Assembly: GCA_029938715.1 (NCBI GenBank)
Contig: JAOZUK010000001.1
Location: 23,912-87,911, forward strand
Direction of reading: 5' to 3'
DNA: 64,000 nucleotides
Source: Bacteroidales bacterium
GTDB taxonomy: Bacteria > Bacteroidota > Bacteroidia > Bacteroidales > GCA-2748055
Shown piece after piece: positions 1 to 64,000 of the stretch. The position numbers were made by a program, and so were the translations under genes. Every line of letters starts with the position of its first letter. Position 1 is the first letter of the stretch. The notes beneath the pieces are model-generated. The model was not told the DNA's origin. It did no database searches and worked only from the letters and a program-made list of their open reading frames with translations.

Positions 1-148
1 CAACGATCAGCAATCCCCCGAAGGTGGCCACAATATCCAGTTCTTTCTTTCCCCACCTCCAGTTTGTTCTCCAGATATGGTATCCCCTGGCCCGCAAAAA
101 GCCCACCGCAAGTTGCTCCGCATTTCGGCCTATATCACAATGATTCAT
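1..148 (-). CDS. YraN/UPF0102 family protein, 5' part (runs off window start)
   Basis: Hand translation of the minus strand from ATG at 148 gives [41 protein letters not shown], matching the YraN pattern G..E..A..L...GY.I...N.R....E.DI.A. Confidence 0.8.
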
Positions 149-209
149 CCGTGTAAGAGTTACAGGTAAATGTGTCCAACGGAGACCAAATCAGCGTTCA
201 TTTTATCAC

Positions 210-217
210 TATCTTTG
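210..217 (+). promoter_or_regulatory. Bacteroidota sigma70 -7 element (TATCTTTG) upstream of metG
   Basis: Exact TAnnTTTG match 22 nt before the metG ATG. Confidence 0.6.
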
Positions 218-239
218 TCCGGTCCAAAATGAACTCAAC

Positions 240-2276
240 ATGTCAACAAAAGATTATAAAAGATACTTAATTACTTCTGCCCTGCCCTATGCCAACGGTC
301 CCCTTCACCTGGGCCACCTGGCTGGTGTATATGTACCCTCCGATATCTATGTGAGATACCTTCGTCAGAGGAACAGAGATGTCATATCCATTTGCGGATC
401 GGATGAACATGGAGTGCCCATCACGCTAAAGGCCCGGAAAGAGGGAACTACTCCGCAGGATGTGGTGGATCGTTATCACTCCATCAACAAGAAAGCCTTT
501 GAAGATTTTGGAATCTCTTTTGATATCTACTCCAGAACCTCCAACAAGGTTCACCATGAAACAGCTTCTGAGTTTTTTACGACGCTCTATGACAAAGGGG
601 TTTTCATCGAAAAAACTTCTGAACAGTATTATGATGAAGAGGCCTCCACCTTTCTGGCCGACCGCTACATCACCGGCACATGTCCACATTGTGGAAACCC
701 TTGTGCCTATGGGGATCAGTGTGAACAATGCGGCACTTCCCTGAGCCCAGCTGATCTGGCCAATCCTGTATCCACCATCAGCGGCAGTAAACCTGTATTG
801 AGAGAGACCAGGCACTGGTACCTGCCACTGGATCAATACGAACCCTGGTTGAAGCAGTGGATCCTTGAGGAACATAAAGAGTGGAAGCCCAATGTGTATG
901 GCCAGTGCAAATCCTGGCTCGACCAGGGATTGCATCCCAGGGCTGTAAGCCGTGATCTGGACTGGGGAGTACCGGTCCCGGTGGAGGGGGCCGATGGAAA
1001 GGTGCTCTACGTATGGTTTGATGCTCCCATTGGCTATATTTCCGCCACCAAGGAGCTTACGCCTCAATGGGAAAAATACTGGAAGGATGAGGAGACCCGA
1101 ATGATCCATTTTATCGGGAAAGACAACATTGTTTTTCATTGCATCGTATTTCCAACCATGCTCAAGGCGGAAGGGAGTTATATACTGCCCGAAAATGTGC
1201 CTGCCAACGAATTCCTGAACCTGGAAAACGACAAAATTTCCACTTCCAGAAACTGGGCTGTATGGTTACACGAATACCTGGAAGATTTTCCTGGAAAACA
1301 GGATGTGCTTCGTTATGTTCTGTGCGCAAATGCACCTGAAAACAAGGACAACGATTTTACCTGGAAGGACTTTCAAAACAGAAACAACAATGAACTGGTA
1401 GCCATTTTGGGCAACTTTGTAAACCGGGTGCTGGTGCTGACGCATAAATACTTCCATGGGAAGGTCCCTGAAATAACAGGATTGCTTGACCGGGACAAGG
1501 CCGTGCTTGATGAGATAAAAACCATAGCAGGGGATGTGGAACGAAGCCTGGAGGTGTTCAGGTTCAGAGAAGCCATTAAAACGGCCATGGACCTGGCCAG
1601 GTTGGGAAATAAATACCTGGCCGACACCGAACCCTGGAAATTGATTAAAACAGATTCGGAACGGGTGAAAACCATCCTGAATGTGGCACTTCAGATCACC
1701 ACCAACCTAACCCTTCTGCTGGATCCCTTCTTACCCTTCTCTATGAAAACACTCAGGGGTATTCTGCAGTTTGATCAGACCTCCTGGGACCTGATTGGAT
1801 CGCCGGATCTGTTGGAAGCCGGACATACCATAGAGAAGGCCTCCCTGCTTTTTGAAAAGATTGAAGATGAACAGGTCCAGGCACAGCTTGACAAACTCAT
1901 GAGAACCAAAAAGGAGAATGAAGAGCCTGCAGAGGTGGCTCTCCAAAAAGAGGAGATCTCCTTCGACGATTTCTCCCGCATGGACCTCAGGACAGGAACC
2001 ATTCTTGAAGCTGAAAAGGTACCCAAAACAAAGAAGCTAATCAAAATGCAGGTGGACCTGGGTTTTGAAATACGTACCATCGTTTCGGGAATCGCTGAAC
2101 ATTACCGGCCGGAGGCATTACCGGGAAAAAAAGTGTGTGTTCTGGCCAACCTGTCACCCAGAAAAATTAAGGGCATTGAATCGCAGGGGATGATCTTGCT
2201 GTCCGAGAATCCGGAAGGTACTTTGCACTTTGTGGAGCCTGCCGCTGATGCAATCAACGGCTCTGAGATCAATTAA
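240..2276 (+). CDS. metG: methionine--tRNA ligase with C-terminal tRNA-binding domain
   Basis: [14 protein letters not shown], Zn knuckle CPHC...[21 protein letters not shown]-terminal OB domain (IVSGIA...SQGMIL). Confidence 0.98.
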
Positions 2277-2278
2277 TT

Positions 2279-3289
2279 CTAATTGGATAGGACCCAGCAG
2301 GATTTGAGTCCGGGCTCTGACTTAATCTCGGAAAGAACCCTCTCTGCCTCTGCTACTGTGGCATATGAAGCCACACTAACCCTGTACATCCTGTTCTCAG
2401 TAATAAGTACTTCGGACTTGTAACCTCTTGCCTTCAGCTGATCCTGCATTTCACTGGCATTTTTCAGATGTTTGAAGCTGCCGGCAATAATGTAATAATT
2501 GGGTGTCGCATCCACAGATTCGCCCTGAACCTCCTGAGATTCCGGGGATTCCGGGGATTCCGGGGCTGCTACCTCGGCTGCATTGTCTTTTTCCTCCCGG
2601 AGCTGCTCATTTTGCTGAATCGTCTCAATGGGAGGGCTCTTCTTCTGAATCCGGGACTCTTTGGTTGGATTTCCTTTGCGACCGATGGGAATAAAAATCA
2701 ATACCGCAAGGATAACAATCAAGGTGCCTGCCGTAATATAGATGGCCCTCCATCTTGTGATGTGCCTGCCGGTTCTCCCGTAAGGTTGTGGCTCAGGTGC
2801 TCTAACAGGTGCGTGGGGGGGGGCCTTTACAGAAACATCTACCTCTCTGTTCTCCTCTTCCGGGGGCAACTCCTCCAGCTCCAGCAGATCAAGTGATTCC
2901 AGTCCATAATGATCTGGTTCCAGCACCCATTCCGAAACCGCCTGGAAGTGAACTTTTCCATCATCATCCTTCAGAAAGGTTCCTGTTTCATGAACCAGAT
3001 AGGGTTCTCCCTTGTCCAGTGCAAATTTAATGGCATCGATCAACTCCAGCACTTTCTGGTCGGCCGCCTCCTGCTGTATTCCCTCTCCATATAACATGGT
3101 TGCTGCCAGCAATCCATCATCCTTGCTATATCCAGAATCAAACTTTACAGTTAAACCAGGTGGATTGATCTTACCCCCTGTTTGAGAAACTTCCCCTTTT
3201 ACTTCTTTCACTTCGAGATTACCAAAACCAGGAAAAACTACGCGTTTGCTGTCGTTCAGTAGTTGCCTTATATATTTCCCAATGATCAT
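2279..3289 (-). CDS. HU-like N-terminal domain / TM helix / C-terminal SPOR domain protein
   Basis: N-terminal VVFPGFG (HU/CCDC81-like), hydrophobic helix near aa 182-202, C-terminal YYIIAGSF...MYRVSVASY SPOR-type domain. Confidence 0.75.
   Translation of the reverse strand: MIIGKYIRQLLNDSKRVVFPGFGNLEVKEVKGEVSQTGGKINPPGLTVKFDSGYSKDDGLLAATMLYGEGIQQEAADQKVLELIDAIKFALDKGEPYLVHETGTFLKDDDGKVHFQAVSEWVLEPDHYGLESLDLLELEELPPEEENREVDVSVKAPPHAPVRAPEPQPYGRTGRHITRWRAIYITAGTLIVILAVLIFIPIGRKGNPTKESRIQKKSPPIETIQQNEQLREEKDNAAEVAAPESPESPESQEVQGESVDATPNYYIIAGSFKHLKNASEMQDQLKARGYKSEVLITENRMYRVSVASYATVAEAERVLSEIKSEPGLKSCWVLSN
2538..2564. repeat. in-frame 9-bp tandem repeat (GATTCCGGG)x3 encoding PES-PES-PES
   Basis: Three exact copies read directly. 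Confidence 0.9.
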
Positions 3290-3397
3290 CGCTGGTCAAA
3301 TGTGACGTAAAAGTAGTCAGTCAGCTGAGGAATTCAAAACGAAGTTATCAACCCGCAATTTTTACTATCTTCGTACACTGTTGCTGCAAAAAAAAAC

Positions 3398-4363
3398 ATG
3401 AACAAAGAAGAGAAGAACTTTGCACTAATAGGCGTTGCCGGCTACATCGCAGTGAGGCACGTGAGGGCCATCAAAGAGACTGGAAACAGGCTGGTGGCAT
3501 CCCTTGACCGTTTCGATAGTGTGGGTTTCATGGATAGCTATTTTCCTGATGCCGATTTTTTCACAGAATTCGAACGATTCGATCGCCACATCGCCAAGCT
3601 GAACAGACAGGGGACACAGTTGAACTATGTGAGTATCTGTTCCCCCAACTATCTGCACGATTCACACATTCGCTTTGCCCTCCGCAACGGTGCCGACGCC
3701 ATCTGTGAAAAACCACTGGTACTTAATCCATGGAATATAGATGCCCTGCAGGATTATGAGAAGGAGACCGGCAGGAAGGTGTGGAACATATTACAACTGA
3801 GGCATCACAAGGCCATTATGGATCTGAAAGAGAGGGTGAGTACCGGGCCCGTTAATAAGGTATATGACATCGACCTCTCATACATCACCAGCAGGGGGAA
3901 CTGGTACCACTACTCCTGGAAGGGGGATGAGGAGAAGTCGGGAGGTGTAGCCACTAACATAGGCGTACACTTTTTCGATATGCTCACCTGGATCTTTGGT
4001 CCCGTTAAAGAGAACAAGGTCCATTTTCTGAAGGCTGATAAAGCTGCTGGCTATCTTGAATTGGAACAGGCCAGGGTCCGCTGGTTTCTGAGCATAGATT
4101 ATGGAGATATCCCTGATAACCTGAAGGAATCCGGAGTTCGTACCTATAGATCCATCACCATTGATGGAACCGAAATTGAATTCAGTGGAGGTTTTACAGA
4201 TCTTCATACCATCTCCTACCAGAAGATCCTGAAAGGAAGCGGGTACGGACTGGAGGCTGCACGAAACTCTATTCAAACCGTTTACAATATTCGCAATACT
4301 GAGCCCGTTGGATTAACAGGTGATTACCACCCCATTATCAAAAAAATTAAAAATGATTTATAA
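3398..4363 (+). CDS. wbpB: Gfo/Idh/MocA oxidoreductase, WbpB-like UDP-GlcNAcA 3-dehydrogenase
   Basis: FALIGVAGYIA.RH, SICSPNYLHDSH, CEKPL, SGGVATNIGVHFFD, typical of WbpB/WlbA. Confidence 0.85.
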   Translation: MNKEEKNFALIGVAGYIAVRHVRAIKETGNRLVASLDRFDSVGFMDSYFPDADFFTEFERFDRHIAKLNRQGTQLNYVSICSPNYLHDSHIRFALRNGADAICEKPLVLNPWNIDALQDYEKETGRKVWNILQLRHHKAIMDLKERVSTGPVNKVYDIDLSYITSRGNWYHYSWKGDEEKSGGVATNIGVHFFDMLTWIFGPVKENKVHFLKADKAAGYLELEQARVRWFLSIDYGDIPDNLKESGVRTYRSITIDGTEIEFSGGFTDLHTISYQKILKGSGYGLEAARNSIQTVYNIRNTEPVGLTGDYHPIIKKIKNDL

Positions 4364-5645
4364 CGATCTATTAAGCAAAGACAAAAAGATGGCCATCATT
4401 GGCCTGGGTTATGTGGGGCTCCCCATCGCTCTTGAGTTTGCCAAAAAAATATCTGTGATCGGATTTGACATTAAGCCAGACCGTGTGGAGATGATGAAAA
4501 ACAAGGTGGACCCCAGCAACGAACTGGTTGCAGAAGATTTTGATGGTTGCGATATCCAGTTTACCTCAAACATTGAGGATATCAGGGAAGCCTCCTTCTA
4601 TATTATTGCTGTTCCAACCCCCATAGACGAACATAAGAAACCTGACCTGACACCGGTAATCTCTGCCACCGAAACGGTTGGGAAGGTGTTATCGGAGGGC
4701 GATTATGTGGTCTACGAATCGACGGTCTATCCTGGTTGTACCGAAGAGGATTGCATCCCTCTGCTAAGTAAGATCTCAGGCTTAACATATATGGATCAGT
4801 TTAAAGTGGGATTCTCACCTGAACGTATCAATCCTGGCGACAAAGAGCATACCCTTACACGCATTACCAAAGTCTCTTCAGGTTGTGACGCTGAGTCGGC
4901 CGAAGAGATTGCCAAAACCTATGAACTGGTCATTGAAGCAGGCGTGCACAGGGCCAGCTCCATCAAAGTGGCCGAAGCTGCCAAGATCATTGAAAACACC
5001 CAGCGTGATATCAACATAGCCTTTATGAACGAGCTCTCCATGATCTTTAACAAAATGGGTATCAATACCTATGAGGTGCTCGAGGCAGCTGGAACAAAAT
5101 GGAATTTCCTTAAGTTTTATCCCGGACTGGTGGGCGGGCACTGCATTGGCGTGGATCCTTATTATCTCACCTATAAATCGGCTAAATTCGGGCATCATGC
5201 CCAGATCATCAATGCAGGCAGGGGTATCAACGACGGAATGGCAGCCTATGTGGCCCGGCAGGTAACCCTGAAACTCTCTTCCTCCTTTCCAAACCTGAAG
5301 GATTGCCGTGTGTTGGTGATGGGTGCTACTTTTAAAGAAAATGTAAGCGATATCCGTAACTCAAAGGTGGCTGATGTGATTTCAGAACTCAAAGAGTTTG
5401 GGGTCATGGTCGATGTGGTGGACCCCTATGCTTCACCGGAGGAGATCAGAGAGGAGTATGATTTTGAGCTCGCTCCATCCATCGAAGGTCCCTATCATTG
5501 TGTTATTGTAGCCGTAAACCATACACAGTATACCAAATTGGATGAAGCCTATTTTCAATCCATCACTCATGAAGGTGCTATATTTGCAGATTTGAAAGGC
5601 ATCTTCAGGGATCAGATCACAAAACTGCAATACTGGAGCCTCTAA
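4353..5645 (+). CDS. UDP-N-acetylhexosamine 6-dehydrogenase (TviB/WbpO/CapL-like)
   Basis: IIGLGYVGLP, ESTVYPG, FSPERINPGD, GLVGGHCIGVDPYY; ATG at 4353 overlaps the end of wbpB. Confidence 0.9.
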   Translation: MIYNDLLSKDKKMAIIGLGYVGLPIALEFAKKISVIGFDIKPDRVEMMKNKVDPSNELVAEDFDGCDIQFTSNIEDIREASFYIIAVPTPIDEHKKPDLTPVISATETVGKVLSEGDYVVYESTVYPGCTEEDCIPLLSKISGLTYMDQFKVGFSPERINPGDKEHTLTRITKVSSGCDAESAEEIAKTYELVIEAGVHRASSIKVAEAAKIIENTQRDINIAFMNELSMIFNKMGINTYEVLEAAGTKWNFLKFYPGLVGGHCIGVDPYYLTYKSAKFGHHAQIINAGRGINDGMAAYVARQVTLKLSSSFPNLKDCRVLVMGATFKENVSDIRNSKVADVISELKEFGVMVDVVDPYASPEEIREEYDFELAPSIEGPYHCVIVAVNHTQYTKLDEAYFQSITHEGAIFADLKGIFRDQITKLQYWSL

Positions 5646-5656
5646 ATATCCTGGAT

Positions 5657-6691
5657 ATGTCAAAAATTCTTGTTACCGGTGGAACCGGGTACATCGGATC
5701 TCATACGGTGGTAGAACTTATGGAGGAGGGGTTTGAGGTGGTGATTATAGATAACCTTTCTAATTCGGAACTAGAGGTACTGGATGGGATCACTGCCATA
5801 ACCGGTAAAGAACCACATTTTGAAAAGGTGGACCTAAGGGATAGAGAGCTGGTTATTAAGGTCTTTGAGAAGCATCCCGATATTCAGTCCATTATACACT
5901 TTGCCGCTTTCAAAGCTGTGGGCGAGAGTGTGGATAAACCGTTGGCCTACTATGAGAATAACCTGCTGTCGCTGATCCACCTGCTGGAAGCCATGAAGCA
6001 GTTCAAGATAGCGCACCTGGTATTTTCCTCCTCATGCACCGTCTATGGAGAACCCGATTCATTACCTGTGGATGAGTCAGCCCCCATCAAAAAGGCCAAC
6101 TCACCTTATGGCAATACCAAGCAGATCTGCGAAGAAATCCTTCAGGATACCCTCGAATCTTCACCAGAGCTGGGGGTGATTTCGTTGCGTTACTTTAATC
6201 CCATTGGAGCACATCCCTCCTCAAAGATCGGAGAACTTCCCATTGGTGTGCCAAACAACCTGGTTCCTTTTGTCACCCAGACTGCTGCTGGCATCAGGGA
6301 GCGTTTAAATGTATTTGGCGATAATTACAATACACCCGATGGTTCGGCCGTCAGGGACTATATCAACGTGGTTGATCTGGCCAGGGCACATATTGTGGCC
6401 ATCAGGCGACTGCTTGCCAATAAACAGAAGACTGCCTTCGAAGTATTTAATCTGGGAACCGGAAAGGGATACTCTGTTCTTGAAATTATCCATGCTTTTG
6501 AGAAAGCCACCGGACAAAAGATCAATTTTAAGGTGGTGGATCGCCGTGAAGGAGATGTGGAACAGGTCTATGCCGATACAGCTTATGCCAACAGAGAGCT
6601 TGGCTGGAAAGCAGAAAAAGGGATTGAAGAAACCCTTCTTTCGGCCTGGAACTGGGAGAAGAATACCAGATCGAAAAAAAACAGATCATGA
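5657..6691 (+). CDS. galE: UDP-glucose 4-epimerase
   Basis: GGTGYIGSHT, HFAAFKAVGES, PYGNTK, LRYFNPIGAH. Confidence 0.95.
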   Translation: MSKILVTGGTGYIGSHTVVELMEEGFEVVIIDNLSNSELEVLDGITAITGKEPHFEKVDLRDRELVIKVFEKHPDIQSIIHFAAFKAVGESVDKPLAYYENNLLSLIHLLEAMKQFKIAHLVFSSSCTVYGEPDSLPVDESAPIKKANSPYGNTKQICEEILQDTLESSPELGVISLRYFNPIGAHPSSKIGELPIGVPNNLVPFVTQTAAGIRERLNVFGDNYNTPDGSAVRDYINVVDLARAHIVAIRRLLANKQKTAFEVFNLGTGKGYSVLEIIHAFEKATGQKINFKVVDRREGDVEQVYADTAYANRELGWKAEKGIEETLLSAWNWEKNTRSKKNRS

Positions 6692-7737
6692 AAACATTGC
6701 TGGTCACCGGGGGGGCAGGTTTTATCGGTTCCCATGTGGTAAGAAAAATGGTGTTAGATCATCCCGAATTCCATATTATCAACCTGGATCAACTCACCTA
6801 TGCAGGTAATCTTGAAAACCTCACCGACATTCAGGATGCACCCAATTACAGATTTATCCGGGGCAACATTGTGGACGGAACCTTTCTGGAGAAACTGTTT
6901 CAGGAAGAGGAGATTCATGGGGTGATCCACCTGGCAGCCGAGTCACACGTAGACCGCTCCATTGCAGATCCCATGTCATTTATTAATACAAACATTGTGG
7001 GTACAGTGAACCTTCTAAATGCATGCCGTAATGCCTGGAAGGATTTCGAAGGGAAGCTCTTCTACCATATCTCCACCGACGAGGTTTACGGGAGTCTGGG
7101 CTCCAGCGGACTTTTTACTGAAGATACCGCTTACGATCCCCGAAGTCCCTACTCTGCCTCAAAAGCCAGTTCGGACCACCTGGTAAGGGCTTACCATCAT
7201 ACCTATGGCATGCCTATAGTAATTTCGAACTGCTCAAATAATTATGGCCCAAACCAGTTTCCCGAGAAACTGATCCCACTGGCCATCAATAACATCCTTC
7301 AGATGAAACCCATTCCCATCTATGGAAAGGGTGAGAATGTAAGGGACTGGCTCTATGTAGAAGACCATGCTACGGCCATTGAGCTCATTTTCAGAAAAGG
7401 GAGCAATGGTCGGACCTACAACATTGGTGGATTAAACGAATGGCAAAATATCGACCTGATCCGGCTTCTGTGCAAAATTATGGATGAAAAGCTGGAGAGG
7501 GAGTCAGGTACCTCGGAGGGATTGATCACCTATGTGAAAGACCGGGCAGGTCACGATCTCCGGTACGCCATTGACAGCACCCGGATCGCAGAAGAACTGG
7601 ACTGGAAACCTTCACTGAATTTTGAGGAGGGCCTTGCAAGAACCGTCACCTGGTACCTGGAGAATCAGGAGTGGATGCAACGCATCACCTCTGGAGTTTA
7701 CCAGTCCTATTACGATCAACAATACAGAGATCGCTAA
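6688..7737 (+). CDS. rfbB: dTDP-glucose 4,6-dehydratase
   Basis: GGAGFIGS, HLAAESHVDRS, STDEVYG, PYSASKA, GHDLRYAID. Confidence 0.96.
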   Translation: MKTLLVTGGAGFIGSHVVRKMVLDHPEFHIINLDQLTYAGNLENLTDIQDAPNYRFIRGNIVDGTFLEKLFQEEEIHGVIHLAAESHVDRSIADPMSFINTNIVGTVNLLNACRNAWKDFEGKLFYHISTDEVYGSLGSSGLFTEDTAYDPRSPYSASKASSDHLVRAYHHTYGMPIVISNCSNNYGPNQFPEKLIPLAINNILQMKPIPIYGKGENVRDWLYVEDHATAIELIFRKGSNGRTYNIGGLNEWQNIDLIRLLCKIMDEKLERESGTSEGLITYVKDRAGHDLRYAIDSTRIAEELDWKPSLNFEEGLARTVTWYLENQEWMQRITSGVYQSYYDQQYRDR

Positions 7738-7745
7738 TGCCTTCT

Positions 7746-9635
7746 TTATTTCCTCGGCAAGCCTGAAACATCCAGTTTGGTATTCGGCATACCCATGTCT
7801 TTAGAATCTTTTATGGTAAGGATAATATCATTAAAATCGTGATCACAACTACTGCTGTTAACCTTAATATCTTCAAATGTCAGTACGATATCATCGCAAT
7901 CGCTACTTATAAAGAGGGTTGATTGCTGGGCCTGATCAATATTAAAAAGTTTATCTGTATAATGTGTATAGACACCATCTACCGTAAGACCGTTTTTCCA
8001 TCCCTGCGCAACAATGTAAAAGCCTATTACTGTTCCTGCCGGAAAGCTTTCGTCACCCAATTGTACACGGTCTCCAAAATCCAGGCCACCGCCTTCTCCG
8101 ACTTTTGATACGTTTGGAAAAACTATCAGCTTTTCAAAATCTTCGATGCTTTGCGGTGGGTTATCCGCAGGATAAGTATAGTAACCGAAAGTATTTCTCC
8201 ATCCGGCTCCTTCATCAATGAATGAAACGAAAACTGGTGTTTCCTCTGTAACATGAATATTCAGGTGGGCAGTATCACTGAAAAGGTCATCATGAATATT
8301 TCTCACATCCACGCTCTCAGGAAACATCTCCGAAATATTTGCCATCAATGTTTCACAGGGATCGGTAGGATCAACATCGTCGGGTACCCCTTCGTCAATA
8401 CTTATGGCAAGTATTTTTAATCCTCCGAGTCCTGTAGCAACAAAAATCACATTGTCTTTTGATTCTACAAAATTTGCGGATTGGGATTCGCCAAAATTCA
8501 TAGCCCCCAACATCCATAAGTTATCACTATCTTCTGCAATAAGTCCGCCCACATAAACGCCCGACTCACCATTTCCTATCAACACAAGGTCGCCATTGAG
8601 AGATACACTATTGGTTACATGAGCTTCATCCAAAGCGCCGGAAGGTGTAGCTGGTTTTGGAAGGCTTTGCTTTAGACTCCCGTCGAGATTGAGTATAGAA
8701 AGTCCTCCCTCATTCAATGCGGCAAAAATATACTCATCTGAAACAGCAATTTCAGATTTAGATTCCGGGATGGTCGCTCCGCCAAGATGATACGTCTTCG
8801 TATAGGTGGCATCAGGCAATTCAAATACATTCACCCGCCCTTCCTGACCTTGCAAGACGTAAAGGTGATCTGAATTTGCATCAACTGAGCGGGCATCCGA
8901 GATTTCCTCTGTACCTGCTTTTGTATAAGCAGCATCAAAAATAGTGAGATCACCAGCGGAACCGCTGGTTGCAAATATCTGACCGGCTGCTACCTTAATA
9001 TCGGTTCCGGCATAGGAAGAAATATCTATGATGGTTTCTACTTTTTCAAAGGCCATTGTTGCATCCAGTGATATCACTTCCATAAATGCGGGCGAAACAA
9101 ACCCTTTCTCTTCAAAATCTCCTGTTGCACCAACCACATAAATTTTTCCATCTGCATAGTCTACAGCACTTACATCCGTATTTACCAGTATGGCGCTTGA
9201 AATAATCACCGGATTCTTTAAATCAGAAACATCAAATATTTCTATACCACCCAGCCATTTTGACCCGCGGGTGTTATAGGTAACAATAGCATAATCATCT
9301 TTGATGGTGACATGGGTTGCTTGCAGCGTATTACCATGGTAAACTGGAGGATCAACTTCGGCCTTTAATTTAAAAACATAATTCTTTGTCAGGTCTATTT
9401 CCGGAAAATCATCAGTACTCTTCAGGTGTGAGGAAGTTTCCGTATCCTCAATGGGTACTATTTCATTTTTATAGCTTACCCTTGCTGCCAGTTGGGCAGG
9501 ATTGCTATTGATTAGTAAATTCCCTTTTTTAATAAAGTCATCTTCAGGATTATCTATGGGCGGGGAGTCTTTTTGGCAACTGAAGAGCGCAAATGCGGCA
9601 AATAGTATTAGGCTAATGAGACCAATATTTTTCAT
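7746..9635 (-). CDS. outer-membrane lipoprotein; putative beta-propeller plus C-terminal DUF4114/LruC-like domain
   Basis: Signal peptide with lipobox LFSC (Cys20); propeller-like strands (GGIEIFDVSD, VATGLGGLKIL); C-terminal EGAGWRNTFGYY...FEDI...DHDFNDII. Confidence 0.7.
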   Translation of the reverse strand: MKNIGLISLILFAAFALFSCQKDSPPIDNPEDDFIKKGNLLINSNPAQLAARVSYKNEIVPIEDTETSSHLKSTDDFPEIDLTKNYVFKLKAEVDPPVYHGNTLQATHVTIKDDYAIVTYNTRGSKWLGGIEIFDVSDLKNPVIISSAILVNTDVSAVDYADGKIYVVGATGDFEEKGFVSPAFMEVISLDATMAFEKVETIIDISSYAGTDIKVAAGQIFATSGSAGDLTIFDAAYTKAGTEEISDARSVDANSDHLYVLQGQEGRVNVFELPDATYTKTYHLGGATIPESKSEIAVSDEYIFAALNEGGLSILNLDGSLKQSLPKPATPSGALDEAHVTNSVSLNGDLVLIGNGESGVYVGGLIAEDSDNLWMLGAMNFGESQSANFVESKDNVIFVATGLGGLKILAISIDEGVPDDVDPTDPCETLMANISEMFPESVDVRNIHDDLFSDTAHLNIHVTEETPVFVSFIDEGAGWRNTFGYYTYPADNPPQSIEDFEKLIVFPNVSKVGEGGGLDFGDRVQLGDESFPAGTVIGFYIVAQGWKNGLTVDGVYTHYTDKLFNIDQAQQSTLFISSDCDDIVLTFEDIKVNSSSCDHDFNDIILTIKDSKDMGMPNTKLDVSGLPRK

Positions 9636-9679
9636 GGCTTATGCTTAAAGTTTTTATCATCGAATAATATATGCATGGC

Positions 9680-9710
9680 AAAAAAAAGGATGTCCTTTCT
9701 GACACCTTTT
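9680..9710 (-). terminator. intrinsic terminator-like hairpin between glmS and the lipoprotein gene
   Basis: Minus strand reads AAAAGGUGUC-AGAAAG-GACA(U)CCUUUU, ending in a U8 tract. Confidence 0.55.
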
Positions 9711-9987
9711 ACTTTTTACTTAAATTTTACATTAAAGTTGCATTTAAGGTGTTATAGTTTAGATAAAACACACTTTTTTTAACATGAAGTGAGTAGTTCA
9801 TGTCAGGGCTTTGGGATTATAATCCAGTATATGGATACTCCAAATGCATGCGATGAAAAGAGAAAACAATTATAAGTATCCTTTTGAGGATGTCATTGAA
9901 TCATTAAATAATTCCCTAACTCAGATTGGGAATGATGAACAATGGTTCGGGATGAAGACCTAAAAATCAAATCACCCCCGTTGGTGA

Positions 9988-11823
9988 CTACTCGACAGTG
10001 ACGGATTTAGCCAGATTCCTGGGCTGATCCACATCACATCCACGCATGAGTGCAATGTGATAGGCAATTAACTGCAGCGGAACCACCGAGGGAAGGGACA
10101 CAAGTACCGGATCGGTTTCCGGGATCTCTATCACATGGTCTGCCATCTCTTTAATGGCCGTATCTCCTTCTGTAACGATGGCAATTACCACTCCATTGCG
10201 AGCTTTAACCTCCTGGATGTTGCTTACAATCTTGTTGTAAGAGCTGTCTCGGGTGGCTATAAATACCACAGGCATCTTCTCATCGATCAGTGCGATGGGA
10301 CCATGTTTCATCTCTGCAGCAGGATAGCCCTCTGCATGAATATAGGAGATCTCTTTGAGCTTCAATGCTCCCTCCAGTGCAACCGGGAAAGAGACTCCAC
10401 GACCCAGATAGAGGACATTTGTAGCATCCTTGTATATTTCAGCAATGCGCCTGAACTCTTCATTCTGCTCCAGTATCTTCTCAATCTTACCGGGTATGTT
10501 GTTCAGTTCAGATATCAGTTTAGCAAAACGATCTTCTGATAACAGTCCCTTCTCTTTCCCAATCATCATGGCAATCATGGTAATTACGGTTACCTGTGCA
10601 GTGAACGCTTTGGTGGAGGCAACCCCTATTTCGGTTCCCGCATGGGTGTAAACTCCGGCATGGGTCTCCCGGGAGATACTCGATCCGGCCACATTACAGA
10701 TCCCCAGAACCAGCGCACCAGCCTCCCTGGCCAGCTGAATGGCTGCCAGCGTATCCGCTGTTTCACCACTCTGACTAATGGCCAGGACCACATCGTCGGG
10801 ACCAATCATGGGATTGCGATAACGGAACTCGGAAGCATACTCCACCTCCACCGGAATCCTTGCCATATCTTCAATAAGGTATTCGCCTACCAATCCCGCA
10901 TGCCATGAGGTGCCACAGGCAATCACCACTATGCGCTTGGCATTCACAAGCTGTTCTTTTACAGCGTGAAGCCCTCCCAACCTGATTTCGTTGGTATCGG
11001 GATGGATCCGGCCCCTGAAGGTATCCTCTATGGAGCGGGGTTGCTCAAATATTTCCTTTAGCATGTAGTGGTCATACCCTTGCTTCTCAATCTCTGAAAT
11101 TCCCAGATCCAGGGTCTGGATATTGACACTGGTCCCGTTGCTACCCATATTTTTCAATACCAGCTCGTCCCTTCTGATCAGGGCCATATCGTCGTTATTC
11201 AGATAGATAACCCTGTCGGTATACTCCACAATGGGCGTGGCATCGGAAGCAATAAAATACTCTTTGTCTCCCAGCCCAATGACCAACGGGCTACTTTTAC
11301 GGGCGGCAATCATCAGGTTGGGATCTTCCGTGGAAATAACCACCAGACCATAGGCCCCATCCACCTTTTGAAGAGCCAGTGCCACAGCTGACTCCACGCT
11401 TACATCCTGCGAGGTATAGATATATTCGATCAGGTTGGCCAGCACCTCCGTATCGGTCTCACTGTAGAAACTCATCCCCTGATCCATCAGGGTTTTCTTG
11501 AGCACTGCATAGTTCTCTATGATTCCATTATGAATGATGGTAAATAAACCCTTCTCTGAGTGATGAGGATGGGCATTGAGATCGTTGGGTTCTCCGTGAG
11601 TAGCCCACCGCGTATGACCTATTCCTATGGTACTTTTGGTCTCCTTACCCCTCACATGATCTTCAAGATCAGAGACTTTCCCTTTCTTTTTATAGATGGA
11701 TATTTCACCGTTTAGAAGTGCAACCCCCGCCGAGTCATACCCACGGTACTCCAGTCTTTTCAATCCTTTCAAAAGAATCGGGTAGGCATCTTTATTCCCG
11801 ATATAACCAACTATTCCACACAT
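9988..11823 (-). CDS. glmS: glutamine--fructose-6-phosphate transaminase
   Basis: MCGIVG, LEYRGYDSAG, GHTRWATHG, SQSGETADT, PRNLAKSVTVE. Confidence 0.98.
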   Translation of the reverse strand: MCGIVGYIGNKDAYPILLKGLKRLEYRGYDSAGVALLNGEISIYKKKGKVSDLEDHVRGKETKSTIGIGHTRWATHGEPNDLNAHPHHSEKGLFTIIHNGIIENYAVLKKTLMDQGMSFYSETDTEVLANLIEYIYTSQDVSVESAVALALQKVDGAYGLVVISTEDPNLMIAARKSSPLVIGLGDKEYFIASDATPIVEYTDRVIYLNNDDMALIRRDELVLKNMGSNGTSVNIQTLDLGISEIEKQGYDHYMLKEIFEQPRSIEDTFRGRIHPDTNEIRLGGLHAVKEQLVNAKRIVVIACGTSWHAGLVGEYLIEDMARIPVEVEYASEFRYRNPMIGPDDVVLAISQSGETADTLAAIQLAREAGALVLGICNVAGSSISRETHAGVYTHAGTEIGVASTKAFTAQVTVITMIAMMIGKEKGLLSEDRFAKLISELNNIPGKIEKILEQNEEFRRIAEIYKDATNVLYLGRGVSFPVALEGALKLKEISYIHAEGYPAAEMKHGPIALIDEKMPVVFIATRDSSYNKIVSNIQEVKARNGVVIAIVTEGDTAIKEMADHVIEIPETDPVLVSLPSVVPLQLIAYHIALMRGCDVDQPRNLAKSVTVE

Positions 11824-11895
11824 GTGCTAAAACGTTTAAGGTAATTTCGATCTTAGGTACCTCAAAACTGAGGCACCTCACTTAAAGGTACACAT

Positions 11896-13257
11896 TTACA
11901 ATTTAAGGTATACAACTTCTAGCCTTATACGTCTATTGTTGGTTGGAAGGTTACTCCAAAGTTTGGAAAATCGCGGATTAATTTTTCCATCGTCCACCTG
12001 AAGTATGAAATCATTGACCGAATTTTCCCCATCCACCATGTATTGAAAGTGGAGAGGAATTTCAAATTTGTAGACATAGGTTGTATCGGAAAACATCCCT
12101 TCGGCATCGGCCTTTTTATAGCCCCCAAACTTGCTCGCCTGCTGGCTACTTACCAGGACAATGTAATCATAAATAGGCTCGTAGGCGCTATCACTAAGAA
12201 TGGTTCCCAGCATGAGCCTGTTTGGAAGATCGGCGATTGCAATCCCGCTCTCTTCTTCAGGGACCACATCAAAGACCAGTGTAGCCGAGTTGATGGACAG
12301 GGGTGACTTTGCCATCCACTCTGCCAGGCTGACCAGAGAGAAGCGGGTATTCACACCGGCCATCCCCTGTACATAACTGTATGCAGAGCTGGCGGTCTTG
12401 CTATCGATGATGGTGGAGAGGTAAGTCCCCGAATGATCATTTACAAATGTATTAACCTTCTGGGATGAATACTCATTGATGGAAAAGTAGGTCCAAACAA
12501 AATCCCGACCGGCTGTTGAATCAACCTCTGTGCTATCGTTGGCGTAGTTAAGGGAGACCCTGGATAGGGTATTATTTAGCAGCAATCTGGCCATTGTACC
12601 CTCTTCAGAGGGGGTCTCGGCAGTAATATAAAAACCATTGAAATAGTCCTTAAACACAGAATCATTTTGGAAGAAGTTCGTATCCGACCCTATAGCCAGC
12701 CACTTATCAATAAATTCCTGGTCTTCAATCACAAAATCAACGGTGGTTCCATCTTCGGGCACAATGCTCTTTACCACAAGGGGTACCGGATTGAATTTTC
12801 CCTCTACATCATAGTCAGATTTATAGATGGAATCGAAAAAAATTCGCTCCTGGAACTCATGAACCGATATGGTAATTTCCTGCTCCATATCGCCCACATA
12901 GTCATTAATAAGGATGGAAAGCATCAGGGTGTCAATTTCCGTGTTCGGCCCAACAATATAACCGGAAGTGCTATTGAATTGGGTGATTACTGCAGCTTCG
13001 GATCTACCTACAATGGTATCCTCTACCCTTCCCAGCAACATTAGGTTGTTTGGATCAAAATTTGTTGCCGATGTAGTGAGCGGATTACCCGTTACCGGAT
13101 AGGCATGGATCTCAAAGATGGTGTCATACAATAAAGATACTTCATCATCTGTTGGCAACAGATCTTCACCCAGACCACTGCTCCCGATCTCACATGACGA
13201 AATGAATCCGGCCATGATCATCATGATCGAAATAACCCACAAATCCCTCTTCTTCAT
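11896..13257 (-). CDS. DUF4270-like lipoprotein
   Basis: Lipobox ISSC; FKDYFNGFYI, YVQGMAG and INSATL segments; sits between the GT5 fragment and glmS as in other Bacteroidota. Confidence 0.75.
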   Translation of the reverse strand: MKKRDLWVISIMMIMAGFISSCEIGSSGLGEDLLPTDDEVSLLYDTIFEIHAYPVTGNPLTTSATNFDPNNLMLLGRVEDTIVGRSEAAVITQFNSTSGYIVGPNTEIDTLMLSILINDYVGDMEQEITISVHEFQERIFFDSIYKSDYDVEGKFNPVPLVVKSIVPEDGTTVDFVIEDQEFIDKWLAIGSDTNFFQNDSVFKDYFNGFYITAETPSEEGTMARLLLNNTLSRVSLNYANDSTEVDSTAGRDFVWTYFSINEYSSQKVNTFVNDHSGTYLSTIIDSKTASSAYSYVQGMAGVNTRFSLVSLAEWMAKSPLSINSATLVFDVVPEEESGIAIADLPNRLMLGTILSDSAYEPIYDYIVLVSSQQASKFGGYKKADAEGMFSDTTYVYKFEIPLHFQYMVDGENSVNDFILQVDDGKINPRFSKLWSNLPTNNRRIRLEVVYLKL

Positions 13258-13272
13258 CGAAAAATAAAGTGT

Positions 13273-14097
13273 TTAATTGTTGATGATGCTGTCGTAGAAA
13301 ACGGCAAACTCCTCCACATATTGTTCGCTATTCACATAATCGAGGATCGGCTTCCCGGCACTTTTCATGACGTCAGTAACCGGTCCGGGCAAAGTTTCAC
13401 TGCCCTGAATCAGTCCATCTGAATAGGTGGCGGCTAAACTAACCAGGTTCTCGTAACCCGGGTCTTTAATCATGGAGACATGATCGGACGAAACTCCATC
13501 CACAAGGAGCTTCTCTGAAAAGGAGCTGTCTAAAGGAAGATTAAAACCATTATCATAAATGGAAAAAATCACTTTTGAATCTGCAAATAATGGATCTTCA
13601 CGGTAGGCCTTCTTAATGTAGAGAGGTACCAGCGAGGTAAACCAGCCATGGCAATGCACCAGATCGGGTGACCAGCGCAATTTACGAACTGTTTCCAGCA
13701 CTCCCCTGGCAAAGAAAATCATACGTTCGTCATTGTCTTTGAAAAAATTCTCCTTTGCATCCGTTACTGTATATTTCCTATGGAAATAATCCTCATTATC
13801 AATAAAATAGACTTGCATTCGTGCAGCCTGTATGGAAGCCACTTTGATAATCAAAGGATGATCTGTATCGTCGATGATCAGATTCATTCCCGACAGCCTG
13901 ATTACTTCGTGTAACTGGTTCCTTCGTTCATTGATGTTCCCATATTTCGGCATAAAGGTTCGGATCTCTTTGCCAGTCTCCTGAATAGCCTGAGGGAGCG
14001 TTCTGCCAATCAGCGAAAGTTCAGATTCGGGTAGGTAAGGTGTAATCTCCTGAGAAACAAATAATACCTTTTTACTTTCCATCGTGTAAGCCTCCAT
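13273..14097 (-). CDS. glycogen/starch synthase-like protein, N-terminal GT5 domain only
   Basis: KVLFVSQEITPY, RTFMPKYG, ERMIFFARG, PDLVHCHGW; 274 aa, no C-terminal GT1 domain. Confidence 0.85.
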   Translation of the reverse strand: MEAYTMESKKVLFVSQEITPYLPESELSLIGRTLPQAIQETGKEIRTFMPKYGNINERRNQLHEVIRLSGMNLIIDDTDHPLIIKVASIQAARMQVYFIDNEDYFHRKYTVTDAKENFFKDNDERMIFFARGVLETVRKLRWSPDLVHCHGWFTSLVPLYIKKAYREDPLFADSKVIFSIYDNGFNLPLDSSFSEKLLVDGVSSDHVSMIKDPGYENLVSLAATYSDGLIQGSETLPGPVTDVMKSAGKPILDYVNSEQYVEEFAVFYDSIINN

Positions 14098-14108
14098 TAG
14101 AAATCATG

Positions 14109-14150
14109 CAAATTTACTAAAAATAATTGATTCCATTTTATCTATATTTG
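14109..14150. promoter_or_regulatory. divergent -7 elements: TAAATTTG (minus, 14109-14116) and TATATTTG (plus, 14143-14150)
   Basis: Two exact TAnnTTTG matches in the 69-bp gap between the GT5 gene and panC. Confidence 0.6.
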
Positions 14151-14166
14151 CCATCTCATCAATTGA

Positions 14167-15009
14167 ATGAAGGTATACAAGACAAAAACTGAGCTGTCAG
14201 GTCACCTTTCGTCGCTTGTTTCCAGCGAGAAAACCATAGGCCTGGTTCCCACCATGGGAGCATTGCACCCGGGTCATACTTCTTTGGTTAATCGGGCCAT
14301 TTTGGAAAATGATGTTGTTCTGGTTACCATTTTTGTAAATCCCACCCAGTTCAACGATTCATCCGACCTTGAAAACTATCCCCGGACCCTTGAAGCAGAT
14401 CTGACCCTGCTTAAGAGACTGAAGGTCCATCTGGTTTTTGTTCCCTCCTTGGAGGAGATGTACCCCGAAAAAGATCAACGCACCTTCTACCTGGATAACC
14501 TTGATAAGGTGATGGAGGGTAAACACAGAAAGGACCATTTTAATGGAGTGGCCCAGATAGTCAGTAAACTGTTCCGGTTAACAAATCCCACAAGGGCCTA
14601 TTTTGGGCAAAAGGACTTCCAACAATTTGTTATTGTGCGAAGACTTGTGAAGATCCTGGATTTGGATATCTCCATTGTAGCCTGCCCCATCATTCGCGAA
14701 GAGGATGGACTGGCCATGAGTTCAAGGAACGTAAAGCTAAGTGCCGCCCACCGAAAACTGGCCCCATTTATTCACTCCACATTGAAGCGTGCAACTCAAA
14801 AAATGGACCTGCTATCACCTGAAGAGGTAAAAACTTGGGTGACCTCACAGTTTGAAAAGCAACCAGATATGCATCTGGAATACTTTGAAATTGTTGAGGA
14901 TAAAGAGCTTAGACCCGTTATAGATTGGAAGGAAAAGGTGAACAAAGTGGGCTGTTTAGCTGTTCAATTAGGTGGAGTAAGGCTTATCGATAATATGAAT
15001 TTTGATTAA
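14167..15009 (+). CDS. panC: pantoate--beta-alanine ligase
   Basis: VPTMGALHPGH, IFVNPTQF, YFGQKDFQQ, GLAMSSRN, RLIDN. Confidence 0.97.
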   Translation: MKVYKTKTELSGHLSSLVSSEKTIGLVPTMGALHPGHTSLVNRAILENDVVLVTIFVNPTQFNDSSDLENYPRTLEADLTLLKRLKVHLVFVPSLEEMYPEKDQRTFYLDNLDKVMEGKHRKDHFNGVAQIVSKLFRLTNPTRAYFGQKDFQQFVIVRRLVKILDLDISIVACPIIREEDGLAMSSRNVKLSAAHRKLAPFIHSTLKRATQKMDLLSPEEVKTWVTSQFEKQPDMHLEYFEIVEDKELRPVIDWKEKVNKVGCLAVQLGGVRLIDNMNFD

Positions 15010-15032
15010 ATTTGTAGACAATTACAAAGGAT

Positions 15033-15383
15033 ATGAACATTGAAGTAGTAAAATCGAAAATTCACAGGGTAACGGTAACAGAAGCCGACCTGAACTACAT
15101 TGGAAGCATTACCATTGATGAGGACCTTATGGATGCAGCCAATCTTATAGAGAATGAGAAGGTTCAGATCGTGAATATAAACAATGGTGAGCGTCTCGAA
15201 ACATACGTTATTACAGGAGAACGGGGAACAGGACAAATTTGTCTGAATGGGCCGGCAGCACGCAAGGTGGCCGTTGGGGATATCATTATCATTATATCCT
15301 ATGCCAGCATGGACTTTGATGAGGCCAAAATATTTAAACCCTCACTTATTTTCCCCCATACAGCCTCCAATAAGTTAAACTGA
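15033..15383 (+). CDS. panD: aspartate 1-decarboxylase
   Basis: [14 protein letters not shown] autocleavage site, [14 protein letters not shown]. Confidence 0.97.
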
Positions 15384-15391
15384 CTCTTCCT

Positions 15392-16426
15392 TTGAAAAAA
15401 ATCCTGTTACAAATTCTGAAAATCGCCGGATTTCTGGCACTGGGAATTCTGTTGCTCTATTTTGCTTTCCGGGGCATTGCGCTTGATAAACTGGCATCTA
15501 CTCTCAAGGAAGTTAATTTTTGGTGGATCGGGCTCTCCCTCTTTTTTGCCTTTATCTCCTTTTTCAGCCGTGCCCGGCGATGGGTGCTTCTTATCGAACC
15601 CCTGGGATTTAAACCCTCCTTCTGGAACACCTATCACTCCCTGATGATAGGATACCTCTCCAACTATGCTTTGCCCAGACTTGGAGAGGTGACCCGTTGC
15701 ATCACATTGGGCAGGAAGGAGAAGATCCCCGTGGATTCACTGATTGGAACAGTGATCATCGAACGGGTAATCGACCTGTTGATGCTTCTTCTGATTCTGT
15801 TCATACTCCTTTTAAGCTGGATGGATAAATTTGGGGAGTTTTTCGGAAAGCAGGTTTTTATGCCCCTCCAGGAAAAAATTGTGGGAGCATTTGGTGGTGC
15901 CCTGATGTTCTGGCTAATGATTGGAGGCGGATTCCTGGGAATTTTTCTGCTCATCTACCTGTTCCGAAAACAACTGGGCAGGTTTGCGATCATGCACAAA
16001 ATTAAAGAGATCCTTATTGGAATCCTGGATGGCTTGAAAACCATTTACAAGATGGAGCGAAAATGGGAATTCATTCTCCATTCTGTTTTAATCTGGTTCC
16101 TCTATATATTAATGACCTGGATGGTGGTTTTTTCACTGAAGGAGACTTCAAACCTTACCTTTATCGATGGGATGTTTCTGCTGGTCATTGGGGGACTTGG
16201 AATGGCAGCTCCTGTAACGGCTGGTATTGGTGCCTATCACTGGATCACATCCATGGGATTGGTCTATGTGTATGGCTTCTCCCGCGAATTGGGTGGAGCC
16301 TACGCCATCCTGGCCCATGAATCCAACTCCCTGCTTACCATATTAATGGGTGCAGTTTCGTATCTTGTACTGGCACTATCGACCAGGAAAAAAGGGATTG
16401 GTAGAAAAGCCGAATCAGATGCTTAG
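15392..16426 (+). CDS. lysylphosphatidylglycerol synthase TM / flippase-like membrane protein (UPF0104)
   Basis: Multiple TM segments; RARRW, N..LPRLGEVTR, ERVID, P..AGIGAYH. Confidence 0.85.
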   Translation: MKKILLQILKIAGFLALGILLLYFAFRGIALDKLASTLKEVNFWWIGLSLFFAFISFFSRARRWVLLIEPLGFKPSFWNTYHSLMIGYLSNYALPRLGEVTRCITLGRKEKIPVDSLIGTVIIERVIDLLMLLLILFILLLSWMDKFGEFFGKQVFMPLQEKIVGAFGGALMFWLMIGGGFLGIFLLIYLFRKQLGRFAIMHKIKEILIGILDGLKTIYKMERKWEFILHSVLIWFLYILMTWMVVFSLKETSNLTFIDGMFLLVIGGLGMAAPVTAGIGAYHWITSMGLVYVYGFSRELGGAYAILAHESNSLLTILMGAVSYLVLALSTRKKGIGRKAESDA

Positions 16427-16904
16427 TTACGAAGAGATCCTTAAAAAAATTATTCCGTTCGACCGGATTGAGAATTTATTTACGGATTCTTTCAGGGAAA
16501 AACAGACCCTGGTGTTTACCAACGGGTGTTTCGATGTATTGCACAGGGGACATATCTACTACCTCTCAAGGGCCAGGGAACTTGGCGACCTGTTGGTGGT
16601 GGGCCTAAACAGCGATGAGTCTGTAACCAGGCTCAAGGGACCAGGGCGTCCGGTAAATAATCAGCAGGCCAGGGCCGAGGTGTTGGGTGGACTGGCATTT
16701 GTGGATCACATTGTCATTTTTCCTGAAGAGACCCCCCTGAACCTGATCAACGCCATCAGACCTCATGTCCTTATCAAGGGCGGAGACTATAAGGTAGAAG
16801 AGATCGTGGGATACCAACAGGTGCACTCCTGGGGAGGAAGGGTGGAAACCATCCCGCTGCTGGAAGGCTACTCCTCCACCTCCATTATAGACAGAACAAC
16901 CTGA
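16419..16904 (+). CDS. rfaE2: D-glycero-beta-D-manno-heptose 1-phosphate adenylyltransferase (standalone RfaE domain II)
   Basis: FTNGCFDVLHRGH, VGLNSD.SV.RLKG..RP, KGGDY, GYSSTSII; ATG at 16419 chosen. Confidence 0.9.
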   Translation: MLSYEEILKKIIPFDRIENLFTDSFREKQTLVFTNGCFDVLHRGHIYYLSRARELGDLLVVGLNSDESVTRLKGPGRPVNNQQARAEVLGGLAFVDHIVIFPEETPLNLINAIRPHVLIKGGDYKVEEIVGYQQVHSWGGRVETIPLLEGYSSTSIIDRTT

Positions 16905-16905
16905 T

Positions 16906-18264
16906 ATGGCAAAAGTAAAATCGGTATATGTTTGTCAGAATTGTGGCTCAGAGTCTGCCAAATGGATTGGTAGATGCAATTCATGTGGCGAATGGAACAC
17001 TTATGTGGAACAGAAAATTTCCAAAGGGCCGGCCCGTTCTACCTCTGTTCGCAAAGATTCCTATGTGGTACCAAAGAATCTGAACGAGGTGCAATCGGAC
17101 CAGGTAACCCGCATCGATTTGAGAAACGGGGAGTTCAACCGGGTCCTTGGAGGAGGGATTGTCCCCGGATCGTTAATTCTTATTGGGGGAGAACCCGGAA
17201 TAGGTAAATCAACCCTGGCGCTTCAGGTGGCACTCCGCATAGATAAAAACACGCTCTACGTTTCAGGGGAAGAGAGTCCTCAGCAACTTAAGATGAGAGC
17301 CGAGCGACTGGGTGGAGGATCAGGACAGTGCCAGGTACTGGCTGAAACCAGCCTCCAGGTCATTCTTACCCAGATGGAACAGGTAAAGCCCCAACTCCTG
17401 ATCATCGATTCCATTCAAACCCTCTATTCCGAAGAGATTGAGTCGGCCCCCGGAACCATCTCCCAGGTAAGAGATTGCGCGGCACAGCTTCTGCGGGTAG
17501 CCAAGGAGACCCACATCCCCATGATACTTATCGGTCACATTAACAAGGAGGGTAGCATTGCTGGACCAAAGGTGCTGGAGCATATTGTGGATACTGTACT
17601 TCAGTTCGAGGGAGACACACATCACTTCTACCGAATCCTGCGTGCCAACAAAAACCGTTTTGGTTCCACTTCCGAAATTGGAGTGTTTGAGATGACCGGG
17701 CAGGGTTTGCGTGAGATTGTCAACCCTTCCGAGTTGCTGATCAATCAGCAACCTGCCGATCTGAGCGGATCGGCCATTGCTGCCAATGTGGAGGGTGTAC
17801 GCCCCATCCTGATTGAAGTGCAGGCACTGGTAAGCACTGCTGTCTATGGAACACCCCAGCGGACTTCCACAGGATTTGATACCCGCAGACTAAGCATGCT
17901 CCTGGCCGTACTGGAAAAAAGAGCCAGTTTCAAACTGGCCAGTAAGGACGTCTTTATTAATATCGCCGGGGGGATAAGGGTGGACGATCCCGCCATCGAT
18001 CTGGCAGTGATCTCAGCCATTCTCTCCTCCACGGTGGATATTCCCATAGATCCTTACACCTGCTTCGCCGGTGAAGTTGGTTTATCGGGAGAAATTCGTC
18101 CTGTAACCCGAATCGATCAGCGGCTGGGAGAAGCCGATAAGCTGGGAATGAAACGAATCCTCATGCCTGCTTTCAATAAAAAGAGGATCGATCCATCCAG
18201 GTTTAACCTGGAGATTGTGGAGGTAAACAGGGTACAGGAGATTCCCAAATACCTCTTTGGGTAA
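16906..18264 (+). CDS. radA: DNA repair protein RadA/Sms
   Basis: C4 zinc finger, GGEPGIGKSTL, KNRFG, Lon-like C-terminus. Confidence 0.98.
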   Translation: MAKVKSVYVCQNCGSESAKWIGRCNSCGEWNTYVEQKISKGPARSTSVRKDSYVVPKNLNEVQSDQVTRIDLRNGEFNRVLGGGIVPGSLILIGGEPGIGKSTLALQVALRIDKNTLYVSGEESPQQLKMRAERLGGGSGQCQVLAETSLQVILTQMEQVKPQLLIIDSIQTLYSEEIESAPGTISQVRDCAAQLLRVAKETHIPMILIGHINKEGSIAGPKVLEHIVDTVLQFEGDTHHFYRILRANKNRFGSTSEIGVFEMTGQGLREIVNPSELLINQQPADLSGSAIAANVEGVRPILIEVQALVSTAVYGTPQRTSTGFDTRRLSMLLAVLEKRASFKLASKDVFINIAGGIRVDDPAIDLAVISAILSSTVDIPIDPYTCFAGEVGLSGEIRPVTRIDQRLGEADKLGMKRILMPAFNKKRIDPSRFNLEIVEVNRVQEIPKYLFG

Positions 18265-18740
18265 TGGAACCCTTTCAACAAATGGAACTGCCCCTGTTCA
18301 GGGATGATGTTAAATCAACCATTCCTCCCTATTCTATCCAATGTCCTGCCATCAAGTCGGGTGCCGAATACTATTTTGAAACTGAAAGCGGCCTCCATTA
18401 CCAGGTCCTGTTTGCCAAAAAGAAAAACTCCTATCTGGAGAATATCGTAAACTTCTCCGTGCTTAGTGATGAATTTGAGGATGAATACAGTGAAACCAAC
18501 AGGGGGGAGATCTATCGCATCATTGCCACTGTGGTGGAGATTATCCGGATCTACCACAGCAAACATACCTACTCCACCAGCTATGAATTCAGCGGAGAGT
18601 TCAAAAAAGGGAACGAGAACCGGGAAACAAGTATCCGAACCTTACTCTATTACCGAAAAGCCAGGGAGATTTTGCATCCTGGCTGGAAGGTAAGGGTTTG
18701 CGAAAACAGGGTGGTGGTACGCCACCAAAAGGGTAAATAA
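18264..18740 (+). CDS. hypothetical protein, possibly DUF6934-like
   Basis: 158-aa ORF coupled to radA (TAATG); TNRGEIYRIIATV...FSGE...RTLLY resembles DUF6934-type proteins, from memory only. Confidence 0.6.
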   Translation: MEPFQQMELPLFRDDVKSTIPPYSIQCPAIKSGAEYYFETESGLHYQVLFAKKKNSYLENIVNFSVLSDEFEDEYSETNRGEIYRIIATVVEIIRIYHSKHTYSTSYEFSGEFKKGNENRETSIRTLLYYRKAREILHPGWKVRVCENRVVVRHQKGK

Positions 18741-18755
18741 CAGTCCGGAATAAAC

Positions 18756-21149
18756 CTAGAAATCGTCGTAGTCGCTGTTGCTGTTGGCCTCACTTATATC
18801 CGGGCAATCCATATCCACATAGAAATCAAGAGGCCTCTCAAAATCATCTGACATGAAAATACCCAATGTGGAATCGGCATAGATCCGTTTAAAGAATTCT
18901 CCATAAATGGGTAAAGCCATATTGGTCCCCGATCCCATGCTAAGCTCATCGAAGTGGATGGAACGGTCCTCTCCTCCCACCCAGGCTGCTGCAGTGATTT
19001 TAGGGGCTAGTCCAATGAACCAGCCATCGCTCTGGTTCTGGGTAGTTCCAGTCTTACCAGCCAGTTCGCCTTCAAACTTATATTTCCAACGCAATCTGTT
19101 AGAGGTCCCGACGTAAAACTCTCCCCTGTAGTCGTCTCTCATATCCACCACATTCCGGAGCAGGCTAAGCATCAGGTAGGCTGTCTCCTGGCTGATGGCC
19201 TCCTCCTCTCTGGGATGAAAGGTGGAGATTACATTGCCATACCTGTCTTCGATGCGCGTAACATAAGTGGGACTTACATAAATACCCCGGTTGGAGAAGG
19301 TGTTAAAAGAACCGACCATCTCCTCCAGCGAAATGTCGGAAGTTCCATAGATCATACTGGGTACGGGATCAATATAGGAAGTAACCCCCATTTTTCGCAT
19401 CAGGCTAATCACGTTCTGTGGATTGAAATTCTTAAATAACCAGGCTGAAACCCAGTTATGGGAGGTGGCCAGGCCCCATTTCAATGAGACCATCTTTCCA
19501 GCAAAGATATTCCGGCCCGGGGCCGTGGGGGTATAGGTGGTATCCTTATTGTCTATGATGTTCTTAAAAGTAGTGGATACCAGCGGGATCCTGGTACAGG
19601 GAGAGTAACCCTCCTGCATGGCCAGTAAGTAGAGGAAAGGTTTGATGGTGGAACCCACCTGTCTTCGTCCCTGGTAGACATGTTCATACTGAAAATAGCG
19701 GTAGTTGTGCCCGCCCACAAATGCTTTTACGGCGCCACTGACAGGATCCATGGCCATAAATCCGGCCCTCAGTATGTGTTTCATATAGCGGATGGAGTCC
19801 ATGGGCGACATAATGGTATCGATGTTGCCGTTCCATGCAAAAATTCGCATGTGCACCGGTTGATCGAAAGAATAGAGGATGGAATCCCAGGATGCCCCCC
19901 TGCCCTTCATATATCTGTACCTTTCGGTCTGTCTCACAGTGCGAAAAAGAATCAAATCGGACTCCTCCTTGCTTATACCCTCAAAAGGAGCATTGGGCCT
20001 TCCCTCCTTTTCCATAAAAAAAGCAGGTTGCAGGTAATCCTTCATTTGGGCTTCCACCGCCTCTTCGGCGTATTGCTGCATCTTGAAGTTTACGGTGGTG
20101 TAAATTTTCAATCCATCCCTGTAGAGGTCGTACTGTGTCCCATCGGGTTTATAGTTCTTATTGATCCAACCATACAGCCTGTCATCGGCCCATCGCATTG
20201 AATCGCGCCTGTAACGTTCCCAGGAAAGGATCCCTGAATTGTCGGAGGGCCTGACCGGGTTGGTTCTATTCATGAATTTCGACAGGAAGATGCGAAAATG
20301 CTTGGCATGTCCGGTGAGGTGACTGGCCAGGTTATAATCCACGCTGACGGGAAGTTTCCTGGTGGAGTCGGCCAGCTCCGAATCAATATAATCATACTTC
20401 TCCATTTGACTGATCACAATATTCCTTCTTTGAAAGGAGCGCTCGGGATTGATTCTGGGGTTGTAGGCGGTGGGAGCCTTGAGCATTCCCACCAGGATGG
20501 CTGCCTGATCCAGGGTCAGAGAATCGGGCGAGGTATTAAAAAAGGTCTTGGCAGCCGATTGAATTCCAACAATGGATTCTCCCCCGAAGGGAACCGTATT
20601 CAGGTACATGGTGAGAATCTCATTCTTTGTATAGGCTCGCTCCAACCTTACCCCCGTATTCCACTCTTTAAATTTATTTACTGCCATATGGGCTGCTCTG
20701 CCAACTTTGGTCTTGTTCACCGTTGTATCCCTGGGAAATAAATTCTTGGCAAGCTGTTGAGAGATGGTACTGCCCCCGCCTTCATTTTTACCAAGCAGAA
20801 CCGAATAGACCAGAACGCGGGAGAGACTTCTCAGATCAATCCCTGAATGCCTGTAATGACGCACATCTTCGGTGGCCACCAGTGCATCCACCAGGTGAGG
20901 GGCCAGATTCTCGTAATTTACGAAGGTCCTGTTTTCGATAAAATACTTCCCCAATACCTCTCCATCCTCAGTAATCAATTCGGTGGCCAGGTTAGTTTGA
21001 GGATTCTCTAATCGGGCAAAATCGGGCAGAAAACCCATTTTGCCATTGCCAATTAAAATCATGATCACAATGAACAATACCAGCGGAAGTGTGTATAGAG
21101 TCCAGAGGATCAGTAAATATTTTGTAGTTTTGCCAGGTTTTTGAGCCAT
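18756..21149 (-). CDS. mrcA: class A penicillin-binding protein 1A (transglycosylase/transpeptidase)
   Basis: ATEDVRH..HSGID, GGSTISQQLAKN, GSTIK, S.N, KTGT motifs; N-terminal TM; ATG at 21149. Confidence 0.92.
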   Translation of the reverse strand: MAQKPGKTTKYLLILWTLYTLPLVLFIVIMILIGNGKMGFLPDFARLENPQTNLATELITEDGEVLGKYFIENRTFVNYENLAPHLVDALVATEDVRHYRHSGIDLRSLSRVLVYSVLLGKNEGGGSTISQQLAKNLFPRDTTVNKTKVGRAAHMAVNKFKEWNTGVRLERAYTKNEILTMYLNTVPFGGESIVGIQSAAKTFFNTSPDSLTLDQAAILVGMLKAPTAYNPRINPERSFQRRNIVISQMEKYDYIDSELADSTRKLPVSVDYNLASHLTGHAKHFRIFLSKFMNRTNPVRPSDNSGILSWERYRRDSMRWADDRLYGWINKNYKPDGTQYDLYRDGLKIYTTVNFKMQQYAEEAVEAQMKDYLQPAFFMEKEGRPNAPFEGISKEESDLILFRTVRQTERYRYMKGRGASWDSILYSFDQPVHMRIFAWNGNIDTIMSPMDSIRYMKHILRAGFMAMDPVSGAVKAFVGGHNYRYFQYEHVYQGRRQVGSTIKPFLYLLAMQEGYSPCTRIPLVSTTFKNIIDNKDTTYTPTAPGRNIFAGKMVSLKWGLATSHNWVSAWLFKNFNPQNVISLMRKMGVTSYIDPVPSMIYGTSDISLEEMVGSFNTFSNRGIYVSPTYVTRIEDRYGNVISTFHPREEEAISQETAYLMLSLLRNVVDMRDDYRGEFYVGTSNRLRWKYKFEGELAGKTGTTQNQSDGWFIGLAPKITAAAWVGGEDRSIHFDELSMGSGTNMALPIYGEFFKRIYADSTLGIFMSDDFERPLDFYVDMDCPDISEANSNSDYDDF

Positions 21150-21260
21150 GAACAACCTAATTTGCGTCAAAAATAACAATTATTTGTACCAAAGTTTTGA
21201 TGGTGGGTGTTCATTTAATTTATTTTGTGATCATTTTATAAACGAAGGAGTAACAAAAAT

Positions 21261-23567
21261 ATGATAGAGAATCTGGTAATAGTTGAATCTCCAGCTAAAG
21301 CGAAAACCATTGAAAAGTTCCTTGGGAAAGCCTATACCGTAAGATCCAGTTTTGGACACATCAGGGATCTGGCCAAGAAAAATCTGGGAATAGATGTGGA
21401 GGGTGGTTTTACACCCCAGTATATTGTCCCGGTCGACAAGAAAAAGATAGTTAAGGAGTTAAAAGAGCTTGCATCCAAATCTAATATGGTATGGCTGGCC
21501 ACTGATGAGGACCGTGAAGGAGAAGCCATCGCATGGCACCTTTATGAAGAGCTGGGACTTGACAAAGATAAGACGCAAAGGATCGTCTTCCATGAGATTA
21601 CCAAAGACGCCATACTTAATGCACTGAACACACCCCGGAATATCGATACCCACCTGGTTAATGCTCAGCAGGCCAGAAGGGTTCTTGACCGCCTGGTGGG
21701 CTTTGAGCTCTCTCCGCTGTTGTGGAAAAAGGTAAAACCATCCCTCTCCGCTGGCAGGGTACAATCTGTGGCTGTAAAGCTGATCGTAGAAAAAGAGCGT
21801 GAAATTCAAAACTTTGCTTCCAAAAGATACTTTCGTGTGACCGGGTATTTTAATGTTCCGGATAAAACCGGAAATATGACTTCCCTGAAAGCTGACCTCT
21901 CCAAAAGATTTGATACAGTCGAACAGGCCAATGAGTTTCTTTCTGCCTGCCAGAAAAGCGAGTTTACAGTGGACAACATTGAAAAGAAGCCTCTGAAAAA
22001 ATCACCGGCTCCACCCTTTACAACCTCAACCCTGCAGCAGGAGGCCAGCAGGAAACTGGGGTTCTCTGTAAATCAGACCATGTCGGTGGCCCAGCGGCTG
22101 TATGAATCGGGAAAGATCACCTACATGAGGACCGACTCTGTAAATCTGTCCAAACTGGCCATCGGAACTGCAGCTCAGCAGATCAAGAACTCCTTTGGAG
22201 ATAAATACCACAAATCGAGAAATTTCACCACCAAGGCAAAAGGTGCACAGGAGGCCCACGAAGCCATCAGGCCCACCTATATGAACAAACCCACTGTAGA
22301 GGGCAGTAGGCAGGAACAAAGGTTATATGAATTGATATGGAAAAGGACCCTGGCATCGCAAATGAGTGAAGCACAGCTTGAGAAAACCACCATCTCTATT
22401 GGGATCTCAAAAGCAACTGAGCGTTTTGTAGCTACCGGAGAGGTTCTCAAATTTGATGGTTTCCTGAAAGTCTATATGGAATCATCCGATGAAGAGCAGG
22501 AAGAGGATACCCGGGGACTGCTCCCGCCGGTCAGCATTAAGGATGTTCTGGAAAGAAAAACCATTGAAGCTACAGAAAAATCGACCCTGCAACCTCCCCG
22601 CTATACAGAGGCCAGCCTGGTGAAAAAGATGGAAGAGCTTGGAATTGGACGTCCCTCCACCTATGCACCTACCATATCGACGGTGCAAAACAGAGAATAT
22701 GTGGTTAAAGAGGACAGACCAGGCAGTCTGCGCGAAATGACCCAGCTTATTTTAAAGGAAGATGCCATAAAAAAGCAGGTAGTGCAGGAGAAATATGGTT
22801 TTGATAAATCTAAACTATTTCCCACCGATATAGGGATTATCGTCAATGATTTTCTGGAGCAGTACTTTCAGAATATCATGGACTTCAATTTTACTGCATC
22901 TGTGGAGAAGGAGTTTGATGAGATCGCCATTGGAAGTGTGGACTGGCCCAAAATGATCGAGCGTTTTTACAAACCCTTTCATACCAAGGTGGACTCGGCC
23001 ACCCAAAACTCTGAACGCTCTAAAGGAGAGAAATTACTTGGAGAAGATCCCGAATCAGGAAAGCCCATCAGCGTGAAGATCGGTCGATTTGGTCCCATTG
23101 CCCAGATTGGCGTAGCCAGTGATGAGGAGAAACCCAGGTTTGCCAGCCTGCTTAAAGGCCAGAGTCTTGAGACCATCACCATCGAAGAGGCGTTGGAACT
23201 TTTCCGTCTACCCCGTGACATTGGTAAGTACGAGGATGAAGATATGGTCATAGCTATTGGGAAATACGGTCCCTATGTGAGACACAAATCCAAGTTTTAC
23301 AGCCTGGACAATACCGATGATCCCTATACCATCAAACCGGAACGTGCCATTGAAATCATACAGGAGAAGCGAACTCAGGAAGAGAACCGGAACATCAAAC
23401 AGTTTGATGAAGAACCCGGACTATTGGTTCTGAAAGGCCGCTATGGTCCCTACATATCCTTTAAAAAGAAAAATTACAGGATTCCCAAAAGCAAAAAGCC
23501 CGAAGAGCTGACCCTTGAAGAGTGTCGGGAGATCATCGAAAAGGCAAGTTCCCGGACAAAAAAATAA
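21261..23567 (+). CDS. topA: DNA topoisomerase I
   Basis: IVESPAKAKTI, ATDEDREGEAIAWH, SAGRVQS, ITYMRTDS, Topo_C repeats (GRFGP, GKYGPY, GRYGPY). Confidence 0.98.
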   Translation: MIENLVIVESPAKAKTIEKFLGKAYTVRSSFGHIRDLAKKNLGIDVEGGFTPQYIVPVDKKKIVKELKELASKSNMVWLATDEDREGEAIAWHLYEELGLDKDKTQRIVFHEITKDAILNALNTPRNIDTHLVNAQQARRVLDRLVGFELSPLLWKKVKPSLSAGRVQSVAVKLIVEKEREIQNFASKRYFRVTGYFNVPDKTGNMTSLKADLSKRFDTVEQANEFLSACQKSEFTVDNIEKKPLKKSPAPPFTTSTLQQEASRKLGFSVNQTMSVAQRLYESGKITYMRTDSVNLSKLAIGTAAQQIKNSFGDKYHKSRNFTTKAKGAQEAHEAIRPTYMNKPTVEGSRQEQRLYELIWKRTLASQMSEAQLEKTTISIGISKATERFVATGEVLKFDGFLKVYMESSDEEQEEDTRGLLPPVSIKDVLERKTIEATEKSTLQPPRYTEASLVKKMEELGIGRPSTYAPTISTVQNREYVVKEDRPGSLREMTQLILKEDAIKKQVVQEKYGFDKSKLFPTDIGIIVNDFLEQYFQNIMDFNFTASVEKEFDEIAIGSVDWPKMIERFYKPFHTKVDSATQNSERSKGEKLLGEDPESGKPISVKIGRFGPIAQIGVASDEEKPRFASLLKGQSLETITIEEALELFRLPRDIGKYEDEDMVIAIGKYGPYVRHKSKFYSLDNTDDPYTIKPERAIEIIQEKRTQEENRNIKQFDEEPGLLVLKGRYGPYISFKKKNYRIPKSKKPEELTLEECREIIEKASSRTKK

Positions 23568-23589
23568 ACCCAAACAAAAGTGTACCCTC

Positions 23590-24765
23590 ATGGATCTGAA
23601 TGGATATCTCAATCCGGTTAGCCTGGAAAGACCCGAATTTGAATACCTGGAAGGAACAGAATCTTTCAGTCACCATATTTCGGTGCACACGCCGGATCAC
23701 CCCATCAGAGAGCTGGATAAGCACAAGGTCGCTATTATAGGAGTTCCGGTGGATTCCAATGCCTTTATCAGGGGAAGTAAGGATTCCCCTGATAAGATTC
23801 GTAATAAACTTTACCAGTTAAGCAGGATCAACAAGAACCTGAAGATCTATGACCTGGGTAATGTGAAGAACGGTGGATCGGTCAATGATACCTACTATGC
23901 CTTGAGAGATATTCTCCTGGAACTTAAGGAGCGTGATATGGTGACTATCATCCTGGGAGGATCTCAGGACCTGTGCCGCGGGGTATTTTTTGCCCTTGAA
24001 AAGCAGGAGGGGCTGCATCAGATACTCACCATAGATTCCATGCTTGACTTCTCCTTCGATAAGCAAACTGTGCACTCTCGTAACTATCTGAATCAGATAC
24101 TTCAACCCAACTGCAAATCTCTTTTTGGTTTCACCAATCTGGGACACCAGGCTTATTTTGTGACTGACAATCAGTTGGAGCAACTGGAGAAATCATACCT
24201 GGAAAGCATCCGGCTGGGAGACGCCAGAAAAAACATCAGTGATACCGAGCCTCTGATCCGTGATTCTGAATTTATCAGCATTGACATGGGTGTTGTAAGG
24301 CATTCTGATGCTCCCGGTGCATCTACCCCATCGCCCAACGGTTTCCTTGGTGAAGAATTATGCCAGATTACCCGATATGCAGGGCTTAGTGAACAGGTCA
24401 GGATCCTGGGATTCTTTGAATTGAATCCGGAAAAGGATAGCAATGACCAGACGGCCCACCTGGCAGCCCAATCTGCCTGGTACTTTCTGGAAGGTCTTTC
24501 ACATCGCATTTATGAGAATCCACTTCATACTCCGGAGCACATCAAAAAGTTTATTGTAAACCTGAATGCTGCCGGTCATGACATTGTTTTTCATAAAAGC
24601 ACACTGTCGGACAGATGGTGGATGGAGATTCCCGTAAAAAATCCTGTCTCAGGATATAACTTTTTTGTTTCATGTGCGTATGAGGATTACCGGCAGGCAT
24701 GTAATGAGGAATTACCTGACCGTTGGTGGCGTTTTTTACACAGACTGGGTAATGAAACTGAATAA
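23590..24765 (+). CDS. arginase/formimidoylglutamase-fold protein with degenerate metal motifs
   Basis: IIGVP...DLGN, GGSQD, DSMLD, SIDMG, DAPG..PSPNG, ELNP; extra C-terminal domain (DRWWME). Confidence 0.8.
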   Translation: MDLNGYLNPVSLERPEFEYLEGTESFSHHISVHTPDHPIRELDKHKVAIIGVPVDSNAFIRGSKDSPDKIRNKLYQLSRINKNLKIYDLGNVKNGGSVNDTYYALRDILLELKERDMVTIILGGSQDLCRGVFFALEKQEGLHQILTIDSMLDFSFDKQTVHSRNYLNQILQPNCKSLFGFTNLGHQAYFVTDNQLEQLEKSYLESIRLGDARKNISDTEPLIRDSEFISIDMGVVRHSDAPGASTPSPNGFLGEELCQITRYAGLSEQVRILGFFELNPEKDSNDQTAHLAAQSAWYFLEGLSHRIYENPLHTPEHIKKFIVNLNAAGHDIVFHKSTLSDRWWMEIPVKNPVSGYNFFVSCAYEDYRQACNEELPDRWWRFLHRLGNETE

Positions 24766-24851
24766 TTTTCGTTTCTAAATCAGATTTGAATTAACAGGGG
24801 GAGATCAGACGCCCGATTTAAGCCATTAGTTATAAACATTCCTCTGTTAAT

Positions 24852-24859
24852 TATATTTG
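24852..24859 (+). promoter_or_regulatory. -7 element TATATTTG upstream of the porP-porKLMN operon
   Basis: Exact TAnnTTTG about 80 nt before the porP ATG. Confidence 0.5.
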
Positions 24860-24940
24860 TGTTGTAGAACAATTTTTGCTTATTTTTAGGAGTGCTAAAA
24901 AAGCTAGAGAAATAAAGCCTTACAGTGAGTTAAGCGGACA

Positions 24941-25879
24941 ATGAAAAGATTGGTGATCATATGTATTTTCGGTGTTGTTTCAGTGAGTCTTCTGGCTCAG
25001 CAGGACCCGAAATTCAGCCAGAATATGTTCCTGGTTCCGGTATATAATCCCGGAGCGGTGGGAAGCACCGATAAGATTTGTCTGGCTGCCGCTTTCAGAA
25101 ACCAGTGGGCCGGCCTGCCCGACGCTCCTGTTACCACCACATTTACTGCTAATATGCCGGTTAACTTCCTGGGCAGGTCCCATGGCATCGGAATTAATTT
25201 GATGAATGATAACCTGGCATTTAACAATGACTTCAATATCAGTTTCTCTTATGCATTCAGGATTGATCTGGGTACAGGAAGCCTGGGGATCGGGACCAGT
25301 TTAGGGCTTGCCAATCAGTCGCTGACACCCTCCTGGAACGGAGCAGATATCATTAAATGGGAAGGCGATGGCGCCATACCACAAACCGGGGGAAGTGTCT
25401 TTGGGTTTGACATGGGACTTGGAGTTTATTACAATACAGACAACCTCTATGTGGGCGCTTCGACCACACACCTGAATCAAACCTCCTTTGACTATCCAGA
25501 CGATGTGGCAGAAACAAAACTGATCAGGCATTACTACCTGATGGCAGGATATAACATCCAGCTAACCAATCCCATGTTCGAAATCATGCCTTCCCTCATG
25601 CTTCAGTCAGACGCAAGGTCTCACCATATTTACCTGAATACGAATGTGAGATACAATAAAAGATTCTGGGGAGGAGTTTCTTATTCAGTTGGGGGTGCCC
25701 TCTCGGCTCTGTTAGGAATAGAATTAATGAATGGGATTAAAATAGGATACTCATACGATTTCGAACTTTCCCCAATGATGAAATATAGCAGCGGTTCTCA
25801 TGAAATTACGGTTCGATACTGTTTCGATCTCAGTAATGACAGGAGTCCGCAGAAGTATAAGAGTATTAGATTTTTATAA
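24941..25879 (+). CDS. porP: T9SS PorP/SprF family outer-membrane protein
   Basis: QQDPKFSQ, NPG, RNQW.G...AP.T, GYSYD, GSHEI; directly upstream of porK. Confidence 0.9.
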   Translation: MKRLVIICIFGVVSVSLLAQQDPKFSQNMFLVPVYNPGAVGSTDKICLAAAFRNQWAGLPDAPVTTTFTANMPVNFLGRSHGIGINLMNDNLAFNNDFNISFSYAFRIDLGTGSLGIGTSLGLANQSLTPSWNGADIIKWEGDGAIPQTGGSVFGFDMGLGVYYNTDNLYVGASTTHLNQTSFDYPDDVAETKLIRHYYLMAGYNIQLTNPMFEIMPSLMLQSDARSHHIYLNTNVRYNKRFWGGVSYSVGGALSALLGIELMNGIKIGYSYDFELSPMMKYSSGSHEITVRYCFDLSNDRSPQKYKSIRFL

Positions 25880-25912
25880 AGTTGGTTTTTTGCATCTATT
25901 AAGCATATAGCT

Positions 25913-27298
25913 ATGAGACGATTCGTTTTTTTGATTTTTATTGCTGCCCTCATCGGAAGTTGTAGTTCAAGCGGCAGCGGTGAGCTTGTAGGGGTTGATG
26001 GGAGAAAAGCATATGCCGAACCCGATCCTTTTGGAATGGTTCCGATTCCCACTGGCTCATTTTTGATGGGCCCAAGTGATCAGGATGTGACATGGACACA
26101 GAACAGCATGTCCAGAACAGTAGCTGTGGATGCATTCTGGATGGACGAAACAGAGATCACGAACAACGAATACCGGCAGTATGTGAACTGGGTTCGTGAT
26201 TCCATCATCAGGAAAGAGTTGGCCATGCAGGGCATCGAAGACTTCATCAAGAAAGACGATGAAGAACAACCCTATGAAGACAGGGATGGAGAACCAGTGA
26301 TTAACTGGAATGCCTCCATGGACCTTTCCAAGGATAAAGAAGGCAATATCGAGCCCATCATTGAAGATCTTGGTATCTATTACAGTGGCGCCGACAGGCT
26401 CTCCTTCAATGCCAAAGAGCTCAATGTGACAAAGCTCATTTATAACTACTACTGGGTGGACCTTGTACAGGCTTCAAGAGCAGCCAATAGTTTTCGTCTG
26501 GATTACTCCGGTGGCAATACAGATCCGGTGGTTTCATACGGTGGAACTGTAACCAGGCCCAACGGGGAACAGGAGGAAATTACCAGCAGGGCTTCCTTTG
26601 TAAATAAAGATTGGGTGCTTGTGTACCCCGATACCCTGGTATGGGTGAGAGATTTCACCTTCTCCTTTAACGAGCCCATGACCAACATGTATTTCCGCTC
26701 TCCATCCTACGACAACTATCCGGTGGTGGGGATCAGCTGGAAGCAGGCAAGTGCTTTCTGCAACTGGAGAACCAATTTCCTGAACCAGTCTCTGATTGCA
26801 AATGGTCAACCCATCGTTCAAAACTACAGGTTACCCATTGAAGCCGAATGGGAATACGCTGCCAGGGGAGGCTTGGACCACAGCATGTATCCGTGGGGAG
26901 GTGTTTATCTGAGAAATAAACTGGGTTGCTTTATTGCCAACTTTAAGCCACTACGTGGTAATTACACCGACGACGGTTCCATGTACCCGGCCAGGGTTGG
27001 ATATTATGGAGTACCCAATGAATTTGGCCTCTATGACATGGCTGGTAATGTAGCCGAGTGGACCATCACAGCTTATGATCCTTCTGCATATGTATTTTCA
27101 CACGATATGAACCCCTATTACAATTACAATGCAAAACCTGATGACCCGCCCGTGATGAAGCGCAAGGTGGTCAGGGGTGGATCCTGGAAAGACATTGCCC
27201 GTTACCTGCAGGTCAGTACTCGTGATTATGAGTACCAGGATACAGTAAAATCCTACATTGGATTCAGGTGCGTGCGTTCATATTTAGGTGATCAATAA
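25913..27298 (+). CDS. gldK: T9SS ring lipoprotein GldK/PorK (FGE-sulfatase fold)
   Basis: Lipobox IGSC, GELVG, MDETEITN.EY, YPVVG.SW.QA, RLP.EAEWEYAARGG, GFRCVR. Confidence 0.93.
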   Translation: MRRFVFLIFIAALIGSCSSSGSGELVGVDGRKAYAEPDPFGMVPIPTGSFLMGPSDQDVTWTQNSMSRTVAVDAFWMDETEITNNEYRQYVNWVRDSIIRKELAMQGIEDFIKKDDEEQPYEDRDGEPVINWNASMDLSKDKEGNIEPIIEDLGIYYSGADRLSFNAKELNVTKLIYNYYWVDLVQASRAANSFRLDYSGGNTDPVVSYGGTVTRPNGEQEEITSRASFVNKDWVLVYPDTLVWVRDFTFSFNEPMTNMYFRSPSYDNYPVVGISWKQASAFCNWRTNFLNQSLIANGQPIVQNYRLPIEAEWEYAARGGLDHSMYPWGGVYLRNKLGCFIANFKPLRGNYTDDGSMYPARVGYYGVPNEFGLYDMAGNVAEWTITAYDPSAYVFSHDMNPYYNYNAKPDDPPVMKRKVVRGGSWKDIARYLQVSTRDYEYQDTVKSYIGFRCVRSYLGDQ

Positions 27299-27314
27299 TT
27301 AAATATTTGATATA

Positions 27315-28277
27315 ATGGGAATTACAGAATTAGTTCAAAGCTCAGGATGGAAGAGTTTTACAGCCAAGCTGTATGGGTTCGGAGCCTCCATAGTTATTAT
27401 TGGTGCCCTCTTTAAAATCCAGCACTGGCCTTTTGCAGGCGCAGCTTTAACCTCGGGGCTTTTGATTGAAGCGGTTATTTTCTTCTTCTCAGCCTTCGAA
27501 CCACTCCATGAAGAATTAGACTGGACCCTGGTTTATCCCGAGTTGGCAGGTATGTCGGATCCGGATGAAATTGATGAGTACAAAGAACAGGCCATTGCAG
27601 ATCGAAATGTGGGACTACAAAAATTTGATGAACTATTCCAGCAATCTCAGATCAATGCTGAAGATGTGAGAAGTTTAGGTAAGCATCTGAATACCATCTC
27701 GACCACTACCGAAACTATTGGGGATATCACCTCAGCCTCCCTGGTCACCAAGGAGTATTTTGATAAGATGGGTTCTGCGGCACAAAATATGGATACCGTT
27801 GCAACCGCCTACGGAACTAATACTGGTGAGCTCAATGAATCGGTCAATACCCTGGCAACATCTTACAAGAACACTGCTACGCTGATCGATCAGAAAGGCC
27901 AGGACATTGCAGATAAGTTTGCCACGTCCAGTGCCAACCTGACCGCCACCTATGAAGCCATGTCGGGTGAGGTGAAGCAGGAACATACCAGTATTTCTCA
28001 AAGCCAGAAGCAATTTAACCAGCAACTTGAGACCTTAAACAAAAACCTTGGAGAGCTGAACTCATCCTATTCCGATCAAGTGAAGGGCAGCAAGGAACAC
28101 TTGCAGGGAACTGCCGGAGTTTTCAAAGGGCTGAATGAGATGATTACAAGCCTCCAGACATCGGTGGAAGAGACCCAGAAGTACAAAAGTGAGATTGTCA
28201 AACTTAGCGAAAGTCTTTCTGAGCTTAACAATGTGTATGGCAATATGCTCTCCGCAATGAGCATTAGAAAGAAGTAA
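27315..28277 (+). CDS. gldL: T9SS motor subunit GldL/PorL
   Basis: YGFGASIVIIGALFKIQHW, EA.IFF.SAFEP, DWTLVYPEL, LNNVYGNMLSAM. Confidence 0.95.
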   Translation: MGITELVQSSGWKSFTAKLYGFGASIVIIGALFKIQHWPFAGAALTSGLLIEAVIFFFSAFEPLHEELDWTLVYPELAGMSDPDEIDEYKEQAIADRNVGLQKFDELFQQSQINAEDVRSLGKHLNTISTTTETIGDITSASLVTKEYFDKMGSAAQNMDTVATAYGTNTGELNESVNTLATSYKNTATLIDQKGQDIADKFATSSANLTATYEAMSGEVKQEHTSISQSQKQFNQQLETLNKNLGELNSSYSDQVKGSKEHLQGTAGVFKGLNEMITSLQTSVEETQKYKSEIVKLSESLSELNNVYGNMLSAMSIRKK

Positions 28278-28297
28278 TTAACCTTTAATCCTGATCT

Positions 28298-29878
28298 ATG
28301 GGACACGGTAAAGAATCACCGAGACAAAAAATGATCGGTATGATGTATTTGGTGCTGACCGCAATGTTGGCACTAAATGTATCAAAAGAGGTGCTTGACG
28401 CTTTTACGCTGGTTGATGACGGACTGACTACAACCACACGGAATTTTGCTGCCGAGAACGATGCCTTGTATGCACGAATGGATACTGAGTATCAGTTGAA
28501 TCAAAGCAAAGTGGGAGATTGGAAAACCAGGGCAGATGAAGTGAAGGCCCGCTCCAATGAACTCTATGAATTTATCAACCTGTGTAAGATTGAGATTGTT
28601 CAGGTGAAAGATGAGGAAGCCATTCATGATGGGGAAGTTCGCCTGGCAGATGTTGATATTAAGGACGACACCAACATACCGGGCGAAATCATGATAGTGG
28701 GCAATAGGGGTGCTGAACTGAAATCTCATGTGGAAGAGTACAGGGAGTTCCTGCTCTCCTATGTGGATGACAAGGAGACCTATGCCACAACCATCGAAGC
28801 CATTGAAGGAACCCTCAACACGGAAGTTCCCGAACTGGGGCTTCATTCGGGAAGTAAGAAAGGGGCCACCCCCACCTGGGAATCTACCTATTTTGAAAAC
28901 CTTCCCCTTGCATCTGTGATTACGATCCTTTCTAAAATGCAGGGAGATATCCGCAATGTTGAATCTGAGATGCTCGGTTTCCTGCTGGACCAGATAGATG
29001 CCGGAGATTTCAGTATGAATGTTCTTGAAGCTGTGGTTATTCCAAACTCAAACTATGTTTTTAAGGGTCAGGAATACCGGGCCCAGGTCTTCCTGGCAGC
29101 GTATGATTCCACCAATACTCCCAAGGTGCTTCTTACCAACGGGCAGGAGCTTACTGTAGATGCCGGGAAAGGCATCTACACAACATCCTCAAATTCCATA
29201 GGCATCAAGAAATGGGGAGGAACCATCCAGCTGGAAGATGGGGGCAAAACCATTAGCAAATCCTTCGAAGCATCCTTCGAAGTTGCTGAAGCCAATGCCA
29301 CCATATCGGCTACAGGGATGAATGTATTTTACCGCGGTATTGCTAATCCAGTGGCTATCTCGGCAGGTGGTGTAGCAGAGAGGGATGTGGATGCCAGGAT
29401 CTCTTCCGGGAATATTTCCAGGAAAAGTCCGGGTGTTTATGAAGTGCTTCCCGGTTTACAGGGAGATAATGCAACCATCAGTGTGTATGCCAGTGTGGAT
29501 GGATCCCGTAGATTAATGGGCAACATGGATTTTAGGGTATTGCCCCTACCAACACCCGATGCCATTGTGCAAGGCATCAGGGGATCTGAAGGTGCACTTA
29601 CGGTAGGTAAACTCTCCCAGCTTAAGCTTGTGGAGGCCAAAGCCAAAGATTTTGTATTTGAAGTGGACTACGAGATTGTCTCCTTTGAAGTGGCCTTTAT
29701 GGGACAGGGAGGGATGTGGAGTACAATGTCTGCCTCCAATGAACGGTTCACCAATCAACAAAAACAGCTGTTTCAGCAGTTAAAAAGCGGACAGCGGATT
29801 ATGATAGAAAAAATCAAGGCCTCTGGCCCTGACGGAGTAATTAGAAGTCTTAATAGCATCACCATAACAGTAAGATAA
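28298..29878 (+). CDS. gldM: T9SS motor subunit GldM/PorM
   Basis: PRQKMIGMMYLVLTAMLALNVS, LAAYDST, MNVFYRGIANP. Confidence 0.95.
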   Translation: MGHGKESPRQKMIGMMYLVLTAMLALNVSKEVLDAFTLVDDGLTTTTRNFAAENDALYARMDTEYQLNQSKVGDWKTRADEVKARSNELYEFINLCKIEIVQVKDEEAIHDGEVRLADVDIKDDTNIPGEIMIVGNRGAELKSHVEEYREFLLSYVDDKETYATTIEAIEGTLNTEVPELGLHSGSKKGATPTWESTYFENLPLASVITILSKMQGDIRNVESEMLGFLLDQIDAGDFSMNVLEAVVIPNSNYVFKGQEYRAQVFLAAYDSTNTPKVLLTNGQELTVDAGKGIYTTSSNSIGIKKWGGTIQLEDGGKTISKSFEASFEVAEANATISATGMNVFYRGIANPVAISAGGVAERDVDARISSGNISRKSPGVYEVLPGLQGDNATISVYASVDGSRRLMGNMDFRVLPLPTPDAIVQGIRGSEGALTVGKLSQLKLVEAKAKDFVFEVDYEIVSFEVAFMGQGGMWSTMSASNERFTNQQKQLFQQLKSGQRIMIEKIKASGPDGVIRSLNSITITVR

Positions 29879-29879
29879 G

Positions 29880-30788
29880 ATGAAGGCAAGAAGATTTATT
29901 TTAGGAGTGGCATTCATGTCATTCGGGGTATTTTCCCTTACGGCTCAAAACCCCAATGTGAATACATCCATGACTCCCGGTAATGCACCGGTGATCTCAT
30001 CCTATACACCCTCAACGGATGTATACAAAGCGGAATCGATCATTCCGGAAAAGAAACCGGTTCCCTACAGTTACATCCGAGAAGCAGATGTAATGTGGGC
30101 CAAGGATGTATGGCGCACCATTGACCTCCGGCACCGCATGAACATGCCGCTTCGTTACCCCCTGGAGGGTTCGATCAGCGATGGTGACAGATACAGCCTG
30201 TTTGGTCTGCTTATGGAGGGAATCAAGACAGAGGAGATTACTCCCTATGAGTGGAATCCCATTACCGGATGGAAAGATCCCTTTGCCAAAGTGACCAGCC
30301 TGGAACAGATCTACATAGCATCAGAAGGAGATACCGTTTACGATGTGGATGGAAACTTTTTAAGGGTGGCACAATCCATGCAAAATGTGATGCAGTTTCA
30401 ACTTCAGGAGCAGTGGTTTTTTGATAAGCAGCACTCTACCATGAAAGTGCGCATTATCGCCCTTGCGCCGGTCTATTATCAGTATTTCAACGAATTTGGG
30501 GAACCACTGCCCTCACCCAGACCCGGGGTTCCTTTTATTGTGCACTTCCCCCAGTGCCGCAGGCTATTTGCCACTCACGGTGTTTACAACCCAAAGAACG
30601 ATGCCCAGGTAGTCTCCTTTGATGACCTCTTCTTTCAGCGGCGTTTTTCAAGCACAGTGATTGCCGAATCCAATGTCTTCGGGAACCGCATGTTAACAGA
30701 TTATAAAGTGGGTCAGGATATCCTTTTGGAAGCCGAACGGATCAAGAATGATCTGTTTATCATGGAACACGATCTCTGGGAATACTAG
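29880..30788 (+). CDS. gldN: T9SS periplasmic protein GldN/PorN
   Basis: READVMW.K.VWR.IDL, W.FDK, SFDD.F..R.F, EHDLWEY. Confidence 0.93.
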   Translation: MKARRFILGVAFMSFGVFSLTAQNPNVNTSMTPGNAPVISSYTPSTDVYKAESIIPEKKPVPYSYIREADVMWAKDVWRTIDLRHRMNMPLRYPLEGSISDGDRYSLFGLLMEGIKTEEITPYEWNPITGWKDPFAKVTSLEQIYIASEGDTVYDVDGNFLRVAQSMQNVMQFQLQEQWFFDKQHSTMKVRIIALAPVYYQYFNEFGEPLPSPRPGVPFIVHFPQCRRLFATHGVYNPKNDAQVVSFDDLFFQRRFSSTVIAESNVFGNRMLTDYKVGQDILLEAERIKNDLFIMEHDLWEY

Positions 30789-30816
30789 AAAGAACTTGTG
30801 TCTCGTCCTGAAGTAG

Positions 30817-31911
30817 CTACATCATGCCATCCCCGATTTCGGTCTTGATTTCGTTGACGTATTGCTTGATCTTCTGCTCTTCCTCTCGTTTGCACACAAG
30901 TATGATGTTCTCATTCTGCACCACAATGTAATCGTTCAGGCCCTGGAGAACTACCAGCTTATCGTCCTGTACATTGACAATGTTGCCCGACGATTCATAC
31001 ATAAAAACATGCTTCCCGGTAACCGAATTCTGAACTTCATCTTTAGCCAGTTGCTCGTAAAGGGATCCCCATGTGCCAAGGTCCGACCATCCGAAATCGG
31101 AGACCAGGACAAACACATTATCTGCTTTCTCCATCACCCCGTAGTCGATGCTGATATTCCGACAACTTCCATAGGTCTTTTTAATGAAATCGTCCTCATC
31201 CGCTGTCCCATAAACACCTTCTCCATCGCGAAACAGGTTGTGAATCTCGGGTAAATGATTCTCAAAAGATTGCATAATGGTTTTTAGAGACCAAAAGAAA
31301 ATGCCTGAATTCCAGTAGAAATCACCACTGTCCAGAAACACTTTTGCAAGTTTCAGATCTGGCTTTTCGGTGAAGGTCTTCACCTTCCGCAACCCAGTGG
31401 ATTCATATCCCTTGACCTTCTTTTCAATGGATTGAATATAACCATATCCGGTTTCCGGTCTGCTGGGCACTATCCCCATGGTAAGAAGTGCATCATTTAC
31501 GGTTACAAAATCAAGTGCCTGCTTCACATAACGGAGGAACTCCTCCTCTTTCATAATCAAATGATCAGAAGGAGCCACCACGATACGGGCATTGGGTTCT
31601 TTCATATGAATCCTGAAATTTGCAAATTCGATACATGGTGCTGTATTCCTTCGCAGGGGTTCCAGAAGAATATTTTCTTCTGGCAAATCAGGTATCTGAC
31701 TTACAATAAGCTCTTTATACTCCAGATTGCTTACAATAAAGATCTGGTCGGGTGGCATTATTTTGTTAAATCTGTCGTAGGTTTGTTGCAGCAGTGTTCT
31801 CCCCGTTCCGAGAATATCAAGGAACTGCTTGGGGCGCTCTGTCTTACTTAGGGGCCAGAACCGACTTCCGATCCCTCCCGCCATTATGACGCAATAATTA
31901 AGTTTATCCAT
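30817..31911 (-). CDS. manC: mannose-1-phosphate guanylyltransferase
   Basis: IMAGGIGSRFWPLS...PKQF, RNTAP, PETGYGYI, SIDYGVMEK, WSDLGTW. Confidence 0.93.
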   Translation of the reverse strand: MDKLNYCVIMAGGIGSRFWPLSKTERPKQFLDILGTGRTLLQQTYDRFNKIMPPDQIFIVSNLEYKELIVSQIPDLPEENILLEPLRRNTAPCIEFANFRIHMKEPNARIVVAPSDHLIMKEEEFLRYVKQALDFVTVNDALLTMGIVPSRPETGYGYIQSIEKKVKGYESTGLRKVKTFTEKPDLKLAKVFLDSGDFYWNSGIFFWSLKTIMQSFENHLPEIHNLFRDGEGVYGTADEDDFIKKTYGSCRNISIDYGVMEKADNVFVLVSDFGWSDLGTWGSLYEQLAKDEVQNSVTGKHVFMYESSGNIVNVQDDKLVVLQGLNDYIVVQNENIILVCKREEEQKIKQYVNEIKTEIGDGMM

Positions 31912-32047
31912 TAATTTTCCAGTAGGTGCGTAAATTGCTATTTGATTATCAATCTACATTAAATATAGTTGGTTTTTAATTAACACCCTTTTATCTCAGG
32001 ATGTTTTATAAGATAATTGATATATTACACTTTATTAAGGATAATCC

Positions 32048-32788
32048 ATGCGTCTGCTAGAACAAATAGGAACCTATTTTCTTTTTATGAAGAGGGCGTT
32101 TAGCCGCCCTGAGAAGTTTTCGATCCTTTATCGACAAACCATGAGGGAAATTGATAAGATAGGGATCAACTCTTTTCCAATTGTGGTGATTGTTTCTCTT
32201 TTCGTAGGGGCAGTGATTACCATTCAAAGTAATTATAACATAGAAAATCCATTGCTCCCCCGCTACCTGGTGGGTCTTACGGTAAGGGATTCCCTGCTGC
32301 TGGAATTTTCCTCCACCATGGTGGCACTGATCCTGGCGGGTAAGGTGGGCTCAAGCATTGCTTCTGAGCTGGGGATGATGCGCATTACAGAACAAATCGA
32401 TGCCCTGGAGGTAATGGGCATTAATTCGGTCTCCTACCTGGTCATGCCCAAGATCATTGCAGCGGTAGTATTCTTTCCCGTACTCTGCCTGTTAAGCATT
32501 GCAATGGGTCTGCTCGGGGGATATATCTCCTGTATTGCTGCAAATGTAATCGCTCCTTCTGAGTATATCTATGGAATCCAGTATGAGTTTCGTCCCTATT
32601 ACATCAGCTATTCCCTTACAAAGACTGCTTTCTACGCCCTGATCATTACATCCATTGCCTCCTATTTTGGCTACCATGTTAAGGGAGGTGCTGTGGAAGT
32701 GGGTAAATCCAGCACCAAGGCGGTGGTTCAGAGCAGCATTCTGATTCTGCTTGCCAACCTCATTCTTACCAAGACCATCCTGCAATGA
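32048..32788 (+). CDS. mlaE: MlaE-family ABC permease
   Basis: AGKVGSSIASELG.MRITEQIDALEVMG, GAVEVGKSSTKAVV. Confidence 0.9.
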   Translation: MRLLEQIGTYFLFMKRAFSRPEKFSILYRQTMREIDKIGINSFPIVVIVSLFVGAVITIQSNYNIENPLLPRYLVGLTVRDSLLLEFSSTMVALILAGKVGSSIASELGMMRITEQIDALEVMGINSVSYLVMPKIIAAVVFFPVLCLLSIAMGLLGGYISCIAANVIAPSEYIYGIQYEFRPYYISYSLTKTAFYALIITSIASYFGYHVKGGAVEVGKSSTKAVVQSSILILLANLILTKTILQ

Positions 32789-33531
32789 TCGAGGTAAAAA
32801 ATCTATATAAAAGATATGATGATAATTTTGTCCTTAACGATGTAAGCGTAAAGTTCGAGCAGGGAAAATGCAATCTAATCATTGGACGCAGTGGCTCTGG
32901 AAAAACGGTCCTCTTAAAAAGCATTGTCGGACTCATTGAAACCGATGAAGGTGAGATCTGGTATGATGATCAGAAGTTCAGTCACCTGGACGCCGTTTCA
33001 AAGCAAAATATCAGGAAGGAGATGGGTATGCTATTCCAGGGAGCAGCCCTGTTCGACTCACTTACTGTGGAGGAGAATGTACTATTCCCACTGGATATGT
33101 TTACCTCCTACTCTAGAGGAGAAAAACTGGACCGGGTTAATTTTTGCCTGGAGAAAGTAAAGGTTTCTAAAACCAACAAGTTATATCCTGCCGAATTAAG
33201 CGGAGGAATGAAAAAGCGGGTGGCCATAGCACGGGCCATGGCCTTAAATCCAAGGTACCTGTTTTGCGATGAGCCCAATTCCGGGCTTGATCCTGAGACC
33301 GGAATCGTTATTGACAACCTGATCAAGGAGATTACCGAAGAGTTTAATATGACCACCATCATCAATTCTCATGACATGAATTCGGTGCTTGAGATTGGCG
33401 ATAAGGTGGTTTTTATATATAAAGGTTGTAAATGCTGGGAAGGAACGCGAAAGGATATTCTTAAAACAGACAATGAGGCACTCAATAATTTTGTGTTTGC
33501 CACCAGGCTGGCCCGGCAGATCAAATCGTAG
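32785..33531 (+). CDS. mlaF: MlaF-family ABC ATPase
   Basis: GRSGSGKT, FQGAALFDSLTVEENV, LSGGMKKRVAIARA, DEPNSGLDP. Confidence 0.9.
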   Translation: MIEVKNLYKRYDDNFVLNDVSVKFEQGKCNLIIGRSGSGKTVLLKSIVGLIETDEGEIWYDDQKFSHLDAVSKQNIRKEMGMLFQGAALFDSLTVEENVLFPLDMFTSYSRGEKLDRVNFCLEKVKVSKTNKLYPAELSGGMKKRVAIARAMALNPRYLFCDEPNSGLDPETGIVIDNLIKEITEEFNMTTIINSHDMNSVLEIGDKVVFIYKGCKCWEGTRKDILKTDNEALNNFVFATRLARQIKS

Positions 33532-33543
33532 CGGTATCTGTGT

Positions 33544-34989
33544 TTAATATACCAGGGGCCTGTCTCTGTAGATATCTTTACAACCAAATATCAGATTCAC
33601 TCCAAGCCACACATTTACGGCCCGGGTATCCTGTGGCCAGAACACAAGATTCAGTGCATTGTCTGAAATTACATAAAGATTGAAGGGGCCCGTATGAATT
33701 GAGAAGCCAGCACCCACATTTTTGAAGTAGGAATGAATGTAAGAGTAGCTAAGTGTCAGGTTCAGCCATTGACCCACAGCAAAGTTTGCGGAAGCTGTTA
33801 CCGACTCAGCAATTTGTCCGGTCAGGAAATCGGTTCTTGACAGAAGACCGAAATTTATTTCAGGTGTCACTGAATAGGATGCTCCCACATATAATTTGGT
33901 ATTTAGCTTCCTGGAGTACACTCCTCCCGGTGCAAATTCAAGAAACCCGGAAAGACTATCGCCTATCTGGTTGAAGGCGCTATCCAGATAATTCTCAAAG
34001 GTAAAATCGTCTGAGATTTCCAGCGGATCGATTTCGAATCCCGGAAAGTCATATTCAGTCTTATAGGTCATCTCATGCGTCTCATCTGTCCACTTAATAT
34101 ACCCCACATCAAGTAGACTGGCACTAAGCAACAGATTGTCTGTAGGCCGGTATTCAATACCCAGGTCTATTCCCAACCCAAAGTTCCTGGTATTAAAGGC
34201 ATATTTTGGAAGCTGCCAGGGATCCAGGTCTTCAACCTCATCTTTAAGGGCAATATCGCTAATTTTTCCCTCTTCGTCATAGGTCACATCTGCAAATGGC
34301 AAAGAGGCAGCAAAGTGCATATCCGATAGAATATGCCAGCTATCCTGCGAAGTGGTGAGAGAGAGATTGGAGTTCACGGTAGCTATATTTCCAACACCAA
34401 ACAAAACCTTTCCCCTCACACCTATATTGAGGTTGTCCACAATGGCACCCGACCACCCCACCGAAACTTCATCAAATCCCATCCAGTCGGTAGAAAGACC
34501 ATCCAGGTTGTAAGTTTTTCCATCCTCAGTACCATTTATAAGCAGCACTCCAAGATCACCAGGAACATAGAGACTGCCATCAAACCTGGTGGTGACATCC
34601 ACCGAGAAAAAGCCGATCTCCGTCCTGAATCCCACCGATAGCCAGGAAGTTCCGGAATTAGACAGAAAGTAGTTGGTGGGCTTCAGTTTGTTCAGAAATG
34701 CCTCTTTGTCTCCCAGGGGATGAAGGAAGGTGATCAGAGAGTCCTGAGTGGGATGTGGATAGATCAAATCACTCCATGCATAAGGGCTTGAAGTCTCTTC
34801 AGTCCTGACCGGAGCCAGGAATGGAATGCCAATGTAGAGATCACAGCCCGGCTGATAGGCTGGATTAATCCGGTTGGTTTGAGGGACCCCTTGCATAAAA
34901 TAGAGAGAATTACTCACCTGGGCTCCAGCCTCTATCCCAAATCCTGCTAAGATTCCTATACTAAGTATGAATTTGTAGAGTGACTTCAT
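33544..34989 (-). CDS. DUF5723-like outer-membrane beta-barrel protein
   Basis: Signal peptide; INPA near the N-terminus; GLGIDLG..Y, LSASLLDVGYIKW; amphipathic beta-strands. Confidence 0.75.
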   Translation of the reverse strand: MKSLYKFILSIGILAGFGIEAGAQVSNSLYFMQGVPQTNRINPAYQPGCDLYIGIPFLAPVRTEETSSPYAWSDLIYPHPTQDSLITFLHPLGDKEAFLNKLKPTNYFLSNSGTSWLSVGFRTEIGFFSVDVTTRFDGSLYVPGDLGVLLINGTEDGKTYNLDGLSTDWMGFDEVSVGWSGAIVDNLNIGVRGKVLFGVGNIATVNSNLSLTTSQDSWHILSDMHFAASLPFADVTYDEEGKISDIALKDEVEDLDPWQLPKYAFNTRNFGLGIDLGIEYRPTDNLLLSASLLDVGYIKWTDETHEMTYKTEYDFPGFEIDPLEISDDFTFENYLDSAFNQIGDSLSGFLEFAPGGVYSRKLNTKLYVGASYSVTPEINFGLLSRTDFLTGQIAESVTASANFAVGQWLNLTLSYSYIHSYFKNVGAGFSIHTGPFNLYVISDNALNLVFWPQDTRAVNVWLGVNLIFGCKDIYRDRPLVY

Positions 34990-36620
34990 AACACCCTTGA
35001 ATTAATGATGAGATCTGCGAACAATGAGAGCTTAAAATCCAGCGAGTAGTCCGAGTAGAGTTTCACATCTTTGCTTCCCAACTCAGAGGTATTCATACGT
35101 GCATGAACCTGCAAATAGCGAATCTCTTCAAACTTGCCCAGCTTTTCAGCAGGAAAAATGGCTGTATTTTCCTCTTCTCCTGCCTGGATCAACTTACCCT
35201 CCTGGTCTACCTCAGAGGCCGCCAGTAAAACCTGGTTATCTCCAAAAACAGAATCCAGAACCTGGTAGAATTCATCCAGCAGATATACCTGAAGATCAAG
35301 TTTAATTGGCAACTCATTGACTGTACTCATAGTAAGGTTCACCTGCCGAATCATGCTTGTATCAATCCCCTGATCACCCATCTCAAATTCTATAGTATCT
35401 TCCAAAGCAATCACGGTCGACCGAAAGTCAAGGGGAAGAAGAAACTCTATTTCAATGATAAGCCGGCTGGTATCCAGCACGAAATGCGATTCATCCCCTG
35501 TTCCCTCCTGAGTTCTGCCGGATACCTTGTAAGAAAGAGAGGTGGGTCCAACAGCCAGTAATTCGTTAAAGTTGCTGGTCTCCCGGTTGATATGGAATTC
35601 CTCACTTACTGCACTCCCGATTTGGGTCATGCCAGGTGCAGGAACCATAAATGGATGCCCTTCATAGAACTCCAGCGTTACAGATGATCCGTCCGTTCCG
35701 TTGGAAATTGCACTGTCCATCGTAATTACAAGGGGAACACCCACAGAATTGGTTATCCATACATTGATGCGGGGATCGGCAAACTTCACCGCGGCCAGTT
35801 CCGGATTCTCAGTGTAAAAGGGAATCTCAATGGAGCCACGTTCTGTAAATACGTTCCTGGAATCGATATATCCAAATAGGCTGTAGAAACCCATGTCCAG
35901 GAAATTCAAATCAATTTGACATATATCGTCAGGATCCACCGGATTGCCAGAGTTGGTCAGCACCAGGTCAAAATCGATCTGAATTACATTGGAATCACCC
36001 TTCTCAAAAGTTTCAATATAGTAGTAGTCAGTAAGAACCCTACCAGAATCTTCAAATACTCCACTCTCATCACTACACACCAGTGTAACAAAAAATGGTT
36101 CTCCCCGGGGATCAAGAATCTGCTCACTGCTGATATTTACATATCCATTGTGTTTAAATGAACTCATTACCTCGAGCAGGATCTCTCCTCCCTTGATCCG
36201 AATGCTATCCACCCGGTCGTCCCCATCAAGCTGGATTGCGATAATCTTATTTTTCAGAAAATGCACAATGTCTCCCGGATTACTCTCTGTAAACTCCGGA
36301 ATATTTACATCGGCGGATAGATAGGTCTCGGTATAGACAGCATTGGGAATATCCTCTATGGTGTCGGCCATCACATTTACCACTGTATCGGAGTAAGCAA
36401 GATAGATCAGTCCATCATCAAATTCGCGGGCATAACCTGCCGAATCCACATATTCAACAATGTCGCCTATGTTCAAAGAACCATAAAACAGAGGGGCTAT
36501 CAGTTCCGGATGGATCTCAACCTCATCCGAGAGCTTATCTAGATTAAAATACTCCTTCTGACAATTGGTTAGCAGAAGTGCGCCTGCCATCAGGAACAGT
36601 ATACCGAGTTGACGCTTCAT
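34986..36620 (-). CDS. acidic beta-rich lipoprotein of unknown function
   Basis: Lipobox LTNC followed by QKEYF; overlaps the start of the barrel gene. Confidence 0.75.
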   Translation of the reverse strand: MKRQLGILFLMAGALLLTNCQKEYFNLDKLSDEVEIHPELIAPLFYGSLNIGDIVEYVDSAGYAREFDDGLIYLAYSDTVVNVMADTIEDIPNAVYTETYLSADVNIPEFTESNPGDIVHFLKNKIIAIQLDGDDRVDSIRIKGGEILLEVMSSFKHNGYVNISSEQILDPRGEPFFVTLVCSDESGVFEDSGRVLTDYYYIETFEKGDSNVIQIDFDLVLTNSGNPVDPDDICQIDLNFLDMGFYSLFGYIDSRNVFTERGSIEIPFYTENPELAAVKFADPRINVWITNSVGVPLVITMDSAISNGTDGSSVTLEFYEGHPFMVPAPGMTQIGSAVSEEFHINRETSNFNELLAVGPTSLSYKVSGRTQEGTGDESHFVLDTSRLIIEIEFLLPLDFRSTVIALEDTIEFEMGDQGIDTSMIRQVNLTMSTVNELPIKLDLQVYLLDEFYQVLDSVFGDNQVLLAASEVDQEGKLIQAGEEENTAIFPAEKLGKFEEIRYLQVHARMNTSELGSKDVKLYSDYSLDFKLSLFADLIINSRVL

Positions 36621-36623
36621 GAT

Positions 36624-39383
36624 TTATTCAATTGAATAGTTGTATAAAAAGTTATTTGTGCTTCCCACGATCAGATTGAACCTGCTGTCTGATCCTGCAA
36701 AATAGCCTATACTAAACCTGGTTGATCCCTCCAGCGGAAATCCTTCATAAAGCGATCCGTCTGAATTGACCAGGTAAATCCTGTTCCGGGAGCGGTCTGA
36801 AATTCCAATTTTAACATCTGAGGGCGAAAATTTATATATATCGGGCATCTCACTGATCTTTCCCCTTACCCTGTAACTAAACAGCCGTTTCCCATCCTGG
36901 AGCAATACAGTTAACTCATCTCCATCGGCTATAATAAATTCAGGAATTCCATCTTTATTCAGATCTCCCATCCTGAAAAAATGATCGTTGGATACCTCCA
37001 GTTTAAGAAGTTCCGAAACAGTTCCATCCATATATACCGCTCTTACGCTCCCTGATGTGTCTGTGGAGATCCACCTGGGTTTCTCTTCCCTCAGATTCAT
37101 ATCCAGGGCGACAGGGTTCCGGGGAGAAAATGCGATGCGCTCCTTCACCTTGATGCGCTCCTTACCTCGCCTGTCCAGAAAATAGCTTCTGTTCCTATCA
37201 GATAACACGATATAATCCTTTTCTCTGATTCTGAAATGCTGAATCTCACCCGTCACAACTGACTCGGTTTTCCCAAACTTCCAACCGGTGAGCAGATTCC
37301 CCTCAATATCATACACGTAGATTTTGCGATCTTCCGCTGCCACAAACAGCCTGTAATCCCTGCTTTTATCATAGTCAAATAATGCCATGGCATTGGTTGC
37401 ATTGGACCTGAGTGAAATGGGATATCGCTCCACATAATTCCCATTCCTGTCGATCAAATGGATCTTTTCCGGGGTATTAAAGAGAAACTGCAACCTTCCA
37501 TTTTTATAAAAATCCACCTGATGAATGGTTCCCATAATGGGCCCGTCCAGAGGTAATTTCCAGAGAATCCTTCCTGTACTGTTGATCAGGTAAACGCGGT
37601 GAGCCTCATCCTGGACCATGATCTCCTTCTCTGAAGTGTTGTGATTTACTACGAGTACCGGTTTGGTGGCTGCTGAGGAATCCAGTAGACTCTCCCAGAC
37701 TGTCAGCGCTTTCTCCTTGATATGAGAGGTATACTTTAAGCTGACACTTTGATAATAGAGGCGATCCTCTGTACTGTATTGAACCACAACACCTGGAATT
37801 CTTCGCAGGAACAACTCCAGTGGCCCTAACTTTTCCAAAGCTCTCCCGCTCAGCAGCTCCTGCTTATAATCCAAGAAACTGAATGGCTTTAAGAATAAGG
37901 TGATATTACTTCTGTTAGAGAGGTAATCTGACATCTCTTTGTAGACCGGATCACTTATAAATGTTTTGTGAAGTACATTCTGGTAGATCACCCTGGATAT
38001 GGCATCAACGGAGGGTCCAAATATCAGATAGTTCTCAAACACCGTAAAATAGCTATTGAACATACGTGCTACAGGTGTTCCTCTGAAGAATGGGTCGGGC
38101 AAACTGTAAATATTAAAACTGGTCTGGCTATCCAGCCGGTATACATGCCGCAGTGAATTCATATCAAAGGAGTTGACCTGAAGATATTGCTCCACCCACC
38201 TCATCACAACCTCCATGGTTTCGCTGCGACTTCTGGTTTCAATAACCAACAACTCATCTTCGGTTTTCTCAGTTATACCTTCCATGGCAAACCAGGCCAT
38301 TTCATCATCCATAATGGTTGCCAGATCTTCAATAGGATCTATACCATACACCTTATCTAATCGCTGCAATTCAACCTCAATTTCCGACCCATGGCTAAGT
38401 CCCATCAAATAGGGGGTGATCTGTGCCCTGAACTTGGCCTGGTCACTTATACCCAGGTGCAGAAAATAGTTGATTCCTGAGGGTAATATTTCATGGATCT
38501 CCATCCTCACAGGCGATTGATCGGAGAATGCGCCAAGGAAAAAAGGAGCATTTGGATCCGAGTAAGTCATTCCATTGAGAATGAAAGCATCCTTTTTAAT
38601 GTCCAGATCCAATTCTCCCCACGAGGCAAGTTTCGAAAACAATCTGAGGATTTCCCAACGGGATTCGTCAATTACCGGATAAAACAGTTGTGGTAATCTT
38701 TCATAGTTAACATATACATTGGCATGGACATATCGTCCCTCTGTCTCCTTCACCATGCTCAATCCCAGCTCTTCGGTAAGATCACTCTCATCATGTATGG
38801 TACGAATGGATTGCTCCACCAGCATGGAGGATGAGCTTAACAGGCATAAACCGTTAATAGAACCAAACGTAAATTTTCCTGGAATAAGGCCTGGCTCCCC
38901 GGAAACATCATGCAAAGTTTCCGCCTCATATTTCCTGCTGTTAATCATGGCCTTCTCCTCCAGCAGGGAGATCATCAAATGATCAAATTCGTTTTCGCTG
39001 TACGAATCGGAATATTTCAGATAGAAGAGCGGCACAAGCTGCTCTTTACCCACCAGGTGAATAGAGAAGTGTAACCCCTCCTTTAAAAGAAGTTCTTTCA
39101 ATGGCTCCGATGAATTAACCTGTGCCAGTGCGATTTGAAGCAAAGAATCCAGTTCAGTCTGGCCTGTAGTATTTATAAAGTCTTTCCAGATCCTGTTCCC
39201 GGCCAGAAATGATTCTGTCAGGTACTCGAAATCAATATCCTCTACAAAGAGGATGGCGTCCTCAGGGACTGCTTCCAATATTTCAATGGGGCTGATTTTA
39301 TCAAATCTGCTCAGCAGGAATACAAGGATCAATGCAACACAAACCACAGCAAACAGCCCACCATATATAATACGCTTCAACAT
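36624..39383 (-). CDS. membrane-anchored protein with DUF3352-like region and C-terminal beta-propeller-like repeats
   Basis: N-terminal TM; repeated L(I/D)..G...W/FP blades and D-x-D/N-x-D-G-like loops (DFYKNG, DYDKSRD, DLNKDG). Confidence 0.7.
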   Translation of the reverse strand: MLKRIIYGGLFAVVCVALILVFLLSRFDKISPIEILEAVPEDAILFVEDIDFEYLTESFLAGNRIWKDFINTTGQTELDSLLQIALAQVNSSEPLKELLLKEGLHFSIHLVGKEQLVPLFYLKYSDSYSENEFDHLMISLLEEKAMINSRKYEAETLHDVSGEPGLIPGKFTFGSINGLCLLSSSSMLVEQSIRTIHDESDLTEELGLSMVKETEGRYVHANVYVNYERLPQLFYPVIDESRWEILRLFSKLASWGELDLDIKKDAFILNGMTYSDPNAPFFLGAFSDQSPVRMEIHEILPSGINYFLHLGISDQAKFRAQITPYLMGLSHGSEIEVELQRLDKVYGIDPIEDLATIMDDEMAWFAMEGITEKTEDELLVIETRSRSETMEVVMRWVEQYLQVNSFDMNSLRHVYRLDSQTSFNIYSLPDPFFRGTPVARMFNSYFTVFENYLIFGPSVDAISRVIYQNVLHKTFISDPVYKEMSDYLSNRSNITLFLKPFSFLDYKQELLSGRALEKLGPLELFLRRIPGVVVQYSTEDRLYYQSVSLKYTSHIKEKALTVWESLLDSSAATKPVLVVNHNTSEKEIMVQDEAHRVYLINSTGRILWKLPLDGPIMGTIHQVDFYKNGRLQFLFNTPEKIHLIDRNGNYVERYPISLRSNATNAMALFDYDKSRDYRLFVAAEDRKIYVYDIEGNLLTGWKFGKTESVVTGEIQHFRIREKDYIVLSDRNRSYFLDRRGKERIKVKERIAFSPRNPVALDMNLREEKPRWISTDTSGSVRAVYMDGTVSELLKLEVSNDHFFRMGDLNKDGIPEFIIADGDELTVLLQDGKRLFSYRVRGKISEMPDIYKFSPSDVKIGISDRSRNRIYLVNSDGSLYEGFPLEGSTRFSIGYFAGSDSRFNLIVGSTNNFLYNYSIE

Positions 39384-39488
39384 ACCAGATTGGTTTAACC
39401 CAAAAATATAAATTTCACAAGCAGGTTAGCGGGAAAATTACCAACACTTCCGCTACTTGTCCACAAGGGATTCAGGTCAAAACCATTA

Positions 39489-39514
39489 TTGGTACAGTTT
39501 TTGCTTTACTTTTG
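39489..39514 (+). promoter_or_regulatory. sigma54-type TTGGTAC-N5-TTGC motif followed by a sigma70 -7 element TACTTTTG
   Basis: GG(39491-2)-N10-GC(39503-4) spacing; TACTTTTG at 39507-39514; both precede ATG 39531. Confidence 0.5.
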
Positions 39515-39530
39515 CGTATTTTTTAATCCC

Positions 39531-41921
39531 ATGCTTTTTCGTACCCTATTCATAATTAGCACGTTAATTTCAACTCTGCAGCTATATGGGCAACAGGTTC
39601 AGGTAATCAGCTCTTCGGACCGGTCCGCCATTGAACATGTAGCGGTATACAATACCACCCGGGAAAGATCAGCCCTTACCGACTCCCTGGGGATGATCGA
39701 CCTGCGCATTTTCCCCATGACAGATACCATTGTCTTTCAGCATCCCTCCTTTGTAAACCGTCAATTCAGCCACCAACAAATTACCGATCAGTCCACAATT
39801 GTTCTTCACAGAAAACGGATTTTAATCGATGAGTATGTCATCTCAGCTTCGAAATCGAGGGAGAGCAAGCTGATTATTCCCAACATGGTGGATGTGATTG
39901 AAGAGAAAGAACTTAAAGAATCCACAGGGCTAACCGCTGCAGAGATTCTGGAAGGAACGGGTAACATCATGGTGCAAAAAACACAGGGAGGAGGGGGAAG
40001 TCCAATTCTTCGTGGTTTTGAGGCCAATAAGATCCTTCTTGTGCTGGATGGGGTCAGGCTGAACAACGCCATCTATCGCAACGGGCACCTGCAGAATTCC
40101 ATCACCATCGATCATGCCATTCTGAACAGAACCGAGATCATTTTCGGACCCTCATCCATTATGTATGGGAGCGATGCCCTGGGGGGAGTTATCCACTACT
40201 ATACAAAGGATCCTGAACTGGGCCGAGCCGACTCCACAAAGATGAATCTACAGGCTTATGTGCAATATGCAACAGCAGTAAAAGGGAAAACCGGTCACCT
40301 CGACTTCTCCCTGGGAAGAAAGCACTGGGGATTTCTAACCAGTGTTACCTATAAAGACCTGGGAGATATCCGTATTGGTGAACGGCGAAGCCCCTATCTG
40401 GGAGATTGGGGTAAAGTTATGCACTATGTGGACCAGGTGAATGGAGTGGATTCCACCCTGGCCAACGAAAATACACTGATCCAGAAGAATACTGGTTACA
40501 GCCAGCTTGACCTTCTACAAAAGATACGATATACACCCTCCCAGTATGTGGACTGGGTGCTCAACCTTCAGTATTCCACATCGTCGAATATCGACCGGCT
40601 CGACAAACTGAACGATTACAGTGGGGAGAACCTGAAATATGCCTCCTGGTATTATGGACCCCAGGAAAGGCTGCTTATTTCCCTGAAAAATGTTGTAAAA
40701 AAAGACAACTGGCTATTCACCAACATGACCTCCATAGTGGCCTTCCAAAATGTGGATGAAGATCGCAACTCGCGTAATTTCAGGAACGAAGAGCTACTCA
40801 CACAGCTGGAGAATGTGAAGGTGTTAAGCTTGAATGTGGACCTGCTGAAGATCTGGGGAGTCAACCATAAACTGAATTATGGGGTGGAGGTCAATCAAAA
40901 CCGGGTGGGATCTCAGGCATGGTATGAGAACATCCATACCGGGAAAAGAGATTCCGCCCAGACCCGTTACCCCGAGGGGGGCAGTGAAACCTTGAGCGCT
41001 TCAGCATATGCCAGTTACAAATGGATCTTACATAAAAAACTGGTGCTGAACGGGGGGGGCAGATACAACTGGGGCCAGTTGACCTCCCTGTTTGACAATC
41101 CTTTGCTTAATTATGACCGGATCCATATCAATCATGGGGCCCTTACAGGCAGTTTAGGACTGGTCTATAAACCATCGGACCGCTGGCAGCTAAACACCAT
41201 TCTCTCTACCGGATTCAGAAATCCCAATGTGGATGACTATGGTAAAGTAAGGGCTAAAGACGATTTCGTTATCGTTCCCAATCCTGACATCTCCCCCGAG
41301 TATACCTACAATGCAGAGCTTGGAATAAGCCGGATTGTGGAGGGTTACATAAAGATCGAGGTGGTGGGTTACTACAGCTTTCTGAAAGATGCCATTGTGC
41401 GAACCAATTACCAGTTAAATGGCGAAGACTCTCTCTTTTACGATGGCGATACCTACAAAATAACAACCAATTACAATGCAGGAGAGGCCTATATTTATGG
41501 CGCTTCACTGGGGGTGACGGCCAACCTGAATAAAAGCATCCTTCTGAAGGGAACCCTCAACTATACACGGGGCTACAATCTGACAGATGATGTACCCCTG
41601 GGGCATATCCCCCCTCTGTTCGGACGCACCTCCCTCACATACAGAAAAAGCAGATTCTTCATTGATACATATATGGTCTATCAGGGATGGAAGGATATTG
41701 AGGATTTCTCACCCTTTGGTGAAGATAATGAGGGTGAAGCCATGAAGTATGGCTTTCCTTCGTGGTGGACATTAAACATGAAAGCCGGTTTTGAAGTGCT
41801 GAAATATTTTGATCTTATGGTGGCTGTGGAAAACATCTTTGACCAGTTCTATAAACCCTATGCCTCTGGCATAAGTGCACCCGGAAGAAACTTCATTTTC
41901 ACAGCCAGGTTTACCATTTAA
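39531..41921 (+). CDS. TonB-dependent receptor (haem/haemoglobin-receptor-like class; substrate unknown)
   Basis: Plug motifs [31 protein letters not shown]; TGFRNPN; C-terminal [13 protein letters not shown]. Confidence 0.9.
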
Positions 41922-41961
41922 ACCTTTGTACAGGTCGGGCACATTTGGTATCTTTCAGGCA

Positions 41962-42639
41962 ATGCAAACAGTAAATCCAGTTATCGAAGAGGGGTGGAAA
42001 GAGATCCTGATGGATGAATTTCAATCAACCTACTTCAGTGAATTGAAGGCGTTCCTGGTGGAGGAGAAAAAGAGATACACCATCTATCCTCCTGGTAATC
42101 TTATATTTAACGCATTTCAACACACTCCCTTTGACCGGGTAAAAGCCGTTATCCTGGGACAGGATCCCTATCATGGAAAGGGCCAGGCACACGGGCTCTG
42201 CTTTTCGGTGCCCCCTGGAATTCCTGCACCACCCTCCCTGGTCAATATTTTCAAAGAGTTAAAGTCGGACCTGGGTATTCCGGTCCCCTCCCATGGCAAC
42301 CTGGTCAAGTGGGCCGACCAGGGGGTCCTTTTACTCAATGCAACACTGACCGTAAGAGACAGCCAGGCAGGATCCCACCAAAAAAAGGGCTGGGAAACCT
42401 TCACAAACCGTGTGATTGAAAATATATCCAAACATAAATCAGGAATAGTTTTTCTATTGTGGGGAAGGTACGCACAGGCCAAAGAAGCCCTTATTGATGG
42501 GAACAGGCACCTGGTCCTGAAATCGGCCCATCCCTCGCCCCTTTCCGCCTACAATGGCTTTTTCGGCTGTAAACATTTCTCCAGGACCAACGAATACCTT
42601 GAACATCAGGCTAAATCAGAAATTGATTGGACACTGTAA
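41962..42639 (+). CDS. ung: uracil-DNA glycosylase (family 1)
   Basis: [26 protein letters not shown]; ATG at 41962. Confidence 0.97.
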
Positions 42640-42644
42640 CCACT

Positions 42645-42660
42645 TTGGCACGCGATTTGT
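42645..42660 (+). promoter_or_regulatory. sigma54 (-24/-12) promoter motif TTGGCACGCGATTTGT
   Basis: Matches TGGCACG-N4-TTG; lies 5 nt after the ung stop and points into a gap with no long ORF. Confidence 0.6.
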
Positions 42661-42671
42661 ACCTATAAAAG

Positions 42672-42747
42672 TGACAGTTTATCCAATCATATTCCCTGAC
42701 AAATTCGGGGCCAGGTCCGTCTCACACAGGCGGACTTTTATTTTTTT
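42672..42747 (+). ncRNA. candidate ~75-nt sigma54-dependent small RNA
   Basis: Bounded by the sigma54 motif and an intrinsic terminator; internal hairpin CCCUGA/UCGGGG; 5' end inferred. Confidence 0.4.
42713..42747 (+). terminator. intrinsic terminator
   Basis: AGGUCCGUCU-CACAC-AGGCGGACUU 10-bp stem followed by UUAUUUUUUU. Confidence 0.8.
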
Positions 42748-42760
42748 ATCCCCTCAGGGA

Positions 42761-42872
42761 TAAGTCACCCAATTCAATATCTCCAGGTTTTTCAACCGGT
42801 GCTGAAATCCTTTTCAAATAAAGGATTAAGGCACCTACGTTTAAAAACCTTCCGATATTCTTGGGTGACTTA
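42761..42872 (-). ncRNA. rod-like structured element A (112 nt)
   Basis: Perfect 12-bp terminal IR TAAGTCACCCAA/TTGGGTGACTTA plus nested stems AATATC, AGGTTTTT, GGTGC, AATCCTTT; strand inferred from motifs shared with element C. Confidence 0.55.
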
Positions 42873-42890
42873 GAATTGAGGAGATAAAAT

Positions 42891-42943
42891 GGGGGCGTTG
42901 AGATTTGGAATACTAAGAACAGTGACTATTTTCAACGCTCCCC
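42891..42943 (+). other. hairpin B
   Basis: GGGGGCGUUGAGA pairs with UUUCAACGCUCCC (13 bp, two G-U on the plus strand). Confidence 0.5.
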
Positions 42944-42947
42944 CACC

Positions 42948-43061
42948 AAACCCTTCTAAAATTACCTGGAGTATGTGTTAGTGAGCTACCTATAATCCTT
43001 TCTGCGAAAGGATTTCAGTAGCGAACTAATATATACGGAAGGTGAACTGCTAGAAGGGTTT
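42948..43061 (+). ncRNA. rod-like structured element C (114 nt), overlapping the trpS stop codon in antisense
   Basis: 11-bp terminal IR AAACCCTTCTA/TAGAAGGGTTT; GGA/GGA and GA/GA internal loops; 12-bp stem with G-U pairs on the plus strand; apical AATCCTTTC/GAAAGGATT. Confidence 0.55.
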
Positions 43062-44039
43062 ATACCCTATTATTTCGCGGACTTCCCGAACGGTTTTGGA
43101 TGCACTCTCGCGTGCCTTTTCTGCACCCATTTTCACTACCTTTCTCAAATACTCGGAGTCATTATGGATGTCATTGATCCGTTCACGGATGGGAGTGGTG
43201 AAGTTGATTACATCCTCGGCCAGCTGTTTTTTCAGGTCCCCATAGCGTATGGAGCAGTTGTTGTAATTGTCGCGGAAATGCTGCACGGTATCGGGAGTGG
43301 AAAGCAAATCAAGAAGATAGAAGAGGTTGGCAATGGGTTCTGTCATGGGAGAATTGGGCTCCTGTGGCCCTGCATCGGTCACCGCGCGCATTACCTTTTT
43401 CCTGATCACTGAAGGTTCATCTGACAGATAGATCCCGTTTCCCTCACTTTTACCCATCTTCCCGGTTCCATCCAGACCGGGGACTTTTACCAGTTTCTCT
43501 CCAAAATTGTAAGGCTCGGGCAACGTAAAATACTCCACTCCGTACATGTGATTAAAACGCCTGGCAAACTTGCGGGCCATCTCCAGGTTCTGCTCCTGAT
43601 CCTTTCCCACCGGAACCTTATCTGCATTGTGAATGATGATATCGGCACACATCAGAACCGGATAGGTCAGAAGCCCTGCATTGATATTTTCCGGCTGTTT
43701 CCTGATCTTATCCTTGAAAGTGGTGGTGCGCTCCAGCTCACCCACATAGGCATTCATATTCAGCAATAGATAGAGCTCGGAGATCTCGGGCACATCACTT
43801 TGAATGTAAAGCGTGGCCACCTCGGGGTCCAGTCCCGCTGCAAGGTATTCTGAAATTACGGTACGAATGTTTTTATGAAGATTCTCGGGTGTGGGGTGTG
43901 TGGTCAGTGCATGATAATCAGCAACAAAAAAGTAACACCTGTTTTCGTGCTGCATCTTTACAAAATTCTTAACCGCTCCAAAATAGTTGCCCAGGTGAAG
44001 GTTTCCGGTCGACCTGATTCCGCTTAATACTGTGTCCAT
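43050..44039 (-). CDS. trpS: tryptophan--tRNA ligase
   Basis: SGIRSTGNLHLGNY, YPVLMCADI, VPVGKDQEQ, KMGKS. Confidence 0.98.
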   Translation of the reverse strand: MDTVLSGIRSTGNLHLGNYFGAVKNFVKMQHENRCYFFVADYHALTTHPTPENLHKNIRTVISEYLAAGLDPEVATLYIQSDVPEISELYLLLNMNAYVGELERTTTFKDKIRKQPENINAGLLTYPVLMCADIIIHNADKVPVGKDQEQNLEMARKFARRFNHMYGVEYFTLPEPYNFGEKLVKVPGLDGTGKMGKSEGNGIYLSDEPSVIRKKVMRAVTDAGPQEPNSPMTEPIANLFYLLDLLSTPDTVQHFRDNYNNCSIRYGDLKKQLAEDVINFTTPIRERINDIHNDSEYLRKVVKMGAEKARESASKTVREVREIIGYKPF

Positions 44040-44043
44040 CGTG

Positions 44044-44080
44044 CAAAACTATAAAATGTTATTGAAAAAACGTACTTTTG
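44044..44080. promoter_or_regulatory. divergent -7 elements abutting the trpS and rbfA start codons
   Basis: TAGTTTTG (minus, 44044-44051) is 4 nt from the trpS ATG; TACTTTTG (plus, 44073-44080) is 5 nt from the rbfA ATG. Confidence 0.6.
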
Positions 44081-44085
44081 CCACC

Positions 44086-44424
44086 ATGACCACAACCCGT
44101 CAGAATAAAGTGTCAAGGTTGCTTCAAAAGGAGCTTGGTGATTACCTGCAAAGAACCGGATCCGGGCTTACCGGAGGTAAAATGGTAACAGTAACGGTGG
44201 TCCGGATCAGCCCCGATCTGGGTGTGGCTAAAATCTATCTCAGTATTTTTCCAGGAGACGGGGCAGAAGAGGCACTTCAAGCCATTTCCGGCAAAGCAGG
44301 TCTCTTTCGGAAAGAGATGGGTAATAGGCTTAGAAACCAGCTAAGGCATATCCCTGAACTTGCATTTTTCCTGGACGATTCGCTCGATTACATCGACCGC
44401 ATCGAAAACCTATTAAATGAATAG
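44086..44424 (+). CDS. rbfA: 30S ribosome-binding factor A
   Basis: TRQNKV..LLQKEL, VTVTVVRISPDL..AKIYLS, LRHIPEL.F.LDDS. Confidence 0.95.
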   Translation: MTTTRQNKVSRLLQKELGDYLQRTGSGLTGGKMVTVTVVRISPDLGVAKIYLSIFPGDGAEEALQAISGKAGLFRKEMGNRLRNQLRHIPELAFFLDDSLDYIDRIENLLNE

Positions 44425-44426
44425 AA

Positions 44427-45236
44427 ATGCAGTACGATCCCATCAAGCAAAGCCTTGGTAAAATATTCAACAGCACTCCATTGCTCAGAAAGTTGTTCTA
44501 CAGGTTGCTGGATCTGCTGCTTCTGCGCTCCTGGCATATTCGCCGCGAATTAGGTCATCTGAAAAAGGAAGGATTCATTCCTGCTCATATTGCTGATGCA
44601 GGCTCTGGATTTGGACAGTATGTTTATTATCTGTCGAAAAAATTTCCCCTAGCCCAGATCACAGGCCTGGATATCAAACAAGAACAAGTGGACGACTGCA
44701 ATGCCTTTTTCTCCTCCATCGGATTGAAGGAGCGTGTGAATTTTAAATATGCCGACCTGACCACACTGGAAGCAAAAGAAAATTATGACCTTATTCTCTC
44801 TGTGGATGTGATGGAGCATATCGAAGAGGATAGGGCTGTATTTCAACGATTTTACAAGGATTTGAAACCAGGAGGTGTATTGCTGATCTCGACCCCTTCG
44901 GACCAGGGTGGTTCGAATGTGCACCATGAGCATGAAGAGTCCTTTATTGACGAGCACGTGAGAGATGGATATGGAGTGGATGATATAGATGAAAAACTGA
45001 GGGAGGCTGGTTTTTCTGATATTCATATTCTATATTCCTACGGAAAGCCAGGGAGTTTATCATGGAAACTCTCTATGAAGTACCCCATTCAACTGGTCAA
45101 TTTCAGTAAGCTCTTCCTAATACTACTGCCTTTCTACTACCTGGTTACCTATCCCATTTCCTATTGCTTGAACGGAGCGGACGTGAGAAGAGAACACAAA
45201 GCCGGAACCGGACTTATTGTCAGGTGTAAAAAGTGA
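44427..45236 (+). CDS. class I SAM-dependent methyltransferase
   Basis: DAGSGFG motif I, DVMEHIEED, LKPGG.L.ISTP, HVRDGY. Confidence 0.9.
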   Translation: MQYDPIKQSLGKIFNSTPLLRKLFYRLLDLLLLRSWHIRRELGHLKKEGFIPAHIADAGSGFGQYVYYLSKKFPLAQITGLDIKQEQVDDCNAFFSSIGLKERVNFKYADLTTLEAKENYDLILSVDVMEHIEEDRAVFQRFYKDLKPGGVLLISTPSDQGGSNVHHEHEESFIDEHVRDGYGVDDIDEKLREAGFSDIHILYSYGKPGSLSWKLSMKYPIQLVNFSKLFLILLPFYYLVTYPISYCLNGADVRREHKAGTGLIVRCKK

Positions 45237-46474
45237 ACCTCTCGTTCTATATAGCCAGGCGATACCTTCTGGGTAAAAAATCCCAAAACGCCATTAACAT
45301 CATCTCTGGCATTTCAATACTGGGTGTCACCGTTGGAACCATGGCACTGGTCATTGTACTTTCTGTATTCAATGGTTTTGATTCGGTGGTTAAGTCACTT
45401 TTCAACTCTTTTGATCCCGATATAAAGATCTCGGCAACCCAAGGCAAAACTTTTAGCTCTGATCCAGGCTTAAATGATGCCATCAGGGCACTGCCCGGGG
45501 TAGAGGCGCTATCAGAAGTACTGGAAGAGAATGTGCTCTTGCTATACGGCGATAAACAGCATATTGCTACCATCAAAGGGGTAGATGAATACTTCCGTGA
45601 CGTATCGGGGCTCGATTCAATGGTCTATGACGGCTCTATGAAACTGAAAGATGAGAACCGTTCCTATGCAGTGGTCGGGCAGGGTGTGGCTTACAGCCTG
45701 AGGGTAGGACTCAGTTTTATTAACCCCCTGTTTGTCTACACCATTGACCGGACCGCAAAGGTAAATATGGCACAGCCTGAAGAGTCTATTCGCAGAGATT
45801 TTATCTACCCCTCGGGCATATTTGCCATTGAACAGCAATATGATTCCAGATATGTGGTATGTCCCATCGAATTTGTAAGAGAATTACTGACCTACCCAAA
45901 TGAAAATACCTTCCTTGAAATAAAGCTGGACCCTACTTACTCTGCGGATCAGGTACAGAAGCAAATTATGGATATGGCTGGTGATTCCTACCAGGTGAAA
46001 AACAGGGAACAACAGAATGCCCTTTTCTACAGGGTGATGAAATCAGAAAAATGGGCCATTTTCCTCATATTGACATTTATCCTGATTATTGCCTCGTTTA
46101 ATATTATAGGATCACTTAGTATGCTGATCATCGATAAGAAAAATGATATTGTCACCCTGCGCAATATGGGTGCCCCCAATAAGCTAATTGGCAGGATTTT
46201 TCTGGTAGAGGGATGGCTCATCTCCCTGGTTGGCAGTGTGATTGGCATCTTTTTAGGTACTCTGATCAGCTGGGTTCAGCAACGGTTTGGTGTGATTAAA
46301 CTATCTGGCAGCGGCACATTTGTAATCGATGCCTACCCGGTACAAATTGAGATTCCAGATATCTTGCTGGTATGGGTAACCGTCCTGGTCATTGGATGGA
46401 TTGCTGCCCGGTACCCGGTAAGGCAGATCTCAAGGAAGTATTTACTCAGTCTCGACAGGGAAGGTATTGTTTAA
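45233..46474 (+). CDS. LolC/E (FtsX/MacB-like) ABC permease
   Basis: YIARRYL, IVLSVFNGF, LIIASFNIIGSLSMLI.DK, IFLVEG, DAYPV; GTG start. Confidence 0.88.
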   Translation: MNLSFYIARRYLLGKKSQNAINIISGISILGVTVGTMALVIVLSVFNGFDSVVKSLFNSFDPDIKISATQGKTFSSDPGLNDAIRALPGVEALSEVLEENVLLLYGDKQHIATIKGVDEYFRDVSGLDSMVYDGSMKLKDENRSYAVVGQGVAYSLRVGLSFINPLFVYTIDRTAKVNMAQPEESIRRDFIYPSGIFAIEQQYDSRYVVCPIEFVRELLTYPNENTFLEIKLDPTYSADQVQKQIMDMAGDSYQVKNREQQNALFYRVMKSEKWAIFLILTFILIIASFNIIGSLSMLIIDKKNDIVTLRNMGAPNKLIGRIFLVEGWLISLVGSVIGIFLGTLISWVQQRFGVIKLSGSGTFVIDAYPVQIEIPDILLVWVTVLVIGWIAARYPVRQISRKYLLSLDREGIV

Positions 46475-46624
46475 AACTTTGTACATCATCTATCCCTAGA
46501 TCATCTAATTTTATAAGCGTCTGAAAAAACAGGGGCTCTGTACGTAACCTAATACGGTGTAATGTCGTATTTCATTTATGTGCAGGTCGTTGTGATCAGA
46601 TCTTGTAAAAGCGGATTAATCTCT

Positions 46625-49600
46625 ATGAAGTTATTCAGGACACTCTTATTTTTAATTATTCTGGCTGCTTCCTCAGCAATGTCAATGATTGCACAGGATT
46701 TGGAGATCTCAGGTCTCACAACCACACCTGTCACGTGTGGCGGAGGATCCGATGGAACCTTAACTGTATCAATCTCAGGGGGTATTGCACCCTTCTCCTA
46801 CCTGCTGTTAAATTATCTGTTGCAGCCCGTAGGTAAAATTGAAAATGTCACCGTCACTTCTCACACCTTCCTTAATCTTCAGAAAAATTCATATATACTC
46901 CTGGTGACTGACAGCGATTCCGCTGTTGCTATTGAACCTACTGTATCGGTGGGTGGTCCGGATCCCATTCAGGTAACCCTGGCAAGAAAAGTTGATGTCA
47001 CCTGCAATAATGCCAACGATGGAATTATCCAGGTCAGTGCCACTGGTGAAAAAGGAAATTATATTTTTGATCTTACAGGAGCTGAGAACCAAACCAACGA
47101 GACTGGTACATTTACCAATCTGCCCCAGGGTGATTATAAGGTTAAGGTAAGCGACAAAGATGGATGTCCCCTTACTGCTGAAACCAGCACTCTGACTATT
47201 GAAAATCCCGATCCAGTAGTAGTTACGGTGGACAATGTGACAGACGCGTCCTGTTTTGGGGAGTCCACCGGTTCCATTTTCATCACAGTCACCGGTGGCA
47301 GACCTTTTGGCTTAGGATCGGGCTATACCTATGAATGGACAAGCACCAACGGATTTACCTCCTCTTTAAAAGACATTACCAACCTGACTGCCGGAACTTA
47401 CTTCGTTACTGCATATGACGGCAACCTATGTGCAGGATTTGCTGGCCCCATTGAAATTAATGAGCCCACCCCAATTGTGGCTGTCCTGGATGGCACATCA
47501 GATGTTCAATGCAACGGAGGAAGCGACGGATCGGCATCCATCACGGTCAGCGGCGGTGCAGGGGGATATACCTATTCATGGGAAGGAGAACTTAATGGCC
47601 TGGTCTCCACAGTGGAAGACCCCATCGACCTGCCGGCCGACACCTACAACCTGACTATCACTGACGGGACCGGCTGCTCAAGAATTTTCCCCTCATTTGT
47701 TGTCATCGATGAACCACTGCCCTTTACAATTACTTTCGATGGAGTCACCAACGTATCATGCTCCGGGGGAAATGATGGCTCCCTGCTTATCACTCCCAAT
47801 GGAGGTACACCCGGCTATATCTTTCTCTGGTTGGGAACCACTTCCGGATACTCTTCTTCCGACGAAGATCCAGTGGATATGCCAGCCGATGTTTATGATC
47901 TGACCATTACAGATTCACGTGGTTGCAGCCAGATTATTCCTTCAGTTATCACCATTACTGAACCACCACCCATCACCTTCACTCTGATTGGTACTGTGGA
48001 TGTCTCCTGTTTCGGAGGAGCCGATGGGGGAGCCAATGTTACGGTTGAGGGTGGTACACCTCCCTACCTTTTGTCATGGATTGGGACCAATACCGGTCAC
48101 ACCTCCTCCATGGATAATCCCAACGACCTGATCGCTGATACCTACAGCCTTACTGTGACAGACTCCAACAGTTGTGTTTTGACCATAGCTGACCTTGCTA
48201 CAATCAATGAACCTGCCGAACTTCTGGTCACCCTTGATAACATCATAGATGTGGATTGTTATGGGGATTCAACCGGATCCATTGAGATCACTCCTTCGGG
48301 AGGAACTCCAGGCTACACATTCGTATGGACCGGACCCAATGGTTTTACGGAAACCACGGAGGATCTCTCAAACCTTAAGGCAGGAATTTACAACCTTACC
48401 ATCACTGATGCCAATGGTTGCACTTCCGTGTACCCGGGCATGGCCACAGTTGTAGAGAATAGTATCATTACTGCTGCCTTTGGTCTGACCAGTGCTAGCT
48501 GCAACGGAGGATCAGATGGCGCCATCTCTGTAATCGTCGCTGGTGGGGCTGGTGGTTATACCTACTTCTGGCAGGGCCCATTTGGTTTCACAAGCCCGGC
48601 CCAGGACATTTCAGGCCTGGTTTCCGGATCCTATCAACTTACGGTCACCGATGCCCTGGGATGCAGTCAGATAATGCCTGCTCTGGTTCTGGTTGAACCT
48701 CCACCCATATTAAGTGTGCTTACAGGAACCGATATCACCTGTTTCGGATATGGAAATGGAATCATTGCTATTTCCTCTTCCAATGGAGCTGCTCCATATG
48801 AATACTCCATGGTGGGTGAAGCCGGTCCTTATCAATCAGGCAATACCTTCTCTTCACTCGCTCCAGGCTTACATACCATCTGGACCCAGGATGCAAACCT
48901 CTGTGTGGTATCTGATACCATCACCCTCAGGGAACCTGAAGAGATCCAGGTATTGGGAGAGACCTTAAGCGGAGAGAATCTCTGCTTCGGTGATGCCTTG
49001 GGACAGATTTCGATCGATTTAGTTGCAGGTGGTGTCACACCTTATATGTACTCCATTGATGGAGGAGCAAACTTCTTTGCAACCTCTTTGTTCACCAACC
49101 TGCCGGCAGGTAACTACCAGACGGTAGTAAGAGATGCCTCGGGTTGTACCGGATTCGGTCAGTTGCATGTGGTTACAGAACCATTGGAGCTTCAGATCGG
49201 GCCCTACTCGCAGGTGGATATAACCTCATGTTTCGATGCACTTGAAGGTGAAATAAACATTGCCGGTAAAGATGGAACCGTACCTTACAGTTATACCCTG
49301 AATGGTTCTGTTACCAACCAGACCGGTATTTTCCTAAACCTGGGCGGTGGTCCATACCAGATATCCATAACCGATGCGAATGGTTGTACTGTGGATACAT
49401 CGGTGGTTATTCTCACTCCTACACCCATTGTGGTGGACGTACTCACAATTATTGATGTTACAGGTTGCTTTGGTGGGGCGAATGGCGAAATCACCGTGTT
49501 GGGTTCAGGTGGAAGCGCGGTACCGCAATACTCTTTAAATGGAGGCGCCTTGCAGCCAGGTGGAACTTTCAGCGGACTAACGGCCGGAATCTATACCCTC

Positions 49601-51814
49601 ACCCTGGACGATGGCAGCTGTACCCTCGATACAGCGGTGGTGGTTTCACAACCTGATCCAATTACCCTGGCCTCGGGCCTTGCCATACCCATCACCTGTT
49701 CAGGAGCAAATGATGGTCGCATTGAGGTATTGGGAGCTGGTGGAACTCCCCCACTAACTTACACCCTGAATCCGGGATCCATAATAAACAATACGGGAAT
49801 ATTTACCACCCTTTCTCCTGGAAGCTACACGGTGTCCATCAATGATAGTGAGGGATGTATTGGTGTTGACACCACTTTTACCCTGATCGATCCTCCTCTG
49901 TTTGTGCTCAACTCTGTGACCAGTAGTGACATCAGTTGTAATGGTGCTGCAGATGGCGCCATTATAGCCAGTGTATCAGGTGGTATCCCACCCTACCAGT
50001 ATTCTGTAGATAACCAGGCAACCTGGACCAGCGACAGCATTCAAGGCGGACTGGTACCGGGACCCTATGAATTCTATATCCGCGATGCCAACCTCTGTAC
50101 CCTGTATGGTGGATCGTTTACTATGACCGATCCTCCGGCAATAACAGCAACAGTGACCATTACCGATATCACCACCTGTCAGGGCGACACCACTGGTGCC
50201 ATCGAAGTGGTAGGTGCGGGTGGTACAGGAAACCTGGAGTACTCCCTTGACGGATTTGCTTATCAATCCTCAGGATCCTTTATCAATCTGACAGCAGGTT
50301 CATATACAGTTTTCATCCTGGATGCAACAAGTTGCTCTTATAACTTACCGGCCACCATAAATGAACCCGATCCTCTAACTGCCACCATCACCAAAAGTGA
50401 TGCCATCTTCGGTCAACTGGGATCAATTACAATTACGGAATCCTCAGGTGGAACGCTCCCCTATGCCTACTCAATCAATGGAGATACTGGTCCGTTTACA
50501 ACAGATACCATATATACGGATCTTGAAGCGGCGACTTACCATGTGATCATGAGAGACCTCAACGGCTGTACCTATGAGCAGATGATTGAAATCAGTGATG
50601 TGCCCCCACTTGATATGGGGATTGATATGATCCATGTCACCTGCTTTGGGGATGACAATGGTTCCATACTATTTGTGCCTCAAAATGCCGAAGGTGAGGT
50701 TACCTATTCCATTGACAGCGGTATGAATTTTGTACCCGATCCCCTCTTCGAAAACCTACCTGGAAATACAACCTATTACCTGGTGGCACTGGATGAGGTT
50801 GGAAAGGTGTTTACCGGCTCGGTAACCATTCTTGAACCCACCGAGCTAAATCTTTCCCAAATCATCACCCCCGCCCAGTGCAACGCATTCAGTGAAACAG
50901 GGGCCATCGATGTTACAGTCACCGGTGGAACAGGGACATACACCTATCTCTGGTCGGATGGCAGCACAGATGAGGACCGGATCAATATTGCGGCGGGGAT
51001 ATATAACCTGCTAACCACCGATAGCAACAGTTGCACCCGAACCGACTCTATAACCGTGGCCAGTGAGGTAACTGTATATGTATATGCCGGTCCAGATACC
51101 ACTATTTGCTATGGAGAATCTCTTCAGCTGCATGCTTACGGCGGTCATACACCCACATGGGACCCATCTCCCTTTATCACCGATCCCAATTCTTCCAGTC
51201 CGCTTACCCTGGGCATTACCGAGAATACCTCATTTGTATTGACCATCACTGAAGAGGCCAGTGTTTATGGGTGTTCCAACAAAGACACCATGGAGGTTAC
51301 CCTATTCCCACAAATAGGAATTGAGGTGAATGAAGATACCTTTATCATTGTGGGTACATCCATTCAGCTGGAGGCCATAGGTGGACCTTTCTTTGATTAC
51401 AGGTGGGAGCCTGCCACCGGATTGAACAGCATCACCATCCCCAATCCCATTGCAACTCCGACCCAATCGATCCGCTACTATGTGTATGGAACCAACGAGA
51501 GTGGTTGTGAGGAGGTCGATTCGGTCTACATCGAGGTAATCGAGGACCTGAGGGCCTACAATGCCTTTTCACCTAACGGGGATGGGATTAATGAATATTT
51601 CGAGATAGAACACGCTGAACGATTCCCTGAGATGCAAGTGGAGATATATAACCGCTGGGGCAGCCTGCTATATTCTTCCTCTGGATACGACAGTTCTAAT
51701 AACTGGGATGGCACTTATAAAGGAACGGAAGCTCCCATTGGAACTTACTATTATATAATTATTCCCTACAGTGGGGCAAAGCCCATTACAGGGCATGTAA
51801 CGATAATCAGGTAG
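46625..51814 (+). CDS. large SprB-repeat surface protein with T9SS type B C-terminal domain
   Basis: Signal peptide; about 18 repeats of xxC.G..DG.I....GG..PY.Y; C-terminal NAFSPNGDGINE..IYNRWG..WDGT..GTYYY..GHVTIIR. Confidence 0.9.
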   Translation: MKLFRTLLFLIILAASSAMSMIAQDLEISGLTTTPVTCGGGSDGTLTVSISGGIAPFSYLLLNYLLQPVGKIENVTVTSHTFLNLQKNSYILLVTDSDSAVAIEPTVSVGGPDPIQVTLARKVDVTCNNANDGIIQVSATGEKGNYIFDLTGAENQTNETGTFTNLPQGDYKVKVSDKDGCPLTAETSTLTIENPDPVVVTVDNVTDASCFGESTGSIFITVTGGRPFGLGSGYTYEWTSTNGFTSSLKDITNLTAGTYFVTAYDGNLCAGFAGPIEINEPTPIVAVLDGTSDVQCNGGSDGSASITVSGGAGGYTYSWEGELNGLVSTVEDPIDLPADTYNLTITDGTGCSRIFPSFVVIDEPLPFTITFDGVTNVSCSGGNDGSLLITPNGGTPGYIFLWLGTTSGYSSSDEDPVDMPADVYDLTITDSRGCSQIIPSVITITEPPPITFTLIGTVDVSCFGGADGGANVTVEGGTPPYLLSWIGTNTGHTSSMDNPNDLIADTYSLTVTDSNSCVLTIADLATINEPAELLVTLDNIIDVDCYGDSTGSIEITPSGGTPGYTFVWTGPNGFTETTEDLSNLKAGIYNLTITDANGCTSVYPGMATVVENSIITAAFGLTSASCNGGSDGAISVIVAGGAGGYTYFWQGPFGFTSPAQDISGLVSGSYQLTVTDALGCSQIMPALVLVEPPPILSVLTGTDITCFGYGNGIIAISSSNGAAPYEYSMVGEAGPYQSGNTFSSLAPGLHTIWTQDANLCVVSDTITLREPEEIQVLGETLSGENLCFGDALGQISIDLVAGGVTPYMYSIDGGANFFATSLFTNLPAGNYQTVVRDASGCTGFGQLHVVTEPLELQIGPYSQVDITSCFDALEGEINIAGKDGTVPYSYTLNGSVTNQTGIFLNLGGGPYQISITDANGCTVDTSVVILTPTPIVVDVLTIIDVTGCFGGANGEITVLGSGGSAVPQYSLNGGALQPGGTFSGLTAGIYTLTLDDGSCTLDTAVVVSQPDPITLASGLAIPITCSGANDGRIEVLGAGGTPPLTYTLNPGSIINNTGIFTTLSPGSYTVSINDSEGCIGVDTTFTLIDPPLFVLNSVTSSDISCNGAADGAIIASVSGGIPPYQYSVDNQATWTSDSIQGGLVPGPYEFYIRDANLCTLYGGSFTMTDPPAITATVTITDITTCQGDTTGAIEVVGAGGTGNLEYSLDGFAYQSSGSFINLTAGSYTVFILDATSCSYNLPATINEPDPLTATITKSDAIFGQLGSITITESSGGTLPYAYSINGDTGPFTTDTIYTDLEAATYHVIMRDLNGCTYEQMIEISDVPPLDMGIDMIHVTCFGDDNGSILFVPQNAEGEVTYSIDSGMNFVPDPLFENLPGNTTYYLVALDEVGKVFTGSVTILEPTELNLSQIITPAQCNAFSETGAIDVTVTGGTGTYTYLWSDGSTDEDRINIAAGIYNLLTTDSNSCTRTDSITVASEVTVYVYAGPDTTICYGESLQLHAYGGHTPTWDPSPFITDPNSSSPLTLGITENTSFVLTITEEASVYGCSNKDTMEVTLFPQIGIEVNEDTFIIVGTSIQLEAIGGPFFDYRWEPATGLNSITIPNPIATPTQSIRYYVYGTNESGCEEVDSVYIEVIEDLRAYNAFSPNGDGINEYFEIEHAERFPEMQVEIYNRWGSLLYSSSGYDSSNNWDGTYKGTEAPIGTYYYIIIPYSGAKPITGHVTIIR

Positions 51815-51815
51815 C

Positions 51816-52712
51816 ATGAAAAAAGTAATATACATTATCATACTAGCTACTGTTACGGGATTCACCGGATTGCAGGGACAACAAATGCCCCAGTACACCC
51901 AGTATATGTTTAACGATTTTGTAATCAATCCTGCCATAGCAGGAGTGGATAACTATTATCAGATAAGGACCAATCACCGGTTTCAATGGGTGGGCCTGAT
52001 GGATCCTCCTGTTACAAACTCTCTTGCTTTTTATGGCCCCCATGCAAAACAGCCCATGGGATATGGCGCCTATGTCTATAACGATGTGACTGGTCCCACC
52101 AGTCGGACAGGACTTACCGGTTCATACGCCTATAACATTGCCATTACGGATGATATCCGTCTCTCCATGGGGATCTCGGCCAGCATCATGCAATACCGGA
52201 TCGATGGTACACAGCTAAATCCCAGAGATGTTTCCGATCCAAGTATTCTCCAGGTGGTGAGTACCTCTTATCTTCCCGACGTGGGAATCGGTGGCTATCT
52301 TTATGCCGATGAATTCTATGTGGGGCTCTCTCTTGCGCAGCTTCTAAATAACAACCTGAAGATCTTTGACAACAGGAATGGACTGAATCGTTTGAAGACC
52401 CACATAAACCTGGTGGGAGCCTACAGATTCCAGATCAACGATGAGTGGCTGCTGGAACCTTCCCTGATGATCAGGGGAACGGTCCCGAAGGAACTGAAAT
52501 TTGATCTTACAGCAAGAGTAGAATGGAATAAGACGTTATGGGGAGCTCTGGCCTACAGGAATCAGGAATCGGTGGGGATTCTCATTGGTTACCGTTATGA
52601 AGAGCAGTTGCTATTTGGATACTCATATGACATAGGCATTTCGTCTCTCCGTAAATATAACACCGGAACGCACGAAATCATGATCGGTTATCGTTTTAAT
52701 GATATCAAATAA
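51816..52712 (+). CDS. PorP/SprF family protein, likely cognate partner of the upstream type B cargo
   Basis: QQMPQYTQYMFN..INPA.AG, R.QW.G..PP.T, GYSYD, GTHEIM.GY. Confidence 0.9.
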   Translation: MKKVIYIIILATVTGFTGLQGQQMPQYTQYMFNDFVINPAIAGVDNYYQIRTNHRFQWVGLMDPPVTNSLAFYGPHAKQPMGYGAYVYNDVTGPTSRTGLTGSYAYNIAITDDIRLSMGISASIMQYRIDGTQLNPRDVSDPSILQVVSTSYLPDVGIGGYLYADEFYVGLSLAQLLNNNLKIFDNRNGLNRLKTHINLVGAYRFQINDEWLLEPSLMIRGTVPKELKFDLTARVEWNKTLWGALAYRNQESVGILIGYRYEEQLLFGYSYDIGISSLRKYNTGTHEIMIGYRFNDIK

Positions 52713-53092
52713 TGGGTATGTATCTCCGGCTTCTGGGAATTTTTCTAATTTCATCTCTCCTGCTCCTTACTGGTTGTAACAATAATGAGCAGATCAGTGG
52801 AAAGGCTTTCATTGAACGCGATGTGCTGGTAGATGTACTGGTAGACATACACTTGATTGATGGGGTAACAAACGATCGTAAATTTCATCGCAGGTACGAT
52901 GCAGATAGCATAGACCTGCTGACCCCCATACTCCACAAGTACCATGTCACCCATGCGATGTTTGATACTACCATGGCAACCTATAGTAGGCACCCGAACC
53001 TGTTTGACCAGGTTTATGCCGATGTGCTTATCAAATTAAATGTGATGCTGGACAAGAATGATAAAGAGGAGATTAGTACATCAGAAGAGTAA
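52712..53092 (+). CDS. DUF4296-like lipoprotein
   Basis: Lipobox LTGC; DVLVDIHLID, ILHKYHV...FD..M..Y...P....Y..V. Confidence 0.75.
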   Translation: MGMYLRLLGIFLISSLLLLTGCNNNEQISGKAFIERDVLVDVLVDIHLIDGVTNDRKFHRRYDADSIDLLTPILHKYHVTHAMFDTTMATYSRHPNLFDQVYADVLIKLNVMLDKNDKEEISTSEE

Positions 53093-53678
53093 TTAAAACA
53101 ACTCCAAAACCCACTATGTAGCCAGCATACACCTCTGCCGAACGGCAAACACCCATGGCAAGTCTTGAGGTAGCCGTTACGCCCCCCACCAATAGTGCAA
53201 TCATAAGCACTCCCTGAAGTGGTGATTCATACAGAAAGATCAGTGCAATGATCAGTCCGGCCAGTCCTCCCAAAGCCGCTGTATGCATACAAACCCTGAA
53301 CCATATACCCACTAATAAAACCACAGAAAGCGTTATGGCAGTGGCTAATACATAAGAGTGTATAATCCTGCTCAGAGGTAAGCGGACAAAATAGACGAAG
53401 GTGATAATGTAGAGAATCAGGATGATTACCTGGGAGATAAGCCGCTCCTCCCTGGAGCTATTTTGCATTCTGGTAACCAGGTTTCTGTAGTAAAGAATGG
53501 GCATCATCATCAACGGAAAGAAGAGCGTTCCCAGTGCCATAACAAATAGAATGGCCCGTTTTGCAGCGGGGTCCAACAATGAAATATAGGTCCCTGAATT
53601 CAATAAGAGTAATAGTCCCAGTGTGGGCATGAGCAAAGGATGAAACAGGATTGAGATGACAGAGGCAATTTTTTTCAT
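53073..53678 (-). CDS. PAP2-like integral membrane protein
   Basis: ISILFHPLLMP, six TM-like segments, CMHT, SRL, EVYAG; immediately downstream of rpoN. Confidence 0.7.
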   Translation of the reverse strand: MKKIASVISILFHPLLMPTLGLLLLLNSGTYISLLDPAAKRAILFVMALGTLFFPLMMMPILYYRNLVTRMQNSSREERLISQVIILILYIITFVYFVRLPLSRIIHSYVLATAITLSVVLLVGIWFRVCMHTAALGGLAGLIIALIFLYESPLQGVLMIALLVGGVTATSRLAMGVCRSAEVYAGYIVGFGVVLITLLMY

Positions 53679-53687
53679 CTCCGGGAG

Positions 53688-55139
53688 CTATAGTTCTTTT
53701 CGCAACCGGGCCACGGGTAGTCCCAACTGCTCCCGGTACTTAGCCACTGTTCTTCTGGCGATGTGGTACCCCTTTTCATTTAGGATGGCCGACAGTCTGT
53801 CATCAGTAAGTGGTTTCCTTTTATCCTCACTTTCGATGCAGTCCTGAAGGATCTTCTTGATCTCCCTGGTCGATACCTCCTCACCACTTTCGGTTTGCAT
53901 TCCTTCCGAAAAAAAATACTTTAAAGGATAGATGCCAAAATGGGTCTGGATATACTTGCTGTTAGCCACCCTTGAAATTGTGGAAATATCCAGATCTGTC
54001 ATATCAGCAATGTCCTTTAAAATCATAGGTCGCATCCGGATTTCATCTCCCTCAAAGAAATAGGCCTCCTGGTATTCGAGGATGGCATTCATGGTAAGCA
54101 ACATGGTGTTCTGTCGCTGCCTGATGGCATCTATGAACCACTTGGCCGAATCAAGTTTCTGCTTCACAAAAGTGATGGCATCCTTTTCATCCTTGCTGGC
54201 TGAAGCTTTGTTGGCGCTGTAGCTTTCAAACATATCCGAGTAAGTTCTGCTCAGCCTCAATTCGGGAACATTGTTTGAGTTGAGATAGAGCTGCAGAACT
54301 CCTTCATTCTCCTCAAGGATAAAATCAGGTACAATGTGATGAAAAGACTTGGCCTGGGAGTCTCCCATAGCCCCTCCAGGTTTGGGATTGAGCCGCAGGA
54401 TCTCTTCCAGGGCCACCTTTAACTCCTCCTCTTTAATATTGAGCCTATGGATGATTTTATTGTAATGCTTATTTGTAAACTCATCGAAATGATTCTTGAG
54501 AATCTTATGGGCCATTAAGATAACTGGGTTTTCAAGGTCCTTCCTCTCAATCTGAAGCAGAAGGCATTCCTGCAGGTTCCGAGCACCAATACCGGCCGGA
54601 TCAAATTTCTGGATAACCATAAGTACAGCGTGCAGTGACTCATAGGAGGCTTCCTGTCCTGTGGAAAAAGCCAGGTCATCAGCAATGGCTTCCAAATCCC
54701 TTCGAAGATAACCGTCGTCATCAATATTCCCGAGAATATATTCAGCCAGAATCTCCTCCTCCTCGTTTAGGTTCCTCAAGCCAAGCTGGCTTTTCAATTG
54801 CTCCCTGAAAGTACTTCCCAGTGAAAAAGGAATCTCTTCACGCCTATCGTCTGTCGAATAGTTCTGCGCATTGAAGCGGTAACTGGGGATATCATCATCC
54901 TGCATATAGTCCTCAAGGGAGAACTCATCTTGTTGATCCCCGGTCTGTTCTTCCTTTGCATCCTCCTGTTCTTCGAAGGAGCCCTCTTCATTTCCCTCCT
55001 CCAGAACAGGATTCTCCTCAAGTTCCTTTTTAATTCTTTGCTCCAGCTGTATGGCCGGAATCTCAAGCAGCTTGATCATTTGGATCTGCTGCGGAGACAG
55101 TTTTTGAAGTAATTTTTGCTGAAGCCTCTGTTTAAGCAT
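53688..55139 (-). CDS. rpoN: RNA polymerase sigma54 factor
   Basis: Gln-rich region I, LEENP.LE, DPAGIGAR.LQECL, STISR, RpoN box ARRTVAKYRE. Confidence 0.98.
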   Translation of the reverse strand: MLKQRLQQKLLQKLSPQQIQMIKLLEIPAIQLEQRIKKELEENPVLEEGNEEGSFEEQEDAKEEQTGDQQDEFSLEDYMQDDDIPSYRFNAQNYSTDDRREEIPFSLGSTFREQLKSQLGLRNLNEEEEILAEYILGNIDDDGYLRRDLEAIADDLAFSTGQEASYESLHAVLMVIQKFDPAGIGARNLQECLLLQIERKDLENPVILMAHKILKNHFDEFTNKHYNKIIHRLNIKEEELKVALEEILRLNPKPGGAMGDSQAKSFHHIVPDFILEENEGVLQLYLNSNNVPELRLSRTYSDMFESYSANKASASKDEKDAITFVKQKLDSAKWFIDAIRQRQNTMLLTMNAILEYQEAYFFEGDEIRMRPMILKDIADMTDLDISTISRVANSKYIQTHFGIYPLKYFFSEGMQTESGEEVSTREIKKILQDCIESEDKRKPLTDDRLSAILNEKGYHIARRTVAKYREQLGLPVARLRKEL

Positions 55140-55149
55140 GGGTTATGTT

Positions 55150-56538
55150 CTAAAAATCTGCACTTTTCGGGGTACGTGGAAATGGAATCACATCTCTGAT
55201 GTTACTCATACCGGTAATAAACATAATTAATCGATCAAATCCCAATCCAAATCCACTATGTTCTACCGTACCAAATTTACGAGTTTCCAGGTACCACCAC
55301 AATTCATCTTCAGGAATATTCATCTTTCTCATCCTGTTTTGCAACTTGTCCAGGTTCTCCTCTCTCTGTGAACCCCCGATAATTTCACCGATCTGCGGGA
55401 ATAATACATCCATGGCCCTGACGGTTTTTCCATCGTCATTCTGCTTCATATAGAAGGACTTAATGATACTCGGATAATCAGTCAGGATCACAGGGCGCTT
55501 AAAATGTTCCTCCACCAGGTAGCGTTCATGCTCCGACTGAAGGTCCAATCCCCACTCCACCGGAAACTCAAACTTTTTATCTGCCTTTATCAATATTTCA
55601 ATGGCCTCTGAATAGCTCTTTCTTTCGAAAGGGTGCTTCAATACAAACCTGAGCCTCTCCAGCAATCCTTTATCAACCATTTTATTGAGAAATTCCAGAT
55701 CGTCCTGACAATGTTCCAGTGTATATCTGATCAGGTATTTCAAAAAGTCTTCGGCCAGGTCCATATTGTCGTTGATGTCATAGAATGCCATTTCTGGTTC
55801 AATCATCCAGAACTCTGCCACATGTCTGGGTGTATTGGAATTCTCCGCACGAAATGTGGGCCCGAAGGTGTAAATGGATGAAAGTGCCAACGCCCCAAGC
55901 TCTCCCTCAAGCTGACCTGATACGGTGAGGTTGGTGGGGCGGCCAAAAAAGTCCTGTGTATAATCAACCTCTCCATCTTCATTTTTGGGTGCTCCATCCG
56001 GCTCAAGGGTGGTTACCCGAAACATAGCACCGGCTCCCTCTGCATCGGAGGCTGTGATAATGGGTGTGTGCAAGTAAAAGAATCCTTTGTCGTTATAGTA
56101 TTGATGAACGGCAAATGCCAGGGCATGCCTTATTCTGAATACTGCACCAAATGTATTGGTCCTAAACCTGAGGTGGGCAATATCCCTGAGAAATTCAAAA
56201 GAATGCCCCTTCTTCTGTAAGGGATAAACTTCAGGATCGGAATCACCCAGGATTTCGATCTCCGAAGCCTGGATCTCCACGCTCTGCCCTTTGCCCATGG
56301 ACTCTACCAGCTTCCCAATCACACTAATACTGGAACCGGTGGTCACCCTCTTCATCAATTCTTCGGGAAAGGATTGAAGATCGGCTACCACCTGAATGCT
56401 ATGTATAATGGTTCCGTCATTCACCGCAATAAATGCTACCTGGTTATTTCCTCTCCGGGTTCTAACCCAGCCCTTCAACAAAACTTTACTGTTAATTTCC
56501 GGTGCAGTAAACAACTCTTTAACTGTCGATCTCTTCAT
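55150..56538 (-). CDS. asnS: asparagine--tRNA ligase
   Basis: [49 protein letters not shown]. Confidence 0.98.
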
Positions 56539-56649
56539 ATGCTATATTTTAATCAAGCTACAAAAGTACAATTTTATCAAATTCCCATCGTTAAGTTTAT
56601 AATCTAAAAAGATTCGGTTAATTTTACCAAAAGATCAAAAACTAAAACC

Positions 56650-57498
56650 ATGGAGCAAGCAAGGAAATCCATTATGGTTACCTGGGATTTTTCAGCTGTA
56701 TCATACAATGCACTCAGGCATGCCATAAAAATGGCAAATATCTTGAAATACCAAATACTGTTGTTCCACATTGTAGCGGATCAGTCGGAGGAGGAAGTTG
56801 CCCGGAAAAAGATGGAGGCTGAGGCAGAGAAGATTAAGAAGGACTTCGGTGAGGAGGTGGGCTTTTATGTGCACCATGGTAAAATTTTCAAGGAGATTTC
56901 GGATTACGCTTCTAATGAGAAGAACAATATCCATTTTGTAGTCATGGGTACTCATGGCATGAAAGGAAACCAGAAGTTCTTTGGAAGCTGGGCCCTTAAG
57001 GTGGTTGCAGGATCGTCTGTGCCTTTTATTGTGATTCAGGAGGAGCCTGCAGAAAAAGAGAGGTTCAATGACATCGTCTTTCCAATCGACTTCAAGTCTG
57101 AAAACAAAGAGAAACTGCAGTGGGCCATATTTTTAGGCAAATACCTGAACGCAAAGATTCATCTATATAAAGCGCCGTTGAATGATAAGGACCTGCAAAA
57201 AAAGGTAAATGTAAACCTGAACTTCGCCATTCGCTTTCTGATTCAGAATAATATTGAATACGAAATTCATACGGCTTCAAAACCTGGAACAGCAACCTTT
57301 CAGAAAGAACTCCTGGCATTTTCAAAAAAGGTCAAGGCAGACCTGATTCTGATCACCACTACCAAGCATATAACGAAAATGGACTACATCTTCGGAGCCC
57401 GGGAACAGTATCTTATCGCCAACAGCGAAAAGATCCCGGTCATGTGCGTGAATCCCAAATCCAACTTTGCCACTGTGGGACAGTTCATGTACGGCTAA
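56650..57498 (+). CDS. tandem-domain universal stress protein (UspA family)
   Basis: IMVTWDFS..S.NAL, VVMGTHGMKG..GS, second domain IVFPIDF...DLILI...IPVMCV. Confidence 0.88.
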   Translation: MEQARKSIMVTWDFSAVSYNALRHAIKMANILKYQILLFHIVADQSEEEVARKKMEAEAEKIKKDFGEEVGFYVHHGKIFKEISDYASNEKNNIHFVVMGTHGMKGNQKFFGSWALKVVAGSSVPFIVIQEEPAEKERFNDIVFPIDFKSENKEKLQWAIFLGKYLNAKIHLYKAPLNDKDLQKKVNVNLNFAIRFLIQNNIEYEIHTASKPGTATFQKELLAFSKKVKADLILITTTKHITKMDYIFGAREQYLIANSEKIPVMCVNPKSNFATVGQFMYG

Positions 57499-57500
57499 CC

Positions 57501-57524
57501 ACTTTTAACTTTTGACTTTTAACT
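57501..57524. repeat. heptamer tandem repeat ACTTTT(A/G) x3
   Basis: ACTTTTA ACTTTTG ACTTTTA ACT in the uspA-gldA gap. Confidence 0.7.
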
Positions 57525-57539
57525 GCCTACAATTTCACC

Positions 57540-58496
57540 ATGTCCATTACTGTTAAGGGTATTACAAAAAGATATGGATCTCAACTGGCAGTAAATGACG
57601 TTAGTTTCGAGATTCCTGGTGGCGAAATTGTTGGTTTCATAGGTCCCAATGGTGCAGGGAAATCAACCACCATGAAAATCATTACAGGAACTCTTCCCCC
57701 GGATAAGGGATCCGTTATGATCAAGGGATTATCCACCCTGGATCACCAGACTGAGATTCGGCATATGATTGGTTATCTGCCGGAACACAATCCCCTCTAC
57801 CTGGAAATGTACATCCGGGAATACCTTCAATATGTGGCTAGTTTCTATGATTTAAGAGGCAAAAATCGAACCGGAGCGAAGCCGAGCTCACGAAGGCGAA
57901 GCCGAGTAAAGGCAAAGGTTGAGGATGTCATTGAAAAGACCGGACTGGGACCTGAAATAGGGAAAACCATTGGGAATCTGTCAAAGGGATACAGGCAGCG
58001 GGTAGGTCTGGCCCAGGCAATGATACATGACCCGGACATCCTGATACTGGATGAACCCACTTCCGGATTGGATCCCAATCAACTTGCAGAGATACGGAAC
58101 CTGATCTCCAACATTGGCGGGAAAAAAACAGTGCTTCTTTCGACCCATATCCTACAGGAAGTAGAAGCCATTTGCGACAGGGTTATCATTATCAACAACG
58201 GAGAGATTGTGGCTGATGAGGCTGCTGAAGATTTAACATCCGGTCATTCGGGGCAGGCACAAACCATTCATGTGGAAATCGAAGGGAATTTTGATCCCTC
58301 GGTTTGGAAGGAGCTGGCTTTTGTAAAAAATATCAAACCCATTGGTGGCAACCAGTTTTTGCTGGAAACCCATGAATCACGTGATATTCGGGGTGATATA
58401 TTCAACTTTGCTGTCAATCAAGGGCTTACTATACTTTCCCTTTCGCAGAAGAAAAAGAACCTCGAAGAGGTCTTTCGAGAGATTACAAACAGATAA
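57540..58496 (+). CDS. gldA: GldA-like ABC transporter ATPase
   Basis: GPNGAGKSTTMK, GYLPEHNPLYLEMY.REYL, LSKGYRQRVGLAQA, DEPTSGLDPNQL, LEEVFREIT. Confidence 0.82.
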   Translation: MSITVKGITKRYGSQLAVNDVSFEIPGGEIVGFIGPNGAGKSTTMKIITGTLPPDKGSVMIKGLSTLDHQTEIRHMIGYLPEHNPLYLEMYIREYLQYVASFYDLRGKNRTGAKPSSRRRSRVKAKVEDVIEKTGLGPEIGKTIGNLSKGYRQRVGLAQAMIHDPDILILDEPTSGLDPNQLAEIRNLISNIGGKKTVLLSTHILQEVEAICDRVIIINNGEIVADEAAEDLTSGHSGQAQTIHVEIEGNFDPSVWKELAFVKNIKPIGGNQFLLETHESRDIRGDIFNFAVNQGLTILSLSQKKKNLEEVFREITNR

Positions 58497-58531
58497 CTAT
58501 CTGATTATTATTTAAATATGTAGTAAACAAA

Positions 58532-58547
58532 TTGGCATTGTATTTGT
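58532..58547 (+). promoter_or_regulatory. sigma54-type motif TTGGCATTGTATTTGT overlapped by a 10-bp inverted repeat
   Basis: TGGCA-N6-TTG spacing; GTAAACAAAT/ATTTGTTTAC arms; about 50 nt before the TPR gene. Confidence 0.5.
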
Positions 58548-58598
58548 TTACATTATTTATATATTTACCGACTCATTTTGTAAACCAAATGTTACCCT

Positions 58599-59576
58599 AT
58601 GAAATTTAGACAATTAGCAATTATTGGAGGCATACTACTGGCAGGTAGCCTATCTGCCCAAACCCTCACAGATGTGATTAATGAGTTCAATACAGGAGTA
58701 GAAAAACTTAATAATCAGGAATATGAAGTCTCTATCGAGCACTTCAACCAAGTTATTTCCCTGGCTGCAACCGTTGGTGATGAAGCCAATGATATGAAGC
58801 AGAAAGCAGAAGCTCAAATTCCATCAGCTTACTACAGGCAGGCTACAATTTACATGAAGCGGAAACAGTACGACAATGCCATTCCCTACCTTGAACTTAC
58901 TATTGAATACGCCACATTGTATAACAACAATGAAGAGACCAAGGTTAAAGCAGCCAAATATTTGCCACAGCTGTATGTAAGAGAAGGAAACCAGGCCTGG
59001 AAAAATAAGAATTTCGACCAGGCTCATGGCTACTTTGACAAAGCTCTGGCGTCAAATGAAAACCTTTACCAGGCTCACCAGGGAAAAGCAATGGTTTTCA
59101 TGGACCAGGATGAAACAGACGCCATGTTGGGTGAATTTGCCATGGCCAAGGAGGGTGCAATGGCTAAAAATGACACCAAAACCATTTCAAAAATCAATGA
59201 TGTCATCGACTCATATTACAACAAGTTTATCACCGAAGAGCTGGAGATGGTTGATCCTGAAGAGCCCGACTATTCCTATGTGTTTGAAGCCTGCGAAAAT
59301 GCATTGGGAGCCAACCCTGAAAATCCCAGGGCACTCTATCACCTCGCACAGGTTTCCAATAAGAAAAATGAATATGACTCGGCCATTGAATATGCGATGA
59401 AAGCGCTGCAATATGAGGATGAACCCGTCTGGATCTCAGCCATCAATTTTGAGCTGGGTACCTCTTATCAGAATACATCGGAGTATGATAAAGCGTGTGA
59501 AGCACTTAAAAAAGTCGTGGAAGACCCCTTCCTGGACAGGGCTGAAAAGAAGATTGCAAATATTGGATGTGGTTAG
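58599..59576 (+). CDS. exported tetratricopeptide-repeat protein
   Basis: Signal peptide (LSA-Q); repeated TPR-like helices (YDNAIPYLE, FDQAHGYFDKAL, YDSAIEYAMKAL). Confidence 0.85.
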   Translation: MKFRQLAIIGGILLAGSLSAQTLTDVINEFNTGVEKLNNQEYEVSIEHFNQVISLAATVGDEANDMKQKAEAQIPSAYYRQATIYMKRKQYDNAIPYLELTIEYATLYNNNEETKVKAAKYLPQLYVREGNQAWKNKNFDQAHGYFDKALASNENLYQAHQGKAMVFMDQDETDAMLGEFAMAKEGAMAKNDTKTISKINDVIDSYYNKFITEELEMVDPEEPDYSYVFEACENALGANPENPRALYHLAQVSNKKNEYDSAIEYAMKALQYEDEPVWISAINFELGTSYQNTSEYDKACEALKKVVEDPFLDRAEKKIANIGCG

Positions 59577-59600
59577 CAGAGATGCCATATCCTCATATAT

Positions 59601-59631
59601 AAAAGCAGCGTTAAATGCGCTGCTTTTTTTT
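59601..59631 (+). terminator. intrinsic terminator after the TPR gene
   Basis: AAAAGCAGCG-TTAAATG-CGCTGCTTTT ending in a T8 run. Confidence 0.85.
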
Positions 59632-59669
59632 GTCACATGATCGAAATTTACTTCCTTTGTCACGTCGAA

Positions 59670-59719
59670 GTGGAGAGATTTGACTGATTGCAACCACGAA
59701 AAAAAAATGCTAAACCAGG
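59670..59719 (+). ncRNA. SAM-II riboswitch upstream of metK
   Basis: GUGG-AGAGAUUUGACUGAUUGCAA-CCAC-A-rich linker-AUGCUAAACCAG has the SAM-II pseudoknot signature (GAUUU, UUGC, GCUAAA) and sits 5' of SAM synthetase. Confidence 0.8.
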
Positions 59720-59787
59720 TTTTTCTTCAAAGATCAGTCAGCCCACTCCCGTTTATTTAATTCTAATTCCGGATAATTAACAACATT

Positions 59788-61053
59788 ATGGCATATCTAT
59801 TTACATCAGAATCCGTTTCAGAGGGCCATCCCGATAAAGTGGCCGATCAGATCTCAGATGCCCTGCTGGATGAGTTTCTTGCATTTGATCCTCAATCTAA
59901 GGTAGCATGCGAAACACTGGTAACCACCGGGCAGGTTGTTCTGGCCGGGGAAGTACGCACTTCCACCTATATCGATGTACAGAAAGTGGCCAGGGAGGTG
60001 ATATTTAATATTGGCTACACAGAAAGTGCTTACCAGTTTGAATACAATTCCTGTGGGGTAATGACCCTGATCCATGAACAGAGTCAGGATATTAACCGGG
60101 GTGTGGACAGGGAAGACCCTATGGAGCAGGGTGCCGGAGACCAGGGGATGATGTTCGGCTATGCAACCAGCGAAACCGATAACTACATGCCTCTCCCTCT
60201 GGACTTAAGTCACCGCTTACTTATTGAATTGGCAGAGCTGCGAAGAGAGAATCAAGAGATGACCTACCTGAGACCAGACTCAAAATCGCAGGTTACCATA
60301 GAGTATTCTGATGATGACAAACCGATTCGGGTGCATACCATCGTCATCTCCACACAGCACGATGAATTTGACACCGATGACGAAAGAATGCTTGGAAAAA
60401 TTCGTGAAGATGTGAAGAATATCCTGATTCCAAGGGTGGTGAAGCAGCTTCCCCAACGGCTGCAAAGCCTCTTTGATGATAAGTTTATCCTCCATGTAAA
60501 TCCCACAGGAAAATTTGTGATCGGTGGACCGCATGGTGATACAGGGCTAACCGGCAGAAAGATCATTGTGGATACCTACGGTGGTAAAGGTGCCCATGGA
60601 GGCGGTGCTTTTTCTGGAAAAGATCCATCCAAAGTTGACCGGTCGGCAGCATACGCCGCTCGGCACATTGCTAAAAATATTGTGGCAGCCGGCGTGGCAG
60701 ATGAAATTCTTGTTCAGCTTTCATATGCTATCGGAGTGGTAAAACCCATTGGGGTGTTTGTGAATACCTTTGGGAAATCGAATGTGGAACTTTCCGATGG
60801 AGACATAGCCAGAAAAATTGAATCTCTGTATGACCTGAGGCCTGCGGCCATCGAACAGCAACTTAAACTCAGGAATCCCATTTACACTGAAACTGCTTCT
60901 TACGGACATATGGGTCGCACGCCGCAAACCGTTACAAAAACTTTTCGCTCCCAGTACTGGGATGACCATGTAATTGAAGTGGAGCTGTTTACATGGGAGA
61001 AACTTGACTACGTCGATAAATTCAAAGATGCCTTTGGCATCGGTGAAAGTTGA
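59788..61053 (+). CDS. metK: S-adenosylmethionine synthetase
   Basis: [35 protein letters not shown]. Confidence 0.98.
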
Positions 61054-61070
61054 AAGCCTTTCAACTAACT

Positions 61071-61098
61071 TTATACCTTATACCTTATACTTTATACA
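61071..61098. repeat. heptamer tandem repeat TTATACN x4
   Basis: TTATACC TTATACC TTATACT TTATACA between metK and riboflavin synthase. Confidence 0.8.
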
Positions 61099-61104
61099 TA
61101 TTTC

Positions 61105-61704
61105 ATGTTTTCTGGAATCGTAGAAGAGGCTGCCACGGTGGTCCGGTTGGAAAAGGAGCAGGAAAACCTGCACATCACCATGAAATGTTCATTCACGGAT
61201 GAGCTGAAGATAGATCAGAGTATATCTCACAATGGAGTTTGCCTTACTGTGGTGGATATCTCTGGCGAAAATTATACGGTTACCGCCATTAAAGAGACCC
61301 TGATGAAATCGAACCTGGGACTCCTAAAACTGGGTGATAAGGTAAACCTGGAACGAAGTACCCGGCTCGATTCACGCCTGGATGGTCACATGGTACAGGG
61401 ACATGTGGATCTGACTGCCACCTGTTCCGAGGTAAAGGAAGCAGAGGGAAGCTGGTACTATACATTTGTTTACGAACCCACCGGTGAGGAGCATATCACG
61501 GTGGAGAAAGGATCGGTATCTGTAAATGGCGTTAGCCTTACGGTGGTAAACTCTCAGGATCGCTCATTCCAGGTAGCCATTATCCCTTTCACCTATGAGA
61601 TGACCAATTTTCACCAGTTTAAGGTGGGAACCGTGGTCAATATCGAATTTGATATCATAGGAAAATACATTGCCCGGATCCTGAAGGCTCAGCAGGGCAA
61701 ATAA
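61105..61704 (+). CDS. ribE: riboflavin synthase (alpha chain)
   Basis: MFSGIVEE, SISHNGVCLTV, VNLER, GHMVQGHVD, VNIEFDIIGKY. Confidence 0.95.
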   Translation: MFSGIVEEAATVVRLEKEQENLHITMKCSFTDELKIDQSISHNGVCLTVVDISGENYTVTAIKETLMKSNLGLLKLGDKVNLERSTRLDSRLDGHMVQGHVDLTATCSEVKEAEGSWYYTFVYEPTGEEHITVEKGSVSVNGVSLTVVNSQDRSFQVAIIPFTYEMTNFHQFKVGTVVNIEFDIIGKYIARILKAQQGK

Positions 61705-61788
61705 GATTCTATATATGTTTTATATTACTCCCCGACCGCCCGGAGGAGGCATTGGGATTACTATCTTTAATCCTCAAACTCAAATAAG

Positions 61789-63159
61789 ATGCGAAACATC
61801 CTTATACTTGGGGCGGGACTCTCCTCAACCACCCTTATAAAATACCTTCTTGATCATTCGGAAAACCAATGGGTCGTCAGGGTGGGTGATATCAGACTGG
61901 AGAATGCACAGGAGAAAATTCGGAACTATCCCCACGGCGAGGCTTTTGCTTTCGACGTTCACAATGTAGACCAGCGCACTGAAGAGATCAGGTTGGCCCA
62001 GATTGTAATCAGCATGCTTCCCGCCCGAATGCACCATCTTGTGGCCGAAACCTGTGTGGAGGTGGGCAGGGATATGGTGACAGCCTCCTACCTCTCACCT
62101 GCCATCAAAGCCCTGGATGGAGCTGCAAAGGAAAAAGGTATTATTCTTATGAATGAATGTGGGGTGGATCCGGGACTTGACCATATGTCGGCCATGAAAA
62201 TCATCAAGGAGATTGAAGAGATTGGCGGTAATTTGCTCGCTTTTGAGTCAAGTACAGGAGGATTGGTTGCTCCCGGATTTGAAAATAATCCCTGGCAGTA
62301 TAAGTTCACCTGGAATCCAAGGAATGTAGTACTGGCAGGCAAAGAAGGAGCACGATTTCTGCACAATGGCAAATTCAAGTACATTCCTTACCACAAAGTA
62401 TTTCGCCGCATAGAGACCATCCAGGTGCCCCAACTGGGGGCCTTTGAAGTTTATGGCAACAGGGATTCTCTCACTTACTTGGAGACCTACGGACTCTACA
62501 ACCTGAAAACCATGTTCAGAGGAACCATTCGCAGGCCGGGGTACTGTGAAGCATGGGATATTTTCGTTCAGCTGGGAGCCACTGATGACAGCTATGTGAT
62601 GGAGGACACCGAAAACATGACTTACAGGGAGTTTATCAACAGCTTTATGGCTTACGAAACCGAAATTCCTGTAGATGTAAAACTGGCCCGTTACCTGAAT
62701 TTCGAGAAAGACTCGAAAATGATGAAGCGGTTAAGCTGGCTTGGTATTTTTGATAACACCCGCATCGGCGTTCACGGTTTAACTCCTGCCAAAATCCTGC
62801 AGAAGATCCTGGAAGAGAAGTGGCAGCTGGGCCCCGGGGACAAGGATATGATAGTCATGCAGCACCAATTCGACTTTATAAAAGACGGAGTAGAGAAGAA
62901 GAGATTTTCTACCCTTGTATATATTGGAGATGAGCTGGGCCACACAGCCATGTCGGTAACGGTTGGATTGCCACTGGCCATGGTGGCACGACGCATCCTT
63001 GAAGGTGCTTATAGCCAAAAGGGAGTTCAGTTACCCATTCAACCAGATATCTACAATCCGGTTCTGAAAGAGCTTGAAAACTATGGGATCCAGTTTGTAG
63101 AACAGGATGTGGAAATTTCCGGGAACAACCCGGAGCATGGGACACACAAACAAACCTGA
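61789..63159 (+). CDS. saccharopine dehydrogenase family protein
   Basis: ILILGAG, VTASY, ECGVDPGLDHMSAM, YKFTWNPRNV, RGTIR, TAMSVTVGLP. Confidence 0.88.
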   Translation: MRNILILGAGLSSTTLIKYLLDHSENQWVVRVGDIRLENAQEKIRNYPHGEAFAFDVHNVDQRTEEIRLAQIVISMLPARMHHLVAETCVEVGRDMVTASYLSPAIKALDGAAKEKGIILMNECGVDPGLDHMSAMKIIKEIEEIGGNLLAFESSTGGLVAPGFENNPWQYKFTWNPRNVVLAGKEGARFLHNGKFKYIPYHKVFRRIETIQVPQLGAFEVYGNRDSLTYLETYGLYNLKTMFRGTIRRPGYCEAWDIFVQLGATDDSYVMEDTENMTYREFINSFMAYETEIPVDVKLARYLNFEKDSKMMKRLSWLGIFDNTRIGVHGLTPAKILQKILEEKWQLGPGDKDMIVMQHQFDFIKDGVEKKRFSTLVYIGDELGHTAMSVTVGLPLAMVARRILEGAYSQKGVQLPIQPDIYNPVLKELENYGIQFVEQDVEISGNNPEHGTHKQT

Positions 63160-63929
63160 TGGGCCTGAACCTGGAAGAATTGCGTGACTTTCTCGATGAA
63201 AAGGTGGATCAATACAACAATCCCCAATTTATCGAGTCGGATCCCATTCAAATACCACACAGGTTTTCTGAAAAAGAGGATATGGAAATTGCCGGTTTTC
63301 TTACTGCCACCATTTCATGGGGAAATCGCACCTCCATCATAAAAAGCGCAGAAAGGATGATGGGTCTGTTGGGAGACTCCCCATACGACTTTATCATGAA
63401 CCACAATGAGAGTCAACTTGAGAAAATTGATGGATCTGTCCATCGTACATTCAATTCAACCGACCTCCTCTTTTTTATCAAAGCTTTGCAGTTTCTCTAC
63501 CAGAAGAGGAGTGGACTTGAAGGCATTTTCAATAGATACCAGACACCCCAATCGCTACAGCCGGCTATTCACCACCTAAAAACAGAATTCTTCTCAATCA
63601 CACATCCACTTCGAACCTGCAAGCATCTGCCCGATCCTTTCAAAGGATCTGCAGCCAAAAGAATCAATATGTTCTTAAGGTGGATGGTTCGCAAAGACAA
63701 ACGAGGCGTTGATTTCGGTATTTGGGATGAAATCTCACCCTCCGTTCTCTCTTGTCCTCTGGATCTGCATTCTGGAAATGTGGCTAGAAAGCTGGGGCTG
63801 ATTGATCGCAGACAGAACGATTCAAAAACTGTATCCCAACTTGATGAAAAATTGCGGTTGCTTGATCCCAACGACCCGGTCAAATACGATTTTGCACTTT
63901 TTGGTCTGGGGATATTTGAAAGATTCTAA
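63159..63929 (+). CDS. TIGR02757/DUF2400 family protein
   Basis: DPIQIPH, WGNR, SAAKRINMFLRWMVR, PLD.H, DPVKYDFALFG. Confidence 0.9.
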   Translation: MGLNLEELRDFLDEKVDQYNNPQFIESDPIQIPHRFSEKEDMEIAGFLTATISWGNRTSIIKSAERMMGLLGDSPYDFIMNHNESQLEKIDGSVHRTFNSTDLLFFIKALQFLYQKRSGLEGIFNRYQTPQSLQPAIHHLKTEFFSITHPLRTCKHLPDPFKGSAAKRINMFLRWMVRKDKRGVDFGIWDEISPSVLSCPLDLHSGNVARKLGLIDRRQNDSKTVSQLDEKLRLLDPNDPVKYDFALFGLGIFERF

Positions 63930-63946
63930 CTTCTAATCATTGGCGA

Positions 63947-64000
63947 TCAGGATTCAATTCGTCCATCTTTCATGGTAATGATCCGGTCGGCCATGCCTGC
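63947..64000 (-). CDS. 3' end of an ABC transporter ATP-binding protein (LolD-like), starting beyond the window
   Basis: Minus strand reads AGMADRIITMKDGRIES-stop, a typical ABC ATPase C-terminus. Confidence 0.7.
   Translation of the reverse strand, partial: AGMADRIITMKDGRIES

Follow-up and report, generated by a model that had tools for sequence, protein, structure and literature searches.

Elements A and C, two opposed rod-like hairpins in the genome of an uncultured Bacteroidales lineage represented by metagenome-assembled genomes, are two copies of a genus-wide interspersed palindromic repeat family. The family falls within the known class of interspersed palindromic repeats and apparently has not been described so far; full-text literature searches aimed at this question returned no description of such a repeat family in Bacteroidota. 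On balance, we lean towards reading it as a REP/BIME-like repeat that has spread non-autonomously and whose hairpin would shield the 3′ end of the adjacent gene from incoming transcription.

The features of the locus are given below in the coordinates of the window, that is, the whole 64-kb stretch of DNA that was analysed. Scores refer to two covariance models: R1, built on alignment A2 (ten sequences), and R2, built from 99 copies; the core takes up 69–70 positions in these models.

41875–42639, plus strand: uracil-DNA glycosylase-family gene (ung), assigned with Pfam.
42761–42872, minus strand: element A, a complete rod-like hairpin and family copy, defined by its fold and inverted repeats I1, I2 and I5.
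42782–42784, minus strand (TCC on the plus strand): 3′-side GGA of the GGA/GGA internal loop of A, from sequence and fold.
42783–42852, minus strand: core of A (lower stem, 5-bp G-NNN-C stem GGUGC/GCACC, CUU/UCA loop, apical hairpin); R1 66.0 bits; R2 62.0 bits, E 2.9e-15.
42851–42853, minus strand (TCC on the plus strand): 5′-side GGA of the GGA/GGA internal loop of A, from sequence and fold.
42891–42942, minus strand: hairpin B, a G+C-rich stem followed by AUUUUAU; unmatched by R2 and hence outside the family.
42948–43061, plus strand: element C, a complete rod-like hairpin and family copy, defined by its fold and inverted repeat I7 (11 nt, 100% complementary).
42968–42970, plus strand: 5′-side GGA of the GGA/GGA internal loop of C, from sequence and fold.
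42969–43038, plus strand: core of C (GUAUGUGUUAGU/ACUAAUAUAUAC with two G:U pairs, tandem GA/GA, GCUAC/GUAGC, CUAU/UCA, apical AAUCCUUUC-UGC-GAAAGGAUU); R1 69.0 bits; R2 66.9 bits, E 8.8e-17.
43037–43039, plus strand: 3′-side GGA of the GGA/GGA internal loop of C, from sequence and fold.
43050–44039, minus strand: trpS (class-I tRNA synthetase, W/Y family; Pfam tRNA-synt_1b), from its open reading frame and Pfam.

The stretch from A to C is thus placed between convergent genes, with the ung side on the plus strand and the trpS side on the minus strand.

The sequence of 42761–43061 is as the preliminary description had it: two opposed rods with common loop modules and differing stems. On the minus strand, the 5′ half of A runs through the outer stem, GAA:G, AAUAUC, GGA, AGGUUUUU, AAC-GUA, GGUGC, CUU and AAUCCUUU to the loop, and its 3′ half returns through AAAGGAUU, UCA, GCACC, G-GUU, AAAAACCU, GGA and GAUAUU to the outer stem. 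The plus strand of C presents ACCU-GGA-G ... C-GGA-AGGU, the stem GCUAC/GUAGC, the loop CUAU...UCA and the apical AAUCCUUUC/GAAAGGAUU. The full hairpins measure 112 nt (A) and 114 nt (C), and the imperfect inverted repeat of A extends over 42744–42889, with 29-nt arms that are 83% complementary. Minimum-energy folds of both elements are single rods, at −51.2 kcal/mol (z −7.87) on the minus and −54.5 (z −8.35) on the plus strand of A, and at −54.7 kcal/mol (z −9.59) on the plus and −46.3 (z −7.04) on the minus strand of C; none of 200 dinucleotide shuffles folded as well in any of these four cases. The apical module common to both, AATCCTTT-N(2-10)-AAAGGATT, has two occurrences in the window, where 100 shuffles predict 0.00, and in its exact form three in the whole 6.2-Mb genome. 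The third of these copies (contig C851) has GGCAC/GUGCC for the GGUGC/GCACC of A, a difference of two compensated pairs. An R2 scan of the window returned A and C as the sole matches.

A location between convergent genes is what would be expected of ordinary intrinsic terminators, and chance palindromes might also come to lie there; we nevertheless regard this explanation as highly improbable. Both elements have stems of 40–50 bp with conserved internal loops, at least 261 related copies and z values of −7 to −9.6, and a simple terminator scan calls neither of them, its calls being 42713–42737 and a weak one at 43055–43068. The 3′ flanks of copies show no T enrichment and a U-tract after the hairpin is not the rule on either strand, so the element is not a canonical intrinsic terminator. 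The likely terminator of trpS is hairpin B on its minus strand, judging from its sequence (fold −23.6, z −4.68, on the plus strand; −19.5, z −2.56, on the minus strand); the scan missed it because its loop is long (scan loop limit 8).

Known RNA families did not account for the elements either. A cmscan of 42000–43800 on both strands against 4227 Rfam 15 families, with E up to 10, gave none at E = 0.1. The matches listed were MIR7993 (24.1 bits; gathering threshold 100), DGCR5 (19; 50) and MIR1120 (17.5; 86), that is, two plant miRNA precursors and one human lncRNA, all far under gathering. The apical module had earlier been said to resemble Flavo-1 loosely, a likeness that was not upheld, as this search returned no Flavo-1 row at E up to 10.

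At the trpS locus, C is positioned between the stop codon of the gene (43050–43052) and hairpin B, and its outermost 3′ arm (43051–43061) overlaps the stop codon and the final three codons. Orthologues of C are found in the related genomes G020, G001, G005 and G024, and the outer stem alone is left behind trpS in G009. Among trpS loci of named records, 2 of 80 have the element, and these are possibly the same genomes as those relatives. The outermost stem is formed, in the window as well as in G020, between an inverted upstream copy and the end of trpS (its three final codons and some of the stop codon), and the two genomes differ here in a compensated manner (AAACCCUUCUA/UAGAAGGGUUU in the window versus AAACCAUUCUA/UAGAAUGGUUU in G020), the change falling at a synonymous proline site of trpS. 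As a family rule, pairing of the outer stem with the stop-codon region of the neighbour was rejected: at least 10 of 12 positions match in just 4 of 42 copies (1.0 expected), two of these copies being the window copy and its G020 orthologue, which makes this a locus-specific trait. Part of the stretch occurs in 20 public runs, one of them an RNA library. That run holds a single contig, at 42580–42763, with a fold-back joint at the terminator hairpin and with A and C uncovered; it is uninformative on expression because the runs are assembled contigs.

Sequence searches alone overlook the family: BLAST of A, B and C against their own genome gave no further long match, and a DNA search with A gave matches in 5 of the 48 other genomes of the genus. 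Regular-expression descriptors of the core showed no enrichment in the genome over the reversed genome (25 vs 78, 690 vs 1200 and 143 vs 255 raw matches). Descriptor scans combined with a long-hairpin filter and inspection by eye led to the recognition of five more copies, and a covariance model then replaced the descriptors. With R1, the own genome yields 10 matches (E ≤ 1), and the 49 genomes of the genus, with 103 candidates per genome scored, yield at least 261 (E ≤ 0.001) spread over 40 of them, bearing out the earlier suggestion that A and C have further relatives. The number of copies per genome ranges from 0 to at least 43. When R2 was run on 149 genomes from other genera of the order, with 33 candidates scored per genome, two gave matches.

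Each copy is one long hairpin in which the architecture is fixed and the stem sequence largely free. The unit comprises a core of about 70 nt, or 90–130 nt with the outer stems. From the outside inward, an outer stem is followed by a G-R-A / G-R-A purine internal loop, and a stem of 10–12 bp. Beyond a small loop (GA/GA or GUA/G) come the 5-bp stem G-NNN-C and an asymmetric loop, CCU(A)UA / UUNA, and then the apical hairpin, which is most often capped by a C-GNA-G triloop. In the core consensus, A-G precedes and C-C-U follows the 5′ arm of the 5-bp stem, and the 3′ side has U-U-N-A-G ... C-G; the favoured strand accordingly reads 5′-AG-NNN-CCU ... UUNAG-N′N′N′-CG-3′. The GGA/GGA loop first noticed in A and C is family-wide in the form G-R-A / G-R-A, its positions being kept in 62–84% of 99 copies (5′ side G 63, R 78, A 77; 3′ side G 82, R 84, A 62). 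The end pairs of the 5-bp stem stay G-C and C-G, and its middle pairs take 4–5 pair types, up to four of them already in the ten sequences of A2.

Since the alignments were fitted to the model, the following figures for pairing, covariation and G:U are flattered: across 98 distinct copies, 84.7% of cells hold a pair, against 33.4–50.5% with the partners slid by 1–3 columns; the covariation score is 0.673 against 0.068–0.137 slid, with 23 of 24 pairs changed on both sides; an earlier 57-row set gave 83.1% and 0.630; and G:U plus U:G number 100 against 19 A:C plus C:A in 57 distinct rows. Compensated changes also separate orthologous copies, as in GGUGC/GCACC versus GUUGC/GCAAC at the EF-G locus. 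The covariance model on copies from the genus therefore supports a modular structured family with conserved loops and covarying stems, as the preliminary description had proposed. The two strands are not equivalent in this respect, the model strand folding better in 68 of 82 distinct copies by a mean of 4.8 kcal/mol. C-to-T changes are a known mutation bias of the coding or leading strand. Beside co-directional genes this bias predicts the opposite asymmetry, and we therefore read the strand asymmetry as selection favouring one strand for its structure.

Such features could also belong to a host-encoded structured RNA motif, a cis-regulatory element or protein platform recruited repeatedly and kept by RNA selection, with the G-R-A/G-R-A and CCUAUA/UUCA loops as putative protein-binding sites. 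The covariation and G:U excess are comparable to those of curated RNA families, loops are conserved and stems variable, and copies persist at orthologous loci beside housekeeping genes. We still find this origin unlikely. The −7 motif of Bacteroidetes promoters is not enriched upstream of copies (10 versus 9 on the other strand), and 20 of 96 copies have a T6+ run immediately ahead of them on the model strand; these runs suggest that an ordinary terminator often precedes the element, so that little RNA may reach it. Arrays and tandem amplification of a 67-nt unit with the apical module are the behaviour of a repeat, and the elements are freely lost by deletion in close relatives. Their triloops, too, are DNA-like.

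Among the apical loops of 98 copies, 67 are triloops and 42 have the form C-GNA-G, with one GNRA and no UNCG loop; the type-2 apical module contains GCGAAGC itself. According to one study, mini-hairpins of the GCGNAGC type have a far higher stability as DNA than as RNA, and the loops preferred by functional RNAs are GNRA and UNCG (PMC13037366); another presents the GCGNAGC mini-hairpin as a DNA-stability motif (PMC3201870). The abundance of C-GNA-G, taken with this stability, therefore points to single-stranded DNA rather than RNA as the folded form. These loops (42 of 98, against one GNRA and none UNCG) also speak for a purely selfish, REPIN-like element of single-stranded DNA, the favoured strand of which would be handled by an HUH-type or other single-strand-specific enzyme during copying. 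The hairpin, the tolerance of G:T and the GNA triloops would then serve a DNA intermediate, and the sites at gene ends would be tolerated insertions. We consider this a genuine possibility, although we would not expect it to prove correct.

Repeat behaviour is most evident in genome G043, where two sub-types form BIME-like arrays with orientation alternating every 90–100 nt (32 matches on 14 short loci, 14 kb in total), and where five near-identical copies share sharply defined ends, lie in unrelated flanking sequence and show no visible duplication of the target. Genome G056 carries nine tandem repeats of a 67-nt unit that includes the type-2 apical module. Apical modules have been swapped between copies, the G020 orthologue of A carrying the type-2 apex seen at the EF-G locus of the window genome. 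The alternating arrays and sharp-ended copies of G043, a copy number of 0 to 43 within one genus and this exchange of modules are all in keeping with a selfish single-stranded-DNA element. At the three loci compared between the own genome and G020, the differences are due to deletions within copies or to their decay rather than to excision; in the one case that is clean, just 3′ remnants are left in the own genome where G020 has full copies. No clean empty site was found.

A mobilising enzyme for such an element did not emerge from the genomes searched. The preliminary description had pointed to a RAYT or IS200-like nuclease near other copies, an expectation that failed: in a search of the own genome and five relatives (6 of the 49 genomes of the genus) for Y1_Tnp (PF01797), none of the 17 loci examined had a model match (E ≤ 1) within about 1.5 kb. 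In the own genome the Y1_Tnp matches are incomplete or broken, and G011 has no Y1_Tnp match despite at least 15 copies of the repeat. The proteins present in G020, G043 and G045 are IS200/IS605 TnpA of 130–152 aa, accompanied by tnpB in the G020 element of about 1.7 kb. The ends of that element were considered as a source of the repeat and rejected, as they are unlike the family. Against a selfish element stand also the orthologous copies kept across species with compensated changes, the orientation of copies, which, unlike that of lagging-strand-targeting elements, is unrelated to GC skew (14 of 27) or gene-strand majority (14 of 27), and the head-to-head rule described below, which demands an additional assumption.

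Placement was analysed for 99 distinct copies (alignments A4 and A5, with partial matches below 50 nt and identical rows removed), using crude calls of open reading frames of at least 110 aa. Among these copies, which are not independent because several are orthologues, 89 are intergenic, and the 85 with both neighbours called lie in 49 convergent, 34 tandem and 2 divergent gaps. The baseline for gaps of at least 90 nt, from 40 large contigs of the own genome with the same caller, is 10% convergent, 52% tandem and 38% divergent. Convergent gaps are thus preferred and divergent ones avoided, and together with the alternating units of G043 this agrees with the early comparison to REP-like hairpins. 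Neighbouring genes with Pfam matches include trpS, EF-G, FtsZ, AdoHcy hydrolase, Glu dehydrogenase, aldehyde dehydrogenase, Dxs and PurL; they are typically core or housekeeping genes.

The 3′ side of the element is the nearer to its gene in 35 of the 49 convergent gaps, tandem gaps have 21 antisense against 13 sense copies, and adjacent copies outside G043 are head-to-head in 10 cases (6 distinct loci), tandem in 3 and tail-to-tail in none. It follows that the favoured strand is more often than not antisense to the gene closest to it, and A (minus) and C (plus) conform to this orientation. The bias is moderate after discounting symmetric convergent contexts. A convergent downstream neighbour in 73 of 88 copies was discarded as a measure of orientation, since convergent gaps are symmetric and the figure overstates the rule. 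A replication-linked orientation was likewise rejected (GC skew positive in 14 of 27, GC3 skew in 13 of 27, local coding-strand majority in 14 of 27). The preliminary description had proposed 3′-end stabilisers for the two convergent transcripts, which is half right: each gene's own mRNA would contain a hairpin, but only as the weaker complement, because the better-folding strand is antisense to the adjoining gene.

Some head-to-head pairs enclose variable content. The ung–trpS pair encloses 118 nt in the window, 2.5 kb in G020 (an outer-membrane barrel and a sulfatase) and 4.5 kb in G001 (an oxidoreductase, a 3-keto-disaccharide hydrolase and DUF4838), and the pair at the Dxs locus encloses 82 or 1054 nt. 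This could suggest attC-like recombination sites bracketing a slot for exchangeable genes, in line with the one-strand fold, the position at gene ends and the conservation of structure over sequence. The pairs are inverted, however, the boxes of attC are missing from the family consensus, most copies are single and beside core genes, and convergent gaps commonly receive new genes anyway; we therefore judge recombination sites very improbable.

Returning to the reading that we prefer, a repeat whose hairpin protects gene ends, we propose the following sequence of events. The family would have spread as a non-autonomous element, as its copy number of 0 to at least 43, the sharp-ended sub-family without target duplication and the alternating arrays suggest, and most copies would by now be old, inherited vertically and decaying via internal deletion. 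The favoured strand would be the one made by transcription running to the 3′ end of the neighbouring gene, which is why we propose a barrier or processing site. The hairpin would arise in incoming convergent or read-through RNA and so protect the neighbouring gene, in many cases a housekeeping one, at its 3′ end; transcribed as part of that gene's own 3′ UTR, the element would form a hairpin of lower stability. For the window this would mean that C protects trpS from plus-strand read-through and that A protects ung and the conserved small-RNA candidate from minus-strand read-through. Three observations argue against this barrier model, namely the triloops of DNA type, the lack of U-tracts and the terminator-like T-runs ahead of 20 of 96 copies; they keep the selfish single-stranded-DNA element a near competitor.

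More speculatively, the element may be functional rather than junk, a strand-specific 3′-end guard that acts as RNA or as extruded single-stranded DNA, is placed head-to-head between convergent genes and would insulate each housekeeping gene against transcription arriving from the other side. The interval between two guards might then form an insulated slot for gene gain and loss, as at the ung–trpS and Dxs loci, and the G-R-A/G-R-A and CCUAUA/UUCA loops might bind a Bacteroidales factor. We put this forward tentatively, and in its entirety it is rather doubtful.

The family would provide the Bacteroidota with a counterpart to REP/BIME or ERIC repeats, none having been found in the literature searched. 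Its rules are unusually clear: the loops are fixed and the stems free, a single strand is favoured, and copies are placed head-to-head where core genes end. In the six genomes searched, it is found without the RAYT transposase that accounts for REPs elsewhere. If the guard function is true, the family would represent a new way of handling convergent transcription in a phylum with poorly known termination and RNA biology; if the selfish reading is true, it points to a yet-unseen mobilising enzyme. The R2 model, with its 99 copies, is usable as an annotation tool for these metagenome-assembled genomes.

Among known systems, the closest likeness is to REP and BIME sequences such as those of E. 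coli. According to PMC3733652, these are extragenic stem-loop palindromes located mainly between convergent or unidirectional open reading frames; REP, BIME and REPIN sequences with RAYT transposases are described from Enterobacteria, Pseudomonas and Stenotrophomonas in PMC3733652, PMC2817692 and PMC3337134. The present family resembles them in being extragenic and palindromic, in forming stem-loops downstream of coding regions in convergent or unidirectional gaps, and in its closely spaced opposite units, alternating arrays, variable copy number and single-strand structure. It differs in the size of the unit (70–130 nt against 20–40 bp for REP), in low copy number (1–43 found per genome), in far greater sequence divergence with covarying stems, and in that no RAYT was found in the six genomes examined. 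A conserved GTAG or CGTC tag is also lacking, the family consensus before the 5-bp stem being R-A-G; CGUAG precedes this stem in A and a few relatives, and the consensus there is A-G with a variable preceding base.

Integron attC sites are recognised as a folded single strand, with structure mattering over sequence; they follow stop codons, and the strand that folds is antisense to the gene. The family shares with them the single-strand fold, structure kept over sequence, the position at gene ends and the strand antisense to the neighbour. Unlike attC sites, it has no R″/R′ boxes in its consensus, A alone carrying AAAC...GGUUG in this comparison, its pairs are inverted rather than direct, and its neighbours are core genes. 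The apical C-GNA-G of 42 of 98 copies is in turn the point of likeness to DNA mini-hairpins of the GCGNAGC type and d(GNA) triloops. Known GCGNAGC hairpins are isolated units of 7–8 nt at single-strand origins of replication or transcription, whereas here C-GNA-G caps a 100-nt rod within a chromosomal repeat.

ERIC/IRU and Correia (NEMIS) elements are palindromic intergenic repeats or MITEs of 100–170 bp that are thought to act on mRNA. The family is of the same size class, and like them it is a long imperfect palindrome folding as one rod, intergenic and found in either orientation. As a point of difference, terminal inverted repeats accompanied by target duplication were not found, the five sharp-ended copies of G043 showing no visible duplication, nor was an insertion sequence related to the family, the IS200/IS605 element of G020 being the one examined. 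To our knowledge, conserved purine internal loops and GNA triloops do not occur in the ERIC and Correia families. Repeats of these types are reviewed in PMC2229807 and PMC10969869. By analogy, the family to which A and C belong may be regarded as a Bacteroidales counterpart of REP/BIME- or ERIC-type repeats.

The interval bounded by the orthologues of A and C, two copies of the palindromic hairpin repeat family between convergent ung and trpS, is a gene slot of variable content, as compared in the window and in four genomes of the same genus:

Window: nothing but hairpin B, a hairpin outside the family
G020, locus L031 1124–3387: outer-membrane barrel and sulfatase
G001, locus L032 1462–5745: oxidoreductase, 3-keto-disaccharide hydrolase and DUF4838
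G005, locus L033 1109–3753: TPR protein and ORF6N
G011, locus L034 1087–3396: DUF4838

A second enclosing pair is found at the Dxs locus, where 82 or 1054 nt lie between family copies.

Several family copies, otherwise unrelated to each other and originating from different genomes, carry an extra palindrome of ~18 nt of the GAGCT-YGYRA-AGCTC kind, nested in their apical part, which may represent a second, smaller inserted module:

L003 555–575 (own contig C851)
L030 (G012)
L114 and L033 (trpS-linked copy)

In genome G056, a 67-nt unit including the type-2 apical module (one of the family's apical hairpin types) with GCGAAGC is repeated nine times in tandem (L077 1605–2185). A CRISPR array was ruled out for these repeats, as unique spacers are absent.

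Genome G020 also possesses a 1.7-kb IS200/IS605-type element in four copies, ~98% identical, encoding a 130-aa tnpA and, on the opposite strand, a 408-aa tnpB-like ORF:

L101, L105, L108 and L110, positions 208–1923: tnpA and tnpB-like ORF

In the own genome, Y1_Tnp is represented only by a frame with an internal TAG and by fragments.

The region behind ung contains a conserved stretch (79–92% identity in 23 of 24 other genomes of the genus):

42644–42752: whole stretch with the small-RNA candidate, directly 3′ of the ung stop codon
42646–42660: promoter-like site, an invariant motif in the aligned genomes
42713–42747: terminator, a hairpin with a T-run

At its upstream end TGGCAC-N5-TTG(Y) is invariant in 18 aligned genomes. 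Next comes a segment reading GACAGTTCATCC...ATCATA, which is also invariant and stays unpaired; behind it lie a small hairpin and the terminator with its T-run. An Rfam scan of 42000–43800 returned no match for the candidate. Its terminator hairpin (42708–42753) was observed, in two DNA runs, on several short contigs with differing flanks; therefore, the 3′ module of the candidate may exist elsewhere, at further loci or in relatives of this organism.

The only Sigma54_DBD match in the whole genome falls within the same 64-kb window, ~11 kb from the promoter-like site:

53697–54170 (G000:C354:77608–78081), minus strand: rpoN, Sigma54_DBD match in a 484-aa open frame

The stretch 42644–42752 appears to carry an RpoN-dependent small RNA of ~78 nt, its TGGCAC-N5-TTG(Y) motif agreeing with the sigma-54 −24/−12 consensus.
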